From assembly GCA_963847815.1 (NCBI GenBank), contig CAWKBF010000003.1, positions 970,935-1,034,934 of the forward strand: a DNA stretch of 64,000 bases. Reading direction: 5' to 3'. This stretch comes from an uncultured Acidimicrobiia bacterium. Its GTDB lineage: Bacteria > Actinomycetota > Acidimicrobiia > IMCC26256 > JAENVU01. Numbering within the stretch: position 1 is the stretch's first letter; every line of letters begins with the position of its first letter. The notes under the pieces were generated by a model, which was not told the origin of the DNA, did no database searches, and saw only the letters and a list, made by a program, of their open reading frames with translations. This document shows positions 1 to 64,000 of this stretch, piece by piece. The translations under genes were made by a program, and so were the position numbers.

Positions 1-286
1 ACCGACGATGCGGTCGTCCTCGTCACCGCGTGCGGTGAGCATGATGACCGGTACCGGAGCCTCGGCGCGCAGCCGGCGGCACACCTCGATGCCGTCGATG
101 CCCGGAAGCATCAGGTCCAGGACCACCAGGTCGGGCCAGCGCGCTTCGGCGCTCGCCAGCGCGGACAGCGCCATCGGCCGCAGTCTGGACCGTCAGGCCT
201 TCGCGTTCCAAGTAGCGGACGACGACCTCACTCACGGTCTCGTCGTCCTCGACGACGAGGACATACGGCGCGGTGTCGGTCACCAT
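1..286 (-). CDS. OmpR-family response regulator, N-terminal receiver part (runs off window; apparent frameshift near 170)
   Basis: [30 protein letters not shown], then in another frame [23 protein letters not shown]...VIMLTARG; start overlaps the stop of the upstream membrane gene. Confidence 0.85.
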
Positions 287-1631
287 GGTGACCGTACTGC
301 CGCTTGGATGGCGATCGCGACCGCGGCCTGGCTGCACAACCACAGGCGGGTCCAACCGGTCTGCATCCGGGTCGTGACGATCGCGACGGTGGCCAGAAGC
401 ACCCAGGGGACGAACGGGATCCAGATGCGTTCCACCTCACCCTTGGACATGCCGCTGAAGTTGGCGAGCGCGACGACCAGGAGCGCTCCACCCACGAGCA
501 GCCAGACCCGCCGGTCACGCAACCGCGCCAGCCCGACGGCAGCTGCGGGTCCCACGGCGAGCGCGAATGCCCCGAGGTTGCCCACGACGAAGTACCAGTA
601 CGGACGTCTGCTCGCGACCCCCGCCCAGTACTGCGTGCGGGTCGCCGCCAGACCGTCGAGCCACCAGAAGCCTGCGGCGAGGAACGCGAGGAAGACCAGT
701 CCGGCTCCGAACGCGGCGACGACGAGAGGACGGAACCGACGTCGCGCGACGGCAACGACGGCCGGGATCACGGCGAGCAGCACCAGCCCGTAGGACAACA
801 TCGCGGCGGCGCCGAACAGGAGACCGCCGGCGAGTGCCAAGCCGTCGGAGCGCCGTCCTTCGGTCCCGGTGGCGAGCAGGACGAGCGTGATCGCCCAGGC
901 CGAGACGCCGGCGAAGAACGCGTCGCCGAGCTCCACCAGATCGCCGCAGGTGCGAGCACGAGGAACGGTGCCGCCGCGCGCGCCGCGGCTTCACCTGCGA
1001 CCTCGCGCACGGCAACCATCACAGCCGCGATCGACGCAGCTCCGCCCGCGAGCACGAGCGCGAGGTTCGCTCCGACACCACCGAGTCCCACCCGATCGAG
1101 CGTCCAGAGGACCAGCACCATGCCGGGCGGGTGGCCCTTGGTGTGGATGTTGTAGCCGGGGACCCGATCGGTGAACGTGCTCAGAAACGTGAACGGGTTT
1201 CCGACCTTCGGCACAGTGCGGATGTACTGGAGTCGAACGAGCGGATCGGTGAGGCCGCGCCAGCCGTCGTTGAGGCCCAACGCGATCGCCCAGACGATCG
1301 CGCTCGCCATCGCGACGACGAGCAGCAGCTCCCACCGCAGCACTCGGCTGAGCCGCGGTCCCCACCACGCGATGAGCGCGGCGACGGTGATCGGCACGAG
1401 AAGGATCTGACCGTCACGCGTGCGGTAGTCGCCGGCGAGCGGTGGCGCGTTGATGCGCAGTCGATCGCCGACGGCGATGACGTGGTCGCCCCACTTCGCC
1501 GCGATGAAGATGAGCGCGAACCATGCGCCGATGGCGATCAACGTTCGGGCGACGTCGTTCCGCGGGCTCGCCGTTGCAGCAACAGCGGCAGCATCTGCGT
1601 CGGCCGGCGGCGCGGGGATGGTGATCGTCAC
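280..1631 (-). CDS. Polytopic membrane protein, GT-C-like (polyprenyl-phosphate-sugar-dependent glycosyltransferase-like); frameshift near 936
   Basis: ORFs 768..1631 and 280..936 join into a multi-TM protein with an HTKGHPPG loop, APAAIW...DAFFA and SKGEVERIWIPF motifs. Confidence 0.65.
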
Positions 1632-1743
1632 CTGGCGAGGGTACCGACGCGAGCTCCCTCCCGGCGCGCGGCGCGGGCAGAGTTTCGCGGATCGTAAGCA
1701 GTAAACGCGTGCCTTTCGAACTACTCGTCGTTACCTTCGAACC

Positions 1744-2398
1744 ATGCTTGAAATCGGTGCTTTCGATGTCGTGCTCCCCGTGCTCGATGAAGCGCTCGCG
1801 CTGCCCGTCGTGCTCGCGGACCTGCCGGCCAATGCGATCCCGCTGGTGGTCGACAACGGTTCGACCGACGGATCGGCCGAGATCGCACGTGAGCTCGGCG
1901 CTCGGGTGGTGGTCGAGCCGCAGCGCGGCTTCGGCGCGGCGTGTTGGGCCGGAGCGCGAGCCGCGACCAGCGACGTCGTGTGTTTCATGGACTGCGACGG
2001 CTCGTTCCATGGTGGTGATCTTCTCGAGGTCGTCGCACCCGTGTTCGACGGTTCTGCCGACCTTGTGCTCGGTGCCCGTCGCGGCACGAAGGGGTGGCCG
2101 CTGCACGCACGGTGGGCGAACCGCGCGCTCGCCTTCGAGCTGCGGCGCCGAACCGGAGTTCGCTTCTCGGACCTCGGTCCCATGCCGCGCGATGCGACGT
2201 GAAGCTCTGCTCGATCTCGGTGTCACCGATCGCCGTTCGGGGTGGCCGCTCGAGATGGTGCTCCGTGCGGCCGATGCGGGTTGGCGGATCGAGGAGCGCC
2301 CGGTCAGCTACACGCCGCGCATCGGGCGTTCCAAGGTGACCGGAACTGTCGCCGGGACCATGCGGGCCGTTCACGACATGGCCGGCGTGCTCCGATGA
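1744..2398 (+). CDS. GT2 glycosyltransferase (Dol-P-Man/polyprenyl-P-sugar synthase-like); frameshift near 2185
   Basis: VVLPVLDEA, VVDNGSTDGS, RGFGAAC, MDCDGS (DxD), DLVLGAR; C-terminal GWPLEM...YTPRIGRSKVTG lies in ORF 1709..2398. Confidence 0.9.
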
Positions 2399-3057
2399 GT
2401 CACGCCTTCGACGCCACGCTGCTGGTGATCGCAAAGTCACCGTTCCCGGGCCGGGTGAAGACGCGTCTCTGCCCGCCGTGCAGTCCTGAGCAAGCCGCAG
2501 ACATCGCGTTGGCTGCCCTCGAAGACACGTTGGCGACCGTGGCCGCGGTGCCGGCCGCGCATCACGTCCTCGTGCTGGACGGACCGATCGGACCGTGGGT
2601 ACCTGCCGGGTTCGATGTCGTCCCGCAGGTCGAAGGAGATCTTGGTGTTCGGCTCGGCGCCGCGTTCGCCTCGGTTGCCGGTCCGGCGTTGCTCGTGGGG
2701 ATGGACACGCCCCAGCTCACGGTCGCGCAGCTGGTCGGCGCGCTGCACCACCTCGGCGATCCGAACCTCGAGGCCGTGCTGGGCCTGGCCACGGACGGCG
2801 GCTGGTGGTCCCTCGGCCTCTCCGGGCCGGTGCCGGGCATCTTCGATGGCGTTCCGGTCAGCTCGTCGGAGACGGGCGCGGCTCAGCTTGATCGCATGCG
2901 TCACCTGGGTCTGCGCACCCGGTTGCTCCCGGAGCTGTGCGACGTGGATCACTTCACCGACGCGCGCGTGGTCGCCGCCGACATCCCCTGGTCGAAGTTC
3001 GCGGCTGCCGTCGCGGTCGTCGAAGCCACGCTCGAGCTCGAGCCGAGGATGTCGTGA
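2395..3057 (+). CDS. DUF2064 / TIGR04282-type nucleotide-sugar transferase-like protein
   Basis: LLVIAKSPFPGRVKTRL, QVEGDLGVRL, LVGMDTP, ATDGGWW, DVD; ATGA overlap with GT2. Confidence 0.85.
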   Translation: MSHAFDATLLVIAKSPFPGRVKTRLCPPCSPEQAADIALAALEDTLATVAAVPAAHHVLVLDGPIGPWVPAGFDVVPQVEGDLGVRLGAAFASVAGPALLVGMDTPQLTVAQLVGALHHLGDPNLEAVLGLATDGGWWSLGLSGPVPGIFDGVPVSSSETGAAQLDRMRHLGLRTRLLPELCDVDHFTDARVVAADIPWSKFAAAVAVVEATLELEPRMS

Positions 3058-3635
3058 CCACCGTCATGCTGCGCTCGACTGCAGGGCGGGTCCTTCGCCT
3101 CGACGGTCAACGTTGGGTCGAGCCGGCCTCGCCCGCCGACGAGCGGCTTCTGAAGCTGGTGGAAGGCCCCGTGCTCGACGTCGGGTGCGGTCCGGGTCGG
3201 CACGTCCTCGCGCTCGCGCGTCGGGGAATCGTGACGCTCGGGATCGACGTGTCGCCCCCGGCGCTGGCGTTAGCGCGACGTGACGGCGCGCCGGTGCTCG
3301 AGCGTTCGATCTTCGACCCGGTCCCGGCGACCGGGCGGTGGGGAACCGCGCTGCTCCTTGACGGGAACCTCGGCATCGGTGGCTGTGTCACCACGTTGCT
3401 CGCCCGGGTGAGGCAGCTCCTACGACCGGGCGGGCGTCTGCTCGTCGAGCTCTCGGCGCCCGGCGAGGGCCCCGAGGTCGAGCACGTGCGGTTCGAGTCC
3501 GATGGCGTCGCGGGGCCGTGGTTCGCGTGGGCGCACGTCAGCATCGATTCGCTCGCCGGCGTCGCGCACGACGCGGGACTGGCAGTGCAGCGTGAGTGGT
3601 GCGACGACGACCGCTGGTTCGCGTGCCTCGCGTGA
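3054..3635 (+). CDS. Class I SAM-dependent methyltransferase
   Basis: VLDVGCGPGR motif I, GIDVS, LLLDGNLGIGG, LLRPGGRLLV; GTGA overlap. Confidence 0.88.
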   Translation: MTTVMLRSTAGRVLRLDGQRWVEPASPADERLLKLVEGPVLDVGCGPGRHVLALARRGIVTLGIDVSPPALALARRDGAPVLERSIFDPVPATGRWGTALLLDGNLGIGGCVTTLLARVRQLLRPGGRLLVELSAPGEGPEVEHVRFESDGVAGPWFAWAHVSIDSLAGVAHDAGLAVQREWCDDDRWFACLA

Positions 3636-4849
3636 AGTCGCTCCCAGACCTCTCGCAGCACCCTCCGTTTCGGGAGGGGACGTTCTCGAGCACGTTGCGC
3701 AGCGAGCGGGTCGCCGCGATCCTCGGGATCGCGCTCGGCGTCTCCTTCTCCATCTGCTTCGTGACCGGCCTGTACTCGCATCTCGCGCAACACCCGACGA
3801 GCTGGTTCGAGCTTCCAGCACGGCCCGCCGGTCTCTACCGCGTCACCCAGGGACTGCACATCGCCACCGGGATTGCCACGATCCCGATCCTGCTGGCCAA
3901 GCTCTGGGTGATCTACCCGAAGCTCTTCCGCTGGCCACCGTTCACGAACATCGCGAACGTCATCGAGCGCATATCCCTGTTCCCGCTCATCGCCGGCGGG
4001 CTGTTCATGCTCGGCAGCGGGCTGGCCAACATCAACCTCTGGTACCCGTGGAAGTTCAGCTTCGCGGTGACGCACTACTGGGTCGCGTGGATCACGATGG
4101 GGGCCCTCGTCGTCCACATCGGCGCGAAGCGGCTCATCACCCTCCGGGCGCTGCGTCCGAGCCGTTCGACCGAGACCGCACCCACCCCCGAGGCGGCCGA
4201 CTCTCCCGAGGTCGAGGACGCGCCTGAAGCCGAAGGGGTCCCGGTCGGCGCGGTCGCGGACCGCAGAGGATTCCTCGCGGGCGTCTTTGCGACGAGTGGG
4301 CTGCTGACGCTCTTCACGGTCGGGCAGACGTTCCGGCCCCTGGCCCCGCTGGCGCTGCTGTCACCGCGGCGCTCCGATGTGGGTCCGCAAGGGTTCCCGG
4401 TCAACCGGACGGCGCGCACCGCCGGAGTGCTCGAGTCGGCGCGCTCCGCGGACTACCGGCTGGTCGTCGACGGCAAGGTCTCGCGCGAGCTGTCGCTCAC
4501 GCTCGATGATCTCAAGGCGATGGATCAGCACTCGGCGGTCCTGCCGATCGCCTGCGTCGAAGGTTGGAGCTCGTCGCAGCACTGGACGGGAGTGCGAATG
4601 GTGGATCTGCTGCGCATGGCCGGCGCGGCGCCCGGTGCATCCGTGCGAGTGCACTCACTTCAGCCGCGTCGCAGCTACCGCACCTCGGACGTGAACCCGA
4701 CCCAGACCCACGATCAGGACACGTTGCTCGCACTGCGGGTCGGCGGCGAGGAGCTCGACATCGACCACGGCTATCCCGCTCGCCTGATCGGCCCGGACCG
4801 TCCCGGAGTCATGCAGACCAAGTGGGTCACACGGGTGGAGGTCCGATGA
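3632..4849 (+). CDS. Membrane-bound molybdopterin-dependent oxidoreductase (sulfite oxidase family) with an N-terminal cytochrome-b-like domain and an internal Tat motif
   Basis: Four His-containing TM segments, then DRRGFLAG plus a TM segment, then LPIACVEGWS, W-G-V, DHGYPARLI, QTKWV. Confidence 0.88.
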   Translation: MKSLPDLSQHPPFREGTFSSTLRSERVAAILGIALGVSFSICFVTGLYSHLAQHPTSWFELPARPAGLYRVTQGLHIATGIATIPILLAKLWVIYPKLFRWPPFTNIANVIERISLFPLIAGGLFMLGSGLANINLWYPWKFSFAVTHYWVAWITMGALVVHIGAKRLITLRALRPSRSTETAPTPEAADSPEVEDAPEAEGVPVGAVADRRGFLAGVFATSGLLTLFTVGQTFRPLAPLALLSPRRSDVGPQGFPVNRTARTAGVLESARSADYRLVVDGKVSRELSLTLDDLKAMDQHSAVLPIACVEGWSSSQHWTGVRMVDLLRMAGAAPGASVRVHSLQPRRSYRTSDVNPTQTHDQDTLLALRVGGEELDIDHGYPARLIGPDRPGVMQTKWVTRVEVR

Positions 4850-5319
4850 CGAGTCCCGCTCACACCGAGCCCGGAATCGAACCGGAGGAGTCCACCGGCG
4901 GCGCGCTCTTCTCGATCGGCGCGGCCATCGGGATAGGAGTCATGGCGTTCGGCGTGAAGGGCCTGCTGGACGCGGCGCCATCGACCGAGCCCACCCAGGT
5001 CGGGCTCAGCCTCATCGGTCTCGACCTCCTGCACGATGCGATCGTCGCGCCGATCGTGTGCCTGATCGGCCTGGTGTTGACGCGGTTCCTCCCTGACCGC
5101 GTGCGGATCCCCGTCCGCGCCGGACTCTTCGCCTCGGCGATCGTGGTCCTCGTCGGCTGGGCCACGCTGCGCGGCTACGGGCGAGACCAGGTGCCGGACA
5201 ACTCGACCGTCGATCCGTTGAACTACGGCACCGCGGTGCTCACCGTGCTGGCCGCGGTCTGGGTCGGAGTGGTCGCGTGGGTGGGGTCCGCGTGGTGGCT
5301 CGGTCGTCGCGCTGATTGA
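4846..5319 (+). CDS. Hypothetical four-TM membrane protein, last gene of the operon
   Basis: Hydrophobic segments, LLHDAIVAP and DNSTVDPLNY; ATGA overlap. Confidence 0.7.
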   Translation: MTSPAHTEPGIEPEESTGGALFSIGAAIGIGVMAFGVKGLLDAAPSTEPTQVGLSLIGLDLLHDAIVAPIVCLIGLVLTRFLPDRVRIPVRAGLFASAIVVLVGWATLRGYGRDQVPDNSTVDPLNYGTAVLTVLAAVWVGVVAWVGSAWWLGRRAD

Positions 5320-5338
5320 TCCCACTCGGAGACCAGAG

Positions 5339-5366
5339 CGATGAGTTCGCGGGGAGGCGCGAGTCT
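5339..5366 (+). promoter_or_regulatory. Putative SigG-type ECF promoter CGATGA-N18-GTCT
   Basis: CGATGA 5339-5344 and GTC 5363-5365; same architecture at 63009-63036 (-) and, with a variant -35, at 14387-14452. Confidence 0.6.
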
Positions 5367-5398
5367 GCACCTCTGACCGCATGAACGGAGACACTCCT

Positions 5399-5989
5399 AT
5401 GACGAAGGTGATCGCGGACATCACGATGTCCCTCGACGGGTTCGTCACCGGTCCCGACCCGGATCTCGACCATGGGCTCGGACACGGCGGTGAGGCGCTC
5501 CACGAGTGGGTGTTCAGCAACGACGAGGTCGACGCGCAGGTGCTCGAGCACTCGACCAGCCGTTCAGGCGCCGTGGTCATGGGCCGTCGCCTCTTCGACA
5601 TCATCGACGGCCCGCACGGTTGGAGCGACGAGATGGGGTACGGCGCCACGCACGCGGGCAACCCCCCGTTCTTCGTCGTGACCCATGCCGAGCCCGCGTC
5701 CATCCGGCTCGCGCTCGACTTCTCCTTCGTCACCGACGGGCTCGCGGCGGCCATCCAGCGCGCACGGGACGTGGCCGGCACCAAGGATGTCGTCGTGATG
5801 GGCGGGGGAGATGTGATCCGCCAGTGCGTCGATGACGGCCTCGCCGACGAGCTGGTGCTGCACCTCGCGCCGATCATCCTCGGCGCGGGCACCCCGCTCT
5901 TCACCGGCGCGGCCCGTCGAGAGCTTCGCCAACGTGACGTCCGCGTCTCGGAGCATGCAACCCACATCACCTACGACGTCTCGACCTGA
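5399..5989 (+). CDS. Dihydrofolate reductase family (RibD C-terminal) protein
   Basis: ITMSLDGFV, VVMGRRLF, VMGGGD, ADELVLHLAPIILGAGTPLF; RBS GGAG upstream. Confidence 0.9.
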   Translation: MTKVIADITMSLDGFVTGPDPDLDHGLGHGGEALHEWVFSNDEVDAQVLEHSTSRSGAVVMGRRLFDIIDGPHGWSDEMGYGATHAGNPPFFVVTHAEPASIRLALDFSFVTDGLAAAIQRARDVAGTKDVVVMGGGDVIRQCVDDGLADELVLHLAPIILGAGTPLFTGAARRELRQRDVRVSEHATHITYDVST

Positions 5990-6137
5990 CGAGCAGCGTC
6001 GTTGCGACGCCGCGGGAGAAGCTCGATTTCCGGCTCAACGGGCGCGTCGGCCAGATCGGTGGCATCGTCGGCGCCCGGATGTCCGGACACCCCGGGTCAG
6101 CGGGGGTGCGGACGAGGAGCTGGACGAGGGGTTCACC

Positions 6138-7391
6138 ATGCGAGAGGTGCGGATCGAAGACCTGCGGGAGCCGCGCCGCGACCCGGGCGAGCAGGCGTTC
6201 TTCGACGTCGCGTGTTCGATGAAGGTGGACCTCGACCCGGAGGCGCTCGTCGCTCGGGCCCGTGCCGCGACCGGACTGTCCGACTTCGGCGACGACACCG
6301 TGCTCGATCGACTCGCCGCGCAGGTCGATGCGGTCGAGCGGGACCGCGGCCTTGCGGGGCTCGGCCGGTTCATCGTCGGGCAGCGACTGCTCGGGCTGTT
6401 GCAGGCCCGCCTTCGATTCGAGGACTTCGTGCGCCGTCACCCGGAGGCACTCGAGATCGAGCTGGAGCCGCCGATCATCGTGGTCGGGCTTCCGCGCTCC
6501 GGCACCACGCATCTCGTGAACATGCTCGCCCGTGACGCGCGGCTGCGTTCGATGCCGTGGTGGGAGGTCGCAGAGCCCATCCCGGTCCGTGGAGACGGCC
6601 CCGGACGAGACGGGATCGATCCGCGCTATCTCCGGTCCCTTGCCACCTGGGAGATGACCAACGAGACGGCACCGCTCGCGGCGCTGATGCACGACCGGCC
6701 GCCGTGGAGCATCGAGGAGGACTGCGAGCTCGTCGACCTGGACCTCTGCTCGTACACGTTGGAGTGGCACGCCCGGGTCCCGTCGTGGCGCGACTACTAC
6801 CTGGAGCTCGACCAACGCCGGCACTACGCATTCCTCCGCAAGGAGCTCCAGGTCCTGAGCTACCTGCGGGGACCGAACCGGTGGGTGCTCAAGACGCCGC
6901 AACACCTCGAGCAGCTCGGACCGCTCCTGGACACGTTCCCGGACGCGACCATCGCGTTCACGTTGCGCGACCCGGTCGCGGTGGTGCAGTCCGCGATCAC
7001 GATGCTCGCGTACGGTGACCGGATGCGGCGGGTTCGGATCGACGCCGATGAGCTGGCCGCGTACTGGATCGATCGGGTCGAGCGACTGCTGCGCGCCGGT
7101 GTGCGCGATGCCCACGTGATCCCCGAAGCGCAACGGGTCGACGTGGAGTTCGGTGAGTTCATGTCCGACGACCTTGCGATGGCGGGAAAGATCCTGGACG
7201 TCGCGGGGCTCGAGCTCACCGATGCGGCGCGTGGCGCGTTCGAGACGTACCTGGCCGGCAACCCGAGAGGGAAGGAAGGCCGCGTTGTCTACGACCTTCG
7301 CAATGACTTCGGCATCGACCCCGCGGCGCTGCACGAGCAGTTCGCGTTCTACTACGAGGCCTTTCCGCAGATCCGCCTGGAGGTGCACTGA
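6138..7391 (+). CDS. Sulfotransferase family protein (Sulfotransfer_3-like)
   Basis: PAPS 5'-PSB motif IVVGLPRSGTTHL, WVLKTPQH, RDP 3'-PB motif. Confidence 0.88.
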   Translation: MREVRIEDLREPRRDPGEQAFFDVACSMKVDLDPEALVARARAATGLSDFGDDTVLDRLAAQVDAVERDRGLAGLGRFIVGQRLLGLLQARLRFEDFVRRHPEALEIELEPPIIVVGLPRSGTTHLVNMLARDARLRSMPWWEVAEPIPVRGDGPGRDGIDPRYLRSLATWEMTNETAPLAALMHDRPPWSIEEDCELVDLDLCSYTLEWHARVPSWRDYYLELDQRRHYAFLRKELQVLSYLRGPNRWVLKTPQHLEQLGPLLDTFPDATIAFTLRDPVAVVQSAITMLAYGDRMRRVRIDADELAAYWIDRVERLLRAGVRDAHVIPEAQRVDVEFGEFMSDDLAMAGKILDVAGLELTDAARGAFETYLAGNPRGKEGRVVYDLRNDFGIDPAALHEQFAFYYEAFPQIRLEVH

Positions 7392-8638
7392 TGTCCGGCA
7401 TCCACCGCGAGCGTCCCGGCGCGGCATCCATCGCTGCCGCGACCGGCGCTCCTGCCGTCGATCTCGGCGACGACATCTGGATGTCGCCGGGACTCTCCAA
7501 CAGCTACCTGCTCCCGACCGATGAGGGCCGGGTGATCATCAACACGGGCATGGGCTTCGAGGGTCCGCTCCACCAACGGGCCTACGCCGGGATCGGCGAC
7601 GGTCCCGTGCACTCGATCGTGCTCACCCAGGGCCACTACGACCACGTCGGTGGTGTCGACGTGCTGCGGGAGGACGCCACCGACGTCGTCGCGCAGGCAA
7701 ACTTCGCGATGTGGCGAGCCGACAACGAGCGGCTCGAGACGTTCCGCGCCGGCAACGCGGCGTTTGCGTGGATGGACGCGATCCTCGCGGCCATGAAGTA
7801 CGCAGAGTCGCTCGGCGTGGGCGCGACCCCGCAGGCGCGACCGGAACCGACGACGACGTTCGCCGACCGGCTCGAGCTGACCATCGGCGGGCGTCGACTG
7901 GAGCTGCTGTCGGTGCCCGGCGGCGAGACCACGGACGCGTTGGTGATCTGGCTGCCCGAGTCGCGCACGGTGTTCACGGGGAACACCTTCGGCCCGCTGT
8001 TCGGTCACGTCCCCAACCTGGTGACGATCCGGGGAGATCGCTATCGCGATGCGCTCGAGTACGCCTCGTCGGTCGAGCGGGTGCTCGCGCTGGCGCCGGA
8101 TCGCTTGATCACCGGGCACTTCGATCCGATCCTCGGCGCGGACCGCATCGCCAAGGAGCTCACCGCGATCCGCGACGCGACGCTCTGGGTGCATGACCGG
8201 ACAGTCGACGGCATGAACGCGCGCGCAGACGTGCACGGGCTGATCCGCGACATCCGCGTTCCGGAGCACCTCGACGTCGGCGAAGGGTACGGCAAGACGA
8301 GCTGGAACGTACGGGCCATCTGGGAGAACTACGCCGGGTGGTTCCATCACCGTTCCACCACCGAGCTCTACGACGTTCCCGCGTCATCGATCGCCGGCGA
8401 TGTGGTCGCGGCTGCCGGCGCCGACGCCCTCGTCGTCGCTGCGAGCGCGCACCTCAACGCCGGCCGTCCGATCGAAGCGTTGCATCTCACGGATCTCGTC
8501 CTCACCGCGGTCCCGGACCACGCGCCGGCGCGCGCGCTGGGGGCCGATGCTTCCCGTGCTCTGTTGGACGCGAGCGTGAACTTCTGGGAGGACGCGTGGC
8601 TCCGACGGTCGATCGAGAAGCTGGAATCGGGCCGATGA
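7391..8638 (+). CDS. Alkyl sulfatase-like MBL-fold hydrolase (SdsA1/BDS1-like, no SCP2 domain)
   Basis: TQGHYDHVGG, PGGETTD, PNLVTIRGDRYRD, ITGH, YGKTSWNVRAIWENYAGWF; TGATG overlap with the sulfotransferase. Confidence 0.85.
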   Translation: MSGIHRERPGAASIAAATGAPAVDLGDDIWMSPGLSNSYLLPTDEGRVIINTGMGFEGPLHQRAYAGIGDGPVHSIVLTQGHYDHVGGVDVLREDATDVVAQANFAMWRADNERLETFRAGNAAFAWMDAILAAMKYAESLGVGATPQARPEPTTTFADRLELTIGGRRLELLSVPGGETTDALVIWLPESRTVFTGNTFGPLFGHVPNLVTIRGDRYRDALEYASSVERVLALAPDRLITGHFDPILGADRIAKELTAIRDATLWVHDRTVDGMNARADVHGLIRDIRVPEHLDVGEGYGKTSWNVRAIWENYAGWFHHRSTTELYDVPASSIAGDVVAAAGADALVVAASAHLNAGRPIEALHLTDLVLTAVPDHAPARALGADASRALLDASVNFWEDAWLRRSIEKLESGR

Positions 8639-9382
8639 ACCAGGTCAGCTTCGACTTCCAGGGAGCGTCGGTGCTCGTGACCGGCGGTACCAGCGGCATC
8701 GGCCACGGGATCGCGCGTGCCTTCGCCGCGGCCGGCGCTTCGGTCACCGTCACGGGCACGCGCGCCGCAGCCACCGACTACGAGACCGACCTGCGCGCCT
8801 TCTCCTTTCGTCAGGCCGAGATGACCGACCCGGCATCGATCGAACGACTGGTCGCCTCACTGGATGCGCTCGACGTCCTCGTCAACAACGCGGGTGCGAA
8901 CTTTCCCGGTGGTCGCGACGAGTGGGAGCCCGACACCTTTGCGACCGCGATGGAGCTCAACCTCAACGGTCCGATGCGTCTGACCACCGGCTGCCGGGAG
9001 CTGCTGCGGGCCAGCACCATGGACGGGGGAGCGTCGGTCATCGGCATCGCGTCCATGGCCGCGTTCCGCCGCGGTCCCGATCGTGCCCGGTTACGCCTCG
9101 GCGAAGGCCGGCCTCGTCGCGCTCACCCAGAACCTGGCCCAGCTCTGGGCCGGTGACGGGATTCGGGTGAATGCAGTTGCCCCCGGAGTCATCGAGACTC
9201 CGATGACCGCGCCCCTCGCCGCGATTCCCGAGCTCCGTGATGCCGAGCTGGCGCACACGCCGATGGGCCGCTTCGGCTCGCCGTCCGAGGTCGCGTCGGC
9301 AGTCCTGTTCCTCGCAAGCGCGGGGGCCTCCTACGTCACCGGCTCGGTCGTCGCGGTCGACGGCGGCTACCTCACGGTCTGA
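8635..9382 (+). CDS. SDR family oxidoreductase; frameshift near 9070
   Basis: TGGTSGIG, NNAG, YASAK, VNAVAPG, VTGSVVAVDGG. Confidence 0.9.
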
Positions 9383-9439
9383 TGATGGCGCCGCTCGGTT
9401 CACACGACCACGTATCCGGCAAGTCCTGAGGACGGCGCA

Positions 9440-10456
9440 ATGCTGCAGGTACGAGTGCACGGTCCGGGCGACGCACGCGTCGACGATGTCTTGGAGCCGG
9501 CTCCCCGGGCTCGTGACGCAGTGGTTCGCGTCGCCGCGTGTGGGGTGTGCGGGAGCGATCTGTCCTACATCCGCCTTGGCGGTGTTGCCGGCCCGGGGGA
9601 GACGCCGATGTGCCTCGGCCACGAGATCGCCGGCGTCGTCGACTGGGTGGGCGCCGAGGTCACGAGCGTGCACGTCGGGGACCGGGTGGTGGTGCAGCCG
9701 GGCAACGACGACCTGGGCCGCATCGGCAACGGTGCCCCCGAGGGCGGGCTCACCCCGCTCCTGCTGGTGACCGATGTCGATCGAGGTCGCCTTCACCATG
9801 TGCCCAGCGATCTGCCGCTCGACGTGGCGGCCTTCGCCGAGCCACTTGCGGTGGGGATGCACGCGGCCGAGCAGGCGGACGTGCGACCGGGCGACGGGGT
9901 GTGCGTGTTCGGTTGCGGCCCGATCGGTCTGGCCGCGATTGCCACCCTGGTGGACCGTGGCCACGATCGGGTCGTGGCGGTCGACCTGAGCCCGACACGC
10001 CTCGAGCTCGCGCTCGGACTGGGCGCGCAGGCGGCCTTCGATCCGACCACCTCGGACGTCTGGAGTGAGCTCGCCCGACTTCACGGCACGGCACCGTTCA
10101 TGTTCGGTCCGACGCCGGCGACTGCCGCCTTCATCGAGGCCTCCGGCGCCGATCGCGTCATCGGGGACGTGATCAACCACGCTGCGGTCGGTGCCCGGCT
10201 GTCCGTGGTCGCGCTGCACTACAACCCGGTGCCGACGAACTTCCTGATGATGCTCATGAAGGAGCTGACCATCCGCGGTTCGATCGAGTACCCGGCCCGC
10301 TTCGCCGATGCCATCGATCTGCTCGCTCGCCGCGACCTGTCCGCCCTGCTCACGCATCGCTACCCACTCGAGCAGTTCGACGCGGCCCTGACCACCCTGC
10401 AGAGCTCCAACGACTGCGGCAAGGTGCTCATCGAGGTCGACGCCGCGCTGCGCTGA
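9440..10456 (+). CDS. Zinc-binding medium-chain dehydrogenase (no structural-Zn lobe)
   Basis: CGVCGSD, GHE, EPLAV, GCGPIG, GKVLI. Confidence 0.9.
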   Translation: MLQVRVHGPGDARVDDVLEPAPRARDAVVRVAACGVCGSDLSYIRLGGVAGPGETPMCLGHEIAGVVDWVGAEVTSVHVGDRVVVQPGNDDLGRIGNGAPEGGLTPLLLVTDVDRGRLHHVPSDLPLDVAAFAEPLAVGMHAAEQADVRPGDGVCVFGCGPIGLAAIATLVDRGHDRVVAVDLSPTRLELALGLGAQAAFDPTTSDVWSELARLHGTAPFMFGPTPATAAFIEASGADRVIGDVINHAAVGARLSVVALHYNPVPTNFLMMLMKELTIRGSIEYPARFADAIDLLARRDLSALLTHRYPLEQFDAALTTLQSSNDCGKVLIEVDAALR

Positions 10457-10499
10457 GCGTTGGCCGGAGCGCCGGTCCGGGTGACCCGGCGTAGTGGCG

Positions 10500-11847
10500 C
10501 TACTCGATGGGGGAGAGGACGTTGCCCGCGGCATCGCCGAGGACGGGTTCGAGCAGCCATTCGGTGCGAACGATCCAACGGTGCAGGGCTCGCACGACAT
10601 CGGGACGCGGAAGGCCGGCGGCCGTGACCGCCGCCAGGCGATCGACGATCGCGTCGCGCGCTTCCAGCTCGTGGTCGATTGCGGCGATGTCGGCGCGGGT
10701 CGCGGCATCGAGGCTCGGTCCGTAGGCCGCGCACCGGTGCTGCCACTCGATGAGGGCGGCGGCGCCGCGACGCTGACGCTCGAGGTCCGGCTCGGGCGAG
10801 GGCTCACCGGTCAGCTGACGATCGTGTCGGTCGAGCCAGCTGGTCGTGGTCTGCCAGGCGTTGGTCAGCCGGACCACGTCGCCGCGGTGCGTGGTGCTCT
10901 CCGTGGGGAGGTCGGGTGGGTCGAGCTCGATCTCGTCGTGCTCGGCCACCATCTCGATCGCGCACCGCTGCTGCTGGACGTACCAGGTGAGGTACTGCGC
11001 GAGGTCACCGGGCGGGAGGGCCATCGTCGTCGCGAAGCTGAGTGCCTGGGGGGTCTCGATCGCCGCCATGACCCCGAACCAGCGCACCCGCTGCAGGTCG
11101 AGGTCGAACCCTCCGGCCTCGGCCCACCAGCGATACGTGTCGGCCACACCACCGACCGGTTCGCTGAAGTCGCGCATGCGCATGAAGGCGAGATCGTGGT
11201 GCGGGTCGCCGAGGTGGACCATCTCGAGATCGATGAGGCCGGTGATGCGCTCGCCATCCCACATGAACTGCCCCGCGTCACCTTGCAGCGCGGAGACCTG
11301 CTCGAAGTCGGACGGCATGGATTCGGTGAGCCAGCGCTCGACGAACGTGATGAGCGGCTCGGGTCGATCCTGGGTGGTCTGCCAGACCTTCACCCAGAAG
11401 TCGTGGTCGGCCGTGGCGATCGCACGGCCGCCGACGGGGCGCTTCCGATCCGTGTGGACGAAGAGATCCGGGTCCGCCCGGTGGAGCCGCGCCAGCACCT
11501 CGGCGAAGGCCTGCCGCGCTGCGGGTCGCTCGGGCTCGGGGACGTTGGCGTTGTCGACGCCGGGCAGCGCGTCCCAGAGGACGACGTCGAGGTCGGTGGA
11601 CTGGCCCCAGACCCGGGGCGCCGGGATTCCCGCGACGGCCATGGCCTCGGCCGGCGCGAGCTTCGCGGAAGACGTCGTTGGTTCCTCCGAAGCCGACCCG
11701 GTTGCCGCGCAGGTAGAGCGGGATGCGTTCGCCATCGCGTTCGATGTCGACCCACCAACACGGTCGCCAGCGGGCCTGGCGCTCGACGCGGGTGACCGCG
11801 CCGCCCGTGACGTCGTTCACCCATGCTGCGATCTGCTGCTCGTCCAC
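10500..11847 (-). CDS. Phosphotransferase (APH-like) family protein with a C-terminal extension; frameshift near 11660
   Basis: N-terminal RWRPCWWVD...LYLRG; VLARLH, LQGDAGQF, LIDLEMVHLGDP. Confidence 0.75.
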
Positions 11848-11870
11848 GAAGTAGTCATAGCCTTGGTGCC

Positions 11871-12506
11871 ATGACCGACGTCGACTTCTTCGTGGATCCC
11901 AGCTGCCCGTGGGCCTGGTTGACCAGCCGTTGGATCAAAGAGGTCGCACCCCAGCGTGATCTGGTCGTGACCTGGCGGTCCTACTGCCTGGAGATCCGCG
12001 ACGACTATGGCGTCGCCCCGACGATGCCCGAGAAGCTTCGGGAGCGGGCGATCGCCGCCCACGCCCTCTCCCACCGGATGCTGCGGATCTTCGAATCCGT
12101 CCGGGCCGAACAGGGTGAGGCCGCGATCGACGCGCTCTACGACACGTGGGGGCCGCGCTTCTTCGGTCCCGATCGCGAACGTACCGACGCGATCCTCGGC
12201 CAGTGCCTCGATGCGTGCGGCCTCGATCGTGCGTTCCTCGACGCGGCCGAAGACGAGAAGTGGGACGAGCCGATACTCGGCGCGATGGCGGTCGCCTGCT
12301 CGTTCGGAGGCGAGAAGACCCAGACGCCGACGATCGCGGTGCACACCGATCGCCCACACGGGTTCAAGGGACCAGTGATGGCACCCGTGCCGACCGGCGA
12401 CGCGGCGCTCGCGCTCTGGGATGCCATCCAAGTCCTCTCCCGGCAGCCCGGCTTCTTCGAGATCACCCGCCCACGGGTCAACGTCCCGCGTCCGGTCTTC
12501 GACTGA
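11871..12506 (+). CDS. DsbA-like / Rv2466c-type mycothiol-dependent reductase
   Basis: VDFFVDPSCPWAWLTSRW, TPTI, GPV, FFEITRPR. Confidence 0.85.
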   Translation: MTDVDFFVDPSCPWAWLTSRWIKEVAPQRDLVVTWRSYCLEIRDDYGVAPTMPEKLRERAIAAHALSHRMLRIFESVRAEQGEAAIDALYDTWGPRFFGPDRERTDAILGQCLDACGLDRAFLDAAEDEKWDEPILGAMAVACSFGGEKTQTPTIAVHTDRPHGFKGPVMAPVPTGDAALALWDAIQVLSRQPGFFEITRPRVNVPRPVFD

Positions 12507-12541
12507 ACCTCATCACGAGGGGTCGTCGGTAGGGTCTTCCA

Positions 12542-13773
12542 GTGCAACGGCGCGAGACCCGGTCCGTGGTGGCGCTGTTGGCGTCGGTCTTCTGCTCGTC
12601 GGCCGCGGTCGGATTGCTCACGACGGTGCTCGGCAAGCAGATCTTCGACCTGACCGGGAGTGAGCTCGCACTGGGTCTGCTCGGGCTCGCCGAGTTCGCG
12701 CCCGCATTCCTCCTGGTCTTCGTCACCGGCCCGGTCGCGGACCGGTTCGACCGGCGGAAGGTTGCGAGCCTCGCGCTCGCGCTCCAGTCGGTGACCGTGG
12801 TCGGGCTGGCGTGGTACTCGGGCACGAACCCGACTTCGGCGGTGCCGTTCTTCATCCTGATCATGGCCTTCGGCACCGCGCAGGCATTCGTGAACCCCTC
12901 CGAACGCGCGCTTCCCGCCGACATCGTCGAGGGCGTTCGACTCCCGTGGCTCGTCGCCCGGCAGACGGTGACGTGGCAGGCCGCATCCATCCTCGGTCCG
13001 GTCCTCGGTGGGTTCCTCTACGTGATCGGCGTGAGCGTTCCGTACTTCGTGGGCGCAGTACTTGTCCTCCTCGCGGCGGTCGCGATCGCGTTCGTGCAGC
13101 CGCGCCGGCGAGTCGTCGTTGTCACGGAACGTCCCGCGAGGGACTCCGCGAAGCGTTCGCCGGGCTCCGGTTCATTCGTTCCGAACCGGTTCTCCTGGGC
13201 GCGATCTCGCTCGACCTCTTCGCGGTGCTGTTCGGCGGTGCGGTCGCGCTGCTCCCCGCCATCGCTCAGGATCGACTCGGCGTCGGCGCGGTGGGACTGG
13301 GTTGGCTGCGCGCCGCGATCGGCATCGGCGCCGGTGCCGTGACCTTGGTCCTGACCGTGCGGCCGGTCCGCCGCCACGTCGGCCGCGCCCTCTTGGCCAC
13401 GGTCGCGCTCTTCGGGATCGGCTCGATCGTGCTCGGCGCGACCACGAGCTACGCAGTCGCGTTCATCGCGCTCCTGGTCCTCTCCGGAGCTGACTCGATC
13501 AGCGTGTTCATCCGCTCGACCCTCGTCCCACTCGTCACGCCGTTCAACATGCGGGGGCGGGTCCTGGCAGTGGAGGGCGTGTTCATCGGCGCGTCGAACG
13601 AGCTCGGCGCCTTCGAGTCAGGAGTCGTCGGGCAGCTGCTCGGGCCGGCGGTCGCGATCGTCATCGGCGGTGTCGCGACGCTCGCGGTCGCCGCGCTCTG
13701 GTGCGTGTTCTTCCCCGCCCTGCGCAAGGTCGACGAGTTCCCGACCTCAGTCGATTCATCCGCCGATTCATGA
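12542..13773 (+). CDS. MFS transporter (MFS_3/EntS-like); frameshift near 13140
   Basis: GPVADRFDRRK motif A, LDLFAVLFGG, MRGRV, SNELGAFESG. Confidence 0.88.
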
Positions 13774-14343
13774 AGTCAGCACCTTGTAGGTGACGTAGGC
13801 GAGGCCGTCACCGACGACCGTGGCGTCGATGAGGCGCGCGGGCTTCTGGTTGCTGGTCTCGCCGAAGAGGCGCGTGCCGGAACCGAGCACGACGGGGAAG
13901 ACGAACACTCGGAGCTCGTCGACCAGGTCGTGCTCGAGCAGGGTGAGCCCGAGCTGATAGCTGGCGTAGACGAGGATCTCGCCGTCCAGCTGCTGCTTGA
14001 GCCTCGCGACCTGGTCCACCACGTCGCCGGCGAGCACGGTTGCGTTGCCCCAGTGAGCCGGCTCGCTTGTGGTGGAGGCGACGTACTTGGGGATGGCGTT
14101 CAAGCGGTCCGCGAAGTCACCGCTCCGGGTGAGCCACCGCGACGCGAACCATTCGTCGCTGCGACGGCCCAACAGCAGCGCCTCGGCGCCGAGCGCCTCG
14201 TCGAGCAGGATCTTGAACAATGCGTCGCGGTCGTTGCCGCCAAACTGGTTGAACCAGCCACCCAGTCTGAAGTCCTCCACGCCGTCCGGATCCTGGACCA
14301 CACCGTCGAGTGAGGTGTTCGTGCTGATCACGATCGTGCCCAT
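13768..14343 (-). CDS. Dihydrofolate reductase family (RibD C-terminal) protein
   Basis: TSLDGVVQDP, LLLGRRS, PKYVAS, LVDELRVFVFPVVLGSGTRLF. Confidence 0.9.
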   Translation of the reverse strand: MGTIVISTNTSLDGVVQDPDGVEDFRLGGWFNQFGGNDRDALFKILLDEALGAEALLLGRRSDEWFASRWLTRSGDFADRLNAIPKYVASTTSEPAHWGNATVLAGDVVDQVARLKQQLDGEILVYASYQLGLTLLEHDLVDELRVFVFPVVLGSGTRLFGETSNQKPARLIDATVVGDGLAYVTYKVLTS

Positions 14344-14382
14344 CTCGCGTCTCCCTGTCGTCTGTGTTGTCGGCTGTCACTG

Positions 14383-14457
14383 ATGGAGACACCACGACAG
14401 CGGGAAACTGGGCGCGCACACGCGCGCCCAGTTCGCGGCGCTTCCGGTGTCTCCATG
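14383..14457. promoter_or_regulatory. Back-to-back ECF promoters CGCCCA-N18-GTCTCCAT on both strands
   Basis: Plus strand: CGCCCA 14425-14430, GTC 14449-14451. Minus strand: CGCCCA 14414-14409, GTC 14390-14388. Confidence 0.7.
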
Positions 14458-14500
14458 AAGGTGGAGGTGCCACGATGCGCGAGAAGGTGGAGGCGCGACC

Positions 14501-15513
14501 TTGAGGCTGACAGCAGAATTGATGAACGGGCCCGAGCCGGAGACGGGGATGCGTTCCGTGAGCTCACCGAGCCGCACCACCGTGAGCTCCAGGTGCACTG
14601 CTACCGCATGCTCGGATCCCTGCAGGACGCCGAAGACGTGCTGCAGGAGACGCTGCTGGCCGCATGGCAGGGCTTCGGAGGGTTCGAGGGACGCGCCTCG
14701 CTCCGCACCTGGCTCTACCAGATCGCGACCAACCGTTGCCTCAACGCGCGTCGCTCAGCGAGCCGACGCCCACCCAAGGAATGGGACGTTCCCCAGGTCG
14801 CGCCGCCGGAGCCGACGCGCCTCGGCGAGGTGGTGTGGCTCGAGCCGTATCCCGACGCCCTCCTCGAGGGAGCGATCAACGTGCCACTCGGGCCTGAGGC
14901 CCGGTACGAGCAGAGCGAATCGATCTCATTGGCGTTCGTGACGGCACTGCAGCTCTTGCCCCCGCGCCAGCTCGCCGTCCTCATCCTGCGCGACGTGCTC
15001 GGGTACCGCGCCAACGAGGTGGCCGACCTGCTGGAGGTCACCGTTGATGCCGCCAACAGTGCGCTCAAGCGCGCCCGCGCCGGGTTGGCGCGCCGTCTTC
15101 CGTCGACCGCAGAGCGCGAACCGGCTCCGACCTCGGGGTCGCGCTTCGAGGATGCGATCGTGACCAAGTTCGTCCGCTCGTGGGAAGCTGCGAACGTCGA
15201 TGCGTTGGTCGCGCTCCTGACCGATGACCCGTTCATGGCGATGCCGCCGATGCCCTTCGAGTACGAGGGCCGGGAGATCGTCGCCCGCTTCTGCTCCAAC
15301 ATCTTCGGATCGGGGCGAAGGTTCGACCTCGTGTCGACGCGCGCGAACGGACAGCCCGCGCTCGGGGCCTACCTGCGCGGCCCTGACGGCATCGCGCACG
15401 GTGTCGGCCTCTACGTCCTCACCCTCTCCGGCGACCAGATCTGCGCCCTCACCCGGTTCGAGAACAGTGTCCTGCCATGGTTCGGACTGCCGCGATCACT
15501 CCCGAACCGGTAG
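14501..15513 (+). CDS. SigG-like ECF sigma factor with C-terminal SnoaL-like domain (start uncertain; probable frameshift near 14523)
   Basis: HCYRMLGSLQDAEDVLQET, WLYQIATNRCL, WLEPYPD, LPPRQLAVLILRDVL, MPP, TRANGQPA. Confidence 0.88.
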
Positions 15514-15546
15514 CCCGCCGGTAGGCCCGGACGAGTGGCGCCGGCC

Positions 15547-16419
15547 TCAGAGGTTGTTCACGGGGGCGATGATGTCCTCGTAGTAGCGGGCCAGACCGTC
15601 GATCTTCTGGTCCAGGGGAGCGTCGAGGCCCGCGTAGAAGGCCCACGGCATGGTGATGATGTCGGTGACGCCGGCTTCCTCGGCCCGGCGGAAGTCGTCG
15701 GGCACGAAGGCGTCCATGAGCGGTGCCACGAGGGAGAAGGGCTCGTCCGTCCGGCCATACTCGGCGCGCCAGTGGTCGAGCTTGGCGCGCGCCTCGATCG
15801 CACCTTCGATGGTGAGGTAGTCGGCCAGCCAACCGTCGTGGCGGGCGGCGCGCTTCATCGCAACATCCGAGATCCCGCCGACGAGGATCGGCACGCGCTC
15901 GGTGGGGACCGGAGTCATCTCGAGCCGGGGGATGTCGTAGTGCTCGCCGTGGTGCTCGACCCAGCCCGGCTGCCACATCGCCTGGAGCAGCTCGATCATC
16001 TCGTCGGTGCGCTTGCCCCGCTTCGCGAAGGGCTGCTCGAGGAGGTCGAACTCCTCCTCGCACCAGCCGGTTCCGATGCCGAGCTGCACCCGGTTGTTCG
16101 AGATGACCGCAGCCGTGCCGACGGCCTTCGCGACCACGAGTGGGTTGCGCATCGGCAGCACGTAGACGCTGGTGAAGAACTGCAGGTTCTCGGTGACGGT
16201 CGCGAGTGCGCCGACCGTGACCCACGGATCGAGCCAGGGAGTGAACGGCTCCCACCGGCGTGAGCCGTCGGAGGTGTACGGGTACGCAGTGTCGAGGACC
16301 TCGAGGTTGATCACGTGATCGGACAGGCCGAGGCCGTGGTACCCGATCTCGTCGGCCGCCTTGGCGAGGGCGACGACCTCGGGGAATTGCATGAAGGCAG
16401 AGCTGATCGAAAAGCGCAT
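15547..16419 (-). CDS. LLM-class F420-dependent oxidoreductase (TIGR03619-like)
   Basis: LSDHV, YPY, DPWV, LGIGTGWCEEEF, RGKRTDE, PILVGG, RAARHDGW. Confidence 0.88.
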   Translation of the reverse strand: MRFSISSAFMQFPEVVALAKAADEIGYHGLGLSDHVINLEVLDTAYPYTSDGSRRWEPFTPWLDPWVTVGALATVTENLQFFTSVYVLPMRNPLVVAKAVGTAAVISNNRVQLGIGTGWCEEEFDLLEQPFAKRGKRTDEMIELLQAMWQPGWVEHHGEHYDIPRLEMTPVPTERVPILVGGISDVAMKRAARHDGWLADYLTIEGAIEARAKLDHWRAEYGRTDEPFSLVAPLMDAFVPDDFRRAEEAGVTDIITMPWAFYAGLDAPLDQKIDGLARYYEDIIAPVNNL

Positions 16420-16442
16420 GCGCTGATCCTTCCGCACTTTCG

Positions 16443-18770
16443 CTACTCGACGCGGAGCAGCGTCGCAGTGGGAAGGCGCCGAGCCCGGCGCGCGGGGAGC
16501 AGCACCGCGAGGTTGGCCAGCACCAGCGCACCGAGCGAGATCGCGAGGAGCCACCCGATCGGGATCGTCGGGTCGGGGAGCGCGCCGATCCGATCCGTGA
16601 ACGTTCGGAAGAGCCTTGTTCCCGCGATCACGCCGAGCGGCAGCCCGATGAGGAGGGAGACCATCGGGAGCAGCGTCGCCTGCGAGTGCATCACCCGCGT
16701 GATCCACCGCCGATCCGCGCCGAGGCTCTTCATGATCGCGACGTCGACGCGACGGCTGCGGGTCGAAACGTAGAGCGCGTGGAGCAGAGTCATCAGCGCG
16801 AGCACGGCGGTGAGTCCGGCGAGCGCGGTAGGAACTCCCCGGACGCGCCTGACGTTCGCGATCGCCGGCGGAACGTCCTCGCCCGCGCCTTGTACGGGCT
16901 CGCTCCCGATGCGGCCGGCGAGGCGCCGTACGGTGCCGGCGGTGAGACCCGCATGCGTCGTCACCGCGGCAAGGTTGGTGTCGGACGCCTTGTCCAGCCG
17001 TGCGAAGCCGGCGGGAGTGACGACGCCGCCCTGCCCGATCCCGTCGATTCCCCCGACGCCGGGGACGATGCCGATCCCGACGACTCGGTACACGCCGGTA
17101 CCGTTCGCCCCGCGCAGCCGGAGCTCGTCACCGATGTCCCGGCCCAAGCTGTCCGCACTGAGGCGCCCGAGCATGATCTCGCCGGGAGAGCCCGGGAGCT
17201 GTCCCGCGAGCACCCGTGGTGCGAGGTCCCCCTTCACCCGCTCGAAGCGCACCAAGCCGAGGTCCGCGGTCGAGCCGACGACGCGCGCAGATCCTTCCGA
17301 GAGGATCATCATCGCGGCGACGTCAGGAGCCGAGCCGATCGTGTGACGCAACTGGGCGGGACTGTGGTCGGACCCATCGTCGCCGAGAGCGAGGGTGTAG
17401 TTCTGTCCGAAGCGCGCCCGGTCCGCCACCAGACGATCGAGGCTCACCGCGAAGGTGGCCGCGCCGGCGACGATCGCAATGATCGCGGCGAGCGACGCGA
17501 TCGTGCCGTACGCCGGACGGCGCCGATCGCCCCGGGTCAACGCGAAGCGGGCACCGATCGCGGCGGCGGTGGCCGGCACGCGGCTCAGCCGGCCGCGTGC
17601 GCGACGAGATGCGTCCGGCCTCGTGAATGCCTGTTCCTCGTGGGCGACCGCCAGCCCGACCCACACGAGCACACCGAGGACGAGCAGGGTTGCGCTCCCC
17701 GCCAGTGCGATCAGGTCGATGCTGGTCCCGTTGTGTGGTTCGAGCACGCGAGCGAATCCGGTGGGAAAGGCGCTGGACGGGATGACGGCAAGCGCGATGC
17801 CGAACGCGAGGCCTGCGAGCGCCGGCACCGCCGCGACCACCAGGCTCTCGATCTCCCGCTGTCGGCGCGTGTACCCAATCGACAGCAGTGCAGTGCGCTC
17901 GTAATCGGGGCGTTGGACGTGTCGCGTCAGGAGCTGGCCCAGCGCGACGAGCGCACCGACGGCGAGCACTGCGGCGAGCACCCAGAGTCCAGTTGCCTGC
18001 GCTGAAACCGCGTTCCGGACGTCGCCCGCGACGACCACCCCGGGACCGAGCGAGAGCACCGAGCGATTGTGAAGCGTGTCGAGCTCGCGGCGGAGATCTG
18101 AAGCAGAGACCCCGGAGCGCAATCGAACCTGCATCTGCGTCGCCACGAACCCGACGTCCTCGCGCAGCAGCGCCGTGGGGAAGATGGCGACGATGAAGTC
18201 ACTGTTGATCTCGTCGGGCGACTCGATGACTCCCACGAGGGTGGCGGTGAAGGCCGCGCCATCCGGCTTCCCGCCGAAGCCCTGACCGTTCGCGATCTGC
18301 GCGCGCGAGATGCTCCGAAACGCGAAGCGATCACCGACGTGCGCACCGGTCGCCTTCGTGAACGACCGGTCGGCGACGAACTCGTGCGGATCGTCCGGGT
18401 TGGAATCGCGCCCGGCGATCAGATGCGACGTCAAGGGCCGTGTGCCGGCAAATGAGATCAGGGTGTCCGGCACCTTGTGCTGTGGGCTGTCGAGTCCGCC
18501 GAACACGAACGTGTACGCCGCCACCTGCTTCACCCCGGGCAAGGCCGCGATCCGATCGGTGAGCGGTGTGCCGGAGCGTTGCTGGATGAGCCCGTCGACG
18601 TTCCCACCGATGCTCGCCGTGTACCGATCGGGTGCGGTCGCCGTCCTTCGGGCTCCCGCCACGACCACGAGCACCAGGGAAACAACGATCGCGATTGCCG
18701 CGGCGACGGAGACGGTCGCCCACACGTGGCTGCGCACCCTCCTCGTCACACGGATCCCGATGGCACGCAC
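16443..18770 (-). CDS. FtsX-like ABC transporter permease (two FtsX domains)
   Basis: About 775 aa; LLSIGYTRRQ and RRVDVAIMKSLGADRR motifs; C-terminal PARRARRLPTATLLRVE. Confidence 0.85.
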   Translation of the reverse strand: MRAIGIRVTRRVRSHVWATVSVAAAIAIVVSLVLVVVAGARRTATAPDRYTASIGGNVDGLIQQRSGTPLTDRIAALPGVKQVAAYTFVFGGLDSPQHKVPDTLISFAGTRPLTSHLIAGRDSNPDDPHEFVADRSFTKATGAHVGDRFAFRSISRAQIANGQGFGGKPDGAAFTATLVGVIESPDEINSDFIVAIFPTALLREDVGFVATQMQVRLRSGVSASDLRRELDTLHNRSVLSLGPGVVVAGDVRNAVSAQATGLWVLAAVLAVGALVALGQLLTRHVQRPDYERTALLSIGYTRRQREIESLVVAAVPALAGLAFGIALAVIPSSAFPTGFARVLEPHNGTSIDLIALAGSATLLVLGVLVWVGLAVAHEEQAFTRPDASRRARGRLSRVPATAAAIGARFALTRGDRRRPAYGTIASLAAIIAIVAGAATFAVSLDRLVADRARFGQNYTLALGDDGSDHSPAQLRHTIGSAPDVAAMMILSEGSARVVGSTADLGLVRFERVKGDLAPRVLAGQLPGSPGEIMLGRLSADSLGRDIGDELRLRGANGTGVYRVVGIGIVPGVGGIDGIGQGGVVTPAGFARLDKASDTNLAAVTTHAGLTAGTVRRLAGRIGSEPVQGAGEDVPPAIANVRRVRGVPTALAGLTAVLALMTLLHALYVSTRSRRVDVAIMKSLGADRRWITRVMHSQATLLPMVSLLIGLPLGVIAGTRLFRTFTDRIGALPDPTIPIGWLLAISLGALVLANLAVLLPARRARRLPTATLLRVE

Positions 18771-18983
18771 AGCACCAATTACTGCGGACGCGAGGCCCAG
18801 TGTCCACCCGGATGGCTCGCCGTGGTACCGGGTGCTACCACCCCCACGACCGTGCCGCGGTGTGCGTGAGATCAGGCGTCGTGTCAAAGGGCCCTTGGAT
18901 CCGCAGCTAACGTTGCAAGGTTCCTTTCTTGGCAGGCCCCGGACCTCGGCTTGGTTGTGGACAAGCTCATGTGAGGTCCGAAG

Positions 18984-19646
18984 ATGGCGTTGCTCGGCTC
19001 GGCCACCGCGTCCCGTGCGTCATTCGACTATTCCTCGTGGACTGACCAGCAGCTCGTCTTTGCGACGCCCGAAACCCGTCATGAAGCCTTTGCCGAGCTG
19101 TTCGTGCGGCACTCGAAATCAGTCGGCGCAGTCGCCCGCATGGTGCTCGGCTCTGCGGCATGGGGGAGTGACGACATCGTCGCTGAGGTCTTTGCCGAAC
19201 TGTGGCGTGCGCCGGAGCGGTTCGAACCCGACCGCGGATCACTGCTGACGTTCCTGCGGGTCTGTGCTCGGGGGCGCAGCCTTGATCTTCTCCGCTCAGA
19301 GTCGAATCGACGTCGACGTGAGCGCAACAGTGAGCCCTGCACGGGCGCGTTCGCCGAGATCGGGGCCAGGTTCAGCCCGGACGGGCGTGACCTGGATGTG
19401 CGGCGCGCGGTCGAGGAGCTCCCCGTGGCCGAGCGGACGCCGATCGAGCTCGCCTACTTCGTGGGCATGTCCTACCGAGCGGTTGCGCATCGCCTCGACC
19501 TTCCGGAAGGGACAGTGAAGTCGCGCATTCGAAGCGGACTCCGTCGCCTCGCGGCGAAGCTCGACCGCGCGAATGGCATGCGGGTGAGCACGCCACGCGA
19601 GGTCGACGACCACATCGCGGACCTCCGGATCCGAAGCAGCGCGTGA
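18984..19646 (+). CDS. ECF sigma factor, SigK-like
   Basis: AFAELF, VFAELWRAPERFEPDRGSL, IELAYFVGMSY, PEGTVKSRIRSGLRRL. Confidence 0.85.
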   Translation: MALLGSATASRASFDYSSWTDQQLVFATPETRHEAFAELFVRHSKSVGAVARMVLGSAAWGSDDIVAEVFAELWRAPERFEPDRGSLLTFLRVCARGRSLDLLRSESNRRRRERNSEPCTGAFAEIGARFSPDGRDLDVRRAVEELPVAERTPIELAYFVGMSYRAVAHRLDLPEGTVKSRIRSGLRRLAAKLDRANGMRVSTPREVDDHIADLRIRSSA

Positions 19647-19662
19647 TCAAGGGTGCGCTGGA

Positions 19663-20547
19663 TCAGTGACGCTGGAGCCAGTCGACGATGTCGGCGGTGA
19701 CCTCGTCGCGGTTCGTCTCGTTCAGGAGCTCGTGACGCGCGCCTTCGTAGAGCTTGAGGTCGACGGGAACGCCCGCGGACGCGAGCGCAGTGGCGAGCGT
19801 CGTCGCATGGGCGCCCATGCCCGCGGCCGGGTCCTGATCGCCTGCGATCACGAACGCGGGACAGGAGATCGCCGCGAAGTGCTCCCGTGCGGGGGCGACC
19901 ACGTCGAAGAGGTCGATGAAGTACCCGTAGGTGAGTGGGTTGCCCTCGCCGCACATCGGATCGGCGACGAACCGGTCGACTTCGTCGGGGTCGCGGCTGA
20001 GCCAGTCGGATGGCGTTCGCGCCGGCTGGAACGGGGCGTTGTTGCTGTCCAACAGGTCTGCTGCCGGTTCGTCGCGCATGCCCGCGTCGCCGACCCCCTG
20101 GAGGACGGCGGCGAGTGCAGCGGTGCCGTCGACATCGGCCGGGAATCCGCACAGCACGCTTCCGGCGAGACCGTCGGCGTGATGGGTCAGGTACGCAAGT
20201 GCGATGAGCGACCCCATCGAGTGTCCGAACAGGAAGACCGGCACATCGGTGCCGACGTTCGCGCTCGCTGCTGATCGGAGCTGGTGGACATCGTCGATGA
20301 CGCCACGACCGCCGCCGGTTCCCATGACGCCGGTCCCGGTCGACGCTGCGGTTCGTCCGTGCCCTCGGTGGTCGAGCCCGACCGCGGCGAAGCCGGCTTC
20401 GTTGAGGGCACGGGCGAAGCGGTCGTAGCGGCCGGAGTGCTCCGCAGCGCCGTGCGAGATCAGGACCAGACCGCGCGGAGCATCGATCGTCCACGCGCGG
20501 GTGAACACCTCGACGCCATCGGAGTCGACGAAGGTCTGCTCGTCCAT
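19663..20547 (-). CDS. Lysophospholipase/monoacylglycerol lipase-like alpha/beta hydrolase
   Basis: HGAAEHSGRY, DHRGHG, GHSMG, GDQDP, ARHELLNE. Confidence 0.9.
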   Translation of the reverse strand: MDEQTFVDSDGVEVFTRAWTIDAPRGLVLISHGAAEHSGRYDRFARALNEAGFAAVGLDHRGHGRTAASTGTGVMGTGGGRGVIDDVHQLRSAASANVGTDVPVFLFGHSMGSLIALAYLTHHADGLAGSVLCGFPADVDGTAALAAVLQGVGDAGMRDEPAADLLDSNNAPFQPARTPSDWLSRDPDEVDRFVADPMCGEGNPLTYGYFIDLFDVVAPAREHFAAISCPAFVIAGDQDPAAGMGAHATTLATALASAGVPVDLKLYEGARHELLNETNRDEVTADIVDWLQRH

Positions 20548-20575
20548 CACAGGTCTCCAATCCATTGCTGCGCGC

Positions 20576-21258
20576 TCATGGTGCGATCGGATCGGCGAGC
20601 ACGCCGCGGGCGCGGCAGCAGCGCGACCACGGCCGCGCCCTGGGTGGCGGGGAGCGCCCGCATGCCGGCTGCCGCTCGCTCACCGTCGCGGGCAACGATC
20701 GACTGGACCGTCTCGGTGATCCCACGTCGCTGGGGTTCGAGCGTGCCCGGCACCTGGGCGAAGAAGTTTCCGGGAACGATGTTCGTGACGCCACGCAACG
20801 CGGCTTCCAGGCGTGGGGAGCGGGCCATGGTCACGATCGTGCGGGTGAGCCGTTGGTTGATGGCATCGAACCGGGCGACGTCGTCCTCCGCGACGAGCTC
20901 GTGTTGCAGGGCGGTGAGCGCGATCGAGCTCGGTGTCGGTGCCGCGTTCACTCGCACGTTGCACGGCCAAGGCGTAGAGCGCGCCGAGGAGGTCGTAGTG
21001 ATCCCGTACCCAGTGCTCGTCGACACCATGGACGAATGCGCCACGACGCGGCTCGAGCGCGACCCAACCTTCGCGGTCCAGGGCGATGATCGCTTCCCGG
21101 ACCGGGATGCGGCTGACGCCGAGCGCCGTGGCGATCTCGTCTTGTGGCACGCGGTCACCGCGGCCGAGTGCACCGGTGACGATGAGCTCACGGATGTACC
21201 GGGCGACGCCGTCGGGGGAGGTCTCGGGAACGAGGTGCAGCGGGCTGGGGTCGGTCAC
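20576..21258 (-). CDS. GntR/FadR-family regulator with FCD domain; frameshifted
   Basis: LGVSRIPVREAIIALDREGWVALEPRRGAFV; the C-terminus continues in other frames. Confidence 0.8.
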
Positions 21259-21301
21259 CAGCGGACCATAGGCAAGCGTGGACGGAGTGTGGCGGCCATC
21301 G

Positions 21302-21316
21302 TGTATATGATATACA
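21302..21316. promoter_or_regulatory. Palindromic GntR-type operator TGTATAT-G-ATATACA
   Basis: Perfect AT-rich inverted repeat between the divergent gntR and crotonase genes. Confidence 0.7.
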
Positions 21317-21322
21317 ACGCGA

Positions 21323-22111
21323 ATGCAGAGTGAGCTTGGGTCTCAGTTCCTCCATTGGGAGCAGCGCGACTCCGTCGGTTGGGTGCGCATTGATCGGCTG
21401 GACAAGCGCAATGCCCTCACCCCGAACATGTACTTCGGCATCCGGACCGCGGTCGACCGGGTCAACCAGTCACCGAAGCTGCGTGCGCTCGTGATCACCG
21501 GGACCGGCGACGTCTTTGCTCCGGGTGGCGACCTCACCGGCGCCGGTGAAGAAGGCGAGCTCGACGTCGGACGGATGCTCGGCTCCGGTGTCGTGCCGTT
21601 CGACGCGATCCGGGAGTCGCGGAAACCCGTCGTGTCGATGGTCAACGGCCTCTGCATGGGCGGCGGCCTGCTCATTGCGATGCTCTCGGATGTCGCGATC
21701 GCCAGCGACCGCGCCAGCTTCGGCGCTCCGGAGCTTCGACGAGGAGTTGCCGACGCGTATCACGCTGCGGTGTTGCCCGAGCAGGTTGGCATCGCCGTTG
21801 CGCGCGACATGCTCTTCACCGGCCGTCGCCTGAGCTCCGAGGAAGCGCTCCGCTACGGGATCGTCGCGCGCGTCGTTCCGCATGAAGATCTGCTCGAGAC
21901 GACGGAGATCGTCCTGCACGACCTCCTCCTCTCTGCGCCCCGAGCCCGGGCCGCGCTCAAGCGCATCATGAACGCGCGCTATGGCTCGGTGGACAAGCTC
22001 ACGTTCGACGAGTCGATCGCCGGCGACGAAGTGGTCGAAGGCTTCACTTCGTTCATCGAGAAGCGTGCGCCGTCGTGGGTGCCGCCCGAGTTCGAGACCG
22101 GCCGCGCCTGA
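21323..22111 (+). CDS. Enoyl-CoA hydratase/isomerase family protein
   Basis: KRNALT, VFAPGGDL, KPVVSMVNGLCMGGG, APELRRG, FIEKRAP. Confidence 0.9.
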   Translation: MQSELGSQFLHWEQRDSVGWVRIDRLDKRNALTPNMYFGIRTAVDRVNQSPKLRALVITGTGDVFAPGGDLTGAGEEGELDVGRMLGSGVVPFDAIRESRKPVVSMVNGLCMGGGLLIAMLSDVAIASDRASFGAPELRRGVADAYHAAVLPEQVGIAVARDMLFTGRRLSSEEALRYGIVARVVPHEDLLETTEIVLHDLLLSAPRARAALKRIMNARYGSVDKLTFDESIAGDEVVEGFTSFIEKRAPSWVPPEFETGRA

Positions 22112-22135
22112 GGCCCCGCCGAAATGCGGGGCCTC
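22110..22135. terminator. GC-rich hairpin between convergent genes
   Basis: GAGGCCCCGC-CGAAAT-GCGGGGCCTC, 10-bp perfect stem. Confidence 0.65.
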
Positions 22136-22152
22136 GCGGCGTTGTCCGGCTG

Positions 22153-22413
22153 CTATCCGAGCGTCGGCGTGAGCCCGTCGACGCTCATCTCGTAGTACTC
22201 GTTGTCCGCCCAGGCCCCGACCGCGCCTTCGACCACTTCGCGCACTGCATCCACCGATGCGCCTTCCCAGATGCAGATGCCGAGCGTGTGATCCTTCGTC
22301 GCCGCATGGATCGGGAGCGCCACGCTCGCGGGAAGCCCACCTTCCAGCGCCTTCGCTTCGGCCTTCTCGAAGCCTTCGGGATCATGGATCTTGTGAATGA
22401 CCGTCACGAACAT
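22153..22413 (-). CDS. Small hypothetical protein (86 aa)
   Basis: MFVTVIHKIHDPEGF...ICIWEGASVDAVR...NEYYE; RBS AAGGAG upstream. Confidence 0.75.
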   Translation of the reverse strand: MFVTVIHKIHDPEGFEKAEAKALEGGLPASVALPIHAATKDHTLGICIWEGASVDAVREVVEGAVGAWADNEYYEMSVDGLTPTLG

Positions 22414-22579
22414 ACGTATCTCCTTGTCCCATCCGGGTGACCGCCGGGTGCGGACCCTGGGAGCCGTAGTGTGCGCCCTCGCCCGCCTCATTTGCGCGTC
22501 ACCCGTGATCGGCGAGACTGACGAGGCGGGAAGGTGAGGGCTCTGCGTGCGCTTGGTCGATCGCCGACGGATGCAGCGG

Positions 22580-23076
22580 TCAGGGCGTGGCGTCATCCGC
22601 GAGCAACGCTCGTACGTTGTCGTCGATCCGGTCGAGTGCATTCGCGAGCAGATCGAGCTCACTCTCGTCGAGACCGTCGAACACGAGTTGGCGTTGCTCG
22701 ATCGAGCTCTTGCGGAGTGTCGCGACCAGTGCCCGACCGGCCTTGGTGAGCGACACGAGCCAGCTCCGTCGGTCCGCCGGATCGGGGAACGCTCCAGATG
22801 CCCCCGGGCGACGAGCGCGTCGACGAGTCGACTGACGTTCGGCGGATCGCCGAGCACCGGTTCCGCCAACGCGACTTGGCGGACCGGGTCAAGCTGAGCA
22901 ACCCGGGCGAGCACGAACCACTGTTCCGGTGACAGGCCCGGTTCATGTCGGTCGAGGAAGCGGGCCAGGTGGGTTCGCAGCAGACGGTTCGTGCGGTGGA
23001 TGCGAAACGCCATGGCGTCGTCGAGGTCCGGAGAGGAATGGCGTCCACCCGGTCGCGTCGAGCGTGAGCGAGCCAT
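22580..23076 (-). CDS. MarR-family regulator; frameshift near 22783
   Basis: LSPEQWFVL, NVSRLVDALVARGHLER, then DRRSWLVSLTKAG in the shifted frame. Confidence 0.85.
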
Positions 23077-23078
23077 GG

Positions 23079-23378
23079 TCAGGGGCCAACCCGGTCAGAC
23101 ATGTAGTACGCCGAGTCCGGCGCGCCGTCCATGAGGGGAAACAGCACCGCGCCTCCAGCCTTGAAGTATTCCGAGCTGAGGTACGCGTCGGCCGCCGCTC
23201 GGTCGCTCCACTCCTCGTACACGAGGACGCTGTTGGCGTCCGAAGGGTTGACGTAGACGGCAAAGCGTTCGCAGCCCCCGAAGCGGCTCGGTACCTCCAT
23301 GGCTTCCTTCTGAAGCTGGGCGATGAACCGGTCGCGACCTTCGGGCAGGACACGGACGGCAACCCTCACAGTGAACAT
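23079..23378 (-). CDS. Antibiotic biosynthesis monooxygenase (ABM) family protein
   Basis: GCERFAVY, VYEEWSDRAAADAY; GGAG upstream. Confidence 0.8.
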   Translation of the reverse strand: MFTVRVAVRVLPEGRDRFIAQLQKEAMEVPSRFGGCERFAVYVNPSDANSVLVYEEWSDRAAADAYLSSEYFKAGGAVLFPLMDGAPDSAYYMSDRVGP

Positions 23379-23403
23379 CTCCACTCCATTCATGGCTAGC
23401 GCA

Positions 23404-23423
23404 ATAGTGGCGTACGCAACTAT
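23404..23423. promoter_or_regulatory. Putative MarR operator ATAGTGGCGTACGCAACTAT
   Basis: 20-bp palindrome with one mismatched pair, directly upstream of the ABM-marR operon. Confidence 0.65.
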
Positions 23424-23514
23424 ACACACTTGAGCGGCATGAGACAGCGTGGGTCAAGATTGTCGTGGACAGGGTGCGGCGACGGTCTTCGGACGATCGG
23501 GGAGCGCCGCGCCA

Positions 23515-24405
23515 TCATTCAGGTCGGTCACCGACGATGGTGGCGCGTTCCATCACCCGGCGTTGTGGGAAGTAGTCGGACACCGCGTAGTGCTGAGTGC
23601 AGCGGTTGTCCCAGAACGCGATCGATCCCGCGGCCCAGCGGAACCGGCACTGGTACTCGGGGACGCGCGCGGACGCCGCGAGCGTGCGGATCAAGGCACG
23701 CCCCTCCTCCAGCTCCATGCCGACGATCTCCGTCGTGAAGATCTCGTTGACGTAGAGGAGCTTGCGGCCCGTCTGCGGGTGGGTCCGCACCACCGGGTGG
23801 CGCGCGGGTGGGTACTCCGTGCGCATCTCGGCGAGGCGTTCGGGCTCGAGGGCCAGTCCGAACGACGCCGCAAAGTCATGGACGGCGACGAGCCCGTCGA
23901 TCCGCTCCTTGAGGGCGTCGTCGAGGCCGTCGTACGCCGCGCCCATGTCGGCCCACAGCGTGTCGCCCCCGATCCCGGCCGGGACGATGCACCGCAGTAC
24001 CGAACCGAGGGACGGCGCCTCGCGCCAGGAGACGTCGCTGTGCCAGATGTTCTCGTAGCCGAGCTCGTCCGGCCCCTTGTCGAAGCGCACCACCTCGGGG
24101 ACCTCACCGGCGACGAGGAACGGATGGATCTCGAGCTCTCCCCACCGGCGCGCGAAGTCGCGGTGCTGCCGACCCGTCAGGTCCTGGTCGCGGAAGAAGA
24201 GCACCTTCCACTCCAGGAGGGCACGGTCGAGCTCGGCCCAGAGCTCGTCGTCGAGGGGTTCGCGCAGGTCGAGGTCGAGGACCTCGGCGCCGATCGTCGG
24301 GCTGTACGGGCGGAGCTGGAGTCGCTCGTACACCTCCGGCGTGTCGAGGGTGCGGTGGAGATCGTGTGGTCCGGCGACCAGGCCGGAACGGATCGTGTAC
24401 GTCAT
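23515..24405 (-). CDS. TauD/TfdA-family Fe(II)/2-oxoglutarate dioxygenase
   Basis: VLFFRDQ, WHSD (HxD), GGDTLWA, HPVVRTHP, FWDNRCTQHYA, RVMER. Confidence 0.92.
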   Translation of the reverse strand: MTYTIRSGLVAGPHDLHRTLDTPEVYERLQLRPYSPTIGAEVLDLDLREPLDDELWAELDRALLEWKVLFFRDQDLTGRQHRDFARRWGELEIHPFLVAGEVPEVVRFDKGPDELGYENIWHSDVSWREAPSLGSVLRCIVPAGIGGDTLWADMGAAYDGLDDALKERIDGLVAVHDFAASFGLALEPERLAEMRTEYPPARHPVVRTHPQTGRKLLYVNEIFTTEIVGMELEEGRALIRTLAASARVPEYQCRFRWAAGSIAFWDNRCTQHYAVSDYFPQRRVMERATIVGDRPE

Positions 24406-25079
24406 TGGCTGTCCTTCCGATGGCCTCGCTCGACGAGCTCGATGGTGCGATCGGACATCGGTGCCGAGAGCATCGCGACGATGCTGTCAACGAGCATCGA
24501 TGCGAGAACCGCGGGGAGGGAACGCCGGCTCGTCGGGCGTCGCGGTCGCATTCGAAGTCGGCCAGCGCAGTCACGACGGAGCGGGCCGCGAGGTCGACGC
24601 GCTGGTTGCGGACCGGCCCGGGCAGCGCGTCGAGGTGGCGGAACAGTCCGGCGGTGACCGCCTGCAGGCCTTCGAGCACTGGTTGGTCGAGCGCGGTGAA
24701 GCGAGCGTCGGCCGCCGGGGTGCTGAGGTACGCGGCGAGGAAGCACCGCGTAGTGGCTCGGCCCCGGGCCGGCGTCGAGCGCTGCTACCAGCGGCTCGAC
24801 CAGCGCGCGGACGAGGGTTGGGAGGTCGGCCACAGCGCGGCCACCGGCGTCGGCGAGCATTGCGAGCCGGCGCTCGTTGATCGGTGCCATCCGGCGCTCG
24901 AACAGCGCGTCGAGCAGCTCGTCGCGAGTACCGAAGTGGTACGCGGCCGCGGACGTGTTGCGCGCCGCCGCGGTCGCGGCCACAGCCCGGAGTGACAACC
25001 CCCCGATGCCATGCTCGGCGACGAGGCGCTCCGCGGCGTCGAGCAGCGCGTCCTTCGTCGCGGTCGCGGTCCGGGCCAT
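24402..25079 (-). CDS. TetR-family regulator; frameshifted C-terminal half
   Basis: TKDALLDAAERLVAEHGIGGLSLRAVA...NTSAAAYHFGTRDELL. Confidence 0.85.
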   Translation of the reverse strand: MARTATATKDALLDAAERLVAEHGIGGLSLRAVAATAAARNTSAAAYHFGTRDELLDALFERRMAPINERRLAMLADAGGRAVADLPTLVRALVEPLVAALDAGPGPSHYAVLPRRVPQHPGGRRSLHRARPTSARRPAGGHRRTVPPPRRAARAGPQPARRPRGPLRRDCAGRLRMRPRRPTSRRSLPAVLASMLVDSIVAMLSAPMSDRTIELVERGHRKDSQ

Positions 25080-25081
25080 CC

Positions 25082-25111
25082 CAGGATCTAACGCAGATGC
25101 GTTAGATCCTG
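25082..25111. promoter_or_regulatory. TetR-type operator with perfect 14-bp arms, overlapping the tetR promoter
   Basis: CAGGATCTAACGCA-GA-TGCGTTAGATCCTG; TTGACA on the minus strand at 25115-25110. Confidence 0.8.
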
Positions 25112-25189
25112 TCAAGCAGCGTCGTCGCGTGGGCCCGTTGCGGTTTGGTAGAACGGGAGCAGGCCCTCGAATCTCTGGAGACTGCTCTC

Positions 25190-26113
25190 ATGCCGAACCC
25201 CCAGCACGCCATCCTCACGAACCTCGAGAAGTACCAGTGGTACACCCACATGAGCCGCACCGACGGCGCGGACCTCGGGGTCATCAAGGCGGCCATCCGC
25301 GACGCGCGCGCGGCCGGTGCCGAGTCCGGGGTGACGGTGCCGATCAACGTCTGCATCCTGTTCGGCCCGACGCTCCTCGCGGACCTCACCGAGGACGTGC
25401 CCGAGGACTTCCAGCCGTACCCCGGCTACGAGTCGCCCGACGGCAAGGTGGCCAAGGGCACGCAGGAGGAGCTCCTCCTGTGGGTGCACTCCGCGGACAA
25501 GGACCTCTGCTGGGAGACGCAGTTCAACTTCCGCAACGCCGTCGCGGGCCACATGACGGTCGCGCGGGAGACGCCGACGTTCATCTACCGCAACAGCCTC
25601 GACCTCACCGGCTTCATCGACGGCACCGGCAACCCGGAACCCGAGGACCAGTACGACCGGGGGATCGTGCCCGACGGTCAGAAGGGCGCGGGAGGCTCCT
25701 TCTGCATCGCGCAGCGCTGGGTGCACGACCTCGACTACTTCAACGGGCTCTCGCTCGAGGACCAGGAGAACACCTTCGGTCGCACGAAGGCGGACTCGAC
25801 CAAGCTGGGGACGCAGGTCCCGACCTCGCACCTTGCCCACGTCGAGCTGACCGAGGGCGACACTGGTGCGGACGGCCCGCCCAAGCGGGGCGAGATGGTG
25901 CGGCGCTCGACGCCGTACGCGTTTCACGACGGCACGGTCGGTCTCTACTTCATGGGCTTCTGCAAGGAGCAGGCACCGATGCGGGAGCGGATGGAGGCGA
26001 TCTACGGCATGAACGGCCAGGCCCGCGACGCGCTCACCGACTACTCGACGCCCGCGTCGGGCGCCTTCTATTTCGCGCCGTCGGCCGAGACGCTCGACGC
26101 CATCACCGGCTGA
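25190..26113 (+). CDS. DyP-type heme peroxidase
   Basis: GFIDGTGNP (GxxDG), GGSF, QRWVHDL, FGRTK, SH, RRSTPY, GLYFMGF, FYFAPS. Confidence 0.92.
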   Translation: MPNPQHAILTNLEKYQWYTHMSRTDGADLGVIKAAIRDARAAGAESGVTVPINVCILFGPTLLADLTEDVPEDFQPYPGYESPDGKVAKGTQEELLLWVHSADKDLCWETQFNFRNAVAGHMTVARETPTFIYRNSLDLTGFIDGTGNPEPEDQYDRGIVPDGQKGAGGSFCIAQRWVHDLDYFNGLSLEDQENTFGRTKADSTKLGTQVPTSHLAHVELTEGDTGADGPPKRGEMVRRSTPYAFHDGTVGLYFMGFCKEQAPMRERMEAIYGMNGQARDALTDYSTPASGAFYFAPSAETLDAITG

Positions 26114-26116
26114 CCG

Positions 26117-26812
26117 TCAGAGTCGAGGGAGGCGCACGACCGAGAAGATGGCGTAGCCGGCGAGGAGGACCGCAACGAGGTTGACCCCCGCGCGCAGCGT
26201 CTTGTCCTTCATGCGTTGAGCGATCGCGACGAGGAAGAGCACCATCGCGAACAGGACGGTGTCACGCACGTACTTCTCGCCGGTCTCGCGGGCCTCGGTC
26301 CCCTCGTCGAAGGCGCCGCTGGCCGTGGCGTTCAGCTCGGCGGCCTTCTCGATGTCGGGATTCTTGTACTGCGGCATGCCGGCGGGTCCCGGCGGCGCCG
26401 CGGGATTGACGAACGGATCGAGCGCGAGCCAGGCGTCGAACGCGACCTTGAAGTCGGGCGTGAGTCGTTTGGAGAGCAGGGTCTCGAGCTCAGTGTTCCC
26501 GTCCGAGTGCGCCTGCAGGTACGCGGTGAAGATCCCGGCGTCGGCGGCGAGGCGCTGGTCGCCGGTGGTCGTCGCCGCCTCGGCCTCGAAGCGGTCCCGG
26601 CTGGAATGGCCGTAGAGCAAGGATTGACGGCCATCGAACTTGGCGGCCTGGAACCCACTCCACGCGGTGGCGATGGCAACGACCGCGAGCAGACCGACTT
26701 CGAGGATCTCGAGGAACCGGTGCCACCCTTCGCGATGGCCCCCGTCATGCTCGTCCGCCTCGGTCAGCGAGTGCGCGATCTCGACGTTCGCCCCCTCGGG
26801 CATCGCGGCCAC
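26117..26812 (-). CDS. Hypothetical membrane protein (DUF4337-like)
   Basis: ATAWSGFQA, FDAWLALDP, C-terminal TM pair. Confidence 0.7.
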   Translation of the reverse strand: MAAMPEGANVEIAHSLTEADEHDGGHREGWHRFLEILEVGLLAVVAIATAWSGFQAAKFDGRQSLLYGHSSRDRFEAEAATTTGDQRLAADAGIFTAYLQAHSDGNTELETLLSKRLTPDFKVAFDAWLALDPFVNPAAPPGPAGMPQYKNPDIEKAAELNATASGAFDEGTEARETGEKYVRDTVLFAMVLFLVAIAQRMKDKTLRAGVNLVAVLLAGYAIFSVVRLPRL

Positions 26813-26917
26813 CTCCTGCTCGACGAGCCACGATCATGACCCAGCTCCGGGCCATGGCGGTGGTCTTCTCCTCGTCGTCCACGTTGATGCTCCGGCGGTA
26901 GCCGGCACAGCGTCCGG

Positions 26918-27361
26918 TCAGCTCCGGGCTTCGAGCTCCTCGAAGCGGGCGAGCGCGGCTGTGAGCTGCTCGGGGGCGAAGGTCTCGGTGCGGGTGATAC
27001 GGCCGTCGATCATGTCGCTCACCATCAGCGTCTCGAACTCGACGTCGGCTCCTTCGTTCGACGTGCCGCGCGCCACCTGGCGGCTCGGGGCCTCGCCCGC
27101 GGCGACCACCACCTCGCCCGTGTTGATGCCGACCCGGAGGGTGAGCGCGCTCTTCCATCGTAGGTCGCGAGCAGGTCGGGTGCGGCTCGTCCGGTCACGA
27201 CCAGATCGAGCTTCCACGCGAGGTTCGCCGCGTCGCGGATCCCCGAGCACATGCCCTGGCCCGCGAATGGGGGCATCAGGTGCGCGGCGTCGCCGGCGAG
27301 GAAGGTCCGACCGACCTGCCTGTCCCTCGCGGTTCTCGTGACCGCAGCTTGCACATTCCAA
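26918..27361 (-). pseudogene. Chimeric remnant: adenylate/guanylate-cyclase-family fragments with an inserted FAD-monooxygenase fragment
   Basis: [13 protein letters not shown]; [12 protein letters not shown]; AALARFEEL; out-of-frame [30 protein letters not shown]. Confidence 0.7.
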
Positions 27362-27499
27362 TGCCCGGGCTCCTGACCGACTCCCTGCGACCGGCATCGT
27401 AGGTCGCGGTCAGGCAACGAGTGCCCGTGACGACGTCGCTCCCACGGAGACGTGCACTCCGCTGCATTGGTGCGCCGGTGGCCCGGCTCTGGATGCTGT

Positions 27500-27949
27500 C
27501 TACGTCCCGGAGGTCTTCGCCGGCTTGGCTTCGGCCGTCGTGCCGCCTGGGGCTGTCGGCGGAGCGCCACTGGACCGGGTCTGGAGCCCGAACGATTCCG
27601 CGAGTCCGGTGATCTCCATCACGGTCCTCGGTTGCGGCGGCACTGATGAGAGCGTGAGCTCGGTGCCATGGTCGGCGGCCTCGCGACGCGCGGTGTTCAG
27701 TGCGTTGAGTCCCGAGCTGTCCATGAACGTGACGTGGCGCAGGTCGATGACGATCCGGTTCACCGGCAGCGCGAGGGTCGCTCGGGCATCGCGAAGCATC
27801 AACGGCGCGGTCACGAGGTCGATGTCACCGCGCGGCAGGACGACTGCGTCGTCGTCGACGTAGGTGACCTCACACCGGAACGGCGCGTCCGGATCGGGTC
27901 GAGGCTCGGGTACGGCCACGTCGTGCTCGCGGCCGCGTGTTCCATCCAT
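27500..27949 (-). CDS. STAS-domain anti-sigma factor antagonist
   Basis: [29 protein letters not shown]. Confidence 0.88.
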
Positions 27950-28117
27950 TGGTAGAGCCTCCAGGGTCTGGAGAGGGGTCACCGTGTCGTTCTACGCCGC
28001 CGCGTCTGCATCCGGATGGTGGATCTCATGATCATTGGGCACGGGGTTGCCGGTGGTGTCGCCCGGGTACCGCCACGCTCACCGAAACACGACGACATCG
28101 AGAGGACGGCGAGCAGG

Positions 28118-29098
28118 ATGGTCTCCATCGGCTACACGATCATGAGCGAGCAGGCGGGTCCGAAGCAGCTGGTGGAAGATGCGGTTCGGGCCGAACGGGC
28201 CGGGTTCGACTTCCTGGCCGCGAGCGACCACTACTTTCCCTGGCTCCAGGAACAGGGTCATGCGCCGTACGTCTGGGCGGTGCTGGGCGCAGTCGCGCAG
28301 GCGACCGAGAGCATCGAGCTCATGACGTACGTGACCTGCCCGACGATGCGGTACCACCCGGCAGTCGTTGCCCAGAAGGCGGCCACCGTGCAGCTGCTGT
28401 CCGACGGTCGGTTCACGCTGGGCCTCGGCGCAGGGGAGAACTTGAACGAACATGTCGTCGGCAAGGCCTGGCCGCCCGCCGACATCCGTCATGAGATGTT
28501 GAGCGAGGCGCTCGAGATCATCCAGCCGCTGCTCGCGGGAGAGACCGTCACCTTCAGAGGTGTCCACCTCTCGACTGAGAACGCGAAGATCTGGGACCTG
28601 CCGCCGGTCGCCCCGAAGATCGGCGTCGCGGTCTCAGGCTCGAGGAGCTGCGAGCTTGCCGCGGCGTACGCCGACGCGATGATCGCGGTAGAGCCCGAAG
28701 CGGATCTGGTGCATCAGTTCGATGCGGCCGGAGGGGCAGGCAAGCCGCGGATCGGCCAGGTCGGACTGTCCTTTGACGCGGATGTGGCGGTCGCCAAGAA
28801 ACGGGCGCACGAACAGTTCCGCTGGTTCGGCGGCGGCTGGAACGTCAACGCTGAGCTTCCCGGCCCGGAGCACTTTGCGTCCGCCTCGCAGTTCGTCACC
28901 GAGGAAGACGTCGCCGAGCAGCTGCCGTGCGGACCGGACATCGAAGAGCACGTCGCCGGGGTGCGAAAGTTCGTCGACGCCGGCTTCTCCCACGTCGCGG
29001 TCGTGCAGATTGGTGGTGACGCCCAAGGTCCGTTCTTCGACTGGGCGGAGGCGGAGCTCCTGCCGGAGCTGCGGAAGCTCGACGACAGCGGAGGCTGA
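28118..29098 (+). CDS. F420-dependent LLM oxidoreductase, G6PDH family (TIGR03557-like)
   Basis: EQAGP, SDHYFPW, TCPTMRYHPAVVAQ, GAGENLNEH. Confidence 0.92.
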   Translation: MVSIGYTIMSEQAGPKQLVEDAVRAERAGFDFLAASDHYFPWLQEQGHAPYVWAVLGAVAQATESIELMTYVTCPTMRYHPAVVAQKAATVQLLSDGRFTLGLGAGENLNEHVVGKAWPPADIRHEMLSEALEIIQPLLAGETVTFRGVHLSTENAKIWDLPPVAPKIGVAVSGSRSCELAAAYADAMIAVEPEADLVHQFDAAGGAGKPRIGQVGLSFDADVAVAKKRAHEQFRWFGGGWNVNAELPGPEHFASASQFVTEEDVAEQLPCGPDIEEHVAGVRKFVDAGFSHVAVVQIGGDAQGPFFDWAEAELLPELRKLDDSGG

Positions 29099-29130
29099 CG
29101 CCTCGGCCCGGGTGCCGAAGCTGAAGGGCG

Positions 29131-29244
29131 CTACTTGCGCTTGCCGCTGCTCTTTCGGGCCCGACTCCGCTGCTTCTTGCCGGCCGGCCCTTCGGGGCTG
29201 CCTGCTGGAGTGTTGCTGTCGCCCTTCTTCTTCGCCTTCGCCAT
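29131..29244 (-). CDS. Putative 37-aa Lys/Arg-rich small protein (below the ORF-track cutoff)
   Basis: MAKAKKKGDSNTPAGSPEGPAGKKQRSRARKSSGKRK*, mostly G/C-ending codons, TGATG-coupled to a uORF at 29244-29282. Confidence 0.55.
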   Translation of the reverse strand: MAKAKKKGDSNTPAGSPEGPAGKKQRSRARKSSGKRK

Positions 29245-29349
29245 CAGTGCTTCCCGCCTCGTCCGTCCCTGGTGTCTGTCATGGCGGTCACCCTACGACC
29301 ACTGGGCCGGGGCCGCGTCAAAGGACCGGTGGTTCTTGCCGCAGCGTGG

Positions 29350-30867
29350 TCAGCGACGAGCACGGGGGAGCAGCGCGTGGATGGCGTCGAGCGTGTCGGC
29401 GTCGGCGGGCGACTTGTCGTCGCGGTACCGACGCACCCGGGCGAAGCGCAACGCGACGCCGCCGGGATAGCGCGTCGAGACCTGCGCGCCATCGAGCGCG
29501 ATCTCGACGACCTGCTCCGGCCGCACGAACACGACATGCCCGTCGCGGTGGGTCTCGAGCTCGAGGAACCGCTTCGTCTGCCAGGCGAGCAGCTCGTCGG
29601 TGAGCCCCTTGAACGTCTTGCCGACCATCACCGGTTCACCGTCGGGTCCGAGGGCGCCGAGGTGCAGGTTCGACAGCACTCCCCGGCGTCGGCCCGAGCC
29701 CCATTCGACGCCGAGGACCACGAGGTCGAGCGTGTGCACCGGCTTGACCTTGCGCCAGGCCTTGCCGCGCCGTCCCGCCCGTAGGTCGACGTGAGTGACT
29801 TGACCATCGCGCCTTCGTGCCCTGTCGCGAGCGCATCGTCGAGCAGGTGCTGGGCGACGTCGGCATCGTCGGTGCGCACCGAAGGGATGCGCGAGAGCGC
29901 AGGGATCGTGTCCATTGCCGCGATCCGGGTCTCGAGGGTCTCGTCGATGAGGTCACGGCCATCGAGGTGCAGGATGTCGAACCACGACGCGTCGAGCGTG
30001 ACGGGTCCAGGGCTCGAACGCCGGCCAAAGGTGCTCGCCGAGTCCTGAAACGCCTCCGGCAGGCCTTCCTCGGTCACCCCGATGACCTCACCGTCGAGCA
30101 CCACGGACTCCAGCGGGAGCGCGCGCAGCTCGTCGACGACCGACGGCATGCGATCCGTCACGTCGTTGAGGTTGCGCGTGTAGAGGTGCACGTCGTTGCC
30201 GAGCCGATGGGCCTGGATGCGGACACCATCGAGCTTCCATTCGACTGACGCGGGTCCGGTAGTGCTGAGCGCGTCGGTGACGTCGGTCGCGGTCGCGGCC
30301 AACATGGGCTGGACTGCGACGCCGACCGTGAGGTGGACCTCCTCGAGTGCCGCGCCGCCACCGGTCCTCGCGCGCCGCGCGGTCTTGGGAAGGTCACCAC
30401 TCAGCATCGCGGCGCGGCGCACCAGCGTGACGGGCACGTCGGCCGCGGCTGCGACCGCGTCGGTCATGAGGCCCGCGAGCGCGCCCTGGCGCAGCTCACC
30501 GGTCAGCAGAGCCCCGACGAACGTGGCCTCCTCCGTCGTGAGACTCTCACCGAGCTCACGGATGATCTCGGTTCGCCGAGCCTCCGATCCGGGCCCGGTG
30601 CACGCCTCGAGCCGCATGAGCGCGTCGTCGAGCTCCCCGATTGACAGCGTCGGCCCGTTCGCGTGCCCCGACAGCGCGGAGGCCCGTGCCCACCCGACGC
30701 CGATGCGACCCTGGCGGGGTGCCCCCGTGAGCCACGCGACGGCGACGACGACCTCGTCCGGATCGAGCGCCCGTAGGAGATCAGCCAGCGTCGCAACCTT
30801 GGCCTTCCGCGACGACGTCGCGCTCGAGCGTTGTCGAGGTGGCGACCAGATCCGCGAGCAGCGTCAC
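29350..30867 (-). CDS. ligB: ATP-dependent DNA ligase, LigB type; frameshifts near 30830 and 29780
   Basis: [26 protein letters not shown] (motif I), [34 protein letters not shown]. Confidence 0.9.
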
Positions 30868-30870
30868 TGC

Positions 30871-32389
30871 TCAGGCGACGTGGACCCACGACGCGACCGA
30901 CGGGGTGCCGTCGGCGCTGCGGACAAAGAGCATGTACCAGCCCGGCGGCGTGAAGTTGTGGTTCGCCGGGATCGTGAGCGTCGCGCCGGTGGCCGTCGCG
31001 CTCGAGACGTCCAGGTCGATGCTGCGTTGGTCCGAGTCCGAGGAGTGCGTCACTGCCGACGGGCGGATCAGCACCGCCGAGCTGATCGGCCCGCCTGTGG
31101 CCACCGGGAAGCCCGTGCCCCAGGTGACCTCGGTCGGCGCGGTGGTGATGGTCGGCCGCGCCTTGGTCATGTAGGTGGGGGAGTAGATCTCGAGGTTCAT
31201 CTCGAACGTGCCGTTCCTCGGGTTCCCGCCGAACGTGAGCACCCGGCCATCCGGGAGCAGGAGCGCGCCCGAGTGGTAGGTGCGACCGATCGATGCATTC
31301 GGAGCCTTGCTCCAGGTCATCGTCTTCGGGTCGAGGATCTGCGTCGTCTTCACGGGCGTGCTCGTCGCATTCATCCGGTACCCGGTCGCTCCGCCGGTCT
31401 GCAGCACCCGGCCGTCCGGCAGGATCACCGCGCTGACGTACATCTTCGCGGCGTCGATCGGTGGCCCTGCGGTGTAGGACGGGTTTGGCTTGCTCATGTC
31501 GATCACCGCAGTCGACGCGACCGCGATGTCCGAGGTCGACTCTTGCCCGCCACCGATGATCATGACCTTCTGCGCCTGCGCCGGCGGGAGCAGCACGCTC
31601 GCGGCCTGGTCGCGCTTGTCGACGTTCAGCGCGGCATTGCCGTCGATCCACGTGACCGTGTTGGTGTCGGTGTCCCACCGGTAGGGGCGGGTGTTGGGTC
31701 CGGCCGCGAACACGTGCGCGCCGGAGTAGAAGAGGCGGCCGTCGGCGAGGAGGTGCATCGACGGGTAGAGCGGTGAGTACACCCCGATCCCGCTCGTCCA
31801 GGTGCCGATGGGTTGGTTGGTCGTCCACGTGCCCCGTCGAGGGGTCGTAGGTCTGCCAGGTGTTCGAGTGACGGCCCTGGTCGTCGAACCCGGCGAGGGT
31901 GACGAGCTTGCCGTCGGCACGTGAGACGACGGTCGGGTACCAGCGGCCGATCGTCATGTCCGGCGCGTCCTGGTACGTCTCGGTCACCGGATCGAAGATC
32001 CGGGTGCGCTTCTCACCCTTGTACGGGGTGCCGTTCGCCTTGTCTTCGTACGCCGTGGTGCCACCGGCGACGAGCAGACGGCCGTCCGGAAGGAACGCGT
32101 GCCCGGCACAGAACATGTCGTACGGAGTCGTGATGTCCGACCGCAGCGTGCCGGTCGTCGGGTCGTAGATCGCGGTCTTGAACGTGCCGGACGCGAACTG
32201 GGCCGGGTCGTTGCCCGACCCCGCGATCAGGAGCACCTTGCCGGTGTGCATCAGCGCGGCGTGCACGGCCCGAACCGGTGATGGCGTGGAGCTCGTGCTC
32301 CACGTGCCCTCGCCGCAGGCGGCCGCAACGAGCACCACAACCGCAACGGCTCCCAGCAGCCGGAGGCGTCCCTCTGCCCGTGATCTCAT
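30871..32389 (-). CDS. Copper-radical oxidase (galactose oxidase/GlxA-like, AA5) lipoprotein; frameshift near 31835
   Basis: Lipobox VAAAC, MFCAGH (Cys), GRWYPT, LYPSMH (Tyr), RTYHSGA (Tyr-His), SAVTHS (His), PPGWYMLF. Confidence 0.9.
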
Positions 32390-32502
32390 GAATGTCGCCA
32401 CTTTCGCCCGAACCGCTCCAGACCTTCCGTTCCCCGGCGTGACGGTACCGCAGGTTGCTGGCGAAGCTCAGCGCCGGTGTGAAAGTCCCAACGCTCCGTG
32501 CT

Positions 32503-35500
32503 TCACGTCACGGAGAGCAGCATTGCGACGATCCGGTCGACGTCGGACTGCTCGCTCGGAGCTCGGGCGGCACTCGCTTCCGACCGGAGCTGGTCGGCCC
32601 GAGCCAGGAGCTGGTTTGCCGCCTCTCCGTGCTCGGCGAATGCCTCCGCCGCGGCGAGCCCTTCGAGCGCCAGCGGGACGGCGCGAGGGTGCGCGACCGT
32701 GCTCGCGTGCTCGTGGCTCTCGTGGTGCCACGCGGCCGCGCCGTTCGCGTCGCCACGAGCTTCGGCAACGAACCCGAGCACCGACGTCGCGGCCGCGAGC
32801 CCGGCGGGCACGTCCAACGGTGAGGTTCCACGCGAGAACGAGCTGGAGAACCTCGTTCCCGCGCCGCGATACAGCTCGAGGGCTTCGCGTGCGTCCTGCT
32901 CAGCCTCGTCGAGTCGCCCTTGTCTCCGTCGGAGGTCGGCCAGCGCGACCAGCGCCTGCGCCCGGACCGGATCGGCCGAGAGCTCGACCGCGCGGGCCAG
33001 TGCTGCCTGGAGGAGCTCCTCCGCGTCGTCATCCTCTCCGTGCACAGCGACGGCGCCGAGCCGCGCGATGAGCGCGACTTCGAAGCGGAACATGCGGAGC
33101 GCGGACGCAGTGTCGAGCGCTTCGCGGAGCAGCGTGCGGGCTGCTGCCACGTCGCCCAGCAGCTCGTCGAGCTCGGCGACGAGGTCGTTGCAGATGGCGG
33201 CCATGAACTCGTCGCCCACGTCGCGGAACTGAGGTTGCACCTCGCGCAACAGTCGCTGGAACGTCTTGATGTCACCGTCGGACTGCAGTGCAACCCCGGC
33301 GCGCAACCACGTGCGAATGGTCTGCAGCCACGGCGTCTCGCCGGCGGTCTCCGCGAGTGCCAGCGCGGTGGCGTTGATCGCTGCCGCCAGCTCCCGGTTG
33401 CCCATCTCCGCAACGACCTGGGATTGGAACGTGAGCGCGTACGCGGTCAGCATGGGATCGCCGTGTCGGCGCAGCTGCTCGATGCCGGGCGCGAATGCGT
33501 CGTCGCCTTCGCCGTGATGGCCGGTCAGGTAGCCGAGAAACGCATGCCAGACGAGCGCCCAGCCTTCGGCGAACGGGGTGGTCTCGCCGGGGAGCGCCAA
33601 CGCGATGTCGAGCCACCGGAAGCCGTCCCGCGCGGCACCAGTCACCCAGCGGTGCAAGGCGACGTCTCCCGCAATCGCGATCGCGAGCTCCTTCTCTTCG
33701 GCCCCGACCGCCCACTCGAAAGCGATCCGCACGTTGTCCTGCTCGGCCTGCATCGTGTGGTGCCACCACCGTTGCTCGATCCCTTGGAACGCCGCGCGAC
33801 CTTGACCACACAGGCGCGCGAAGTGCTCCGTCGCGCGCCGAAGGACCTCGTCGGCCTCACCGCGCTCGACCAGCTGCTCACGGCCGTACTGACTCAGGGT
33901 CTGCAGCATGCGAAAGCGCGGTCGGATGCGGGAGCGATCGAGGAACACGAGGGACTTGTCGATCAGGCCGGCGACGAGCTCGGCGACGTCGGCGGGCTCG
34001 ATGTCGGCGTCGCTACAGACGGCTTCGGCCGCGGCCATGTCGAACCCCCCGACGAGCACCGAGAGCCGCTCGAACCCGCGCCGCTCGTCGTCGAAGAGGA
34101 GGTCGTAGCTCCATTGGACGACCGCGCGCAGGGTCTGCTGGCGCGCCATCGCAGTCCGGGCACCGCCGGTGAGCAGCCGGAACCGGTCGTCGAGCCGCTC
34201 CGCGATCTGCGCGACGGAGAACGCCCGCGTTCGGGCCGCGGCGAGCTCGATGGCCAAGGGCAGTCCGTCGAGCCGCAGTCCGATCTCGCCGATGATCTCC
34301 CGGGTCGGCGCATCGGCGACGAAGGCCGGGTCGACTGCGGTCGCGCGCTGGATGAACAGCTCGCACGCATCCGGTGTCGCGAGCGGTGGGACCGGCCAGA
34401 CGGTCTCGCCCGCGACGCGCAAACCCTCGCGACTGGTGGCGAGGACGTGCACTCCGGCGCACCCGGCGAGGAGGTCCTCGGCGATTCCAGCGGCTGCGTC
34501 GATGAGGTGCTCGCAGTTGTCGAGGACCAGGAGCAGATGCTTGTCGGCGCAGTGCCTGCGCACGCTGGTCGCGGCCTCGACGTCGCTCTCGGGCAGGTCG
34601 AACACCGCCGCGATCGCGTCCGCAACTGCTGCCGGGTCACGCACCGGCGCGAGCTCGACGAGCAGCACGCCGTCGTCCCATTGGTCGACCAGGGCCTGAG
34701 CCGTCTCGATCGCGAGAACGCGTCTTCCCTGCGCCGCCGGGACCGACCAGCGTGACCAGGCGACTGCGGGTCACGAGGTCCACGAGCTCGCCGACGTCGC
34801 GCTCGCGACCCACGAGCGCGCGTGAGCTGCGCCGGCAGGTTGGTGCGGGGCCGCACGGCCGACGGCGACACCATCGAAAGGCCGAGGCCGGGCGGGACCA
34901 GCGCGGGATCCTGGTCCAGGATCGCGGTTTCGAGCGCCTGCAATGCGGGGCCGGGGTCGAGACCGAGCTCTTCGGCGAGCACCTCGCGCGCGTCTCGGTA
35001 GGCGCCGAGCGCGTCGGCCTGACGGTTCGAGCGGTAGAGCGCCAACATCAGCTGGCCGCGCAGACGCTCGCGGAATGGGTTGCGCTACGACGAGTGCTTC
35101 GAGATCTCCGAGCAGCTGTGCGTGCCGGCCGAGGGCAAGCTCGGCGTCGACGCGCTCCTCGGCCGCGCTCACCCGGAGCTCCTGCAAGCGGACGATGTGG
35201 GGCTGGGCGAATTCCTCGTAGGCAAAGTCGGCCAGGACTGGTCCGCGCCACAACGAATCCGCCGCCGCGTACCGCGCGGCTGCGCCTTCCAGATCTCCGC
35301 GTGCGGCTGCGGCCCGGCCGTCGGCCACGCCCGCTTCGAATCTGAACACGTCGATCTGCGCCGGATCGAGCGTGAGCACGTAGCCCGGGGGCTGCATCAC
35401 GACGATCTCGGTCGAGCCGAGCGCCTTGCGCACCTTCGAGACCATGCGCTGCAGCGAGTTGGCCACTCCGGCCGGTGGATCGTCGTGCCACAGGCCTTCG

Positions 35501-35640
35501 GCGAGGTGATCCGTCGAGACGACGTTCCCGCACTCCAGAGCGAGCATCGCCAACACGGCTCGGAGCTTCGCCCCCGCCACGGGCCGCGCGACTCCATCGA
35601 TGCCGTGCACCTCCAACGGCCCGAGAAGTCGTATTTCCAA
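32503..35640 (-). CDS. AfsR/SARP-type regulator (wHTH-BTAD-STAND NTPase-TPR); about 3 frameshifts in 34700-35080
   Basis: IRLLGPLEV, ALYRSNRQADAL, LGLDPGPAL, TNLP, TLVGPGGAGKT, LVLDNCEHL, LDGLPLAIELAAAR, QQTLRAVVQWSYDLL. Confidence 0.9.
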
Positions 35641-35656
35641 GGACCCGACCGTACCG

Positions 35657-35689
35657 GGTCAGTGGCGGGTCAGCGGGTGGCCGCACGCT
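35657..35689 (+). promoter_or_regulatory. SARP-like direct repeats GGTCAG-N5-GGTCAG plus a -10-like CACGCT
   Basis: GGTCAG at 35657 and 35668 (11-bp period); CACGCT 10 nt after the last repeat. Confidence 0.65.
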
Positions 35690-35695
35690 GAACGC

Positions 35696-36010
35696 ATGTC
35701 TCGCAGGGAACGACAGGTCCGGGAGCTCCGAGCGCTGTGCGAGCGCGGTCCCGTCAGCCGCGCCGTCGACCTCGCGTTCGAGCACTTCGCCGACTTCGGG
35801 CGCAACGACGAGGTCCTCGACCTCATCGCGGCGGCCATCGCGCGAACGCCCGTGCCGGCCGCGGTCCGCCGCCGCTTCGTCGACCTGCAGTCGCCGCGCC
35901 GCTTGACGGGCGAGGTCAGCCCGGGTCAGCGGCAGGTCAGCGGCCGGGCGCAAGGTCATCCCATCGCAACCAACGACCGCACCACGAAGGGAACACCCCA
36001 TGTCCAGTGA
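35696..36010 (+). CDS. Small hypothetical protein divergent from the SARP regulator (3' end uncertain)
   Basis: MSRRERQVRELRALCERGPVSRAVDLAFEHFADFGRNDEVLDLIAAAI..., helical pattern; ATG 6 nt after the -10-like hexamer. Confidence 0.55.
   Translation: MSRRERQVRELRALCERGPVSRAVDLAFEHFADFGRNDEVLDLIAAAIARTPVPAAVRRRFVDLQSPRRLTGEVSPGQRQVSGRAQGHPIATNDRTTKGTPHVQ
35914..35956 (+). promoter_or_regulatory. Second SARP-like box (GGTCAG x3) plus a -10-like CAAGGT
   Basis: GGTCAG at 35914, 35924 and 35935; CAAGGT 10 nt after the last repeat. Confidence 0.65.
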
Positions 36011-36734
36011 TCTGCACACCACCCCCGCCCACCGAGCTCCGATGAGCTCGATGCGCAAGATCGCCCTCGCCGCCGGCGTGCTCTACCTCGTCACCTTCCT
36101 CGCATCGATCCCGGCGCTCGGTCTGAAGGGCCCCGCCCTGGACCACGCCAACTTCGTCCTCGGCGCCGGCTCGGAGGCCAGCGTGGTCTGGGCTGCGCTC
36201 CTGGACACCATCACCGCACTGGCCGGGGTCGGTGCCGCGGTGGTGCTCTACTCCGTGGCGAAGCGCTCCAGCCAGATCGGTGCGATCGGATACGTCACCA
36301 GCCGGGTCATGGAAGCCGGGATGATCCTGGTCGGGGTCGTCAGCCTCCTCTCGCTCGTCACACTGCGGCAGGACGTCACGCCTGGTGATGCCGCCTCCTT
36401 CGTCGCCGTCGGCAAGTCGCTCGTCGCGATCCACAACTGGACGTTCCTGCTCGGCCCGAGCCTGATGGCTGCCCTCAACGCGCTGTTCCTCGGTTCGGTG
36501 ATGTACCGGTCCCGTCTCGTGCCTCGGATCATCCCCACGCTCGGGCTCGTCGGTGCACCGATCCTCCTCGCGTCGACGGTCGCCACGATGTTCGGCGTGT
36601 GGGCGCAGTCCTCGGTCGCAGCCGGGATCGCGGTGCTTCCCATCTTCCTCTGGGAGCTGTCGCTCGGTCTCTGGCTGACGTTCAAGGGCTTCAACGAAGG
36701 CTCGGCCATCCCCGAAGGCGACGGTGCCGAGTGA
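36000..36734 (+). CDS. DUF4386 family membrane protein
   Basis: AGVLYLVTF, SRVMEA, MYRSRLVPRII, PIFLWELSLGLWLTFKGF. Confidence 0.85.
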   Translation: MSSDLHTTPAHRAPMSSMRKIALAAGVLYLVTFLASIPALGLKGPALDHANFVLGAGSEASVVWAALLDTITALAGVGAAVVLYSVAKRSSQIGAIGYVTSRVMEAGMILVGVVSLLSLVTLRQDVTPGDAASFVAVGKSLVAIHNWTFLLGPSLMAALNALFLGSVMYRSRLVPRIIPTLGLVGAPILLASTVATMFGVWAQSSVAAGIAVLPIFLWELSLGLWLTFKGFNEGSAIPEGDGAE

Positions 36735-36787
36735 CGCACGCGACCTTCACAGCCTCGTCGTCTGAGATCTCTCCACACGGCAACGCG

Positions 36788-36817
36788 AACGCCGCCGCCC
36801 GTTTGGGCGGCGGCGTT
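36788..36817. terminator. Hairpin terminator after the DUF4386 gene
   Basis: AACGCCGCCGCCC-GTTT-GGGCGGCGGCGTT, 13-bp perfect stem. Confidence 0.7.
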
Positions 36818-36855
36818 GTCGCGTTGGAAGAACGCTGACCGGTAGCGTCGCCGAC

Positions 36856-37740
36856 ATGCAGACCTTCACGTTCTCCGGCTCTCTCGCGGATCGCACCGTG
36901 GCGCGGATCGGCTTCGGCGCGATGCAGCTTCCAGGTCCGGGAGTGTCCGGCCCGCCGCGTGACCGCGACGAGGCGCTCGCGGTGCTCCGGCGTGCGGTCG
37001 AGCTGGGGGTCAACCACATCGACACCGCGCAGTACTACGGGCCGAACGTCGCCAATGAGCTGATCCACGAAGCGCTGCACCCGTACCCCAGCAACCTGCT
37101 CCTGGTCTCCAAGGTCGGAGCGGTGCGCGACGCGCAGGGTGGCTGGCTGCCGTCCCAGGCACCCGCGGACCTTCGGGCCGGGGTCGAGGACAACCTGCGC
37201 ACCCTCGAGGTCGAGCAGCTCGGCGCGGTGAACCTGCGGCGGATGCCCGATCGCGAGCTGCCCGACGGGCTCGACCCGGTACCGCTCGAAGACCAGCTCG
37301 CGGAGATGGTCGCGCTGCGCGACGAGGGCAAGATCGCCGGAGTGGGCATCTCGAACGTCGGCATGGATGACGTCCGGACCGCGGTCGACACGGCCGGCAT
37401 CGTCTGCGTGCAGAACCCGTTCAGCCTCCTGGACCGTCACGATGCCGACGTGCTCGAGCTGTGCCGTCAGCAGGGGATCGCGTACGTGCCGTTCTTTCCG
37501 CTCGGGTCAGCGTTTCCGGGCCTGCCGAAGGTCACGGAGAACGATTCGGTGCGCGCGGTCGCGGCGCGCGTCGGCGCCACACCGGCGCAGGTCGGACTCG
37601 CGTGGCTGCTCGCGCACGACGACAACATCTTGTTGATCCCGGGCACGTCGAGCCTCGGCCACCTCGAGGAGAACATCGCGATCGGCGAGCTCACGCTGTC
37701 GAATGACGATGTTGCCGAGCTCGACGCAGCACGCGCCTGA
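36856..37740 (+). CDS. Aldo/keto reductase
   Basis: IGFGAMQL, HIDTAQYYG, SKVG, GKIAGVGISN, LIPGTSS. Confidence 0.92.
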   Translation: MQTFTFSGSLADRTVARIGFGAMQLPGPGVSGPPRDRDEALAVLRRAVELGVNHIDTAQYYGPNVANELIHEALHPYPSNLLLVSKVGAVRDAQGGWLPSQAPADLRAGVEDNLRTLEVEQLGAVNLRRMPDRELPDGLDPVPLEDQLAEMVALRDEGKIAGVGISNVGMDDVRTAVDTAGIVCVQNPFSLLDRHDADVLELCRQQGIAYVPFFPLGSAFPGLPKVTENDSVRAVAARVGATPAQVGLAWLLAHDDNILLIPGTSSLGHLEENIAIGELTLSNDDVAELDAARA

Positions 37741-37761
37741 AGCAGAGCGCGGCTGTGGTGA

Positions 37762-38166
37762 TCAGCGCTTGGCCTGGGCCTCGTTCAGCTTCACCGCAGC
37801 CTTGACGAGCGCCTTGAACGCCCGCGCGTTGACCTTGGCCTTCTCGTCGAAGTCGATGGCCCGCCGCGTGTTCCCTTCAAGGCTGGAGTTGAAGAGGCCC
37901 GACGGATCGTTCAGTGACGCCCCCTTGGCGAAGGTCACCTTCACGATGCGCTTGTAGGACTCGCCGGTGCAGACGATCCCGTCGTGGTACCAGGTCGGGA
38001 CGCCTCGCCACTTCCACTCCTCGACGATGTCGGGATCGGCCTCCTTCACCAGGGTGCGGAGTCGGCTGAGCGTCTCGCCCCGCCAGTCGCCAAGCTCCTC
38101 GATCCGTTCGTCGATCAGCTGTGCCGGAGACTTGGCCTGCTCTGCCCCGCTCTTCTTCGCGACCAT
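37762..38166 (-). CDS. DUF1801 family protein
   Basis: DWRGETL, EEWKWRGVPTW, FNSSLEGNTRRAID. Confidence 0.88.
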   Translation of the reverse strand: MVAKKSGAEQAKSPAQLIDERIEELGDWRGETLSRLRTLVKEADPDIVEEWKWRGVPTWYHDGIVCTGESYKRIVKVTFAKGASLNDPSGLFNSSLEGNTRRAIDFDEKAKVNARAFKALVKAAVKLNEAQAKR

Positions 38167-38240
38167 CGTTCGTCCTTCGTCCGGGAGGCTCGGTGAGCTG
38201 GCACATCGCCGATGCACGAATCTACCGAAGCTCGCTCCCG

Positions 38241-38723
38241 TCAGTCCTGCACCAGCGCGACCGTCAGGCTCACGAATGCCGCGGTGGTCGCGAGGGTGCG
38301 GACGAGGTTCCAGCGCGCCCATCGCGCTTCATCGAACCGCCGGCGAGCTTCGGCCAGGTCGTTGATCGAATCCGGGTCTCCGGCCGCCTTGATGGCGTCG
38401 TTCAGTGGGACGTTGACCGCGACGGTGATGATGACCACGACCACGTAGAGGACGAAGGCCGCGACGATCCAGGCGACGATGGATTGCCCGTTGTCACCGA
38501 GGTGCAGGAGTGCGGCGGCACCGGTCAGCACGAGTGCACCGATGAAGACCGGGATGAACCACACGTTGAGGATCGCGTGGTCGATCGATTGGAACGCACT
38601 GACGAACGTGCGGTCGTCGGTGCGGGCGAGACCGGGCATCAGCGTGTGCGAGTAGAGACCGAACACGCCGGCCATGAGCCCCATCGCGATCGTCGCCACC
38701 ACGAGCGTCACGTCCTCGAGCAT
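38241..38723 (-). CDS. DUF1772 / anthrone oxygenase family membrane protein
   Basis: GLMAGVF, MPGL, VNVPLND, WARWNLVRT. Confidence 0.88.
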   Translation of the reverse strand: MLEDVTLVVATIAMGLMAGVFGLYSHTLMPGLARTDDRTFVSAFQSIDHAILNVWFIPVFIGALVLTGAAALLHLGDNGQSIVAWIVAAFVLYVVVVIITVAVNVPLNDAIKAAGDPDSINDLAEARRRFDEARWARWNLVRTLATTAAFVSLTVALVQD

Positions 38724-38803
38724 GTCCACACTCCTTGTCCGGACCGTGGCCAGTCTGACCCAGTGGCGTGAGTCGATCGCGTCGTCCGGGTACCGTCCGG
38801 AGC

Positions 38804-39355
38804 GTGGGCACGACTCGATACGCGGCGTTGCTTCGGGGCATCAACGTCGGTGGGCGGAACCCGGTGTCGATGGCCGAGCTGCGCGAGGCGTTCGAATCCG
38901 CCGGGTTCGAAGCCGTGAGCACCTACATCCAGTCCGGCAACGTGCTGTTCGCAACCAACGCGCCGCGCGCGTCGTTGGAGGACGAGCTCGAAGCGATGCT
39001 CGAGCGCCGCTTCGGCATCCCGCTCGTCGTGGTCGTGCGGTCACACCAGCAGCTCCGCAACGTCGTCGCGCGCGCTCCTACCGGTTTCGGGACCGCGCCT
39101 GACGCCTATCACTCGGACGCGATCTTCCTGAAAGGCCCGCTGACGCCCCGGCAGGCCATGCGTGTCGTCAAGCTGCGAGAAGGCGTCGACCAGGCGTGGC
39201 CGGGGACCGGCGTTCTGTACTTCGCCCGCCTGTCGGAACGGCGGACGCAGAGCCAGATGTCGAGCATCGTCGGGACCCCCGAGTACCAGCGGATGACGAT
39301 CCGCAACTGGAACACCACGACGAAGCTGCTCCGCCTCCTCGACGAGCCTCGCTGA
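38804..39355 (+). CDS. DUF1697 family protein
   Basis: YAALLRGINVGG, TYIQSGNV, TIRNWNT. Confidence 0.92.
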   Translation: MGTTRYAALLRGINVGGRNPVSMAELREAFESAGFEAVSTYIQSGNVLFATNAPRASLEDELEAMLERRFGIPLVVVVRSHQQLRNVVARAPTGFGTAPDAYHSDAIFLKGPLTPRQAMRVVKLREGVDQAWPGTGVLYFARLSERRTQSQMSSIVGTPEYQRMTIRNWNTTTKLLRLLDEPR

Positions 39356-39391
39356 CCCGTGGATCGCTCTGCAGCCGAGTTGAGTCTTCGA

Positions 39392-40009
39392 TCAGGCTCG
39401 TCGTGCACCACGTTGGGCGTCGACATCGATCGGACTTGGAGCGACGACCGGCATCAGTGCTCCCAGCAGCGCGCCGAGGCACGCGTCGCGAAGCTCCTCC
39501 CGTGAGATCGACTCGTGCTCGAGCCACTCCACGCACAGCACGCGGACGAACACGAGCCAGCTCATCAGCACCGCAGACACCGCCTCGGGGCGATCGACGG
39601 CGATCGCGTCGACGAGCCGCGTCCGGATCACCGCGAGCTCGTCCGAGATGATCGCCTGGATGGTGGGGTCTCCTGCCAGCACCCGGTTCGCGGCGAGCAC
39701 GGTGTTCCGGTTGGCGATGAAGTAGTCGATGTGGGCGTCGAGCCCGGCCGACACCTGTTCCTCGAGCGGTCGAGCATCATCGAGCTCGGTCGTCGCGATG
39801 AGCTGCGCAGCCGCCTGCTCGTAGACCGCCGCGAACAGGTCGCGCTTGGACGGGAAGTGGCGGTAGAGCAGCGCACGGGAGACGCCGGCCCGTTCCGCGA
39901 CGTCTTCCATCAGCACGTCGTCGTAGGCATTCGCGGCGAACAGCTCCGCGCTCACATCGATCAGGCCGCGACGGCGTTCGTCGCGCGTGAGCCGGCGGCG
40001 AGTGGCCAT
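39392..40009 (-). CDS. TetR-family regulator
   Basis: RRRLTRDERR, VAERAGVSRALLYRHFPSKRDL. Confidence 0.92.
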   Translation of the reverse strand: MATRRRLTRDERRRGLIDVSAELFAANAYDDVLMEDVAERAGVSRALLYRHFPSKRDLFAAVYEQAAAQLIATTELDDARPLEEQVSAGLDAHIDYFIANRNTVLAANRVLAGDPTIQAIISDELAVIRTRLVDAIAVDRPEAVSAVLMSWLVFVRVLCVEWLEHESISREELRDACLGALLGALMPVVAPSPIDVDAQRGARRA

Positions 40010-40020
40010 CCGCCGCACCC

Positions 40021-40079
40021 TAGTTGACGTCTGTCTACTACGAGCTCTACGCTCCGAGCGTTGGTAGACAAACGTCTAC
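40021..40079. promoter_or_regulatory. Two TetR-type operators GTWGAC-N4-GTCTAC
   Basis: TAGTTGAC-GTCT-GTCTACTA (40021-40040) and GTAGAC-AAAC-GTCTAC (40064-40079) between the divergent tetR and DUF4345 genes. Confidence 0.75.
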
Positions 40080-40115
40080 TCCGGGCCGATCGCACACCGA
40101 ACCGAGGGGCGGACC

Positions 40116-40532
40116 ATGGCCAAGACGTTGAAGTGGCTGTTGGTGTTGATGGGCATCTCGTGCGTTGCGATCGGTGCCGCGCACTTCCTCTTCGGCATCG
40201 CCTCCGTGCCCGGCGAGGGGACGGCGGGGGCCACGGTCGACAGTCGCGAGCGCTTCTACGGCGCGGTCTTCGCCGGCTACGGCGTCGCGTGGATCTGGGC
40301 CGCTCGCCATTCGCCGATCTCGGCCACCATCGTGCGTTGGCTCGCAGGCATCTTCCTGCTCGGCGGCATCGGGCGGCTGGTGTCCCTCGCGGTGCACGGC
40401 AGTCCGAACTGGTTCCAGATCGTCTTGACCGTGCTCGAGCTCGTGCTGCCGATTCCGTTCTTCGTGTTGGCCGCAGCCGATGAGCATGACGGCAGCCGGC
40501 CGGGCGGACGAGCGCGTCAGCCCTTGACGTAG
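40116..40532 (+). CDS. DUF4345 family membrane protein
   Basis: VDSRERFYGA, GGIGRLVS, LELVLP. Confidence 0.82.
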   Translation: MAKTLKWLLVLMGISCVAIGAAHFLFGIASVPGEGTAGATVDSRERFYGAVFAGYGVAWIWAARHSPISATIVRWLAGIFLLGGIGRLVSLAVHGSPNWFQIVLTVLELVLPIPFFVLAAADEHDGSRPGGRARQPLT

Positions 40533-40864
40533 GAGAGCTTCTCCGAGACCTTCCCGTCTCGGACCCGAAAGACGTCGACGCCCCGGACGTGTCCGTCGGA
40601 CCACCGGTAGGTCCAGCACTGCACCGCACGGTCGCCCTGGACGATCAGCTCTTCGCCGTCGAAGCGCGCGGCATCGTCGCGAAAGATCGTCTCCCACGCG
40701 GCGCGCACCGCCGCGCGCCCGACGGATCGCTCGCCGTCGGGCGCGGGGCCGGTGCTCTCGAACACGCAGTCGTCGGTGGTCAGCGCGAGTGCCGCGTCCA
40801 GGTCGTGGTCGTTCCACGCCTGTCCGAAGGCCCCGAGCAGCTCACGGATATCGCCCTCGTTCAT
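40517..40864 (-). CDS. SnoaL/NTF2-like protein
   Basis: AWNDHDLD, DCVFE, RGVDVFRVRDGKVSEKLSYVKG. Confidence 0.88.
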   Translation of the reverse strand: MNEGDIRELLGAFGQAWNDHDLDAALALTTDDCVFESTGPAPDGERSVGRAAVRAAWETIFRDDAARFDGEELIVQGDRAVQCWTYRWSDGHVRGVDVFRVRDGKVSEKLSYVKG

Positions 40865-40906
40865 GACCGGGAGCTCTGCATGGCCTGCCTCCAGTTGCGC
40901 TGGTGC

Positions 40907-41332
40907 TCAGCTCTCGAGTGATGCCTCGAGCGTGATCTCGGGGACGGCGGCGAGAGCACGGCTCACCGGGCAACCGGCCTTCGCGGCTTCGGCGGTCTCG
41001 ATGAACTTCGCCTCGTCGATGCCCGGCACGCGACCCACGGTGACGAGCGCGATCGAGGCGATCGTCGGCTTGTCGTCGATGCGCCGCAGCGTGACGACTG
41101 CCTCGGTCTTGATCGAGTCGGGCGGGTTGCCGTCCTGGGCGAGCATGTTCGAGAGCGCCATCGAGAAGCAGGACGCGTGTGCGGCGGCAATCAGCTGCTC
41201 CGGGTTCGAGCCGGGGCCGTCTTCGAACCGTGACTTGAAGGTGTAGCCGCCGGTGATCGTGTCGCCGGCCGCGAACGTGCCGCTCCCGCTGGGCAGATCG
41301 CCCTTCCATTCTGCGCTTCCGTGTGCCGGCAT
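40907..41332 (-). CDS. osmC: OsmC-family peroxiredoxin
   Basis: WKGDL, SRFE, NPEQLIAAAHASCFSMAL, AKAGCPVSRAL. Confidence 0.92.
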   Translation of the reverse strand: MPAHGSAEWKGDLPSGSGTFAAGDTITGGYTFKSRFEDGPGSNPEQLIAAAHASCFSMALSNMLAQDGNPPDSIKTEAVVTLRRIDDKPTIASIALVTVGRVPGIDEAKFIETAEAAKAGCPVSRALAAVPEITLEASLES

Positions 41333-41664
41333 TGCCGCCTCCTCGTGGTGGTGCGTCGGACCGTCCGCGAGGTCGCGTGCGGGTGGACCCGACCTTAGTG
41401 AGTGGAGGTGTCGGCAAGTCCGGTCCGAGTGCTCGGCGCACGAGCCGCAATCGGTGACGGCCGCGTTCGCCAACCTCCCGGTCCTCCAACGGCCACGCGC
41501 ACATCACAGCGCCGTCGCGAAGACGCTCCAGGAATCCCGGCGCGCGCAGCCCGCTCGCGGACCCGCGTCGTGGTGACCTTGACGGCCGGGCTGAGAAACC
41601 TCTACGCATGTCGGCCGAAGGCACGATCTTGGCCGAGAGACGGAGCTCAGTGAGCGCAACCGGC

Positions 41665-42477
41665 ATGCCGCAGTCGCACCACCCGAACATCCTCGTAGAG
41701 CGTGACGGGCACGTCGCGACGGTCACGATCAGCCGTCCCGAGGCGAAGAACGCGTGCACCGGCAACATGTGGGTCTCCATCGGTGCGGCGTTCGGCGAGC
41801 TCGCGTACTCCGGCGCGCGGGTCGTGGTCCTGACCGGCGCCGGGGGTGACTTCTGTGCCGGGGCCGATCTCAGCCCACCACCCAAGGCCGAGACGCGCGA
41901 AGGCGTCGCGCAGGAACCCTCCGCCACCATGGTCGACGCGATGCGCGTGCTCAGCGAGGTCGTGCTCGCCGTCCACGACTGCCCGCTCCCGGTGATAGCG
42001 AAGGTGGACGGCGTCTGCGTCGGCGCCGGCCTCGGCCTCGCGCTTGCGGCCGACATGATCTGGTGCTCCGACCGGGCCCGCTTCTCCGCGATCTTCGCGA
42101 AGCGCGGGCTCAGCATGGACTTCGGGACGTCGTGGTTGCTGCGCCAGCGCATCAGCGTCAACCAGGCGAAGGAGATCGCGTTCACCGCGCGGATGGTCAG
42201 TGCCGCGGAGGCGCTCGACCTCGGTCTCGTCAACGCCGTCGTGCCCGCGGACGATCTCGATGCCGCCGCGCAGGACGTCGTCGACGCGATCTCGGCCGGT
42301 CCGCCGATCGCGCTGTCGATGACGAAGCGCGAGCTGAACAACGCCGGCGGCGCGTCGCTCGCCCAGGCCCTCGAGGTCGAGGCGCTCGCCCAGAGCGTCA
42401 ACGTGAACACCGATGACCTGAAGGAAGCCTTGATGGCATTCGCGACCCGCCGCCCTCCGAACTTCACGGGCCGCTGA
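41665..42477 (+). CDS. Enoyl-CoA hydratase/isomerase (PaaG-like)
   Basis: FCAGADL, PVIAKVDGVCVGAG, IFAKRGLSMDFG, PNFTGR. Confidence 0.88.
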   Translation: MPQSHHPNILVERDGHVATVTISRPEAKNACTGNMWVSIGAAFGELAYSGARVVVLTGAGGDFCAGADLSPPPKAETREGVAQEPSATMVDAMRVLSEVVLAVHDCPLPVIAKVDGVCVGAGLGLALAADMIWCSDRARFSAIFAKRGLSMDFGTSWLLRQRISVNQAKEIAFTARMVSAAEALDLGLVNAVVPADDLDAAAQDVVDAISAGPPIALSMTKRELNNAGGASLAQALEVEALAQSVNVNTDDLKEALMAFATRRPPNFTGR

Positions 42478-42539
42478 GACGCCCGCACCGGGCCGGCACA
42501 ATGCAGCGACTGTCGTCGAGCTCCTCGGAGATCGAGCGG

Positions 42540-43361
42540 CTATCGCAGCCGCCACTTCGGGCGCTTGCCCGATGCGAAGCGCTCCTGGCCGGCTTTGAAC
42601 GCATCGGCGTCGGAGCCGATCCGGGTGAACAGGTTCGCCATCTCGATGCCCTGCTGCCGGGAGACCTCGAGCGCGGTCCAGAGCGCACGCATCGTTCCCT
42701 GGATCGCGATCGGCGGTGAGTCGGCGATGACGCGCGCGGCCCAGGCCGCGCGGTCCCGGAGCTCGTCGCGCGGGACGACCTCGGTGACGAGCCCGATCTC
42801 GCGCGCTCGCTCGGCCGACATTCGCTCGTCCGCGCCGAGCAGCGACATGCGCATGATCTCCTGGAACGGCATCTTCGTGAGCATCTGGATCGGCTCGAAC
42901 GCCGCGGTCATGCCGTAGGTCACGTGCGGGTCGAAGAAGGTCGCGTCGTCGGCCGCGATGATGAACTCGACTTCGCCCAGGATGTAGAACGCGCCGCCGC
43001 ACGCCATCCCGTTGACTGCCGCGATCACCGGCTTCCAGAGGTCGCGCGCCTTCGGCCCGATGTCGCGACCCGGGTCGTCGTACATCCACTCGGTCGGATA
43101 GCCGGGGTAGTTGCCCGCGGCCATCGAGTCGGTGTTCTCGTCGGAGATCGCCTCGCCCCGGTCGATCCCGGTGCAGAACGACTCACCCTCCGCAGTGAGG
43201 ACGATGCAGCGCACTTCGTCGTCATAGCGGAGGTCGTGCCACAGGTCGCGCAGCTCTTCCTGCATCTTCATGTTGATCGCGTTGCGCACCTTCGGCCGGT
43301 TGAGCGACACCCAGGCGATGCCGTCGTCCTTCTCGAAGAGCAGTGTCTCGAAGTCGGGCAT
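42540..43361 (-). CDS. Crotonase-family protein (non-canonical catalytic residues)
   Basis: LNRPKVRNAI, FCTGID, WKPVIAAVNGMACGGAFY, FFDPHVTYG. Confidence 0.88.
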   Translation of the reverse strand: MPDFETLLFEKDDGIAWVSLNRPKVRNAINMKMQEELRDLWHDLRYDDEVRCIVLTAEGESFCTGIDRGEAISDENTDSMAAGNYPGYPTEWMYDDPGRDIGPKARDLWKPVIAAVNGMACGGAFYILGEVEFIIAADDATFFDPHVTYGMTAAFEPIQMLTKMPFQEIMRMSLLGADERMSAERAREIGLVTEVVPRDELRDRAAWAARVIADSPPIAIQGTMRALWTALEVSRQQGIEMANLFTRIGSDADAFKAGQERFASGKRPKWRLR

Positions 43362-44185
43362 CAGCGCAGCTTCCATTCGACGCGACCGCTCTTGAAGGCC
43401 TTCTGGCCTTCGGCGAAGTTCTCCCGCTCGGTGCCGAGCGACACGATCGTGGAGACCTGGGCGAGGGCTTCGCGGCGCCCGACCTCCATCGCCATCCACA
43501 CTGCGCGCACCGTGCCTTGAATCGCGAGGACCGGCGCGGAAGCAATCCGGCTCGCTACCCACATCGCCCGATCGAGCAGCTCACCCGGAGGAGCGATCTC
43601 CGAGACGAGCCCCAAGTTGTAGGCGCGCTCGGCGGAGATCCGCTCGTGTGCACCCAGCAACGCGGAGCGGAGGACTTCGCCCACCGGGAGCTTCTGCAGC
43701 AGGTGGACCGACTCGAACCCGGCGACCATGCCGTAGGTGACGTGCGGGTCGAAGAACGTCGCGTGCTCGGCCGCGATGATGATGTCGGATTCGCCGAGCA
43801 TGTAGAGCGCACCGCCGCACGCCATGCCGTTGACCGCCGCGATCACCGGCTTCCACATGTCGTTCTGCTTCGGGTTGATCGAGTCGCCCGGGTCGTTGAA
43901 CATGTACGGCGTCGAGACGCGCCCGCTGACCGACGAGGTGCCTTCCTTGCCGTCGAGGTAGCCGCCGATGGCTTCGTCCCGGTCGATGCCGGTGCAGAAC
44001 GCCTTATCGCCGGCGCCGGTCAGGATCACCGCTCGGACATCGTCATTGCTGCGCAGTGACCGCCAGACGTGCTTGAGCTCGCTCTGCATCTTCTGGTTGA
44101 ACGCGTTGTAGACCTCAGGGCGGTTGAGCGTGACGATCGCCACGCCCTCACGTTCTTCGTACGTGAGTGTCTCCATGCTGTCCAC
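43361..44185 (-). CDS. Crotonase-family protein, tandem paralog
   Basis: LNRPEVYNAF, FCTGID, WKPVIAAVNGMACGGALY, FFDPHVTYG; TGATG overlap. Confidence 0.88.
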   Translation of the reverse strand: MDSMETLTYEEREGVAIVTLNRPEVYNAFNQKMQSELKHVWRSLRSNDDVRAVILTGAGDKAFCTGIDRDEAIGGYLDGKEGTSSVSGRVSTPYMFNDPGDSINPKQNDMWKPVIAAVNGMACGGALYMLGESDIIIAAEHATFFDPHVTYGMVAGFESVHLLQKLPVGEVLRSALLGAHERISAERAYNLGLVSEIAPPGELLDRAMWVASRIASAPVLAIQGTVRAVWMAMEVGRREALAQVSTIVSLGTERENFAEGQKAFKSGRVEWKLR

Positions 44186-44250
44186 GGGCGAGGCCTTTCA
44201 CTGCGTCGGCTCGAGCGGCGCCACAGTATCGGCACGGGACCAACGGCCAA

Positions 44251-45006
44251 TCAGGACGCGACGAACAGGTAGATCGACACCGCGATCCCGAAGCCGACCA
44301 CGCAGAAGCGCAGCACCCGCTCGTTGAGCTTCCGCGCGATCGCCGCACCGAGGTAGCCACCGAGCAGGGTGGTGGGTGCAGCAACGGCGACGTACGCCCA
44401 GTGCACCGGTCCGAAGAGGCCGAACACGATGACGCTGATCGACGCGTCGAAGAGCGAGATCACGGATTTCGTGGCGTTCAGGTGACGGAGCGTGTCGTGG
44501 ATGGTCAGTCCGAGCACGGCGAGCACGATGACGCCGAGCGCACCGCCGAAGTAGCCGCCGTAGATCGTGGCGAGGAAGACCCCGAAGAGCGCTCCGACTC
44601 CGACCCGTCCGTCGGGGTCCTTCGCTTCGCGGAGACGCCGCCGGACGACCGGCTGCAGTGCCGTGAGTGCAGTCGCCGCGAGCACGAGCCACGGCACGAT
44701 GACGTCGAAGGCGCTCGACGGCGTCACGAGGAGCAGCACGCAACCCGTGACGGAACCCGCGACCGTCGCGACGAGCAGGCGGGGGAGACGGCGACGACGT
44801 TCCTTGATCTCGCTCCGGAACCCGCCCACGCCGCCGACGTAGCCGGGCCACGTCGCAACCGAGTTCGTCACGTTCGCGTCGAGCGGCGCCAACCCGGTGA
44901 GCAGCAGCACCGGGAACAGGATGAGCGACCCACCTCCGGCGATGCTGTTGATCACGCCGCACGCGGCGCCGGCCGCGGCCACCGCCGCCACGTCGAGGAG
45001 AGTCAC
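44251..45006 (-). CDS. TauE/SafE (TSUP) family membrane transporter
   Basis: INSIAGGGSLI, ANVTN, YGGYFGGALG, NATK. Confidence 0.88.
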   Translation of the reverse strand: MTLLDVAAVAAAGAACGVINSIAGGGSLILFPVLLLTGLAPLDANVTNSVATWPGYVGGVGGFRSEIKERRRRLPRLLVATVAGSVTGCVLLLVTPSSAFDVIVPWLVLAATALTALQPVVRRRLREAKDPDGRVGVGALFGVFLATIYGGYFGGALGVIVLAVLGLTIHDTLRHLNATKSVISLFDASISVIVFGLFGPVHWAYVAVAAPTTLLGGYLGAAIARKLNERVLRFCVVGFGIAVSIYLFVAS

Positions 45007-45154
45007 GACGCGGCACGCCTCGGTGGGAACATCCGGCCATGGGACCACGCCACATCAACACTTTGCCAATGCAATGACGATGACGGACGGTATTGCTCGC
45101 CGATCCGCGTAGCGTGGTGCGGATCCCCATGCGCGTGACGAGAGGTAGGTAGCC

Positions 45155-45397
45155 ATGTCCGACTACGTCATCCCTGACCCGGAGCCCAAGGAGATCGACG
45201 AGAAGCTGTCGATCGAGCTTCGGCATCTCTCGCAGAATGCCGTGCTGAAGGGCGCTCCCTCCGGCGACGAGCAGTGCGACAACTGCCTGTACTACCTCGA
45301 GAACACCGCAGACATCTCGTACTGCTGGCATCCGAAGCTGCGCATCCTCGTCGGTTCGACGTGGTGGTGTCAGTGGTGGGAGGCGATCCCGGAGTAG
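45155..45397 (+). CDS. HiPIP-like 4Fe-4S protein without a signal peptide (80 aa)
   Basis: QC41DNC44LYY-x-C57-x-VGSTWWC72QWW, i.e. C-x2-C-x12-C-x14-C; RBS-like GAGGTAGG. Confidence 0.72.
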   Translation: MSDYVIPDPEPKEIDEKLSIELRHLSQNAVLKGAPSGDEQCDNCLYYLENTADISYCWHPKLRILVGSTWWCQWWEAIPE

Positions 45398-45418
45398 CGC
45401 GGCTCGTTCAGGCCCGGG

Positions 45419-46228
45419 TCACGATGTCGGACGTCGACGTTGGGCGCTCCGACCGTGCTCCTCGGCCCGGTCGAAGACGGCCATCAGCTGCTCGGGGTGG
45501 TTGCCGAGGGCGATGATGTCGTCGGCGCCGTCCGGAGGCATGAACACCTCGGTCGAACGGTCGTCGATGGCGGTCACGATCGTCTTGGCGACGAACGCGG
45601 GGCTCACGGGATCGGCCACGAACGCGAAGGCAGCCGAATCGTCGCGTGCCTCCTGCTCCAACATCGGCGTCTCGACGGCCGTCGGGTGGACGATCGTGAA
45701 GTGGATCGGGCTCTGGCGCTCCTCGATGGCCACCGCGTGGTGGAACGCACGAAGCGCGTGCTTCGAGGCGGCGTAGCTGGCGAGTCCAGGGAAGGGGAGG
45801 AGCGCGGTCATGCTGCAGACGGTCACGATGTGACCGTGACCCTGCTCGCGAAATCGCCGGAGTGCGGCGAGCGTGCCGGTGAGCGGACCCATGAGGTTGG
45901 TGGTGATCGTCCGTTGGTGGCGCTCGACCGAAACGTTGCGGGCGAAGCCCGTCTCGACGATGCCCGCGTTGTTGATGAGGACGTCGAACGAACCGAGCTT
46001 CGCGACGGTCTCGTCCAACGCGGCTTCCCAGTCGGTCTCCGAGGTGATGTCGAGCTGGATCGCCATCGCATTCGTTCCGAGGCCGGTGGCGAGCGCCGTG
46101 GCGGATTCAATGTCGATGTCGGCGATCACCACCCGGTCACCGCGTCCGGCGAGCAGCCGTGCGGTCGCGGCGCCGATCCCGCTGGCGGCGCCGGTGACGA
46201 GATAGGTCGCGGCTGGGCGGTCGGTCAT
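45419..46228 (-). CDS. SDR family oxidoreductase
   Basis: TGAASGIG, INNAG, YAASK. Confidence 0.92.
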   Translation of the reverse strand: MTDRPAATYLVTGAASGIGAATARLLAGRGDRVVIADIDIESATALATGLGTNAMAIQLDITSETDWEAALDETVAKLGSFDVLINNAGIVETGFARNVSVERHQRTITTNLMGPLTGTLAALRRFREQGHGHIVTVCSMTALLPFPGLASYAASKHALRAFHHAVAIEERQSPIHFTIVHPTAVETPMLEQEARDDSAAFAFVADPVSPAFVAKTIVTAIDDRSTEVFMPPDGADDIIALGNHPEQLMAVFDRAEEHGRSAQRRRPTS

Positions 46229-46266
46229 CGATCGGACCCTAGGTCCCGGCTGCATACGCTGAAGCC

Positions 46267-46783
46267 ATGCGAGTCGTCGTGTTGGCAGACACCCACCTTC
46301 GACCTCGGTCGTCCCCGCTCGACGGCTCTACCACCGGGGACTCGCGTTTGCCGCCACAGCTCGAGTCCGCGCTGCGGGGTGCGGATGTCATCCTCCATGC
46401 GGGTGACGTGGTCGCCGCCGACCTGTTGGACGAGCTCGCAGGGTTCGCCCCGGTGCACGCGGTGCTGGGCAACAACGACCATGAGCTCGTCGACGCCCTG
46501 CCGGAGACGCTCGAGCTCGATCTCGGCGGTGTGAACGTCGCGATGGTGCACGACAGCGGAGCACGACAGGGCCGCGCCGCTCGGATGAAGCGCCGGTTTC
46601 CGGAGGCGAAGATCGTGGTCTACGGGCACAGCCACCTGCCCGAAGACGCCGTGGGCGAAGGCGGACAGCGGTTGTTCAACCCCGGATCGCCGACGCAACG
46701 TCGACGCGCGACCGACGCGGACCTACGGAGTGCTCGACCTCTCGTCCGGGCGGCTCCGCCGCCACCGCATCGTCTCGTTGTGA
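46267..46783 (+). CDS. YfcE/MJ0936-type metallophosphoesterase; frameshift near 46710
   Basis: ADTH, HAGD, GNND, VHD, GHSH, NPGS. Confidence 0.9.
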
Positions 46784-46791
46784 GCCTCGGT

Positions 46792-47169
46792 TCACGCCGG
46801 CGGGAGGTTGAAGGACTTCGTCCAGTCGGGATGGATCTTGATGATCTCGGACGAGAAGCCGTCGTCTGGCGGGTCGACCTCCGACAGCGCTTCCGCGGTG
46901 CCACGGATCTCGAGGTAGATCGGGTGCCACCCTTCGGACGTGTCGACGATGTCGATCACGAACGCCACGCGCGATCCCGCCTGCACGTTGCGGAACTTCT
47001 TCGTGTCGCCCATGTGCATCCCACCGATGTCGATGGTGTCGTCGGCCCGCACGAAGAACGTGACCGGCGCGTTGCCGACGACACCGTCCGGCGAGACGGT
47101 GGCGAGGCGACCGAGCTTCTGGCTGGCGAGCCAAGCCCGCTCTTCAGGACTGAAACCGTTGAACGCCAT
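46792..47169 (-). CDS. PPOX-class F420-dependent oxidoreductase
   Basis: QKLGRLATV, DIGG, KKFRNV, VAFVID, LEIRG. Confidence 0.85.
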   Translation of the reverse strand: MAFNGFSPEERAWLASQKLGRLATVSPDGVVGNAPVTFFVRADDTIDIGGMHMGDTKKFRNVQAGSRVAFVIDIVDTSEGWHPIYLEIRGTAEALSEVDPPDDGFSSEIIKIHPDWTKSFNLPPA

Positions 47170-47692
47170 GCGCGGTGCTCCCTGTCGTGAGGTCGTGACC
47201 CGAGGGTACCGGTGGCAAGAGGTGCGTCACGTCTACGTCGAACGCTTCGGCCAGGCGGGTGGCGACGATCGAACGGTGGCAGGCGTTGGGCGCGGCCTCG
47301 ACGCAGAAGAGCGCCGTCGCGCCGCTGCCGGGCATGGCCTCGACGATCGGCGCGAGATCGACGGCGTCCAGGATCTCGTGCTCGTAGCGCTCGGCGTACT
47401 CGTAGGCGAGACGCGTGCGAGAGCGCTTACCGACCCCGCGCCGGTCGTCCTCTGCGTACTGGAGCTGGCGGAGCTCGGTCGTGGGCGCAAGCTCCGGGTG
47501 GTGCTCGTAGTCGACCTCCGCCTCGCGCAGCGCGGCCTGCAGCCGCTGCGCATTGGCCCAGGAGTACTCCGAACCACGCACCCCTCGGCGCTGACGGACG
47601 TCCAGCAGCTTCACGACGCCGGCGCCCGTGAGTGCTCCGAGAAAGGCATCGAGGGTGAAGCCGTAGACGCCGATCGTGACGAGATGGGGCAT
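47144..47692 (-). CDS. DUF488 family protein
   Basis: TIGVYG, LDVRQRRG, Y-H-PELAP, LFCVE...ACHRS. Confidence 0.85.
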   Translation of the reverse strand: MPHLVTIGVYGFTLDAFLGALTGAGVVKLLDVRQRRGVRGSEYSWANAQRLQAALREAEVDYEHHPELAPTTELRQLQYAEDDRRGVGKRSRTRLAYEYAERYEHEILDAVDLAPIVEAMPGSGATALFCVEAAPNACHRSIVATRLAEAFDVDVTHLLPPVPSGHDLTTGSTAHGVQRFQS

Positions 47693-47848
47693 GCCGTGAA
47701 CCATGCCCTCGCCGCGCACCATCGAAGCGTGCGCGACGCGGCGGGAGCCGAGAAGCTCACCGATCCATCACGTTCGGCTCGTCACGCCATGATCCGTCGG
47801 GCTGAAAGTGGCTGCGTTGGCTCGAAGCAATCACGACGTGGGGGAAGC

Positions 47849-48880
47849 ATGAAGCGGTACGCAGGTCTGATCGTCGGAACGCTGCTCGTGCTCGTCGCAG
47901 CGGCGTGCGTCCCACCGCCGGTCCCATCACCGCCGGCTCCCTATCTTGATCAGGTCTACGCGAACGTGACCGTGACCTCCAAGGCCACGGGCATCGCGTT
48001 CGGCGCCGCGCCGCCGGTCGATCCGACCGTTGGCACCCCGGCTGACAAGCACGGCCGTGTCCTCGACGCGAACGGGAACGAGGTCCTGCACCTCTGGGCG
48101 GCGAACCCCGTCGACAACGTCGCGGCGAATCGCCCAGCGGTCATCTGGGTGCACGGCGGAGGGTTCGTCGGTGGCATCGGCTCGGAGTACACGCTCGCAG
48201 CGGGCGCCGGGCTCCAGTACGCGAAGCGCGGGTACGTCGGCTTCTCGATCGAGTACCGGATCGACACGACAAGCCAGTGCCAGTACGTGCAGGACCACCA
48301 GCACGACGTGCCGCTCCCACCGAACTTCGACGCGCTACGGGCCCAGTGCGCGCGCGGCATCACCGCCGCGGTGCAGGACGCGCAAGCCGCGGTCCGGTGG
48401 GTGCGTCGGCACGCCACCGAGTACCGGGTCGATCCGAACAAGGTGGCCATCGGGGGGTTCTCCGCGGGCGCGGTTACCGCGGACATGGTCGCGTTCAACT
48501 CCGACCTCGCGGGGACGTGGAAGTACAGCCCGGACGATGTTCCGACCGCGAGCTCCCGGGTACAGGCCGCGTTCGGCGCGTCGGGGTGCAACTACGACCC
48601 GACGACGATCGGCGCAGGCGACTCACCGACGTCCTTCATCCACTCGGAGCTCGATATGGCGGTCGACTATCGCGACTGTGTCGTGCCCACGTTCACCGCG
48701 GCGCGAGCTGCAGGTCTGGTGGCCGAGCTCACCTCCTACTGCGGTCAGAGCGGTCACGCGGCCAGCCTGTACCAGCAGCACATGGCTGCAACCGACGTGC
48801 AGTGGACGACGTTCCTTGCCCGGGAGCTGAAGATCTACTCGGGCCTGCGCGCTCCGAGTGCGGCCCCGCTCTGTCCCTGA
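47849..48880 (+). CDS. Alpha/beta-hydrolase (carboxylesterase-like) lipoprotein
   Basis: Lipobox VAAAC, VHGGGF, IEYR, GFSAG. Confidence 0.85.
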   Translation: MKRYAGLIVGTLLVLVAAACVPPPVPSPPAPYLDQVYANVTVTSKATGIAFGAAPPVDPTVGTPADKHGRVLDANGNEVLHLWAANPVDNVAANRPAVIWVHGGGFVGGIGSEYTLAAGAGLQYAKRGYVGFSIEYRIDTTSQCQYVQDHQHDVPLPPNFDALRAQCARGITAAVQDAQAAVRWVRRHATEYRVDPNKVAIGGFSAGAVTADMVAFNSDLAGTWKYSPDDVPTASSRVQAAFGASGCNYDPTTIGAGDSPTSFIHSELDMAVDYRDCVVPTFTAARAAGLVAELTSYCGQSGHAASLYQQHMAATDVQWTTFLARELKIYSGLRAPSAAPLCP

Positions 48881-48921
48881 GCCGCCCACGGCCCGAACTC
48901 ATGAGTCCCTACACTCGGAAC

Positions 48922-49545
48922 GTGGGTGTTTGGGGCGATCAAGTGGTGCCGCGGATGACCGACGTCATGCTCGGCAACGAGGAGGTGCGCCGTCACCGTC
49001 GGCGCGCGGTCGAGGGCCTTCGTGGTGTCGTGCTCGAGATCGGCTTCGGATCCGGCTTGAACGTAGGGCTGTATCCCGACGAGGTCGAGCTCGTGCTCGC
49101 GGTCGACCCGTCGGGCGTCGGGTGGAAGCTCGCGGCGGCGCGCATCGAATCGTCGGCGGTGCCGGTCGAGTTCATCGGCCTGGACGGTCAGGACATCGCG
49201 CGTGCCGACGCGTCGGTCGACAGCGTGCTGTCCACCTTCACGTTGTGCACGATCCCGGATGCCGCTCGTGCGCTCCGCGAGGTGCGTCGCGTCCTCCGGC
49301 CGGGCGGCGAGCTCCACTTTCTCGAGCACGGCTTGAGCCCGGATCCCGGCGTGGCGCGTTGGCAGCATCGCTGCAACGGCATGCAGCAGCGGTTTGCCGG
49401 TGGCTGCAACCTCGACCGACCGGTCGACGATCTGGTGCGAGGCGCGGGGTTCGAGATCAGCGCGCTTGATGTTGGCCCATTGCGGGGACCGAAGGCGATG
49501 CGCCCGTGGAGCTATCTCTACGAAGGCGTGGCGTTCAGGTCGTAG
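48922..49545 (+). CDS. Class I SAM-dependent methyltransferase
   Basis: VLEIGFGSGLN, FTLCTIPD, VLRPGG, LEHG, GGCNLDR. Confidence 0.9.
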   Translation: MGVWGDQVVPRMTDVMLGNEEVRRHRRRAVEGLRGVVLEIGFGSGLNVGLYPDEVELVLAVDPSGVGWKLAAARIESSAVPVEFIGLDGQDIARADASVDSVLSTFTLCTIPDAARALREVRRVLRPGGELHFLEHGLSPDPGVARWQHRCNGMQQRFAGGCNLDRPVDDLVRGAGFEISALDVGPLRGPKAMRPWSYLYEGVAFRS

Positions 49546-50665
49546 CCCGCGGTTCGCGGGGGAGACCGAGCATGCGCTCACCGATGATGTTGCGAAGGAT
49601 CGACGTGGTACCGCCCATGATCGTGTACGCCGGGGCGTAACAGATGTTGCGAGACACTCGGTTCCACAACATCGCTTCCGGTCCCGCGACCTTCACGCAG
49701 AACTCGGCGACCCGCTGCTCGAACTCGGTGCAGATCGTCTTGGTCGCGGCAGAGAATCCCACGGGCGCTTGACCGAGGACCTCGCGCAGGACGAGCAGCC
49801 GACCGATCCGGTACCGCGACTCGATTGCCGCGAGCTCCTGGCGCACGAGCGGGTTCGTCATGTCGGCGAGCGGGCGGGCGTCGAGGTAGAGGCGGTGGTT
49901 CGAGACGAGTCGGTCGATGCCGCCGCGCTCGTGCTCCATCTGGCGCATGACCTGCTTGAAGCTGCCGTTCGGAGTGCCGATCAGGTTCGAGTCAGGGACA
50001 ACGACGTCGTTGAAGTACACCTCGCAGAAGTGCGCGTTGCCGGTGACGTCGACGATGGGACGAACCTCGATGCCGGGCGAACGCATGTCGACGACCAGCT
50101 CGGAGAGGCCGGCGTGGGGTGCGGCATCAGGGTCAGTGCGCGCGATCAGGTAGCACCAGTCCGCGTCCGCGGCGCCGGAGGTCCAGATCTTCTGCCCGTT
50201 GACCACCCACTCGCCCACACCGTCGGACGTGGCGCGCTGCACGGCGCGGGTGCGCAACGACGCGACATCGCTGCCGGCGTCGGGCTCGCTCATCCCGATG
50301 CACCAGGCGGAGGTGCCGGCGATGATGTCGGGCAGCCAGCGATCGCGCTGGTCCGCGGTGGCGAATTGCATCAGCGTGGGGCCGATCTGGCGGTCGGCGA
50401 ACCACGACGTCGACACCGGGGCGCCTTCGCCGATGAGCGCCTCGAACACGACCAGTCGTTCGATTGGTGGGCGTCCTCCACCCCCGACCTCGACCGGCCA
50501 GGTCATCCCGAGCCAACCATGCTCAGCGAGTGTGCGGGAGAAGTCCCGCGATGCACCGATCAACCACGAGTCCTCGCGGACGTCCAGATCAGCTGCTGCG
50601 GTTCGTCCCACCGCCCGGGCACGTTCGCCCAGCTCGACCAACGCCGGATCGATGCTGAAGTCCAT
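49535..50665 (-). CDS. Acyl-CoA dehydrogenase family protein
   Basis: GMSEPDAGSD, VNGQKIWTS, FCEVYF, HERG, TIMGGT. Confidence 0.92.
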   Translation of the reverse strand: MDFSIDPALVELGERARAVGRTAAADLDVREDSWLIGASRDFSRTLAEHGWLGMTWPVEVGGGGRPPIERLVVFEALIGEGAPVSTSWFADRQIGPTLMQFATADQRDRWLPDIIAGTSAWCIGMSEPDAGSDVASLRTRAVQRATSDGVGEWVVNGQKIWTSGAADADWCYLIARTDPDAAPHAGLSELVVDMRSPGIEVRPIVDVTGNAHFCEVYFNDVVVPDSNLIGTPNGSFKQVMRQMEHERGGIDRLVSNHRLYLDARPLADMTNPLVRQELAAIESRYRIGRLLVLREVLGQAPVGFSAATKTICTEFEQRVAEFCVKVAGPEAMLWNRVSRNICYAPAYTIMGGTTSILRNIIGERMLGLPREPRATT

Positions 50666-50699
50666 GCCCCCATTGGAGTCCATGAGGCGGCTGACGCAA

Positions 50700-51446
50700 C
50701 TACCGGGAGACGTCGGTCTGTGCCGGACTGCCGCGACTGATCCGCTGCAGCAGGTCCGCGGTCTCGGATGGACGTTCGATCATGAGGTCGTGACCGCAGG
50801 CGAGCTCGTACATCGACGCGCCATCGGCCTCGGCCCGTTGCGCCGAGAGCTCGAGGCTCGGAAGCGGTGGAGCGGTGTGGCGCACGTAGGACCGGGGGAG
50901 CGCGGTGAGCACCGCGTCGTCGAACACCGTTGGTTCCGTGCAACAGCGCAGCGGAAAGTCCGTGAGTCGAGGACCGACCCACTCGGAATCGTTCGCATCC
51001 GTCACACCCCACTGGGCGAGGAACGCGGATGAAGCCGGCACGCGCCACCCGTCGCCGCCAGTTGCTGCGAGCTCGCGGTACCGCGCTGCGGTCGCGTCCG
51101 GTTCGACGTCCAGCAGCGATTCGCCGGAACGGGTCAAGAACGCACCGAGGTAGGCGACGGCGGCGACTCTCGACTCGGCCTGCTCGACCACAGGCCCGGC
51201 GAGAACTCCCGCGTAGCTGTGCAGCCCCAGGATCACGTCGCGCAGATCCTCGAACCAGAGCATCTCGAGGAGGTCGGTCACGTGCGTGTCGATGCCGACA
51301 TCCGGCGTGAGGAGGTGGCGCCGATCACCCTGACCGGTCAGCGTCGGCGTGTGCACGACGTGACCGTTGGCGACGAGATGCGTGCGGACACCGCGCCAGC
51401 ACCACCCGCCATGCATGGCTCCGTGCACGAGGACGAACGTCGACAT
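50700..51446 (-). CDS. Alpha/beta-fold esterase (methylesterase-like)
   Basis: FVLVHGAMHGGWCW, PTLTG, LHSYAG, CGHDLM. Confidence 0.88.
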   Translation of the reverse strand: MSTFVLVHGAMHGGWCWRGVRTHLVANGHVVHTPTLTGQGDRRHLLTPDVGIDTHVTDLLEMLWFEDLRDVILGLHSYAGVLAGPVVEQAESRVAAVAYLGAFLTRSGESLLDVEPDATAARYRELAATGGDGWRVPASSAFLAQWGVTDANDSEWVGPRLTDFPLRCCTEPTVFDDAVLTALPRSYVRHTAPPLPSLELSAQRAEADGASMYELACGHDLMIERPSETADLLQRISRGSPAQTDVSR

Positions 51447-51580
51447 CGGCGCATTCTGGCCGAATGTCGGATGGCTCGGGCCGGGTCCCCAAGCGAAAGC
51501 GGATTGCGAGCATCCGATCAATGCATGCTGACGGGGCTCCGATTCCCGCTCCACCGTCGGCATCTCTACGATCAGAGCCG

Positions 51581-53493
51581 ATGACAGGGACAGAGCATCT
51601 CGACCTCGCGAGCGAGTTCCCCGAGGCGAGCCGTGAGCAGTGGTTGGCACTCGTCGAGCGGGTGATCCTGAAGGGGGTCGACGGCGCCGATGCGGCGGCC
51701 TTCGACCGGGCGTTCGCCAAGCAGCTGGTGACCACGACGTACGACGGCATCGAGATCCAGCCGCTGTACACCCGGGCACCCGGACCGGTCGACGAGACCG
51801 GATACCCGGGGTCCGCCCCCTTCGTGCGCGGGAGCCGTCCGGCCTCGTCGCGGGGTGGTTGGGACATCCGCCAGCGGGTCGATGTGGTCGACGACGGGAC
51901 CGCCGCCGGGCCGAGGGTGCTGGCCGAGCTCGATGGTGGGGCGTCCTCGATCCTTCTGGGCCTTCAGGCCGCGCCGACGATCGACGTGGGCGTGCTGGAC
52001 CGCTCGCTCGAAGACGTCTTCCTGGACCTGGCTGCGGTGGCGCTCGATGCCGGGGTCCGTTGGCACGAAGCTGCGGAGGCGCTCCTCGCGCTCTGGGAAC
52101 GCCGGGGCATCGACCTGGCGTCGACCTCGGGTGTGCTCGGCGCGGATCCGATCGGTGACCACCTCGGCTCGGGTGGCATGACCGCGCTTGACGCGGATCT
52201 CGATGCGCTCGCGCAGCTCACGGCGGATCCCCGGCTGAGCGCCGGCGCGGTGCGGACCGTCGTGGTCGACGCGACACCGTTCCACGACGCGGGCGGAGCG
52301 GACGCAGAAGAGCTCGGTGCGTCGCTCGCGCTCGGCGTCGCCTATCTGCGGTCACTGACGGACCGCGGTCTGTCCGTTGATGCGGCGTGTGAGCAGCTCG
52401 AGTTCCGCTACGCCGCGAGCGCGGACCAGTTTCTCACGATGGCCAAGCTCCGCGCGGCCCGCCGCCTGTGGACGCGGGTCGCTGCGGTCGCGGGCGCGCA
52501 GGAAGCCGCGCAGGCCCAGCGCCAGCACGCGGTGAGCTCGACCGCGATGATGACGCGTTACGACCCGTGGGTGAACCTGCTGCGCGCGACCGTCGCGGCG
52601 TTCGCGGCCGGGGTCGGCGGCGCGGATGCGGTCACGATCCAGGCGTACGACACGTTGCGGGACGCCGACGGCTCGGAGCTTGGCCGCCGGCTCGCCCGCA
52701 ACACGCAGGCGATGCTGATCGAGGAGTCGAGCCTGGCCCAGGTGATCGATCCGGCGGGTGGTTCCTGGTACATCGAATCGCTGACCGACGAGCTCGCACA
52801 GTCGGCGTGGTCCTGGTTCCAGGATCTCGAGCGCGCGGGCGGGATCGTCGCCGCGTTCGGCGCAGGCCTGGTGCAGGAACGCATCGGCAGCACATGGGCC
52901 CGGCGGCGATCGAACATCGCCCGGCGCAAAGATCCGATCACAGGAGTGACCGAGTTCCCGAACATCGACGAAGAACCGCCTCCGAGCTCGTTGACCGGTC
53001 CGATCTCGGATGACTCGGCCACGGCGTTCGCGCCGATGGTCTCCATCCTCTACGCCGAACCGTTCGAGCAGGAGCGCTCACGCAGCGACCGTCACCTCGT
53101 CGCCACCGGTGCTCGACCGGCGGTCTTCCTGGCCAACCTGGGCCCGCTTGCCGCGCACACCGCGCCGCGGCGTTCGCCAAGAACCTCTTCGAGGTCGGCG
53201 GCATCCGCGTGGTGAGTGGCAGCGGCGACGTGGCCGCATTGGCCGCCGAGCTGCGGGAGAGCGGAACCACGATGGCCTGCATCTGCTCGAACGACGCGAC
53301 CTACGCCGACGCGGCGGCGGACGCGGCGCGCACCCTGGTTGCTGCCGGCGCGACCCGCGTGCTGCTGGCCGGGAGGCCCGGCGATCTGCAGGCCGAGCTC
53401 GACGCCGCGGGTGTCGCCGGTTCCATCTCTGCCGGGTGTGACGTGCTCGCGACACTGAGTGCGACCCTCGACCACCTCGGAGTGGGCTCGTGA
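51581..53493 (+). CDS. mutA: Methylmalonyl-CoA mutase small subunit; frameshift near 53165
   Basis: [50 protein letters not shown]. Confidence 0.92.
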
Positions 53494-55700
53494 GCACTGG
53501 AATCCCCAGCTTCGCCGACGTGCCGCTCGGCGATCCGACGCCGTCCGAAGACCGAACCGAGTGGAACGTCGAGTTCGCGGCGGACGCAGGTGAGCACGCG
53601 GACCCGTGGATCACGCCCGAGACCATCGAGGTCGCGCCGCTCTACGACGCCGGCGACCTGGACGGCCTCGACTTCCTCGACACGTACCCCGGGGTGGTGC
53701 CGTACCTGCGCGGTCCGTACCCGACGATGTACGTCAACCAGCCGTGGACCATCCGTCAGTACGCGGGATTCTCCACGGCCGAAGAGTCCAACGCCTTCTA
53801 TCGTCGCAACCTCGCGGCCGGCCAGAAGGGCTTGTCGGTCGCGTTCGACCTCGCGACCCACCGCGGCTACGACAGCGACCACCCGCGCGTCGCAGGCGAC
53901 GTCGGCATGGCGGGGGTCGCGATCGATTCGATCCTCGACATGCGCCAGCTGTTCGCGAGCATCCCGCTCGATCAGATGAGCGTCTCGATGACGATGAACG
54001 GCGCGGTGCTGCCAGTGCTCGCGCTGTACATCCTCGCGGCAGAGGAGCAGGGCGTCGCGCCCGTGAAGCTCGCGGGGACCATCCAGAACGACGTCCTCAA
54101 AGAGTTCATGGTCCGCAACACCTACATCTACCCGCCGGCTCCGTCGATGCGGATCATCTCGGACATCTTCTCGTTCACGTCGCAGGAGATGCCGAAGTTC
54201 AATTCGATCTCGATCTCCGGCTACCACATGCAGGAAGCGGGCGCGACGGCCGACCTGGAGCTCGCGTACACGCTTGCCGACGGCGTCGAGTACATCCGAG
54301 CGGGCATGGGTGCCGGGCTCGGCATCGACGCGTTCGCGCCGCGCCTGTCGTTCTTCTGGGCCATCGGCATGAACTTCTTCATGGAGGTCGCGAAGCTGCG
54401 CGCCGCGCGACTGCTGTGGGCGAAGCTGGTGAAGCAGTTCGACCCGGAGAACGACAAGTCGTTCTCGTTGCGGACGCACTCCCAGACGTCGGGCTGGTCG
54501 CTCACTGCGCAGGACGTGTTCAACAACGTGATGCGCACGTGCGTCGAGGCCATGGCCGCGACCCAGGGCCACACCCAGTCGCTGCACACCAACGCGCTCG
54601 ACGAAGCGCTCGCGCTGCCGACCGACTTCTCGGCGCGGATCGCGCGCAACACGCAGCTGTTCCTGCAGCAGGAGTCAGGCACGTGTCGGGTGATCGATCC
54701 CTGGGGTGGCAGCGCGTACGTGGAGCGGCTCACCTATGAGCTCGCGCGCCGCGCGTGGAGCCACATCCAGGAAGTGGAGGCTGCGGGCGGCATGACCGCG
54801 GCGATCGACGCCGGGCTCCCGAAGCTCAGGATCGAGGAGGCCGCGGCCCGCACCCAGGCCCGCATCGACTCCGGCCGCCAGCCGGTGATCGGCGTGAACA
54901 AGTACCGACCGGAGCACGACACCCCGATCGATGTCCTCAAGGTCGACAACCGATCCGTACGCGAGCAACAGCTCGCGAAGCTGGCGTCGCTCCGGGCCGA
55001 TCGCGATGAGCGCGCCACTCAGGACGCGCTGGCGCGCCTGACCCGGGCCGGGCGGGCTGCGCTCGACGGAACCCGGGCCGCCGGCCTCGGCGACAACCTG
55101 CTGAAGCTCTCCGTCGATGCAGCGCGGGCCCGGGCCACCGTGGGTGAGATCAGCCTGGCGTTGGAGGAAGTGTTCGGACGGCACACGGCCGCGATCCGTA
55201 CGATCTCCGGCGTGTACCGCAAAGAGGTTGGTGCCTCGGCGAACGTCGACAAGGTCCGCACCCGGGTCGATGCGTTCGCCACAGCCCAGGGACGTCGACC
55301 GAGGATCCTGGTGGCCAAGATGGGCCAGGACGGGCACGACCGCGGCCAGAAGGTCATCGCCACCGCGTTCGCGGATCTCGGCTTCGATGTCGACGTCGGC
55401 CCGCTGTTCCAGACGCCCGCAGAAGTCGCGCGCCAGGCGGTCGAAGCCGACGTCCACATCGTCGGGGTCTCGTCGCTCGCCGCCGGCCACCTCACGCTCG
55501 TGCCCGAGCTGCGGAGCGAGCTCGCGGCGCTGGAACGCCCTGATGTGATGATCGTGGTTGGAGGAGTGATCCCATCCCAGGACTTCGAGGCGCTGCATGA
55601 AGCCGGCGCGACCGCGATCTTCCCGCCGGGAACGGTCATCGCCGACGCGGCCGCCGATCTGCTCGACGAGCTCGACCGACGACTCGCCGGGGAGTCGTGA
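53490..55700 (+). CDS. mutB: Methylmalonyl-CoA mutase large (B12-binding) subunit
   Basis: [34 protein letters not shown] (DxHxxG). Confidence 0.97.
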
Positions 55701-56701
55701 CGAGCTCGAGCCGTCCGGAGATCGACATCGACGAGTACGAAGCCGGGGTCCGCGCCGGGAACCGCACCGCGCTCGGTCGGGCGATCACGCTGGTCGAGTC
55801 CACGCAGCCTGATCATCGGGAGCGGGCCCAGGATCTGCTCGTCCGCCTGACCCCCCACTCCGGCGCAGCGAGTCGGGTCGGGATCACCGGGGTTCCGGGC
55901 GTCGGGAAGTCCACGTTCATCGATGCGCTCGGCACCGAGCTCACCGGGAACGGTCATCGCGTCGCGGTCCTCGCGGTCGATCCCTCGTCGAGCCGGACCG
56001 GTGGGAGCATCCTCGGCGACAAGACGCGCATGGCGAGCCTCTCGATCGATCCGAACGCCTTCATCCGCCCGTCGCCGGCTTCGGGGACTCTGGGTGGCGT
56101 CACCCAATCGACGCGCGAGGCCATCGTGGTGGTGGAGGCCGCGGGATTCGATGTCGTGCTCGTCGAGACGGTCGGGGTCGGGCAGTCCGAGACCGCGGTC
56201 GCGAACATGGTCGACACGTTCCTGGTGCTGCTCCTCGCACGCAGCGGGGACTCGTTGCAAGGGATCAAGAAGGGCGTCCTCGAGCTCGCCGACGTCCTGG
56301 CCGTGAACAAGGCCGATGGCCCGCACGTCCTGGACGCGCAACGAGCGGCGCGTGAGCTCGCCGACGTGTTGCACATGCTCGAGCCGGCCGATCCCAACTG
56401 GTCGCCGCCGGTGCTGACGTGCAGCGCGGTGGACCGCACCGGTCTCGTCGAGGTCTGGAAGCAGGTCGAGGCCCACCGCAACACGCTGGTGAACGCGGGC
56501 ACGTTCGACGAGAAGCGGCAGCGGCAGGAGATCGACTGGATGTGGGCGATGGTCGAGCACCAGCTGCTGCGCCACCACCGTGAAGATCCACGAGTGCGCG
56601 AACGCATCCCGTCGATCGAGCAGGCGGTGCGGGATGGGTCGCTCACGCCGACCCTCGCCGCGACCGAGCTGGTCTCGTTGGCCACCGGCGCGCATTCCTG
56701 A
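55697..56701 (+). CDS. meaB: Methylmalonyl-CoA mutase-associated GTPase MeaB
   Basis: [33 protein letters not shown]. Confidence 0.96.
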
Positions 56702-56725
56702 CCCGAGTCGCTAGCGTTTGCGGGG

Positions 56726-57685
56726 ATGAGCGCCAAGAGCGAAGAGTCCCGGGATGGTGTGCCGCTGACGAACCTCGATCAGCAGCTGTTCGACGGCGCG
56801 GACGCCACGAAGCGCGATCTCGTCGACTACCTGGACGGCGTACGGGATCGGATCATCCCGGTGCTCGAAGACCGTCCGCTCTCGGTGATCCGCGTCCACC
56901 GCGGTCAAGAGGCGTTCATGCAGAAGAACGTCCCGAAGTACACACCGTCGTTCGTGAAGACGGAGAAGGTGTGGGCGGAAGCATCCAAGCGTGAGGTCTC
57001 GTATGCGCTGTGCAACGACCGCCCCACGCTGATCTGGTTCGCGAACCAGCGCGCCATCGAGTACCACCCGGCACTCTCGAAGGTAGGCCACCACGACCGC
57101 ATGACCCATCTGGTCGTCGACCTCGACCCTCCGGAGGGTGAGCCGTTCTCGAAGGTCGTGACGGTCGCTCACCTCGTGCGCGAAGTGCTCGAAGCGGTCG
57201 GCCTCAGCGGGTCGGTCAAGACGAGTGGTGCGAAGGGTCTGCACGTGTTCGTGCCGATCGACGACCACGTCGCCACGGATGGAGCCGCGGGTGCGCTCCG
57301 CGCCATCGCGGTACGGGTCGAGAAGCTGGGTCCTGATCTTGCGACGACCGCGTTCATGAAGGAGGACCGGGGCGGCAAGGTGTTCGTCGACGCGACGCGC
57401 GTCGGCGGCGCGACGGTCGTCGCGGCGTACAGTCCCCGGGTCCGACCCGGTACTCCGGTGTCGTTCCCGCTCGACTGGGCCGAGCTCGATTCGGTGAGCC
57501 CGTCCGACTTCACGATCCACACCGCGATCGACCGGCTCGGCGATGCGGATCCGTGGGCGACAGGGATGACGGCACCACAGCGGTTGAGTGACGAGCTCAT
57601 CGAGGAAGGTCGGGAGATCCCCGTGCCGCGCGTGCTCGCGATGCACGAAGGCAAGCGCCGCAAGCGGGCGAACAAGCAGGCCTGA
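56726..57685 (+). CDS. Stand-alone LigD-type primase-polymerase (POL domain)
   Basis: LTNLD, TKRDLVDY, DLDP, KTSGAKGLHV, VFVD, YSPR, PVSFP. Confidence 0.9.
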   Translation: MSAKSEESRDGVPLTNLDQQLFDGADATKRDLVDYLDGVRDRIIPVLEDRPLSVIRVHRGQEAFMQKNVPKYTPSFVKTEKVWAEASKREVSYALCNDRPTLIWFANQRAIEYHPALSKVGHHDRMTHLVVDLDPPEGEPFSKVVTVAHLVREVLEAVGLSGSVKTSGAKGLHVFVPIDDHVATDGAAGALRAIAVRVEKLGPDLATTAFMKEDRGGKVFVDATRVGGATVVAAYSPRVRPGTPVSFPLDWAELDSVSPSDFTIHTAIDRLGDADPWATGMTAPQRLSDELIEEGREIPVPRVLAMHEGKRRKRANKQA

Positions 57686-57742
57686 CCGGGTCGAGGAACG
57701 AGAGCAGTCGACTCACGACGTCGGTTCGGTACCCTCACCGCC

Positions 57743-59428
57743 GTGACCACGAGCCCGGAGTCTCCAGTTCCCCAAACCGTCGCCGGCCTCGTCCGGTCCC
57801 GAGCCGCAGACGAGAACCTCGGCCTGCAGTTCGAGGGGGAGCGGTGGACCTGGGCCGAGGTGGAGCTTGAGATGGAGGTGCGCGGCGCGTTCCTCGAAGA
57901 TCTCGTGCCGATCGATCCACCGCACGTCGGCGTGCTGCTCGACAACGTGCCCGAGTACCTCTTCCTGATCGGTGGCGCGGCACTGTCCGGGCGCGTGATC
58001 GTGGGGATCAACTCGACGCGGCGCGGCGCGGAGCTCGCCCGCGACATTCGGCACGCTGACTGCCAGGCGATCGTCACCGACTCCGAACACGCCGAGATGC
58101 TGGACGGTCTGGACCTGGGTGCCGCGAACGGGCGCGTGGTCATCGCTGACACCGCAGACCACCAAACGACGCTTGATCGGTACCGCGGCCCGGACGCGCC
58201 GACGGTACGCACGGTGCCGGTTCCCGAGGACCTGCTGATGTTGATCTTCACCTCGGGCTCGACCGGCGCGCCGAAGGCGGTGCGGCTGACCCAGGGCCGG
58301 GCCGCCGCGGCCGGCACCGGTCAGATGGGCTTCGGGCCCGACGACGTCCTCTACTGCGCGATGCCGGTGTTCCACGGCAACGCGCTGATGGCGATCGTGT
58401 TCCCGGCGCTCGGCATGGGCCCATCGATCGCGCTCAAGCGGAAGTTCTCCGCGTCGGGATTCCTGCCCGACGTGCGTGCGCTGCACTGCACCTTCACCAG
58501 CACGATCGGCCGCGCGCTTGCCTACATCCTCGCGACGCCGCCGACCGACGACGACACGGACAACGACCTGAAGTTCGTCCTCGCGCCCGAGTCGTCGACC
58601 GCGGACATGAAGGCGTTCAAGCGTCGGTTCGGCCCCCCGGTGTTCGGTGGCTACGGGTCGAGCGAGAACGCCATCGTGATGACTCGCAGTCCCGGCCATC
58701 CTCCGGAGGCACTGGGCGTTCCGGTACCCGGTCTCGACGTGGCGATCATGGACCCCGCGACGAGCGAAGAGTGCCCGCGCGCGAAGTTCGATGCCGACGG
58801 CAAGCTCCTCAACGCGGAGGAGGCGATCGGCGAGCTCGTCGGCCTCAACGCGCTCGGTCGCTTCGAGGGCTACTACAACAACGACGAAGCGACGTCCGAG
58901 CGCACCCGCGGAGGTTGGTACTGGTCCGGGGACCTCGGCTACCGCGACGAGGACGGCGTGTTCTTCTTTGCCGGTCGCAACGCGGACTGGCTGCGGGTCG
59001 ACGGCGAGAACTTCGCGGCTGCACCGGTGGAGCGGGTCGTCCAGCGGTTTCCCGGCGTCGCCGGCGTCGCGGTCTTCGGCGTGCCCGACGATCACACGAT
59101 CGACGATCAGGTCATGGCCGCGATCGAGATGGACGACGGCACCGCGTTCGACCCCGCGACCTTCGACGCGTTTCTCTCGGACCAGCGTGACCTCGGCACG
59201 AAGTGGTCACCGCGCTACGTGCGCGTCGTGTCGTCGCTCCCGGTGACCGCGACGAACAAGATCGACAAGGCCCCGCTCCGTCGGGACCGCTGGACCGGGA
59301 CCGGCGGCGACACCATCTACTGGCGGCCCGAGCGCCGGGACCAGCTCCGGCCGCTGACGGACGACGACCGGGCTGAGATCCTCCGCCGGTTCGAGACCAA
59401 CGGCCGGGCCGAGGTGCTCACCCGCTGA
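57743..59428 (+). CDS. Acyl-CoA synthetase (FadD1/FadD17-like)
   Basis: FTSGSTGAPKA, YGSSE, SGDLGY, RVDGEN, TNK. Confidence 0.92.
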   Translation: MTTSPESPVPQTVAGLVRSRAADENLGLQFEGERWTWAEVELEMEVRGAFLEDLVPIDPPHVGVLLDNVPEYLFLIGGAALSGRVIVGINSTRRGAELARDIRHADCQAIVTDSEHAEMLDGLDLGAANGRVVIADTADHQTTLDRYRGPDAPTVRTVPVPEDLLMLIFTSGSTGAPKAVRLTQGRAAAAGTGQMGFGPDDVLYCAMPVFHGNALMAIVFPALGMGPSIALKRKFSASGFLPDVRALHCTFTSTIGRALAYILATPPTDDDTDNDLKFVLAPESSTADMKAFKRRFGPPVFGGYGSSENAIVMTRSPGHPPEALGVPVPGLDVAIMDPATSEECPRAKFDADGKLLNAEEAIGELVGLNALGRFEGYYNNDEATSERTRGGWYWSGDLGYRDEDGVFFFAGRNADWLRVDGENFAAAPVERVVQRFPGVAGVAVFGVPDDHTIDDQVMAAIEMDDGTAFDPATFDAFLSDQRDLGTKWSPRYVRVVSSLPVTATNKIDKAPLRRDRWTGTGGDTIYWRPERRDQLRPLTDDDRAEILRRFETNGRAEVLTR

Positions 59429-59480
59429 GCCCTCGCGTCGCGTCGGAGGAGCAGGCCGCCGAGCCCGTACATTGGTCGCC

Positions 59481-61094
59481 TTGACTGCAACCGTTCCGGC
59501 CCCGGTGGACTTCACGCCTGAGATCGCGCGTCGCCGGACGTTCGCAATCATCAGCCACCCCGACGCCGGCAAGACGACGCTGTCCGAGAAGTTCCTCCTC
59601 TACGCCGGTGCCGTGGCCGAGGCCGGTGCGGTGAAGGCCCGTGGAGGTCGGCGCCGCGCGACATCCGACTGGATGTCCATGGAGCAGGAGCGCGGCATCT
59701 CGATCAGCTCGACGGTCCTGCAGTTCACGTACCGCGACCACGTCGTGAACCTGCTCGACACCCCCGGTCACCGCGACTTCTCCGAGGACACGTACCGCGT
59801 GCTCGCAGCCGCCGACGCCGCGGTCATGGTGCTCGACGTCGCCAAGGGCATCGAGACCCAGACCCGCAAGCTGTTCGAGGTCTGTCGGGCGCGCAACCTC
59901 CCGATCATCACGTTCCTGAACAAGTACGACCGGCCCGGTCGCGACCCGCTCGAGCTCCTCGACGAGATCGAGGACCAGATCCACCTGCGTCCGACTCCGG
60001 TCACCTGGCCTGTCGGTGAAGCCGGCGACTTCCGCGGCGTGATCGACCGCCGCGACGGCAGCTTCGTCCGCTTCACCCGCACTGCCCGCGGCGCGACGGC
60101 GGCGCTCGAGGATCGGCTCGACGATGTCGCCGCCGCGGCGGAGCAGGGCGACGCGTGGCACACCGCGACGGAGGAGAGCGCGCTGCTCCACGAAGTCGGG
60201 GCCGACCTCGACCTCGAGTCGTTCCGCGCCGGTGACAGCAGCCCGCTCTTCGTCGGCTCGGCACTGACGAACTTCGGTGTCCACCACCTGCTCGACGCGA
60301 TCGTGGACCTCGCACCGGCACCGACCGAGCGCCTCGACGCCGAGGGCGTCCCGCGCGATCTCTCGGCACCGTTCTCCGGCTTCGTGTTCAAGGTCCAGGC
60401 CAACATGAACCTGGCCCACCGCGATCGAGTGGCGTTCGTGCGCGTCTGCTCGGGTCACTTCGAGCGCGGGATGACCGTGACGCACAGCGCGACGGGCAAG
60501 CCCTTCTCGACCAAGTACGCGGCGTCGGTGTTCGGCTCCGGGCGCGACACCATCGACGAGGCCTACGCCGGCGACGTGGTCGGGCTGGTCAACGCCAGCG
60601 ACCTGCGGGTCGGCGACAGCCTCTACGAAGCCCAGCCGGTCACGTTCCCGACGATCCCCACGTTCGCGCCGGAGCTCTTCTCCTGGGCCCGCGTGCCGGA
60701 CACGAACCGCAACAAGCAGTTCCGCCGCGGCCTCGAGCAGCTCGAGCAGGAGGGGGTCGTCCAGGTCCTGCGGGACCCCGAGGGCGACCCGACCCCGCTC
60801 CTCGCCGCGGTCGGCCGGATGCAGTTCGAGGTGTTCTCACATCGGTTGGAGCACGAGTTCGGCGCCATCGTCGAGCTTGCGTCGGCGTCGTACAAGGTCG
60901 CGCGCAGCACCGACGCCGAGACCGCTGAGAAGCTCGGGCGGTCGGGCAGCGTGCGGGTGATGGAACGCAGCGACGGCACCCTGCTCGCGCTCTTCGAGAG
61001 CCCGTACTGGCTCGAGCGCGTCGTCTCCGATCATCCCGACTGGACGCTGGATCCGATCCTCACCGGAGAGCGGCGCCTGCCGACCGACGACTGA
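59481..61094 (+). CDS. prfC: Peptide chain release factor 3
   Basis: RRRTFAIISHPDAGKTT, SDWM, DTPGH, NKYD, FKVQANM, HRDR, AVG-MQFEV. Confidence 0.96.
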   Translation: MTATVPAPVDFTPEIARRRTFAIISHPDAGKTTLSEKFLLYAGAVAEAGAVKARGGRRRATSDWMSMEQERGISISSTVLQFTYRDHVVNLLDTPGHRDFSEDTYRVLAAADAAVMVLDVAKGIETQTRKLFEVCRARNLPIITFLNKYDRPGRDPLELLDEIEDQIHLRPTPVTWPVGEAGDFRGVIDRRDGSFVRFTRTARGATAALEDRLDDVAAAAEQGDAWHTATEESALLHEVGADLDLESFRAGDSSPLFVGSALTNFGVHHLLDAIVDLAPAPTERLDAEGVPRDLSAPFSGFVFKVQANMNLAHRDRVAFVRVCSGHFERGMTVTHSATGKPFSTKYAASVFGSGRDTIDEAYAGDVVGLVNASDLRVGDSLYEAQPVTFPTIPTFAPELFSWARVPDTNRNKQFRRGLEQLEQEGVVQVLRDPEGDPTPLLAAVGRMQFEVFSHRLEHEFGAIVELASASYKVARSTDAETAEKLGRSGSVRVMERSDGTLLALFESPYWLERVVSDHPDWTLDPILTGERRLPTDD

Positions 61095-61124
61095 CGTCGG
61101 CCGGCAGATGCCGCGTGGGCGCGG

Positions 61125-62612
61125 TCAGCCGGCCGTCGGAGGAATCGCGAGCTGGCGGGCGGCGTCGGTGAAGTGCTTGGCCTCGGTCGGCAACATCCAC
61201 CCGTTGAGCTCGGCGCGCAGCGTCGCTCGGTCGAAGGCCTGCACGTACTGATCGTGGGTGGGATACAGGCGGGTGAGCGTCGGCCCGTCGAACGGTGTGG
61301 TGGTGCCGAAGAGCCGGCAGAAGCTGCCACCCGCGTTGACGAGACCGGTCAGGGTTGCGACCGGCACGTCGACTGATGGTGAGCGGACTCCGCCGACCGC
61401 GTTGCCGAGGCTGTCGCGCACGAGCGTCCCGTCCGCTGCGGCCTGGAGGCGCGGCGCGGAGCGCGGTGCGATCCCGTGCTGCACCCAACGGTTCAGGTTC
61501 GCAACCGCGGCGCTCAACACGGCGAAGTGCGCACTCGAGTTGATGGGTGTCGAGCAGTGGAGCACGCCACCGTTGGCCTGGGCCGGGTCGAGGAGCGTCA
61601 GCTCGGCGCGTCCGTCACCGTTGTCGGTGAAGCCGATCTGACCGGTGTACGCGTCGGCGTGCGAGGCGCCGGCCACCTCCCACAGACGGAAGTGCTTGGA
61701 GTCCGGTTGGCGGGCCGGGAGGTAGCCGAGCGCGAGCAGATCGGTCTCGGTCTGGAACGTGAGCACCGGCACATCGGTCTCGCGGGTCGCGACCGTCGCG
61801 GGCAGTGTCTCCGCGCCGCCGAGGCTCGCGGCAGATCCGGAACGGCTGTGCACGAGGAACCCGTCGTAGACGTGCGCGAGGGGATGGACCGCGTTGATGT
61901 AGGTGACCATTCGGAACGCCGACTGCGACTCACCCATTGCGACGACGTCCTTGACGTTGAAGCCGTGCATCGGGTTGGTGGCGGCGCGGGTCTCGACCGC
62001 GCGACCGGCCTGCGAGAAGATGTCGTACGAGTACTCGTCGCCGGGGTGTGAGAGCGATCCGTACCGTGCGGGGTCCGCGCCGCGCAGTCCACCCGCCGGG
62101 ATGCCGTCGGCGGTCGGTGGTCCGCCTTGGACCCCGCCGGCCTGCGCGGACACCCCGACCCAGGCCGCGCCTGAGCGCGTGATCCAGTTGTGGGTGCTGC
62201 CCCAGTCGGGCGCGGTCTCGAAGCCCGCACTCACGTTCAGCCACTCGACGAAGACCGTGCCGTTGAACTTCTTGGGGTCGGCCGGCCGGTAGACGACGAT
62301 GCGCGTCTTGTACGCGGCCTGGTTGGCCGGAGCGACGCTCCACCTGCCGTCCGCGCCGAGTGGAGCAGTCGGCGTGTAGGACCGGGCGTTGCCTTGCAGG
62401 AAGTACTCGTTCCCGACGTAGCCCGGGTGCAGCGTCACGAGGGGCGCGACGAGATTGATGTTGCCGGTGCCACCGGTGACGGGCCCGGTGATCGTCGGGA
62501 CCGGGCCGGTGTCCACGCCGCGATGCCAGCCCCGGTGGTTCCACGGCGCGCATGCAGCACCGACCAGCACGATGACGACCGCGATGACCAACAACGTTCG
62601 GTGAGCTCGCAC
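61125..62612 (-). CDS. Alpha/beta hydrolase domain lipoprotein (Abhydrolase_10-like)
   Basis: Lipobox VGAAC, FNGTVFVEWLNVS, GESQSA, TETD, WEVAGASHAD, GNAVGGVR. Confidence 0.82.
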   Translation of the reverse strand: MRAHRTLLVIAVVIVLVGAACAPWNHRGWHRGVDTGPVPTITGPVTGGTGNINLVAPLVTLHPGYVGNEYFLQGNARSYTPTAPLGADGRWSVAPANQAAYKTRIVVYRPADPKKFNGTVFVEWLNVSAGFETAPDWGSTHNWITRSGAAWVGVSAQAGGVQGGPPTADGIPAGGLRGADPARYGSLSHPGDEYSYDIFSQAGRAVETRAATNPMHGFNVKDVVAMGESQSAFRMVTYINAVHPLAHVYDGFLVHSRSGSAASLGGAETLPATVATRETDVPVLTFQTETDLLALGYLPARQPDSKHFRLWEVAGASHADAYTGQIGFTDNGDGRAELTLLDPAQANGGVLHCSTPINSSAHFAVLSAAVANLNRWVQHGIAPRSAPRLQAAADGTLVRDSLGNAVGGVRSPSVDVPVATLTGLVNAGGSFCRLFGTTTPFDGPTLTRLYPTHDQYVQAFDRATLRAELNGWMLPTEAKHFTDAARQLAIPPTAG

Positions 62613-62667
62613 GTTTCCCCCCGGAATCCGCCCTGTCAGGTGACGAAACCGGACGATAACCGACTGG

Positions 62668-62964
62668 TCAGCGGTAACCCCCGACGACAGTCGCGCCGGA
62701 GGCGACGGGTGCGACCTCGCACCGGTCCCCGATCTCGGCCACGAACCGGCCGAATGCGGGAACATCCTGGAGCGAGTCGGGGTGGTCGTCGTCGAGCTCG
62801 GTGACCACGTGGACGAAGCTCACCCCGTCCTCCAGCCGGAAGACCTTGTACGTGAATCCGGAGGGCTTGCGTTCGTCGAGGTCGGCGAACACGTCCTCGA
62901 TGAGCTTCTGGTTCTCGTCGGCTCGCTCGGGCTTGGCCTGGTAGCGCACCACCGTCGTCTTCAT
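62668..62964 (-). CDS. Small hypothetical protein (ABM-like ferredoxin fold)
   Basis: MKTTVVRYQAKPERADENQ...Y-VFRLEDGVSFVH. Confidence 0.75.
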   Translation of the reverse strand: MKTTVVRYQAKPERADENQKLIEDVFADLDERKPSGFTYKVFRLEDGVSFVHVVTELDDDHPDSLQDVPAFGRFVAEIGDRCEVAPVASGATVVGGYR

Positions 62965-63008
62965 CTTCAGATCCAAAGTCTTTCGTCGGGAACCTGTCCT
63001 CCGCACTC

Positions 63009-63036
63009 AGACCTCGGGGAGGGGCGAGACTCATCG
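63009..63036 (-). promoter_or_regulatory. Putative SigG-type ECF promoter CGATGA-N18-GTCT
   Basis: Minus strand CGATGA-GTCTCGCCCCTCCCCGAG-GTCT upstream of 62964; same architecture as 5339-5366. Confidence 0.6.
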
Positions 63037-63061
63037 GTCGTGCCCCGGGTAGCGTCGGGCC

Positions 63062-63979
63062 ATGACCGCGGCGCACATGTCACCGTCGGAGCTGCGCGCA
63101 CTCGCGCCCGAGCCGTTCGCCCGATGGGACGAGATCGAGGGTGCCGTAAGAAACGCGATCTCGCCCGACCTTCGTCTGCAGGTCCAAGCCGTGGTGGCGT
63201 CGTCGCTGGGAGCCGATCCCGCGGCCGCTGGGCTGGACGCATCGGAGGTGGCGGCGACCGCAGGGTGGCAGGTCTCCGCCGAGGTCGGCGCCGATGAACG
63301 CGCGGTGCTCGAGTTCGCGGAGCAGTTCGTGGTCGACGTCAGCGCGTGCGGGGACGAGCAACGTTCGGCCGCGATGGCTGCGCTCGGTGCGGATGCGTTT
63401 CCGTTCGTGCAGGTGCTCTACGTCGCCGATCTCGGCACCCGAATGCGTGCGGCGTGGCGCCACCTCTTCGGCGTCGACGTCGGCATCACGGCGGTCGACG
63501 GCGCCGACCTGTGGCCGGCGATGGAGTCGTTCATGGGCTCGGTCGCACGCCTCGACGCGCTCGACCCACTGACGACGGAGATCGTCCGGCTGCGCGGCGC
63601 GCGGGCGCACAACTGCCGGCTCTGCAAGTCCATCCGCAACGTCCGGGCGGCGAACAACGGCGCGGACGAGTCGGTCTACGACCAGATCGAGCACTACCAG
63701 TCGAGCACGCTCTCGGTTCGTCATCAGACCGCACTGCGGGTCGTCGACACGATGATCTGGGAGCCACGCTCGTACCCGTCCGAACTCCCGGCCGCGGTGC
63801 GCGCATCGTTCACCGACGCCGAGGTGGTCGAGCTGGTGCTCGACGTCGCCCGCAACGCGGCAAACAAGATTGCCGTGGCGTTCGGCGCCGACGAGGCCCA
63901 CGTCACGGAGGGCGTCGAGTTCTACGACATCGACGACCGTGGCGAGCTCGTCTACGGCCTCACCCCGGACCGGGGCTGA
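63062..63979 (+). CDS. AhpD/carboxymuconolactone decarboxylase-like protein (tandem domains)
   Basis: EIVRLRGARAHNCRLCKSIR (CxxC); N-terminal half is a degenerate repeat (ERAVLEFAEQFVVD). Confidence 0.82.
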   Translation: MTAAHMSPSELRALAPEPFARWDEIEGAVRNAISPDLRLQVQAVVASSLGADPAAAGLDASEVAATAGWQVSAEVGADERAVLEFAEQFVVDVSACGDEQRSAAMAALGADAFPFVQVLYVADLGTRMRAAWRHLFGVDVGITAVDGADLWPAMESFMGSVARLDALDPLTTEIVRLRGARAHNCRLCKSIRNVRAANNGADESVYDQIEHYQSSTLSVRHQTALRVVDTMIWEPRSYPSELPAAVRASFTDAEVVELVLDVARNAANKIAVAFGADEAHVTEGVEFYDIDDRGELVYGLTPDRG

Positions 63980-64000
63980 CGGGTCCGGAAGCACGGTCTC

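Follow-up and report, generated by a model that had tools for sequence, protein, structure and literature searches.

The closest described counterpart of the locus considered here is the capping of lipoarabinomannan with methylthioxylose (MTX) in Mycobacterium tuberculosis, which uses a GT2 enzyme, a DUF2064 protein, an SDR epimerase and a GT-C enzyme, and in which a lipid-linked donor serves for transfer outside the membrane. Rv0540 (the DUF2064 protein), GalE3 (Rv0536) and MTAP (Rv0535) are presumably further members of the cluster. The primary report of the pathway, with MtxS (Rv0539) and MtxT (Rv0541c), is said to be Angala et al. 2017. According to the available text of each source, Rv0539 is mtxS and makes the MTX lipid donor (PMC12088412), a GT-C enzyme carries out the transfer, using a decaprenyl-phosphate donor that originates from methylthioadenosine (PMC11127046), a five-gene MTX cluster is reported and M. 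smegmatis also has one (PMC5911930), and a sulfoxide form (MSX) occurs beside MTX on M. tuberculosis lipoarabinomannan (PMC8531672). The three-component systems PpgS/Rv3779 and ArnC/ArnT follow the same logic (GT2 loads polyprenyl phosphate, GT-C transfers outside), but as the accessible part of PMC11127046 describes them they start from UDP-hexose derivatives or PRPP and have neither a DUF2064 protein nor a redox enzyme.

Two redox systems also resemble part of the locus. In E. coli MsrPQ (YedYZ), a Tat-exported Mo domain of the sulfite-oxidase fold, without a dimerisation domain, is supplied by a haem b protein in the membrane; the substrate is a methyl sulfoxide in protein, and the adjoining two-component system is presumably HprSR. 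Proteins of the Sco3746 type have five transmembrane helices, three conserved His, a twin-arginine motif directly ahead of helix 5 and, at the C-terminus, a Mo-cofactor domain. By the portion of the source available, they are inserted by Sec and Tat jointly, and in Sco3746 the position of the motif and the outward Mo domain are established experimentally (Tooke et al., 2017, eLife, PMC5449189); the same architecture is described for Rv0218 of M. tuberculosis (PMC5800017, likewise in part).

Gene order and reading-frame breaks

The window (the whole 64,000-nucleotide stretch of DNA analysed) opens within a set of genes that likely represents a regulated, extended form of the actinobacterial MTX pathway. 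Coordinates count from the first letter of the window; negative values lie upstream of it in the genome sequence.

Beyond the epimerase, outside the window, minus strand: ABC ATPase, then FtsX-type permease (from the genome sequence upstream)
About -1630 to -2676, outside the window, minus strand: NAD-dependent epimerase (SDR; Epimerase domain in the intact same-genus orthologue)
About -410 to -1630, outside the window, minus strand: histidine kinase (from the genome sequence upstream; HisKA/HATPase_c/HAMP in the intact same-genus orthologue)
1..286, continuing past the window start to about -410, minus strand: OmpR/PhoB-type response regulator, 5' part (PF00072, E 2.2e-14)
280..1631, minus strand: MtxT-like GT-C glycosyltransferase of the methylthioxylose-transferase family, about 447 aa read through (from orthologues, JGI name and model)
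1683..1698, plus strand: operator-like 16-mer TTTCGCGGATCGTAAG between the divergent GT-C and GT2 genes, its end 45 nt ahead of the GT2 start codon
1744..2398, plus strand: MtxS-like GT2 polyprenyl-phosphate sugar synthase (PF00535, E 2e-19)
2395..3057, plus strand: DUF2064/TIGR04282 protein, Rv0540-like (PF09837, E 1.4e-22)
3054..3635, plus strand: class I SAM-dependent methyltransferase, cytoplasmic (Methyltransf_25/11/23/12/31)
3632..4849, plus strand: Sco3746-type haem-molybdenum oxidoreductase (PF00174 Oxidored_molyb, E 9e-28; weak PF01292)
4846..5319, plus strand: small membrane protein, family unassigned (four hydrophobic segments seen by eye)

Direct reading of the sequence confirmed the arrangement given by an earlier, sequence-only reading. 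The five plus-strand genes are chained by 4-base overlaps: ATGA at 2395-2398 (GT2/DUF2064), GTGA at 3054-3057 (DUF2064/methyltransferase), GTGA at 3632-3635 (methyltransferase/oxidoreductase) and ATGA at 4846-4849 (oxidoreductase/small membrane protein). The polytopic GT-C gene is divergent from them, and its TGA (282-280) overlaps the start of the regulator (ATG 286-284 or GTG 283-281); the start of the epimerase likewise overlaps the kinase stop. Compared with the M. tuberculosis cluster, the locus adds, in translational coupling to the core, a two-component system, a SAM methyltransferase, a haem-molybdenum oxidoreductase and a small membrane protein.

Three reading frames are broken. The sequence-only reading had noted one frameshift, in the membrane gene (a single-base deletion near 925, where a G is lost within a G run); the regulator and GT2 genes are broken as well, by single-base insertions near 167 and 2185. 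A three-way DNA alignment over 8 kb, of this locus and two same-genus genomes, contained no other non-triplet indels, and all three are window-specific. If they were real, the cluster would be decaying in this organism, with regulator, GT-C and GT2 as pseudogenes. That 3 of 8 genes are broken within 2.4 kb fits decay, but the broken genes contain neither in-frame stop codons nor larger damage, the protein sequences to either side of every break are 83-93% identical to those of intact orthologues from the genus, and the GT2 gene is intact in same-genus genomes. The assembly itself, in 3 contigs, is only 86% complete, and other few-contig genomes of the genus are 56-80% complete, with frameshifts of their own in other genes of the cluster. 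Decay is therefore very improbable; the frameshifts are most likely long-read or assembly errors, so that the organism itself probably carries an intact cluster.

The methylthioxylose-type core

The GT2, DUF2064, epimerase and GT-C genes are gene kinds of the M. tuberculosis MTX cluster. The GT-C protein itself matched no Pfam or NCBIfam model in profile searches. Its intact orthologue in a same-genus genome (447 aa, 86-88% identical to the two halves of the window gene) has 120 listed homologues, 14 of which bear the JGI name "methylthioxylose transferase", with no other functional name among the 120. A GT-C fold had been suspected from the letters alone, and the structural model of this orthologue (pLDDT 87, pTM 0.89) agrees: Foldseek ranks 1-22 and 24-26 are GT-C enzymes (AglB, AftA, STT3, Pmt4, ArnT, ALG12, AftB, Emb, PimE), rank 23 being a GPI-transamidase chain. 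The GT2 protein is nearest, among NCBIfam models, to dolichyl-phosphate hexose transferases, AglJ, PpgS and TIGR04283, all below cut-offs. The GT2 plus GT-C logic put forward earlier, in which a sugar is loaded onto polyprenyl phosphate and transferred outside the membrane, is borne out. For the DUF2064 protein, TIGR04282 scores 128.8 bits (slightly below the cut-off of 134) and CofC guanylyltransferase matches weakly (E 4e-4), consistent with a putative sugar-1-phosphate nucleotidyltransferase. The association of TIGR04282 with radical-SAM and arsenosugar genes, raised in the sequence-only reading, does not apply here: a profile search found no ArsS-type protein in the genome (the best match, at a site distant from the cluster, scored 29 bits where the cut-off is 300).

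Orthology to the characterised MTX proteins is suggested by the database name, by gene order in other mycobacterial-family genomes and by the papers citing that pathway. In all 4 Mycobacteriaceae-family genomes searched, the membrane protein had one match per genome, adjoining DUF2064. One Mycolicibacterium locus holds the epimerase, kinase, regulator, GT2, DUF2064, methyltransferase, oxidoreductase and GT-C genes together with a true MTAP (288.6 bits, above cut-off). By comparison, the window's own genome, 86% complete, matched neither MTAP (TIGR01694) nor methylthioribose kinase (TIGR01767), and no MTAP is linked to the cluster; three same-genus genomes have only an MTAP-like gene (140-145 bits, below cut-off), unlinked to the cluster. 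The host also lies outside the mycolate-bearing group, the closest relatives being Acidimicrobiia and Actinomycetota MAGs, and the acceptor is therefore unlikely to be lipoarabinomannan.

The earlier view of the locus as an undescribed multi-gene system with no assigned product does not hold for the core: its GT-C family is named for methylthioxylose transfer, mtxS is published (PMC12088412, PMC11127046, each seen as partial text), and the orthologous cluster thus has a characterised function. What is new relative to that core is the linked OmpR-type two-component system with an operator-like motif, the methyltransferase and the Sco3746-type protein; no published description linking these to the MTX core was found.

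Conserved partners of the core

Cluster genes also travel together elsewhere, as a neighbourhood analysis proposed in the sequence-only reading made plain. In 30 loci from other genomes encoding a DUF2064 relative, the genes found within 9 kb were GT2 (25/30), epimerase (23/30), oxidoreductase (22/30), methyltransferase (21/30), membrane protein (20-21/30), kinase (18/30), regulator (16/30) and small membrane protein (11/30). Gene order is shuffled among these loci, and the grouping exceeds chance. The suspected two-component linkage is thus real and conserved. The 16-mer TTTCGCGGATCGTAAG lies within a block invariant in 5 same-genus sequences; allowing up to 4 mismatches, the motif is present in 16 of 38 related loci but in only 1 of 38 controls of reversed sequence, and in 14 loci it stands 43-112 nt upstream of the first biosynthetic gene, on that gene's strand. 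Comparative genomics shows the core to be functionally tied to a two-component system of the OmpR type, with its operator-like, promoter-proximal motif, and to a methyltransferase and a five-helix haem b/molybdenum protein, followed by a small membrane protein.

The methyltransferase matches several SAM-methyltransferase Pfam families. To our knowledge it is not among the five gene kinds of the mycobacterial MTX cluster and has no role in the published MTX route; the product of this locus may accordingly be something other than MTX.

The oxidoreductase begins with four helices that carry three invariant His, continues through a cytoplasmic linker, a twin-arginine motif and a fifth helix, and ends in a Mo domain of the sulfite-oxidase fold without a dimerisation domain. 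Modelled helices span 25-53, 68-98, 107-134, 144-174 and 211-233, and H76, H148, H162, R211-R212 and C308 are invariant in 26 sequences. It can be likened by architecture to Sco3746, with the difference that the published work, in the part available, concerns membrane insertion (PMC5449189), whereas here the protein is tied to an MTX-type pathway by gene order and co-occurrence. The extracytoplasmic Mo/haem redox step proposed earlier gains from this likeness: given the invariant RR before helix 5, as in Sco3746 (PMC5449189, in part), the Mo domain is predicted to face outward. MsrPQ shares the fold, the haem b partner and the adjoining two-component system, but here a single chain holds both the Mo and the membrane part, the latter is weakly cytochrome b561-like (PF01292, E 0.008) and not of MsrQ type, and the NCBIfam MsrP model reaches 37 bits where its cut-off is 207. 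Fold matches of the Mo domain include SorA, YedY/MsrP, SoxC and chicken sulfite oxidase, with roughly equal closeness to sulfite dehydrogenases and YedY/MsrP. The protein is not a classical sulfite oxidase, as its family has neither the dimerisation domain nor the 13-residue loop after the Mo-binding Cys (AGNRR in chicken sulfite oxidase).

The oxidoreductase follows DUF2064 closely across genomes. At E <= 1e-40, orthologues occur in 23 of 150 phylum-wide genomes (completeness >=90%), every one among the 38 with DUF2064 and none among the 112 without; in 18 of the 23 the gene is within 6 kb of DUF2064. In 60 genomes of the Mycolicibacterium's family, the 19 with an orthologue all fall among 22 DUF2064-positive genomes (14 of 19 within 7 kb) and the 38 others have none. 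These counts overstate independence because the sampled genomes are mutually related, and at least two of them appear to have been sampled twice, once in each set (identical coordinates). The oxidoreductase is absent from 15/38 and 3/22 of the DUF2064-positive genomes, respectively, so the pathway can run without it.

A candidate redox step and its alternatives

Judging by orthology to the mycobacterial pathway, methylthioadenosine would give rise to a 5-methylthio-pentose 1-phosphate, which the DUF2064 protein would convert to a nucleotide sugar for the SDR epimerase to epimerise; the MtxS-like GT2 would move the sugar onto polyprenyl phosphate and, after flipping, the MtxT-like GT-C would join it to an envelope acceptor. 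A tentative proposal is that the haem-molybdenum enzyme then draws electrons from the quinol pool and, outside the membrane, turns the methylsulfoxide (MSX) of the attached sugar back to the thioether. This would be analogous to the action of MsrPQ on methionine sulfoxide, with a sugar in place of a protein as substrate. In that case the sugar on the cell surface could serve as a renewable sink for oxidants, the gene set being turned on by the two-component system; if so, an outward haem-molybdenum enzyme may keep an envelope sugar's sulfur reduced.

The sugar might instead be something other than MTX, for instance a 5-substituted pentose with a further methyl group or another alteration, or else a hexose like that of the PpgS/Rv3779 galactosamine system, with methyltransferase and Mo enzyme as tailoring steps. 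The methyltransferase, kept in 21/30 loci, is not known to be among the mycobacterial gene kinds (their count of five is from PMC5911930, in part), the genome has no MTAP or methylthioribose kinase match, and the sub-threshold GT2 matches are to hexose transferases and PpgS. This reading is unlikely nonetheless: the GT-C family bears the methylthioxylose transferase name, DUF2064 is not part of known hexose systems, and in the Mycolicibacterium with the methyltransferase-bearing form the true MTAP adjoins the epimerase.

Improbable too is general extracytoplasmic repair or detoxification (of protein methionine sulfoxide, sulfite or another oxyanion) by an enzyme merely co-regulated in an envelope-stress regulon. 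Such an enzyme would be expected to occur independently of the pathway, but none of the genomes lacking DUF2064 in either sample (112 + 38) has the orthologue, and the sulfite-binding loop after the Cys is missing. In its favour are the Mo domain's equal nearness to sulfite dehydrogenases and YedY, and the 5/23 and 5/19 genomes in which the gene is not beside DUF2064. E. coli MsrPQ, described as a distant, split homologue, repairs protein methionine sulfoxide (PMC5449189, in part). Very unlikely, finally, is the opposite direction, in which the enzyme would oxidise the attached thioether sugar to the sulfoxide, or another intermediate, and hand the electrons on to respiration. By general redox chemistry, the low-potential menaquinone used by Actinobacteria favours the reduction of sulfoxides and would argue against this direction. 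Sulfite-oxidase-fold enzymes do classically oxidise their substrates, and the sulfoxide form is reported as abundant on lipoarabinomannan termini (PMC8531672), but MsrPQ, the nearest system in which the Mo domain is split from a haem b partner in the membrane, is a reductase (PMC5449189), as far as both partial sources go.

The small membrane protein is possibly a partner of the oxidoreductase. This protein has no Pfam or NCBIfam match in profile searches, and its atlas look-alikes are unnamed actinobacterial clusters. H63, D64, P69, R80 and Y127, including a His-Asp pair, are invariant in 16 sequences, and the gene follows the oxidoreductase in 11/30 loci and in 7/8 relatives.

Gene layout and frameshifts

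The genome that carries the window (G000; 3.9 Mb, 69% G+C, 3 contigs, 86% completeness) holds two divergent runs of genes at the start of the window (the whole of which is G000:C3:970935-1034934). A reading from sequence alone had described five plus-strand genes in a chain of four-base overlaps, divergent from a membrane gene that overlaps the start of a regulator. Inspection of the DNA and its frames bears this arrangement out, and the family labels given to the genes agree with Pfam and NCBIfam:

1744-2398, plus strand: GT2 (PF00535)
2395-3057, plus strand: DUF2064 (PF09837/TIGR04282), ATGA overlap with GT2
3054-3635, plus strand: SAM methyltransferase (several methyltransferase families), GTGA overlap with DUF2064
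3632-4849, plus strand: membrane Mo-oxidoreductase (PF00174, E 9e-28), GTGA overlap with the methyltransferase
4846-5319, plus strand: small protein with four hydrophobic stretches, ATGA overlap with the oxidoreductase
1631 to 280, minus strand: polytopic membrane gene (candidate GT-C), divergent from the five plus-strand genes, its TGA overlapping the regulator start
From that TGA to beyond the window start, minus strand: response regulator (PF00072)

Neither the membrane gene nor the small protein has a Pfam or NCBIfam match, and the window as a whole has no Rfam or tRNA hit. Past the window the minus-strand operon continues, in order from the regulator, with a histidine kinase, an NAD-dependent epimerase, an ABC ATPase and an FtsX permease (domains assigned from intact orthologues); the kinase and epimerase genes overlap, stop with start, just beyond the window's edge, and the epimerase orthologue matches PF01370 at E 7.5e-47. 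The ABC ATPase and FtsX-type permease lie downstream of the epimerase on the minus strand, at about -2607 to -5400 relative to the window start, and the permease gene seems to be split across two frames. All four same-genus loci, and three more from Acidimicrobiales, have the pair beside the cluster, though on differing sides; it may be a lineage-specific accessory, perhaps an exporter. Directly after the cluster stands a gene with a RibD_C (dihydrofolate-reductase-like) domain (5381-5989, plus strand); since it is not kept beside the cluster in same-genus loci, the cluster is taken to end at 5319.

The membrane gene had been recognised from the start as broken, and it is, but it is one of three: the regulator and GT2 are interrupted as well. 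All three are whole in same-genus genomes of 93-98% completeness, and in a three-way DNA alignment of 8 kb with two same-genus genomes just three indels have lengths not divisible by three. Each is a single base, specific to the window, and they are located at about 167, 925 and 2185 (the one in the membrane gene is a G lost from a run of G). These breaks are very probably long-read errors. The assembly seems to be rich in single-base indels (three in 8 kb; 3 contigs, yet only 86% completeness), so gene calls from this genome deserve caution. Few-contig genomes of the genus reach completeness of only 56-80% and are broken elsewhere in the same cluster. Some deposited proteins of 642-692 aa (P0013, P0051) fuse the GT-C homologue to a response regulator (PF00072/PF00486); these are probably gene-calling run-throughs at the overlapping stop and start, or frameshifts in other long-read assemblies.

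Probable methylthioxylose genes at the core of the cluster

The cluster is genuine and conserved, with a core that has been characterised before; what is new is its regulated redox extension. The sequence-only reading had supposed that GT2 loads a sugar on a lipid carrier and that a GT-C enzyme transfers it outside the membrane, with no assigned product. The mechanism is borne out by the fold of the membrane protein and by work on methylthioxylose (MTX); the lack of a product is not, as the core probably corresponds to MTX genes, by JGI name, GT-C fold and published papers. The intact 447-aa orthologue of the membrane protein has 2609 relatives; JGI gives the name "methylthioxylose transferase" to 14 of the 120 listed, and these 120 bear no other functional name. 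Its AlphaFold model (pLDDT 87, pTM 0.89) answers the question of whether the protein belongs among GT-C folds: Foldseek ranks 1-22 and 24-26 are GT-C enzymes (AglB, AftA, STT3, Pmt4, ArnT, ALG12, AftB, Emb and PimE), with TM-scores of 0.30-0.49 on the query. In each of four Mycobacteriaceae-family genomes searched, the membrane protein has a single match, and it lies beside DUF2064. Name, modelled fold and neighbourhood together point to a GT-C transferase of the family of MtxT (Rv0541c of M. tuberculosis). Similarly, the co-located GT2 and DUF2064 genes, with PF00535 and PF09837 and an ATGA overlap, are the probable counterparts of MtxS (Rv0539) and Rv0540, and the SDR epimerase is the likely equivalent of the GalE3-like enzyme of the MTX cluster. 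By the pathway model that Angala et al. reportedly proposed in 2017, MTAP (methylthioadenosine phosphorylase, which supplies the sugar 1-phosphate) is followed by nucleotidyl transfer, 3-epimerisation, MtxS and MtxT. The end product would be 5-deoxy-5-methylthio-xylofuranose carried by a glycan of the envelope.

These assignments agree with what the literature says of the mycobacterial genes. Rv0541c was long catalogued as an uncharacterised GT-C (PMC3229680); mtxS (Rv0539) makes the MTX lipid donor (PMC12088412); a GT-C adds MTX on the outer side of the membrane, using a decaprenyl-phosphate donor that is itself derived from methylthioadenosine (PMC11127046); and a dedicated five-gene MTX cluster is found in M. 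smegmatis too (PMC5911930). A search of the literature for "DUF2064" found no paper.

The gene set is widespread. A scan with one genome per species gave 30 loci with a DUF2064 relative (39-58% identity), including Acidimicrobiia, Pseudonocardiales, Williamsia, Nocardia, Mycolicibacterium, Actinoplanes and Solirubrobacteraceae, and the genes co-occur there; relatives of the window's genome add eight loci with the same set.

Neighbours of DUF2064 (tblastn E <= 1e-5, within 9 kb), in all 30 loci and in the 20 of them that extend 5 kb or more to either side. Some regulator and kinase matches may be paralogues.
GT2: 25/30; 19/20
Epimerase: 23/30; 19/20
Oxidoreductase: 22/30; 15/20
Methyltransferase: 21/30; 17/20
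GT-C: 20-21/30; 15-16/20
Kinase: 18/30; 14/20
Regulator: 16/30; 12/20
Small protein: 11/30; 6/20

Gene order is shuffled among lineages, which favours selection on the set over inheritance of one arrangement. In a Mycolicibacterium locus (L030), a true MTAP gene (288.6 bits, above cut-off) and the epimerase accompany the kinase, regulator, GT2, DUF2064, methyltransferase, oxidoreductase and GT-C. In the window's own genome (86% complete), no match was found to MTAP (TIGR01694) or to methylthioribose kinase. Three same-genus genomes have an MTAP-like gene that is unlinked to the cluster and scores 140-145 bits against a cut-off of 274.85. The only PNP_UDP_1-family gene found in the own genome (C1:336521-337213, minus strand) is closest to MTA/SAH nucleosidase and to the hopanoid-associated phosphorylase HpnG, below the cut-offs of both; this nucleosidase-like gene could supply methylthioribose to the pathway, given a kinase.

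An arsenosugar reading of the TIGR04282 label is rejected. In an arsenosugar system, TIGR04282 and TIGR04283 proteins are linked to the radical SAM protein ArsS (TIGR04167). The best ArsS match in the own genome scores 29 bits against a cut-off of 300 and lies about 390 kb away; DUF2064 scores 128.8 bits with TIGR04282 (cut-off 134), and TIGR04283 (cut-off 182) gives 45 bits with the N-terminal part of the window's GT2 and 37 bits with the intact orthologue.

To our knowledge, the biological role of methylthioxylose has been open ever since its discovery. Whether MTX exists beyond lipoarabinomannan is still posed as a question in one paper (PMC11127046). The window's locus and its relatives show MTX-pathway genes to be distributed across Actinomycetota, including lineages in which lipoarabinomannan would be expected to be lacking (an expectation only).

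The haem-molybdenum enzyme and its possible role

The oxidoreductase gene (3632-4849) encodes a haem-molybdenum protein with the architecture of Sco3746. That protein has three conserved histidines and five helices, the fifth immediately preceded by a twin-arginine motif, and reporter fusions have shown that export of the part after helix 5 depends on Tat (PMC5449189). Like these Sec/Tat dual-targeted proteins, the window's protein has five helices (25-53, 68-98, 107-134, 144-174 and 211-233 in the model, with a low-confidence linker before the fifth), an RR pair before helix 5, histidines in the helices and a C-terminal Mo domain with a Cys ligand. H76, H148, H162, R211-R212 and the ligand C308 are invariant in an alignment of 26 orthologues. 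The same architecture has been reported for Rv0218 of M. tuberculosis.

In sequence and in fold, the Mo domain stands at about the same distance from sulfite dehydrogenases as from YedY/MsrP. It is not a classical sulfite oxidase or sulfite dehydrogenase: in a profile alignment to chicken sulfite oxidase, a 13-residue loop behind the Mo-binding Cys is missing from the family, and no dimerisation domain follows the Mo domain, which closes the chain. In the chicken enzyme this loop holds a sulfite-binding arginine. In contrast to MsrP proper, the window's protein falls below the curated model (NF003767; 37.2 bits against a cut-off of 207) and carries its membrane part, which is of a type other than MsrQ, in the same chain. 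E. coli MsrPQ is a distant split homologue of Sco3746 (PMC5449189). The model does resemble 1xdq in fold (E 1.8e-8, TMt 0.48), so the protein may work like MsrP though not a member of that family. The small membrane protein matches only unnamed actinobacterial clusters in the protein atlas, and a complex prediction for it with the membrane part of the oxidoreductase (score 0.10, mark 0.32) speaks neither for nor against binding.

The enzyme is tied closely to the pathway. The phylum sample comprised 150 genomes that are 90% complete or more. Of these, 38 have DUF2064 (E <= 1e-10) and 23 have the haem-molybdenum orthologue (E <= 1e-40; the best match in the next genome, at 1e-22, is clearly set apart), all 23 being among the 38. 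In 18 of these the enzyme lies within 6 kb of DUF2064, in one at 11 kb, and in four on other contigs; without four genomes flagged as unpublished (G038, G088, G140 and G166) the counts are 19/19, with 14 adjacent. In a sample of 60 genomes from the family of Mycolicibacterium, DUF2064 occurs in 22 and the enzyme in 19 of those 22 and in 0 of the 38 without DUF2064; 14 of the 19 enzyme genes lie within 7 kb of DUF2064. The sampled genomes are kin and at least two seem to be present in both samples, so these counts are not independent trials. In one phylum-sample genome (G034) the haem-molybdenum gene is present twice, on contigs C1 and C7; the copies match equally well, and both lie away from the DUF2064 gene.

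MTX has a sulfoxide form: the methylsulfoxide MSX was found beside it on lipoarabinomannan (PMC8531672). Given MSX beside MTX, an outward-facing, quinol-fed and pathway-dependent Mo enzyme is best read as a sulfoxide reductase acting outside the membrane. That the enzyme returns the sugar sulfoxide to the thioether there is a tentative proposal, which we rate as possible and somewhat short of probable. Methylthio-sugars of the actinobacterial envelope would be oxidised to sulfoxides as they scavenge oxidants, electrons from quinol would regenerate them by way of the fused haem b domain, and the two-component system would control this cycle through a conserved operator. Reduction of the MTX sugar sulfoxide by MsrA is reportedly the subject of one paper, by its title.

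Other roles can be set against reduction of the sugar sulfoxide. The enzyme might have a tailoring role, or it might catalyse the opposite direction. It might also serve general repair and be merely co-regulated with the cluster. The enzyme was never found without DUF2064 in either sample, unlinked cases included; DUF2064 occurs without the enzyme in 15 of 38 positive genomes of the phylum sample and 3 of 22 of the family sample. A literature search for a molybdenum word together with an MTX term returned one paper, in which the word refers to a TLC stain, and Angala et al. (2017) with its supplements may bear on the claim.

Sulfoxide reduction, if true, would explain by what means reduction of a sulfoxide beyond the membrane is possible, and redox cycling of the sugar's sulfur would give a function to both the MTX decoration and an orphan molybdoenzyme family, and with it a reason for the sugar's existence. 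The broader version, in which Sco3746/Rv0218-type proteins are dedicated extracytoplasmic sugar-sulfoxide reductases that maintain a renewable, enzyme-recycled antioxidant coat under two-component control, is more doubtful, and we consider it rather unlikely.

A putative operator and the two-component system

The locus also supplies a regulator and an operator-like motif for the study of an MTX-type pathway. A 16-mer, TTTCGCGGATCGTAAG, at 1683-1698 belongs to a stretch that five same-genus sequences share without change. With up to 4 mismatches allowed, 16 of 38 related loci contain it, as against 1 of 38 reversed controls, and in 14 loci it stands 43-112 nt upstream of the first biosynthetic gene on the same strand, also where DUF2064 and not GT2 comes first. 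It is single-copy in the own genome, a count that is not significant alone because the reversed-genome control also gave one. We infer that the 16-mer is a putative operator of the cluster's OmpR-type regulator.

Within 1732-1746, a hexamer TACCTT can be seen by eye, separated by 6 nt from the GT2 start codon, which is ATG in the window and reads as GTG in four aligned relatives. The hexamer would fit a leaderless GT2 transcript and would place the operator-like motif at about -61 to -46. In the kinase orthologue, four hydrophobic stretches separated by short loops are visible by eye, and HAMP is weakly matched ahead of HisKA, features that suggest sensing within the membrane. Four loci from Pseudonocardiales and Mycobacteriales (L013, L014, L016 and L017) are without the Acidimicrobiia-type 16-mer before GT2; paired GTCAG...CGTAAG-like repeats about 11 bases apart can be seen there by eye, and are possibly a diverged site of the same regulator.

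Follow-up and report, generated by a model that had tools for sequence, protein, structure and literature searches.

[quoted passage not shown] A HiPIP serves as a model Tat substrate in the available sections of one study (PMC13673990), and iron-oxidation papers treat the HiPIPs Iro and PioC as periplasmic carriers (PMC10654088, PMC13741234); the sections of these two papers available to us contain nothing on signal-less HiPIPs. The beta and gamma subunits of the glycyl-radical enzyme benzylsuccinate synthase (BSS) are cytoplasmic HiPIP-fold [4Fe-4S] proteins, according to the available part of PMC12590467. Such glycyl-radical-enzyme subunits were the only cytoplasmic HiPIP-fold proteins found in our full-text literature searches, which returned no report of a signal-less or cytoplasmic HiPIP in Actinobacteria.

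Here we describe a gene in a window (the whole stretch of DNA analysed) of 64,000 nucleotides from the genome of an uncultured Acidimicrobiia bacterium, where a first-pass annotation of the letters had pointed to a HiPIP-like protein with no export signal. The safest statement, on the strength of sequence profiles and a modelled structure, is that the product appears to belong to a divergent, signal-less subfamily of the HiPIP superfamily.

The gene, its product and its family

The open reading frame listing and its translation agree with the annotation in giving an 80-residue protein with the pattern C-x2-C-x12-C-x14-C, and its features are as follows.

45155..45397, + strand: coding sequence of the 80-residue signal-less HiPIP-like protein (ATG start in the open reading frame listing, stop codon included)
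45155..45217, + strand: codons 1-21, an acidic, proline-rich N-terminal segment (Y-V-I-P-x-P-E-P-K-E-I-D-E), mostly outside the HiPIP-aligned region
45275..45286, + strand: codons of Cys41-x-x-Cys44, predicted cluster ligands 1 and 2, aligning with the C-x2-C of solved HiPIPs
45323..45331, + strand: codons of Cys57-Trp58-His59, predicted third ligand and C-W-H motif, aligning with C-T-H of the Halorhodospira halophila HiPIP
45362..45379, + strand: codons of Trp70-Trp71-Cys72-Gln-Trp74-Trp75, predicted fourth ligand in an aromatic shell, aligning with the G-W-C-x-x-W/Y of solved HiPIPs

The four cysteines (residues 41, 44, 57, and 72) are encoded at 45275-45277, 45284-45286, 45323-45325, and 45368-45370 on the + strand. 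They stand within the motifs P-x-G-x-x-Q-C-x-N-C-x-Y, Q-C-x-N-C-x-Y-Y, Y-C-W-H-P, and W-W-C-Q-W-W, so the Q-C-x-N-C and W-C-x-x-W contexts noted earlier are both present. The annotation was also right that W-W-C replaces the G-W-C usual in HiPIPs. The conserved Tyr of HiPIPs (Tyr19 in Chromatium numbering) packs on the cluster and shields it in the oxidised state. The annotation had proposed that this residue, expected about 10 positions before the first Cys, is Leu in the window protein; the substitution stands, but in two HMMER alignments to solved HiPIPs the Tyr aligns with Leu22, which sits 19 residues N-terminal of the first Cys. Given this exchange, the 3+ state of the cluster may be less stable here.

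A word-indexed protein search returned 678 homologs at E <= 0.001; among the 120 of these matches that were listed, identity was 73-88% and every one was annotated as a "hypothetical protein". NCBIfam holds no model for the window protein. In 80 ungapped homologous coding sequences (3160 pairs), mean differences at codon positions 1, 2, and 3 were 0.127, 0.093, and 0.341. The number of homologs and this codon-position pattern show that the open reading frame did not arise by chance but is a real gene, whose protein is under purifying selection. As to expression, none of the three sequencing runs found, all with small shares, was listed as RNA.

The family is compact: of 1.84 billion representatives searched exhaustively with HMMER, no more than 156 clusters reached E <= 0.001. 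Among distant members identity falls to 27-47%, with the four Cys, His59, Val66, and Trp70 retained. Across 33 diverse members C41, C57, and C72 are invariant, and C44, H59, and W70 nearly so; Leu22 is invariant in 23 close homologs. Conservation extends well beyond the cysteines, with more than 50 of 78 positions at least 90% conserved in 80 species-level genomes, N-terminal tail included, and residues 1-21 invariant or nearly so across the close homologs. Three proteins (P0121, P0140, and P0164) are tandem two-domain forms with four Cys in each half, and among the longer homologs only these look real; they hint that the single-domain protein may be a dimer. The apparent fusions P0174, P0184, P0165, P0258, P0133, and P0142 were read as frameshifted or read-through gene calls, and P0212 was rejected as an unrelated ankyrin-type repeat protein.

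The gene occurs in 39 of 301 sampled Acidimicrobiia genomes (a count that takes in one unpublished genome, G275), in 36 of the 237 high-quality ones, and in 25 of 135 genera. Carriers hold a single copy, as does the genome of the window, except for G296 with two matches. When 401 genomes of the phylum were sampled, about 30 of them from the class itself by family tallies, one genome outside the class (G653) matched. The 80 public loci are titled Acidimicrobiia, Acidimicrobiales, Iamiaceae, Microthrixaceae, and similar, with a few implausibly labelled bins. The family is thus found almost only in Acidimicrobiia. In the ESM Atlas, a near-identical cluster bears the automatic name "HiPIP family profile domain"; few of its members have taxon labels, and most of those are Myxococcota.

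Relationship to HiPIPs

The profile search and the structure prediction proposed in the first-pass annotation both point to the HiPIP superfamily. By itself, the window protein matches the Pfam HiPIP model PF01355 weakly (E = 0.068; 13.9 bits, with a Pfam cut-off of 22), although HIPIP is the only family returned by a Pfam scan at E <= 10; it also gives a weak match to the solved HiPIP 1hpi (E = 0.31). Within the family, 21 of the 33 diverse members match PF01355 at E <= 1 (best 3.5e-6), and one homolog cluster carries a precomputed PF01355 label. A search of the window's genome with PF01355 missed the gene and returned only a junk match interrupted by two TGA stops. The profile built from the 33 members matches 1pih and 2hip, both Halorhodospira halophila HiPIP I, with E = 2.4e-5 and 3.3e-5. 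This match spans profile positions 9-77 and chain residues 3-72, nearly the full length of the chain, and brings the four Cys, together with the His that follows the third, into register. Two further HiPIPs, 8z82_a and 1hlq, follow at E = 0.013 and 0.018, and the sole non-HiPIP row in the search has E = 0.072. C41, C44, C57, and C72 fall on the ligand cysteines of 1hpi, 1pih, 2hip, and 8z82_a.

With only the 23 close homologs, which are near-identical, the AlphaFold2 model was not usable (pLDDT 48.5), and a diverse alignment was needed; with one, pLDDT rose to 92.2 and pTM was 0.69, with a mean pLDDT of 80 over residues 1-10. The first 16 PDB matches of this model in Foldseek are all HiPIPs, the best with E = 8.8e-3 and TM scores of 0.54/0.61, and none reaches E <= 0.001. 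VIA-align superposes 55-61 residues of the model on HiPIPs at Z 5.4-7.5 and an rmsd of 1.9-2.7 Å. A search independent of Foldseek against 48,161 PDB representatives gave 12 chains at Z >= 2; the 11 of these that were listed are all HiPIPs, PioC included, or HiPIP-like [4Fe-4S] subunits of glycyl-radical enzymes. These structural Z values are modest in absolute terms, but the match of the predicted fold is exclusive to the HiPIP type, extends over the full domain, and is in accord with the sequence profile. As judged from profile and model together, the family is homologous to HiPIPs, with a predicted HiPIP fold. The structural alignments start at model residue 18-22, so most of the conserved N-terminal segment is an addition to the classical domain.

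The cysteines would most likely hold one [4Fe-4S] cluster within an aromatic shell. They might instead bind zinc or mononuclear iron, making the protein a small structural metal-binding module, and one or two of the 33 members do give weak zinc-ribbon or zinc-finger matches (E 0.025-0.18). We consider this very improbable, since cysteine spacing, aromatic surroundings, fold, and profile match all agree with a HiPIP [4Fe-4S] site, and the zinc-ribbon fold is absent from the structural matches.

A weaker structural match, BSS beta, raises another possibility. It aligns with the model at Z 4.7 (rmsd 2.9-3.0 Å over 52-53 residues), and subunits of this type are cytoplasmic and signal-less and bind [4Fe-4S] (PMC12590467, in the part available). 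By analogy with BSS beta and gamma, the window protein could be a non-catalytic accessory or structural subunit on a larger cytoplasmic enzyme, its cluster having a structural or regulatory role. The very high conservation throughout, which takes in the N-terminal tail outside the HiPIP core, would fit such a subunit. Classical HiPIPs, however, are the better match in both sequence and structure, and we regard the subunit role as unlikely.

Location, gene context and possible function

The window protein is acidic (pI 4.49, net charge -8) and has neither an RR-type motif nor a hydrophobic stretch N-terminal of the first Cys, the maximum 15-residue Kyte-Doolittle mean there being 0.13, in line with its earlier description. 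A survey of homologs for signal peptides, also proposed at that stage, found neither a Tat nor a Sec signal in the 33 diverse members and the close homologs: a hydrophobic 15-residue window is found in none of the 33, and an RR-type motif in one, where it lies inside a helix. Some homologs have longer gene calls; their N-terminal extensions are unrelated and unalignable, and conservation begins at M-[SA]-D-Y. Two elements lie just upstream of the window's gene.

45140..45145, + strand: GAGAGG, a Shine-Dalgarno-like element 9 nt before the ATG
45146..45148, + strand: in-frame TAG stop, 9 nt upstream of the ATG

Owing to this stop, the frame in the window cannot be extended without a frameshift. 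Of the 81 loci whose start codon is ATG or GTG, 66 have a TANNNT hexamer that begins at -14 to -12, which corresponds to a -10 box 6-8 bases before the start codon; the same hexamer pattern is found at only three other positions between -60 and -6. Among the 66 boxes, 53 have a G two bases before and 50 a T at the fifth position. An actinobacterial -10 box this near to the start codon yields a transcript that begins at the start codon itself. Most relatives therefore probably make leaderless mRNA, judging from these upstream sequences, and at 66 of the 81 loci the box leaves no room for an upstream signal peptide. A promoter of the sigmaB/sigmaF type was considered and rejected: the consensus is GGGTA with a GTT-type -35, and GGG precedes TA in only 16 of the 66 boxes; one G at two bases upstream is common in actinobacterial -10 boxes generally.

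The window's copy is without the leaderless-type box common to most relatives and is among the 11 of 81 loci with a Shine-Dalgarno-like element at -18 to -5. Its GACGAGAGG flank resembles that of three other loci (L010, L017, and L035), and a scan for consensus promoters and terminators over 44950-45550 found none.

The first-pass annotation had allowed for a Tat signal hidden upstream by a frameshift. This is excluded by the unconserved extensions, the in-frame stop in the window, and the -10 box at 66 of 81 loci. The protein has no signal peptide of its own and most likely stays in the cytoplasm. The Tat pathway is able to co-translocate signal-less subunits, and TatC is encoded in the window's genome; folded export on a partner that bears a Tat signal would let the protein act outside the membrane like classical HiPIPs, with the conserved N-terminal tail perhaps serving for docking. 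There is little to recommend this, since no gene for a signal-bearing partner lies beside the HiPIP-like gene in the surveyed loci and nothing else suggests export; we judge it highly unlikely.

The gene is flanked in the window by two genes on the other strand, neither linked to it.

44251..45048, - strand: TauE/SafE-type membrane protein, divergent neighbour (PF01925, E = 1.2e-37)
45419..46255, - strand: short-chain dehydrogenase, convergent neighbour (PF00106, E = 8.1e-48)

The divergent TauE-type transporter gene reported earlier is thus borne out by its Pfam match, and two enoyl-CoA hydratase genes lie beyond it; it is no more conserved as a neighbour than the others. In two genomes of the same genus (G272 and G281) the TauE homolog and the HiPIP-like gene are on different contigs, the homologs of the enoyl-CoA hydratase, TauE, and PNPOx-like genes being found on other contigs, and the DNA match is limited to the coding sequence (85% identity, window 45152-45394). 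The HiPIP-like gene is missing from a third genome of this genus. Open reading frames within 6 kb were also clustered across 81 loci (80 homologous ones and the window's own). The largest "neighbour" cluster, in 27 loci, proved to be an antisense shadow reading frame over the HiPIP-like gene and was discarded; the most widespread true cluster is a generic short-chain dehydrogenase (SDR), present at scattered distances in 18 of the 81. No Pfam family occurs in more than 5 of the 136 nearest flanking reading frames: LigD primase-polymerase and SRPBCC/Polyketide_cyc2 each occur in 5, STAS and SDR each in 4, and all others in 3 or fewer. The survey of neighbours asked for at the outset thus found no conserved partner among the 81 loci, among the 136 nearest reading frames, or by synteny in the same genus. 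The HiPIP-like gene acts like a unit of one gene whose place changes, with no conserved neighbour even within the genus.

This bears on the accessory-subunit reading, which is weakened by the lack of a conserved large-partner gene beside the HiPIP-like gene, as BSS subunits are encoded together with the catalytic subunit. In addition, a search of the window's genome (86% complete) for a PFL-like glycyl-radical enzyme (PF02901) found none, and such an enzyme was rejected as a partner; a hydrogenase was rejected likewise, with no [NiFe] hydrogenase large subunit (PF00374) found in the same genome.

The leads to a function are weak. Six of 83 loci, all of one clade, have a Fur-family gene in divergent orientation to the HiPIP-like gene, with genes for rubrerythrin and DUF3501 behind the Fur-family gene. 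The stretch from about -47 to -29 at these loci, over the -35 region of the HiPIP-like gene, holds the perfect palindrome TTTGACAA-N3-TTGTCAAA. The rubrerythrin in this clade is divergent from the HiPIP-like gene behind a putative shared Fur-family operator. It has no cysteine and no rubredoxin domain, and would for this reason need an external electron donor. A second arrangement is found at L010 and L035, where genes for TetR, a single-cluster ferredoxin, a P450, and a nitronate-monooxygenase-like protein run on the same strand with the HiPIP-like gene last; the short locus L017 holds the P450 and nitronate-monooxygenase-like part of this run. SufB comes next after the run at both L010 and L035, with a convergent truncated globin in between at L010; a globin-like reading frame at L035 has no Pfam match. 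P450 genes also flank the HiPIP-like gene at L013 and L077. A comparison of genome lists shows rubrerythrin in 36 of 39 carriers of the HiPIP-like gene and in 65 of 262 non-carriers; this difference arises from large families that lack both genes, and most holders of rubrerythrin are without the HiPIP-like gene.

These associations could indicate a cluster-based stress protein, acting as a sensor or sacrificial reductant for peroxide, nitric oxide, or iron stress. The divergent Fur-family/rubrerythrin pair with its palindrome near the HiPIP-like start would agree with such a role, as would the adjoining genes for truncated globin and SufB (L010), SufB (L035), Usp (two reading frames), and STAS (four reading frames), and the frequency of rubrerythrin among carriers. 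Each association, however, is seen at only one locus or a few related ones, where inherited gene order may account for it, and the rubrerythrin co-occurrence is confounded by lineage, with 65 genomes holding rubrerythrin and no HiPIP-like gene. In the window's genome the rubrerythrin gene is about 1.1 Mb from the HiPIP-like gene and the palindrome was not found, and Pfam scans give the protein no DNA-binding or signalling domain. A stress role accordingly seems rather improbable to us.

The reading we favour, and consider somewhat better than an even chance, is a cytoplasmic one-electron redox protein of the HiPIP type whose partner is unlinked; its cluster, couple, location, and carrier role are inferred. 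The gene would be an autonomous unit with its own promoter, leaderless in most relatives, the window's copy having a Shine-Dalgarno-like site instead. Its product would be a small, acidic, soluble HiPIP-fold protein that remains in the cytoplasm, where Cys41, Cys44, Cys57, and Cys72 may hold a single [4Fe-4S] cluster with Y46, Y47, Y56, W58, W70, W71, W74, and W75 as the aromatic shell round it. The cluster would exchange single electrons, by the 2+/3+ couple of HiPIPs, with a cytoplasmic partner whose gene lies at another place in the genome. That the whole surface and the N-terminal tail are so highly conserved speaks for a single specific partner, itself conserved, and not for a general shuttle; a promiscuous carrier would fit such conservation less well than would a subunit held in tight association or docking to one specific partner.

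It counts against this reading that a protein of positive potential would stay completely reduced in the cytoplasm if no strong oxidant or high-potential enzyme took electrons from it. A more specific form of the reading is a cytoplasmic high-potential [4Fe-4S] carrier that supplies single electrons, as a dedicated donor, to one oxidant-detoxifying enzyme; the candidate is the cysteine-free rubrerythrin without a rubredoxin domain. We put this forward as speculation with a small chance of being correct; if true, it would be a cytoplasmic high-potential electron path without a described counterpart.

A well-conserved signal-less HiPIP family in a monoderm phylum raises the questions of what role a cluster tuned to the 2+/3+ couple has in a reducing cytoplasm and which cytoplasmic enzyme needs such a partner. 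A family annotation would be gained for several hundred "hypothetical proteins" of Acidimicrobiia that are abundant in soil, groundwater, and wastewater; the members are small, soluble, and easy to express.

Comparison with known systems

WhiB-like proteins are small cytoplasmic four-cysteine Fe-S proteins typical of Actinobacteria; they stand alone and are often highly conserved. Their cysteine pattern and fold differ from those of the present family, and neither the fold searches nor the Pfam scan at E <= 10 gave a WhiB-like match.

The small subunits of glycyl-radical X-succinate synthases and of 4-hydroxyphenylacetate decarboxylase (compared here through BSS beta/gamma 4pkf and 9pzj, 2y8n_B, and 9o8u_B) resemble the family in lacking a signal, in their length of about 60-90 residues, in their four Cys, and in their HiPIP-like fold. 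The structural match to them is weaker (Z 2.4-4.7), and only one of the 33 family members matches their model, HPIP_like PF18524, weakly (E = 0.025). The known subunits are encoded with the catalytic subunit, whereas PF02901 was not found among the 136 nearest reading frames here.

Classical HiPIPs (PF01355) differ from the family in several ways. No family member has a Tat signal, the host is a monoderm actinobacterium without a periplasm, and the gene is not beside photosynthetic or respiratory genes. The family has Leu for the conserved Tyr and W-W-C for G-W-C, adds about 20 highly conserved N-terminal residues, and is represented in the window by a protein that scores under the Pfam cut-off. 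The two are alike in size, in having four Cys ligands in the same order with similar spacing, in the aromatic residues before and after the fourth Cys, and in being acidic, and the C-x-H-P motif at the third Cys is common to the family and the Halorhodospira halophila HiPIP. The predicted fold is the same as that of the HiPIPs 1pih, 2hip, 1hpi (Ectothiorhodospira vacuolata), and 3h31 (Rhodothermus marinus), at Z 6.0-7.5.

Start-codon flanks and the cytochrome P450 loci

The start of the HiPIP-like gene is preceded by a -10 box of the type G-n-T-A-n-n-T-T (positions -14 to -7) in 66 of 81 homologous loci (L003-L081), with 6-8 nt separating the end of the box from the ATG or GTG; no Shine-Dalgarno element was found upstream of the gene in these 66 loci. 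A -10 box 6-8 nt before the start codon without a Shine-Dalgarno element is a signature of leaderless mRNAs. The copy in the window carries a different element at this place.

45140-45145, GAGAGG, in place of the start-proximal -10 box

The 5′ flank of this copy is similar to that (GACGAGAGG) of the homologs in two loci that encode a cytochrome P450 (L035 and L010) and in a third (L017) containing a partial version of the same gene run. The full run lies on one strand, in the order TetR, single-cluster ferredoxin, cytochrome P450, nitronate-monooxygenase-like protein, HiPIP-like protein.

L035:2664-6243, full run
L010:616-4210, full run

SufB follows the run in both loci; in L010 a convergent truncated globin gene sits between the run and SufB.

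Fur-family genes and a candidate operator

A perfect palindrome, TTTGACAA-N3-TTGTCAAA (L075:5954-5972), lies between the HiPIP-like gene and a divergent Fur-family gene, and recurs at about the same site in L047, L073, L074, L076, and L081. Beyond the Fur-family gene, these loci encode a cysteine-free rubrerythrin and a DUF3501 protein. The palindrome is a candidate shared operator of the Fur-family and HiPIP-like genes. It is restricted to one clade of homologous loci, and a search of the window's genome did not find it.

In that genome but outside the window, the Fur-family gene upstream of its rubrerythrin is matched in two pieces 4 nt apart (G000:C3:2127983-2128394), which may reflect a frameshift or an assembly error. 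Also outside the window, a second TatC match (G000:C1:1198086-1198725) is halved, with abutting pieces in different open frames that cover positions 1-103 and 103-208 of the profile, possibly marking a tatC paralog with a frameshift.

Divergent, oddly labeled and tandem relatives

Public MAG records labeled Bifidobacteriaceae, Gammaproteobacteria or Nocardioides (L005, L022, L014, and L015) contain copies that share 85-88% identity with the window protein; these labels appear to stem from mistakes in binning or naming rather than from gene transfer. In a sample of 401 genomes of the phylum, the sole match outside the class is a divergent copy in another actinomycete (L087:6910-7206, genome G653), located after genes for a class-III aminotransferase, ectoine synthase, and a PhyH-type (ectoine-hydroxylase-like) protein, and ahead of two CNNM/CBS transporter genes. 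No redox partner gene was seen among its flanking genes, as at other loci.

Three metagenome proteins of 147-171 aa (P0121, P0140, and P0164) are tandem two-domain forms, with a full four-cysteine HiPIP-like module in each half. Their existence hints at a possible dimeric mode of action for the single-domain form.
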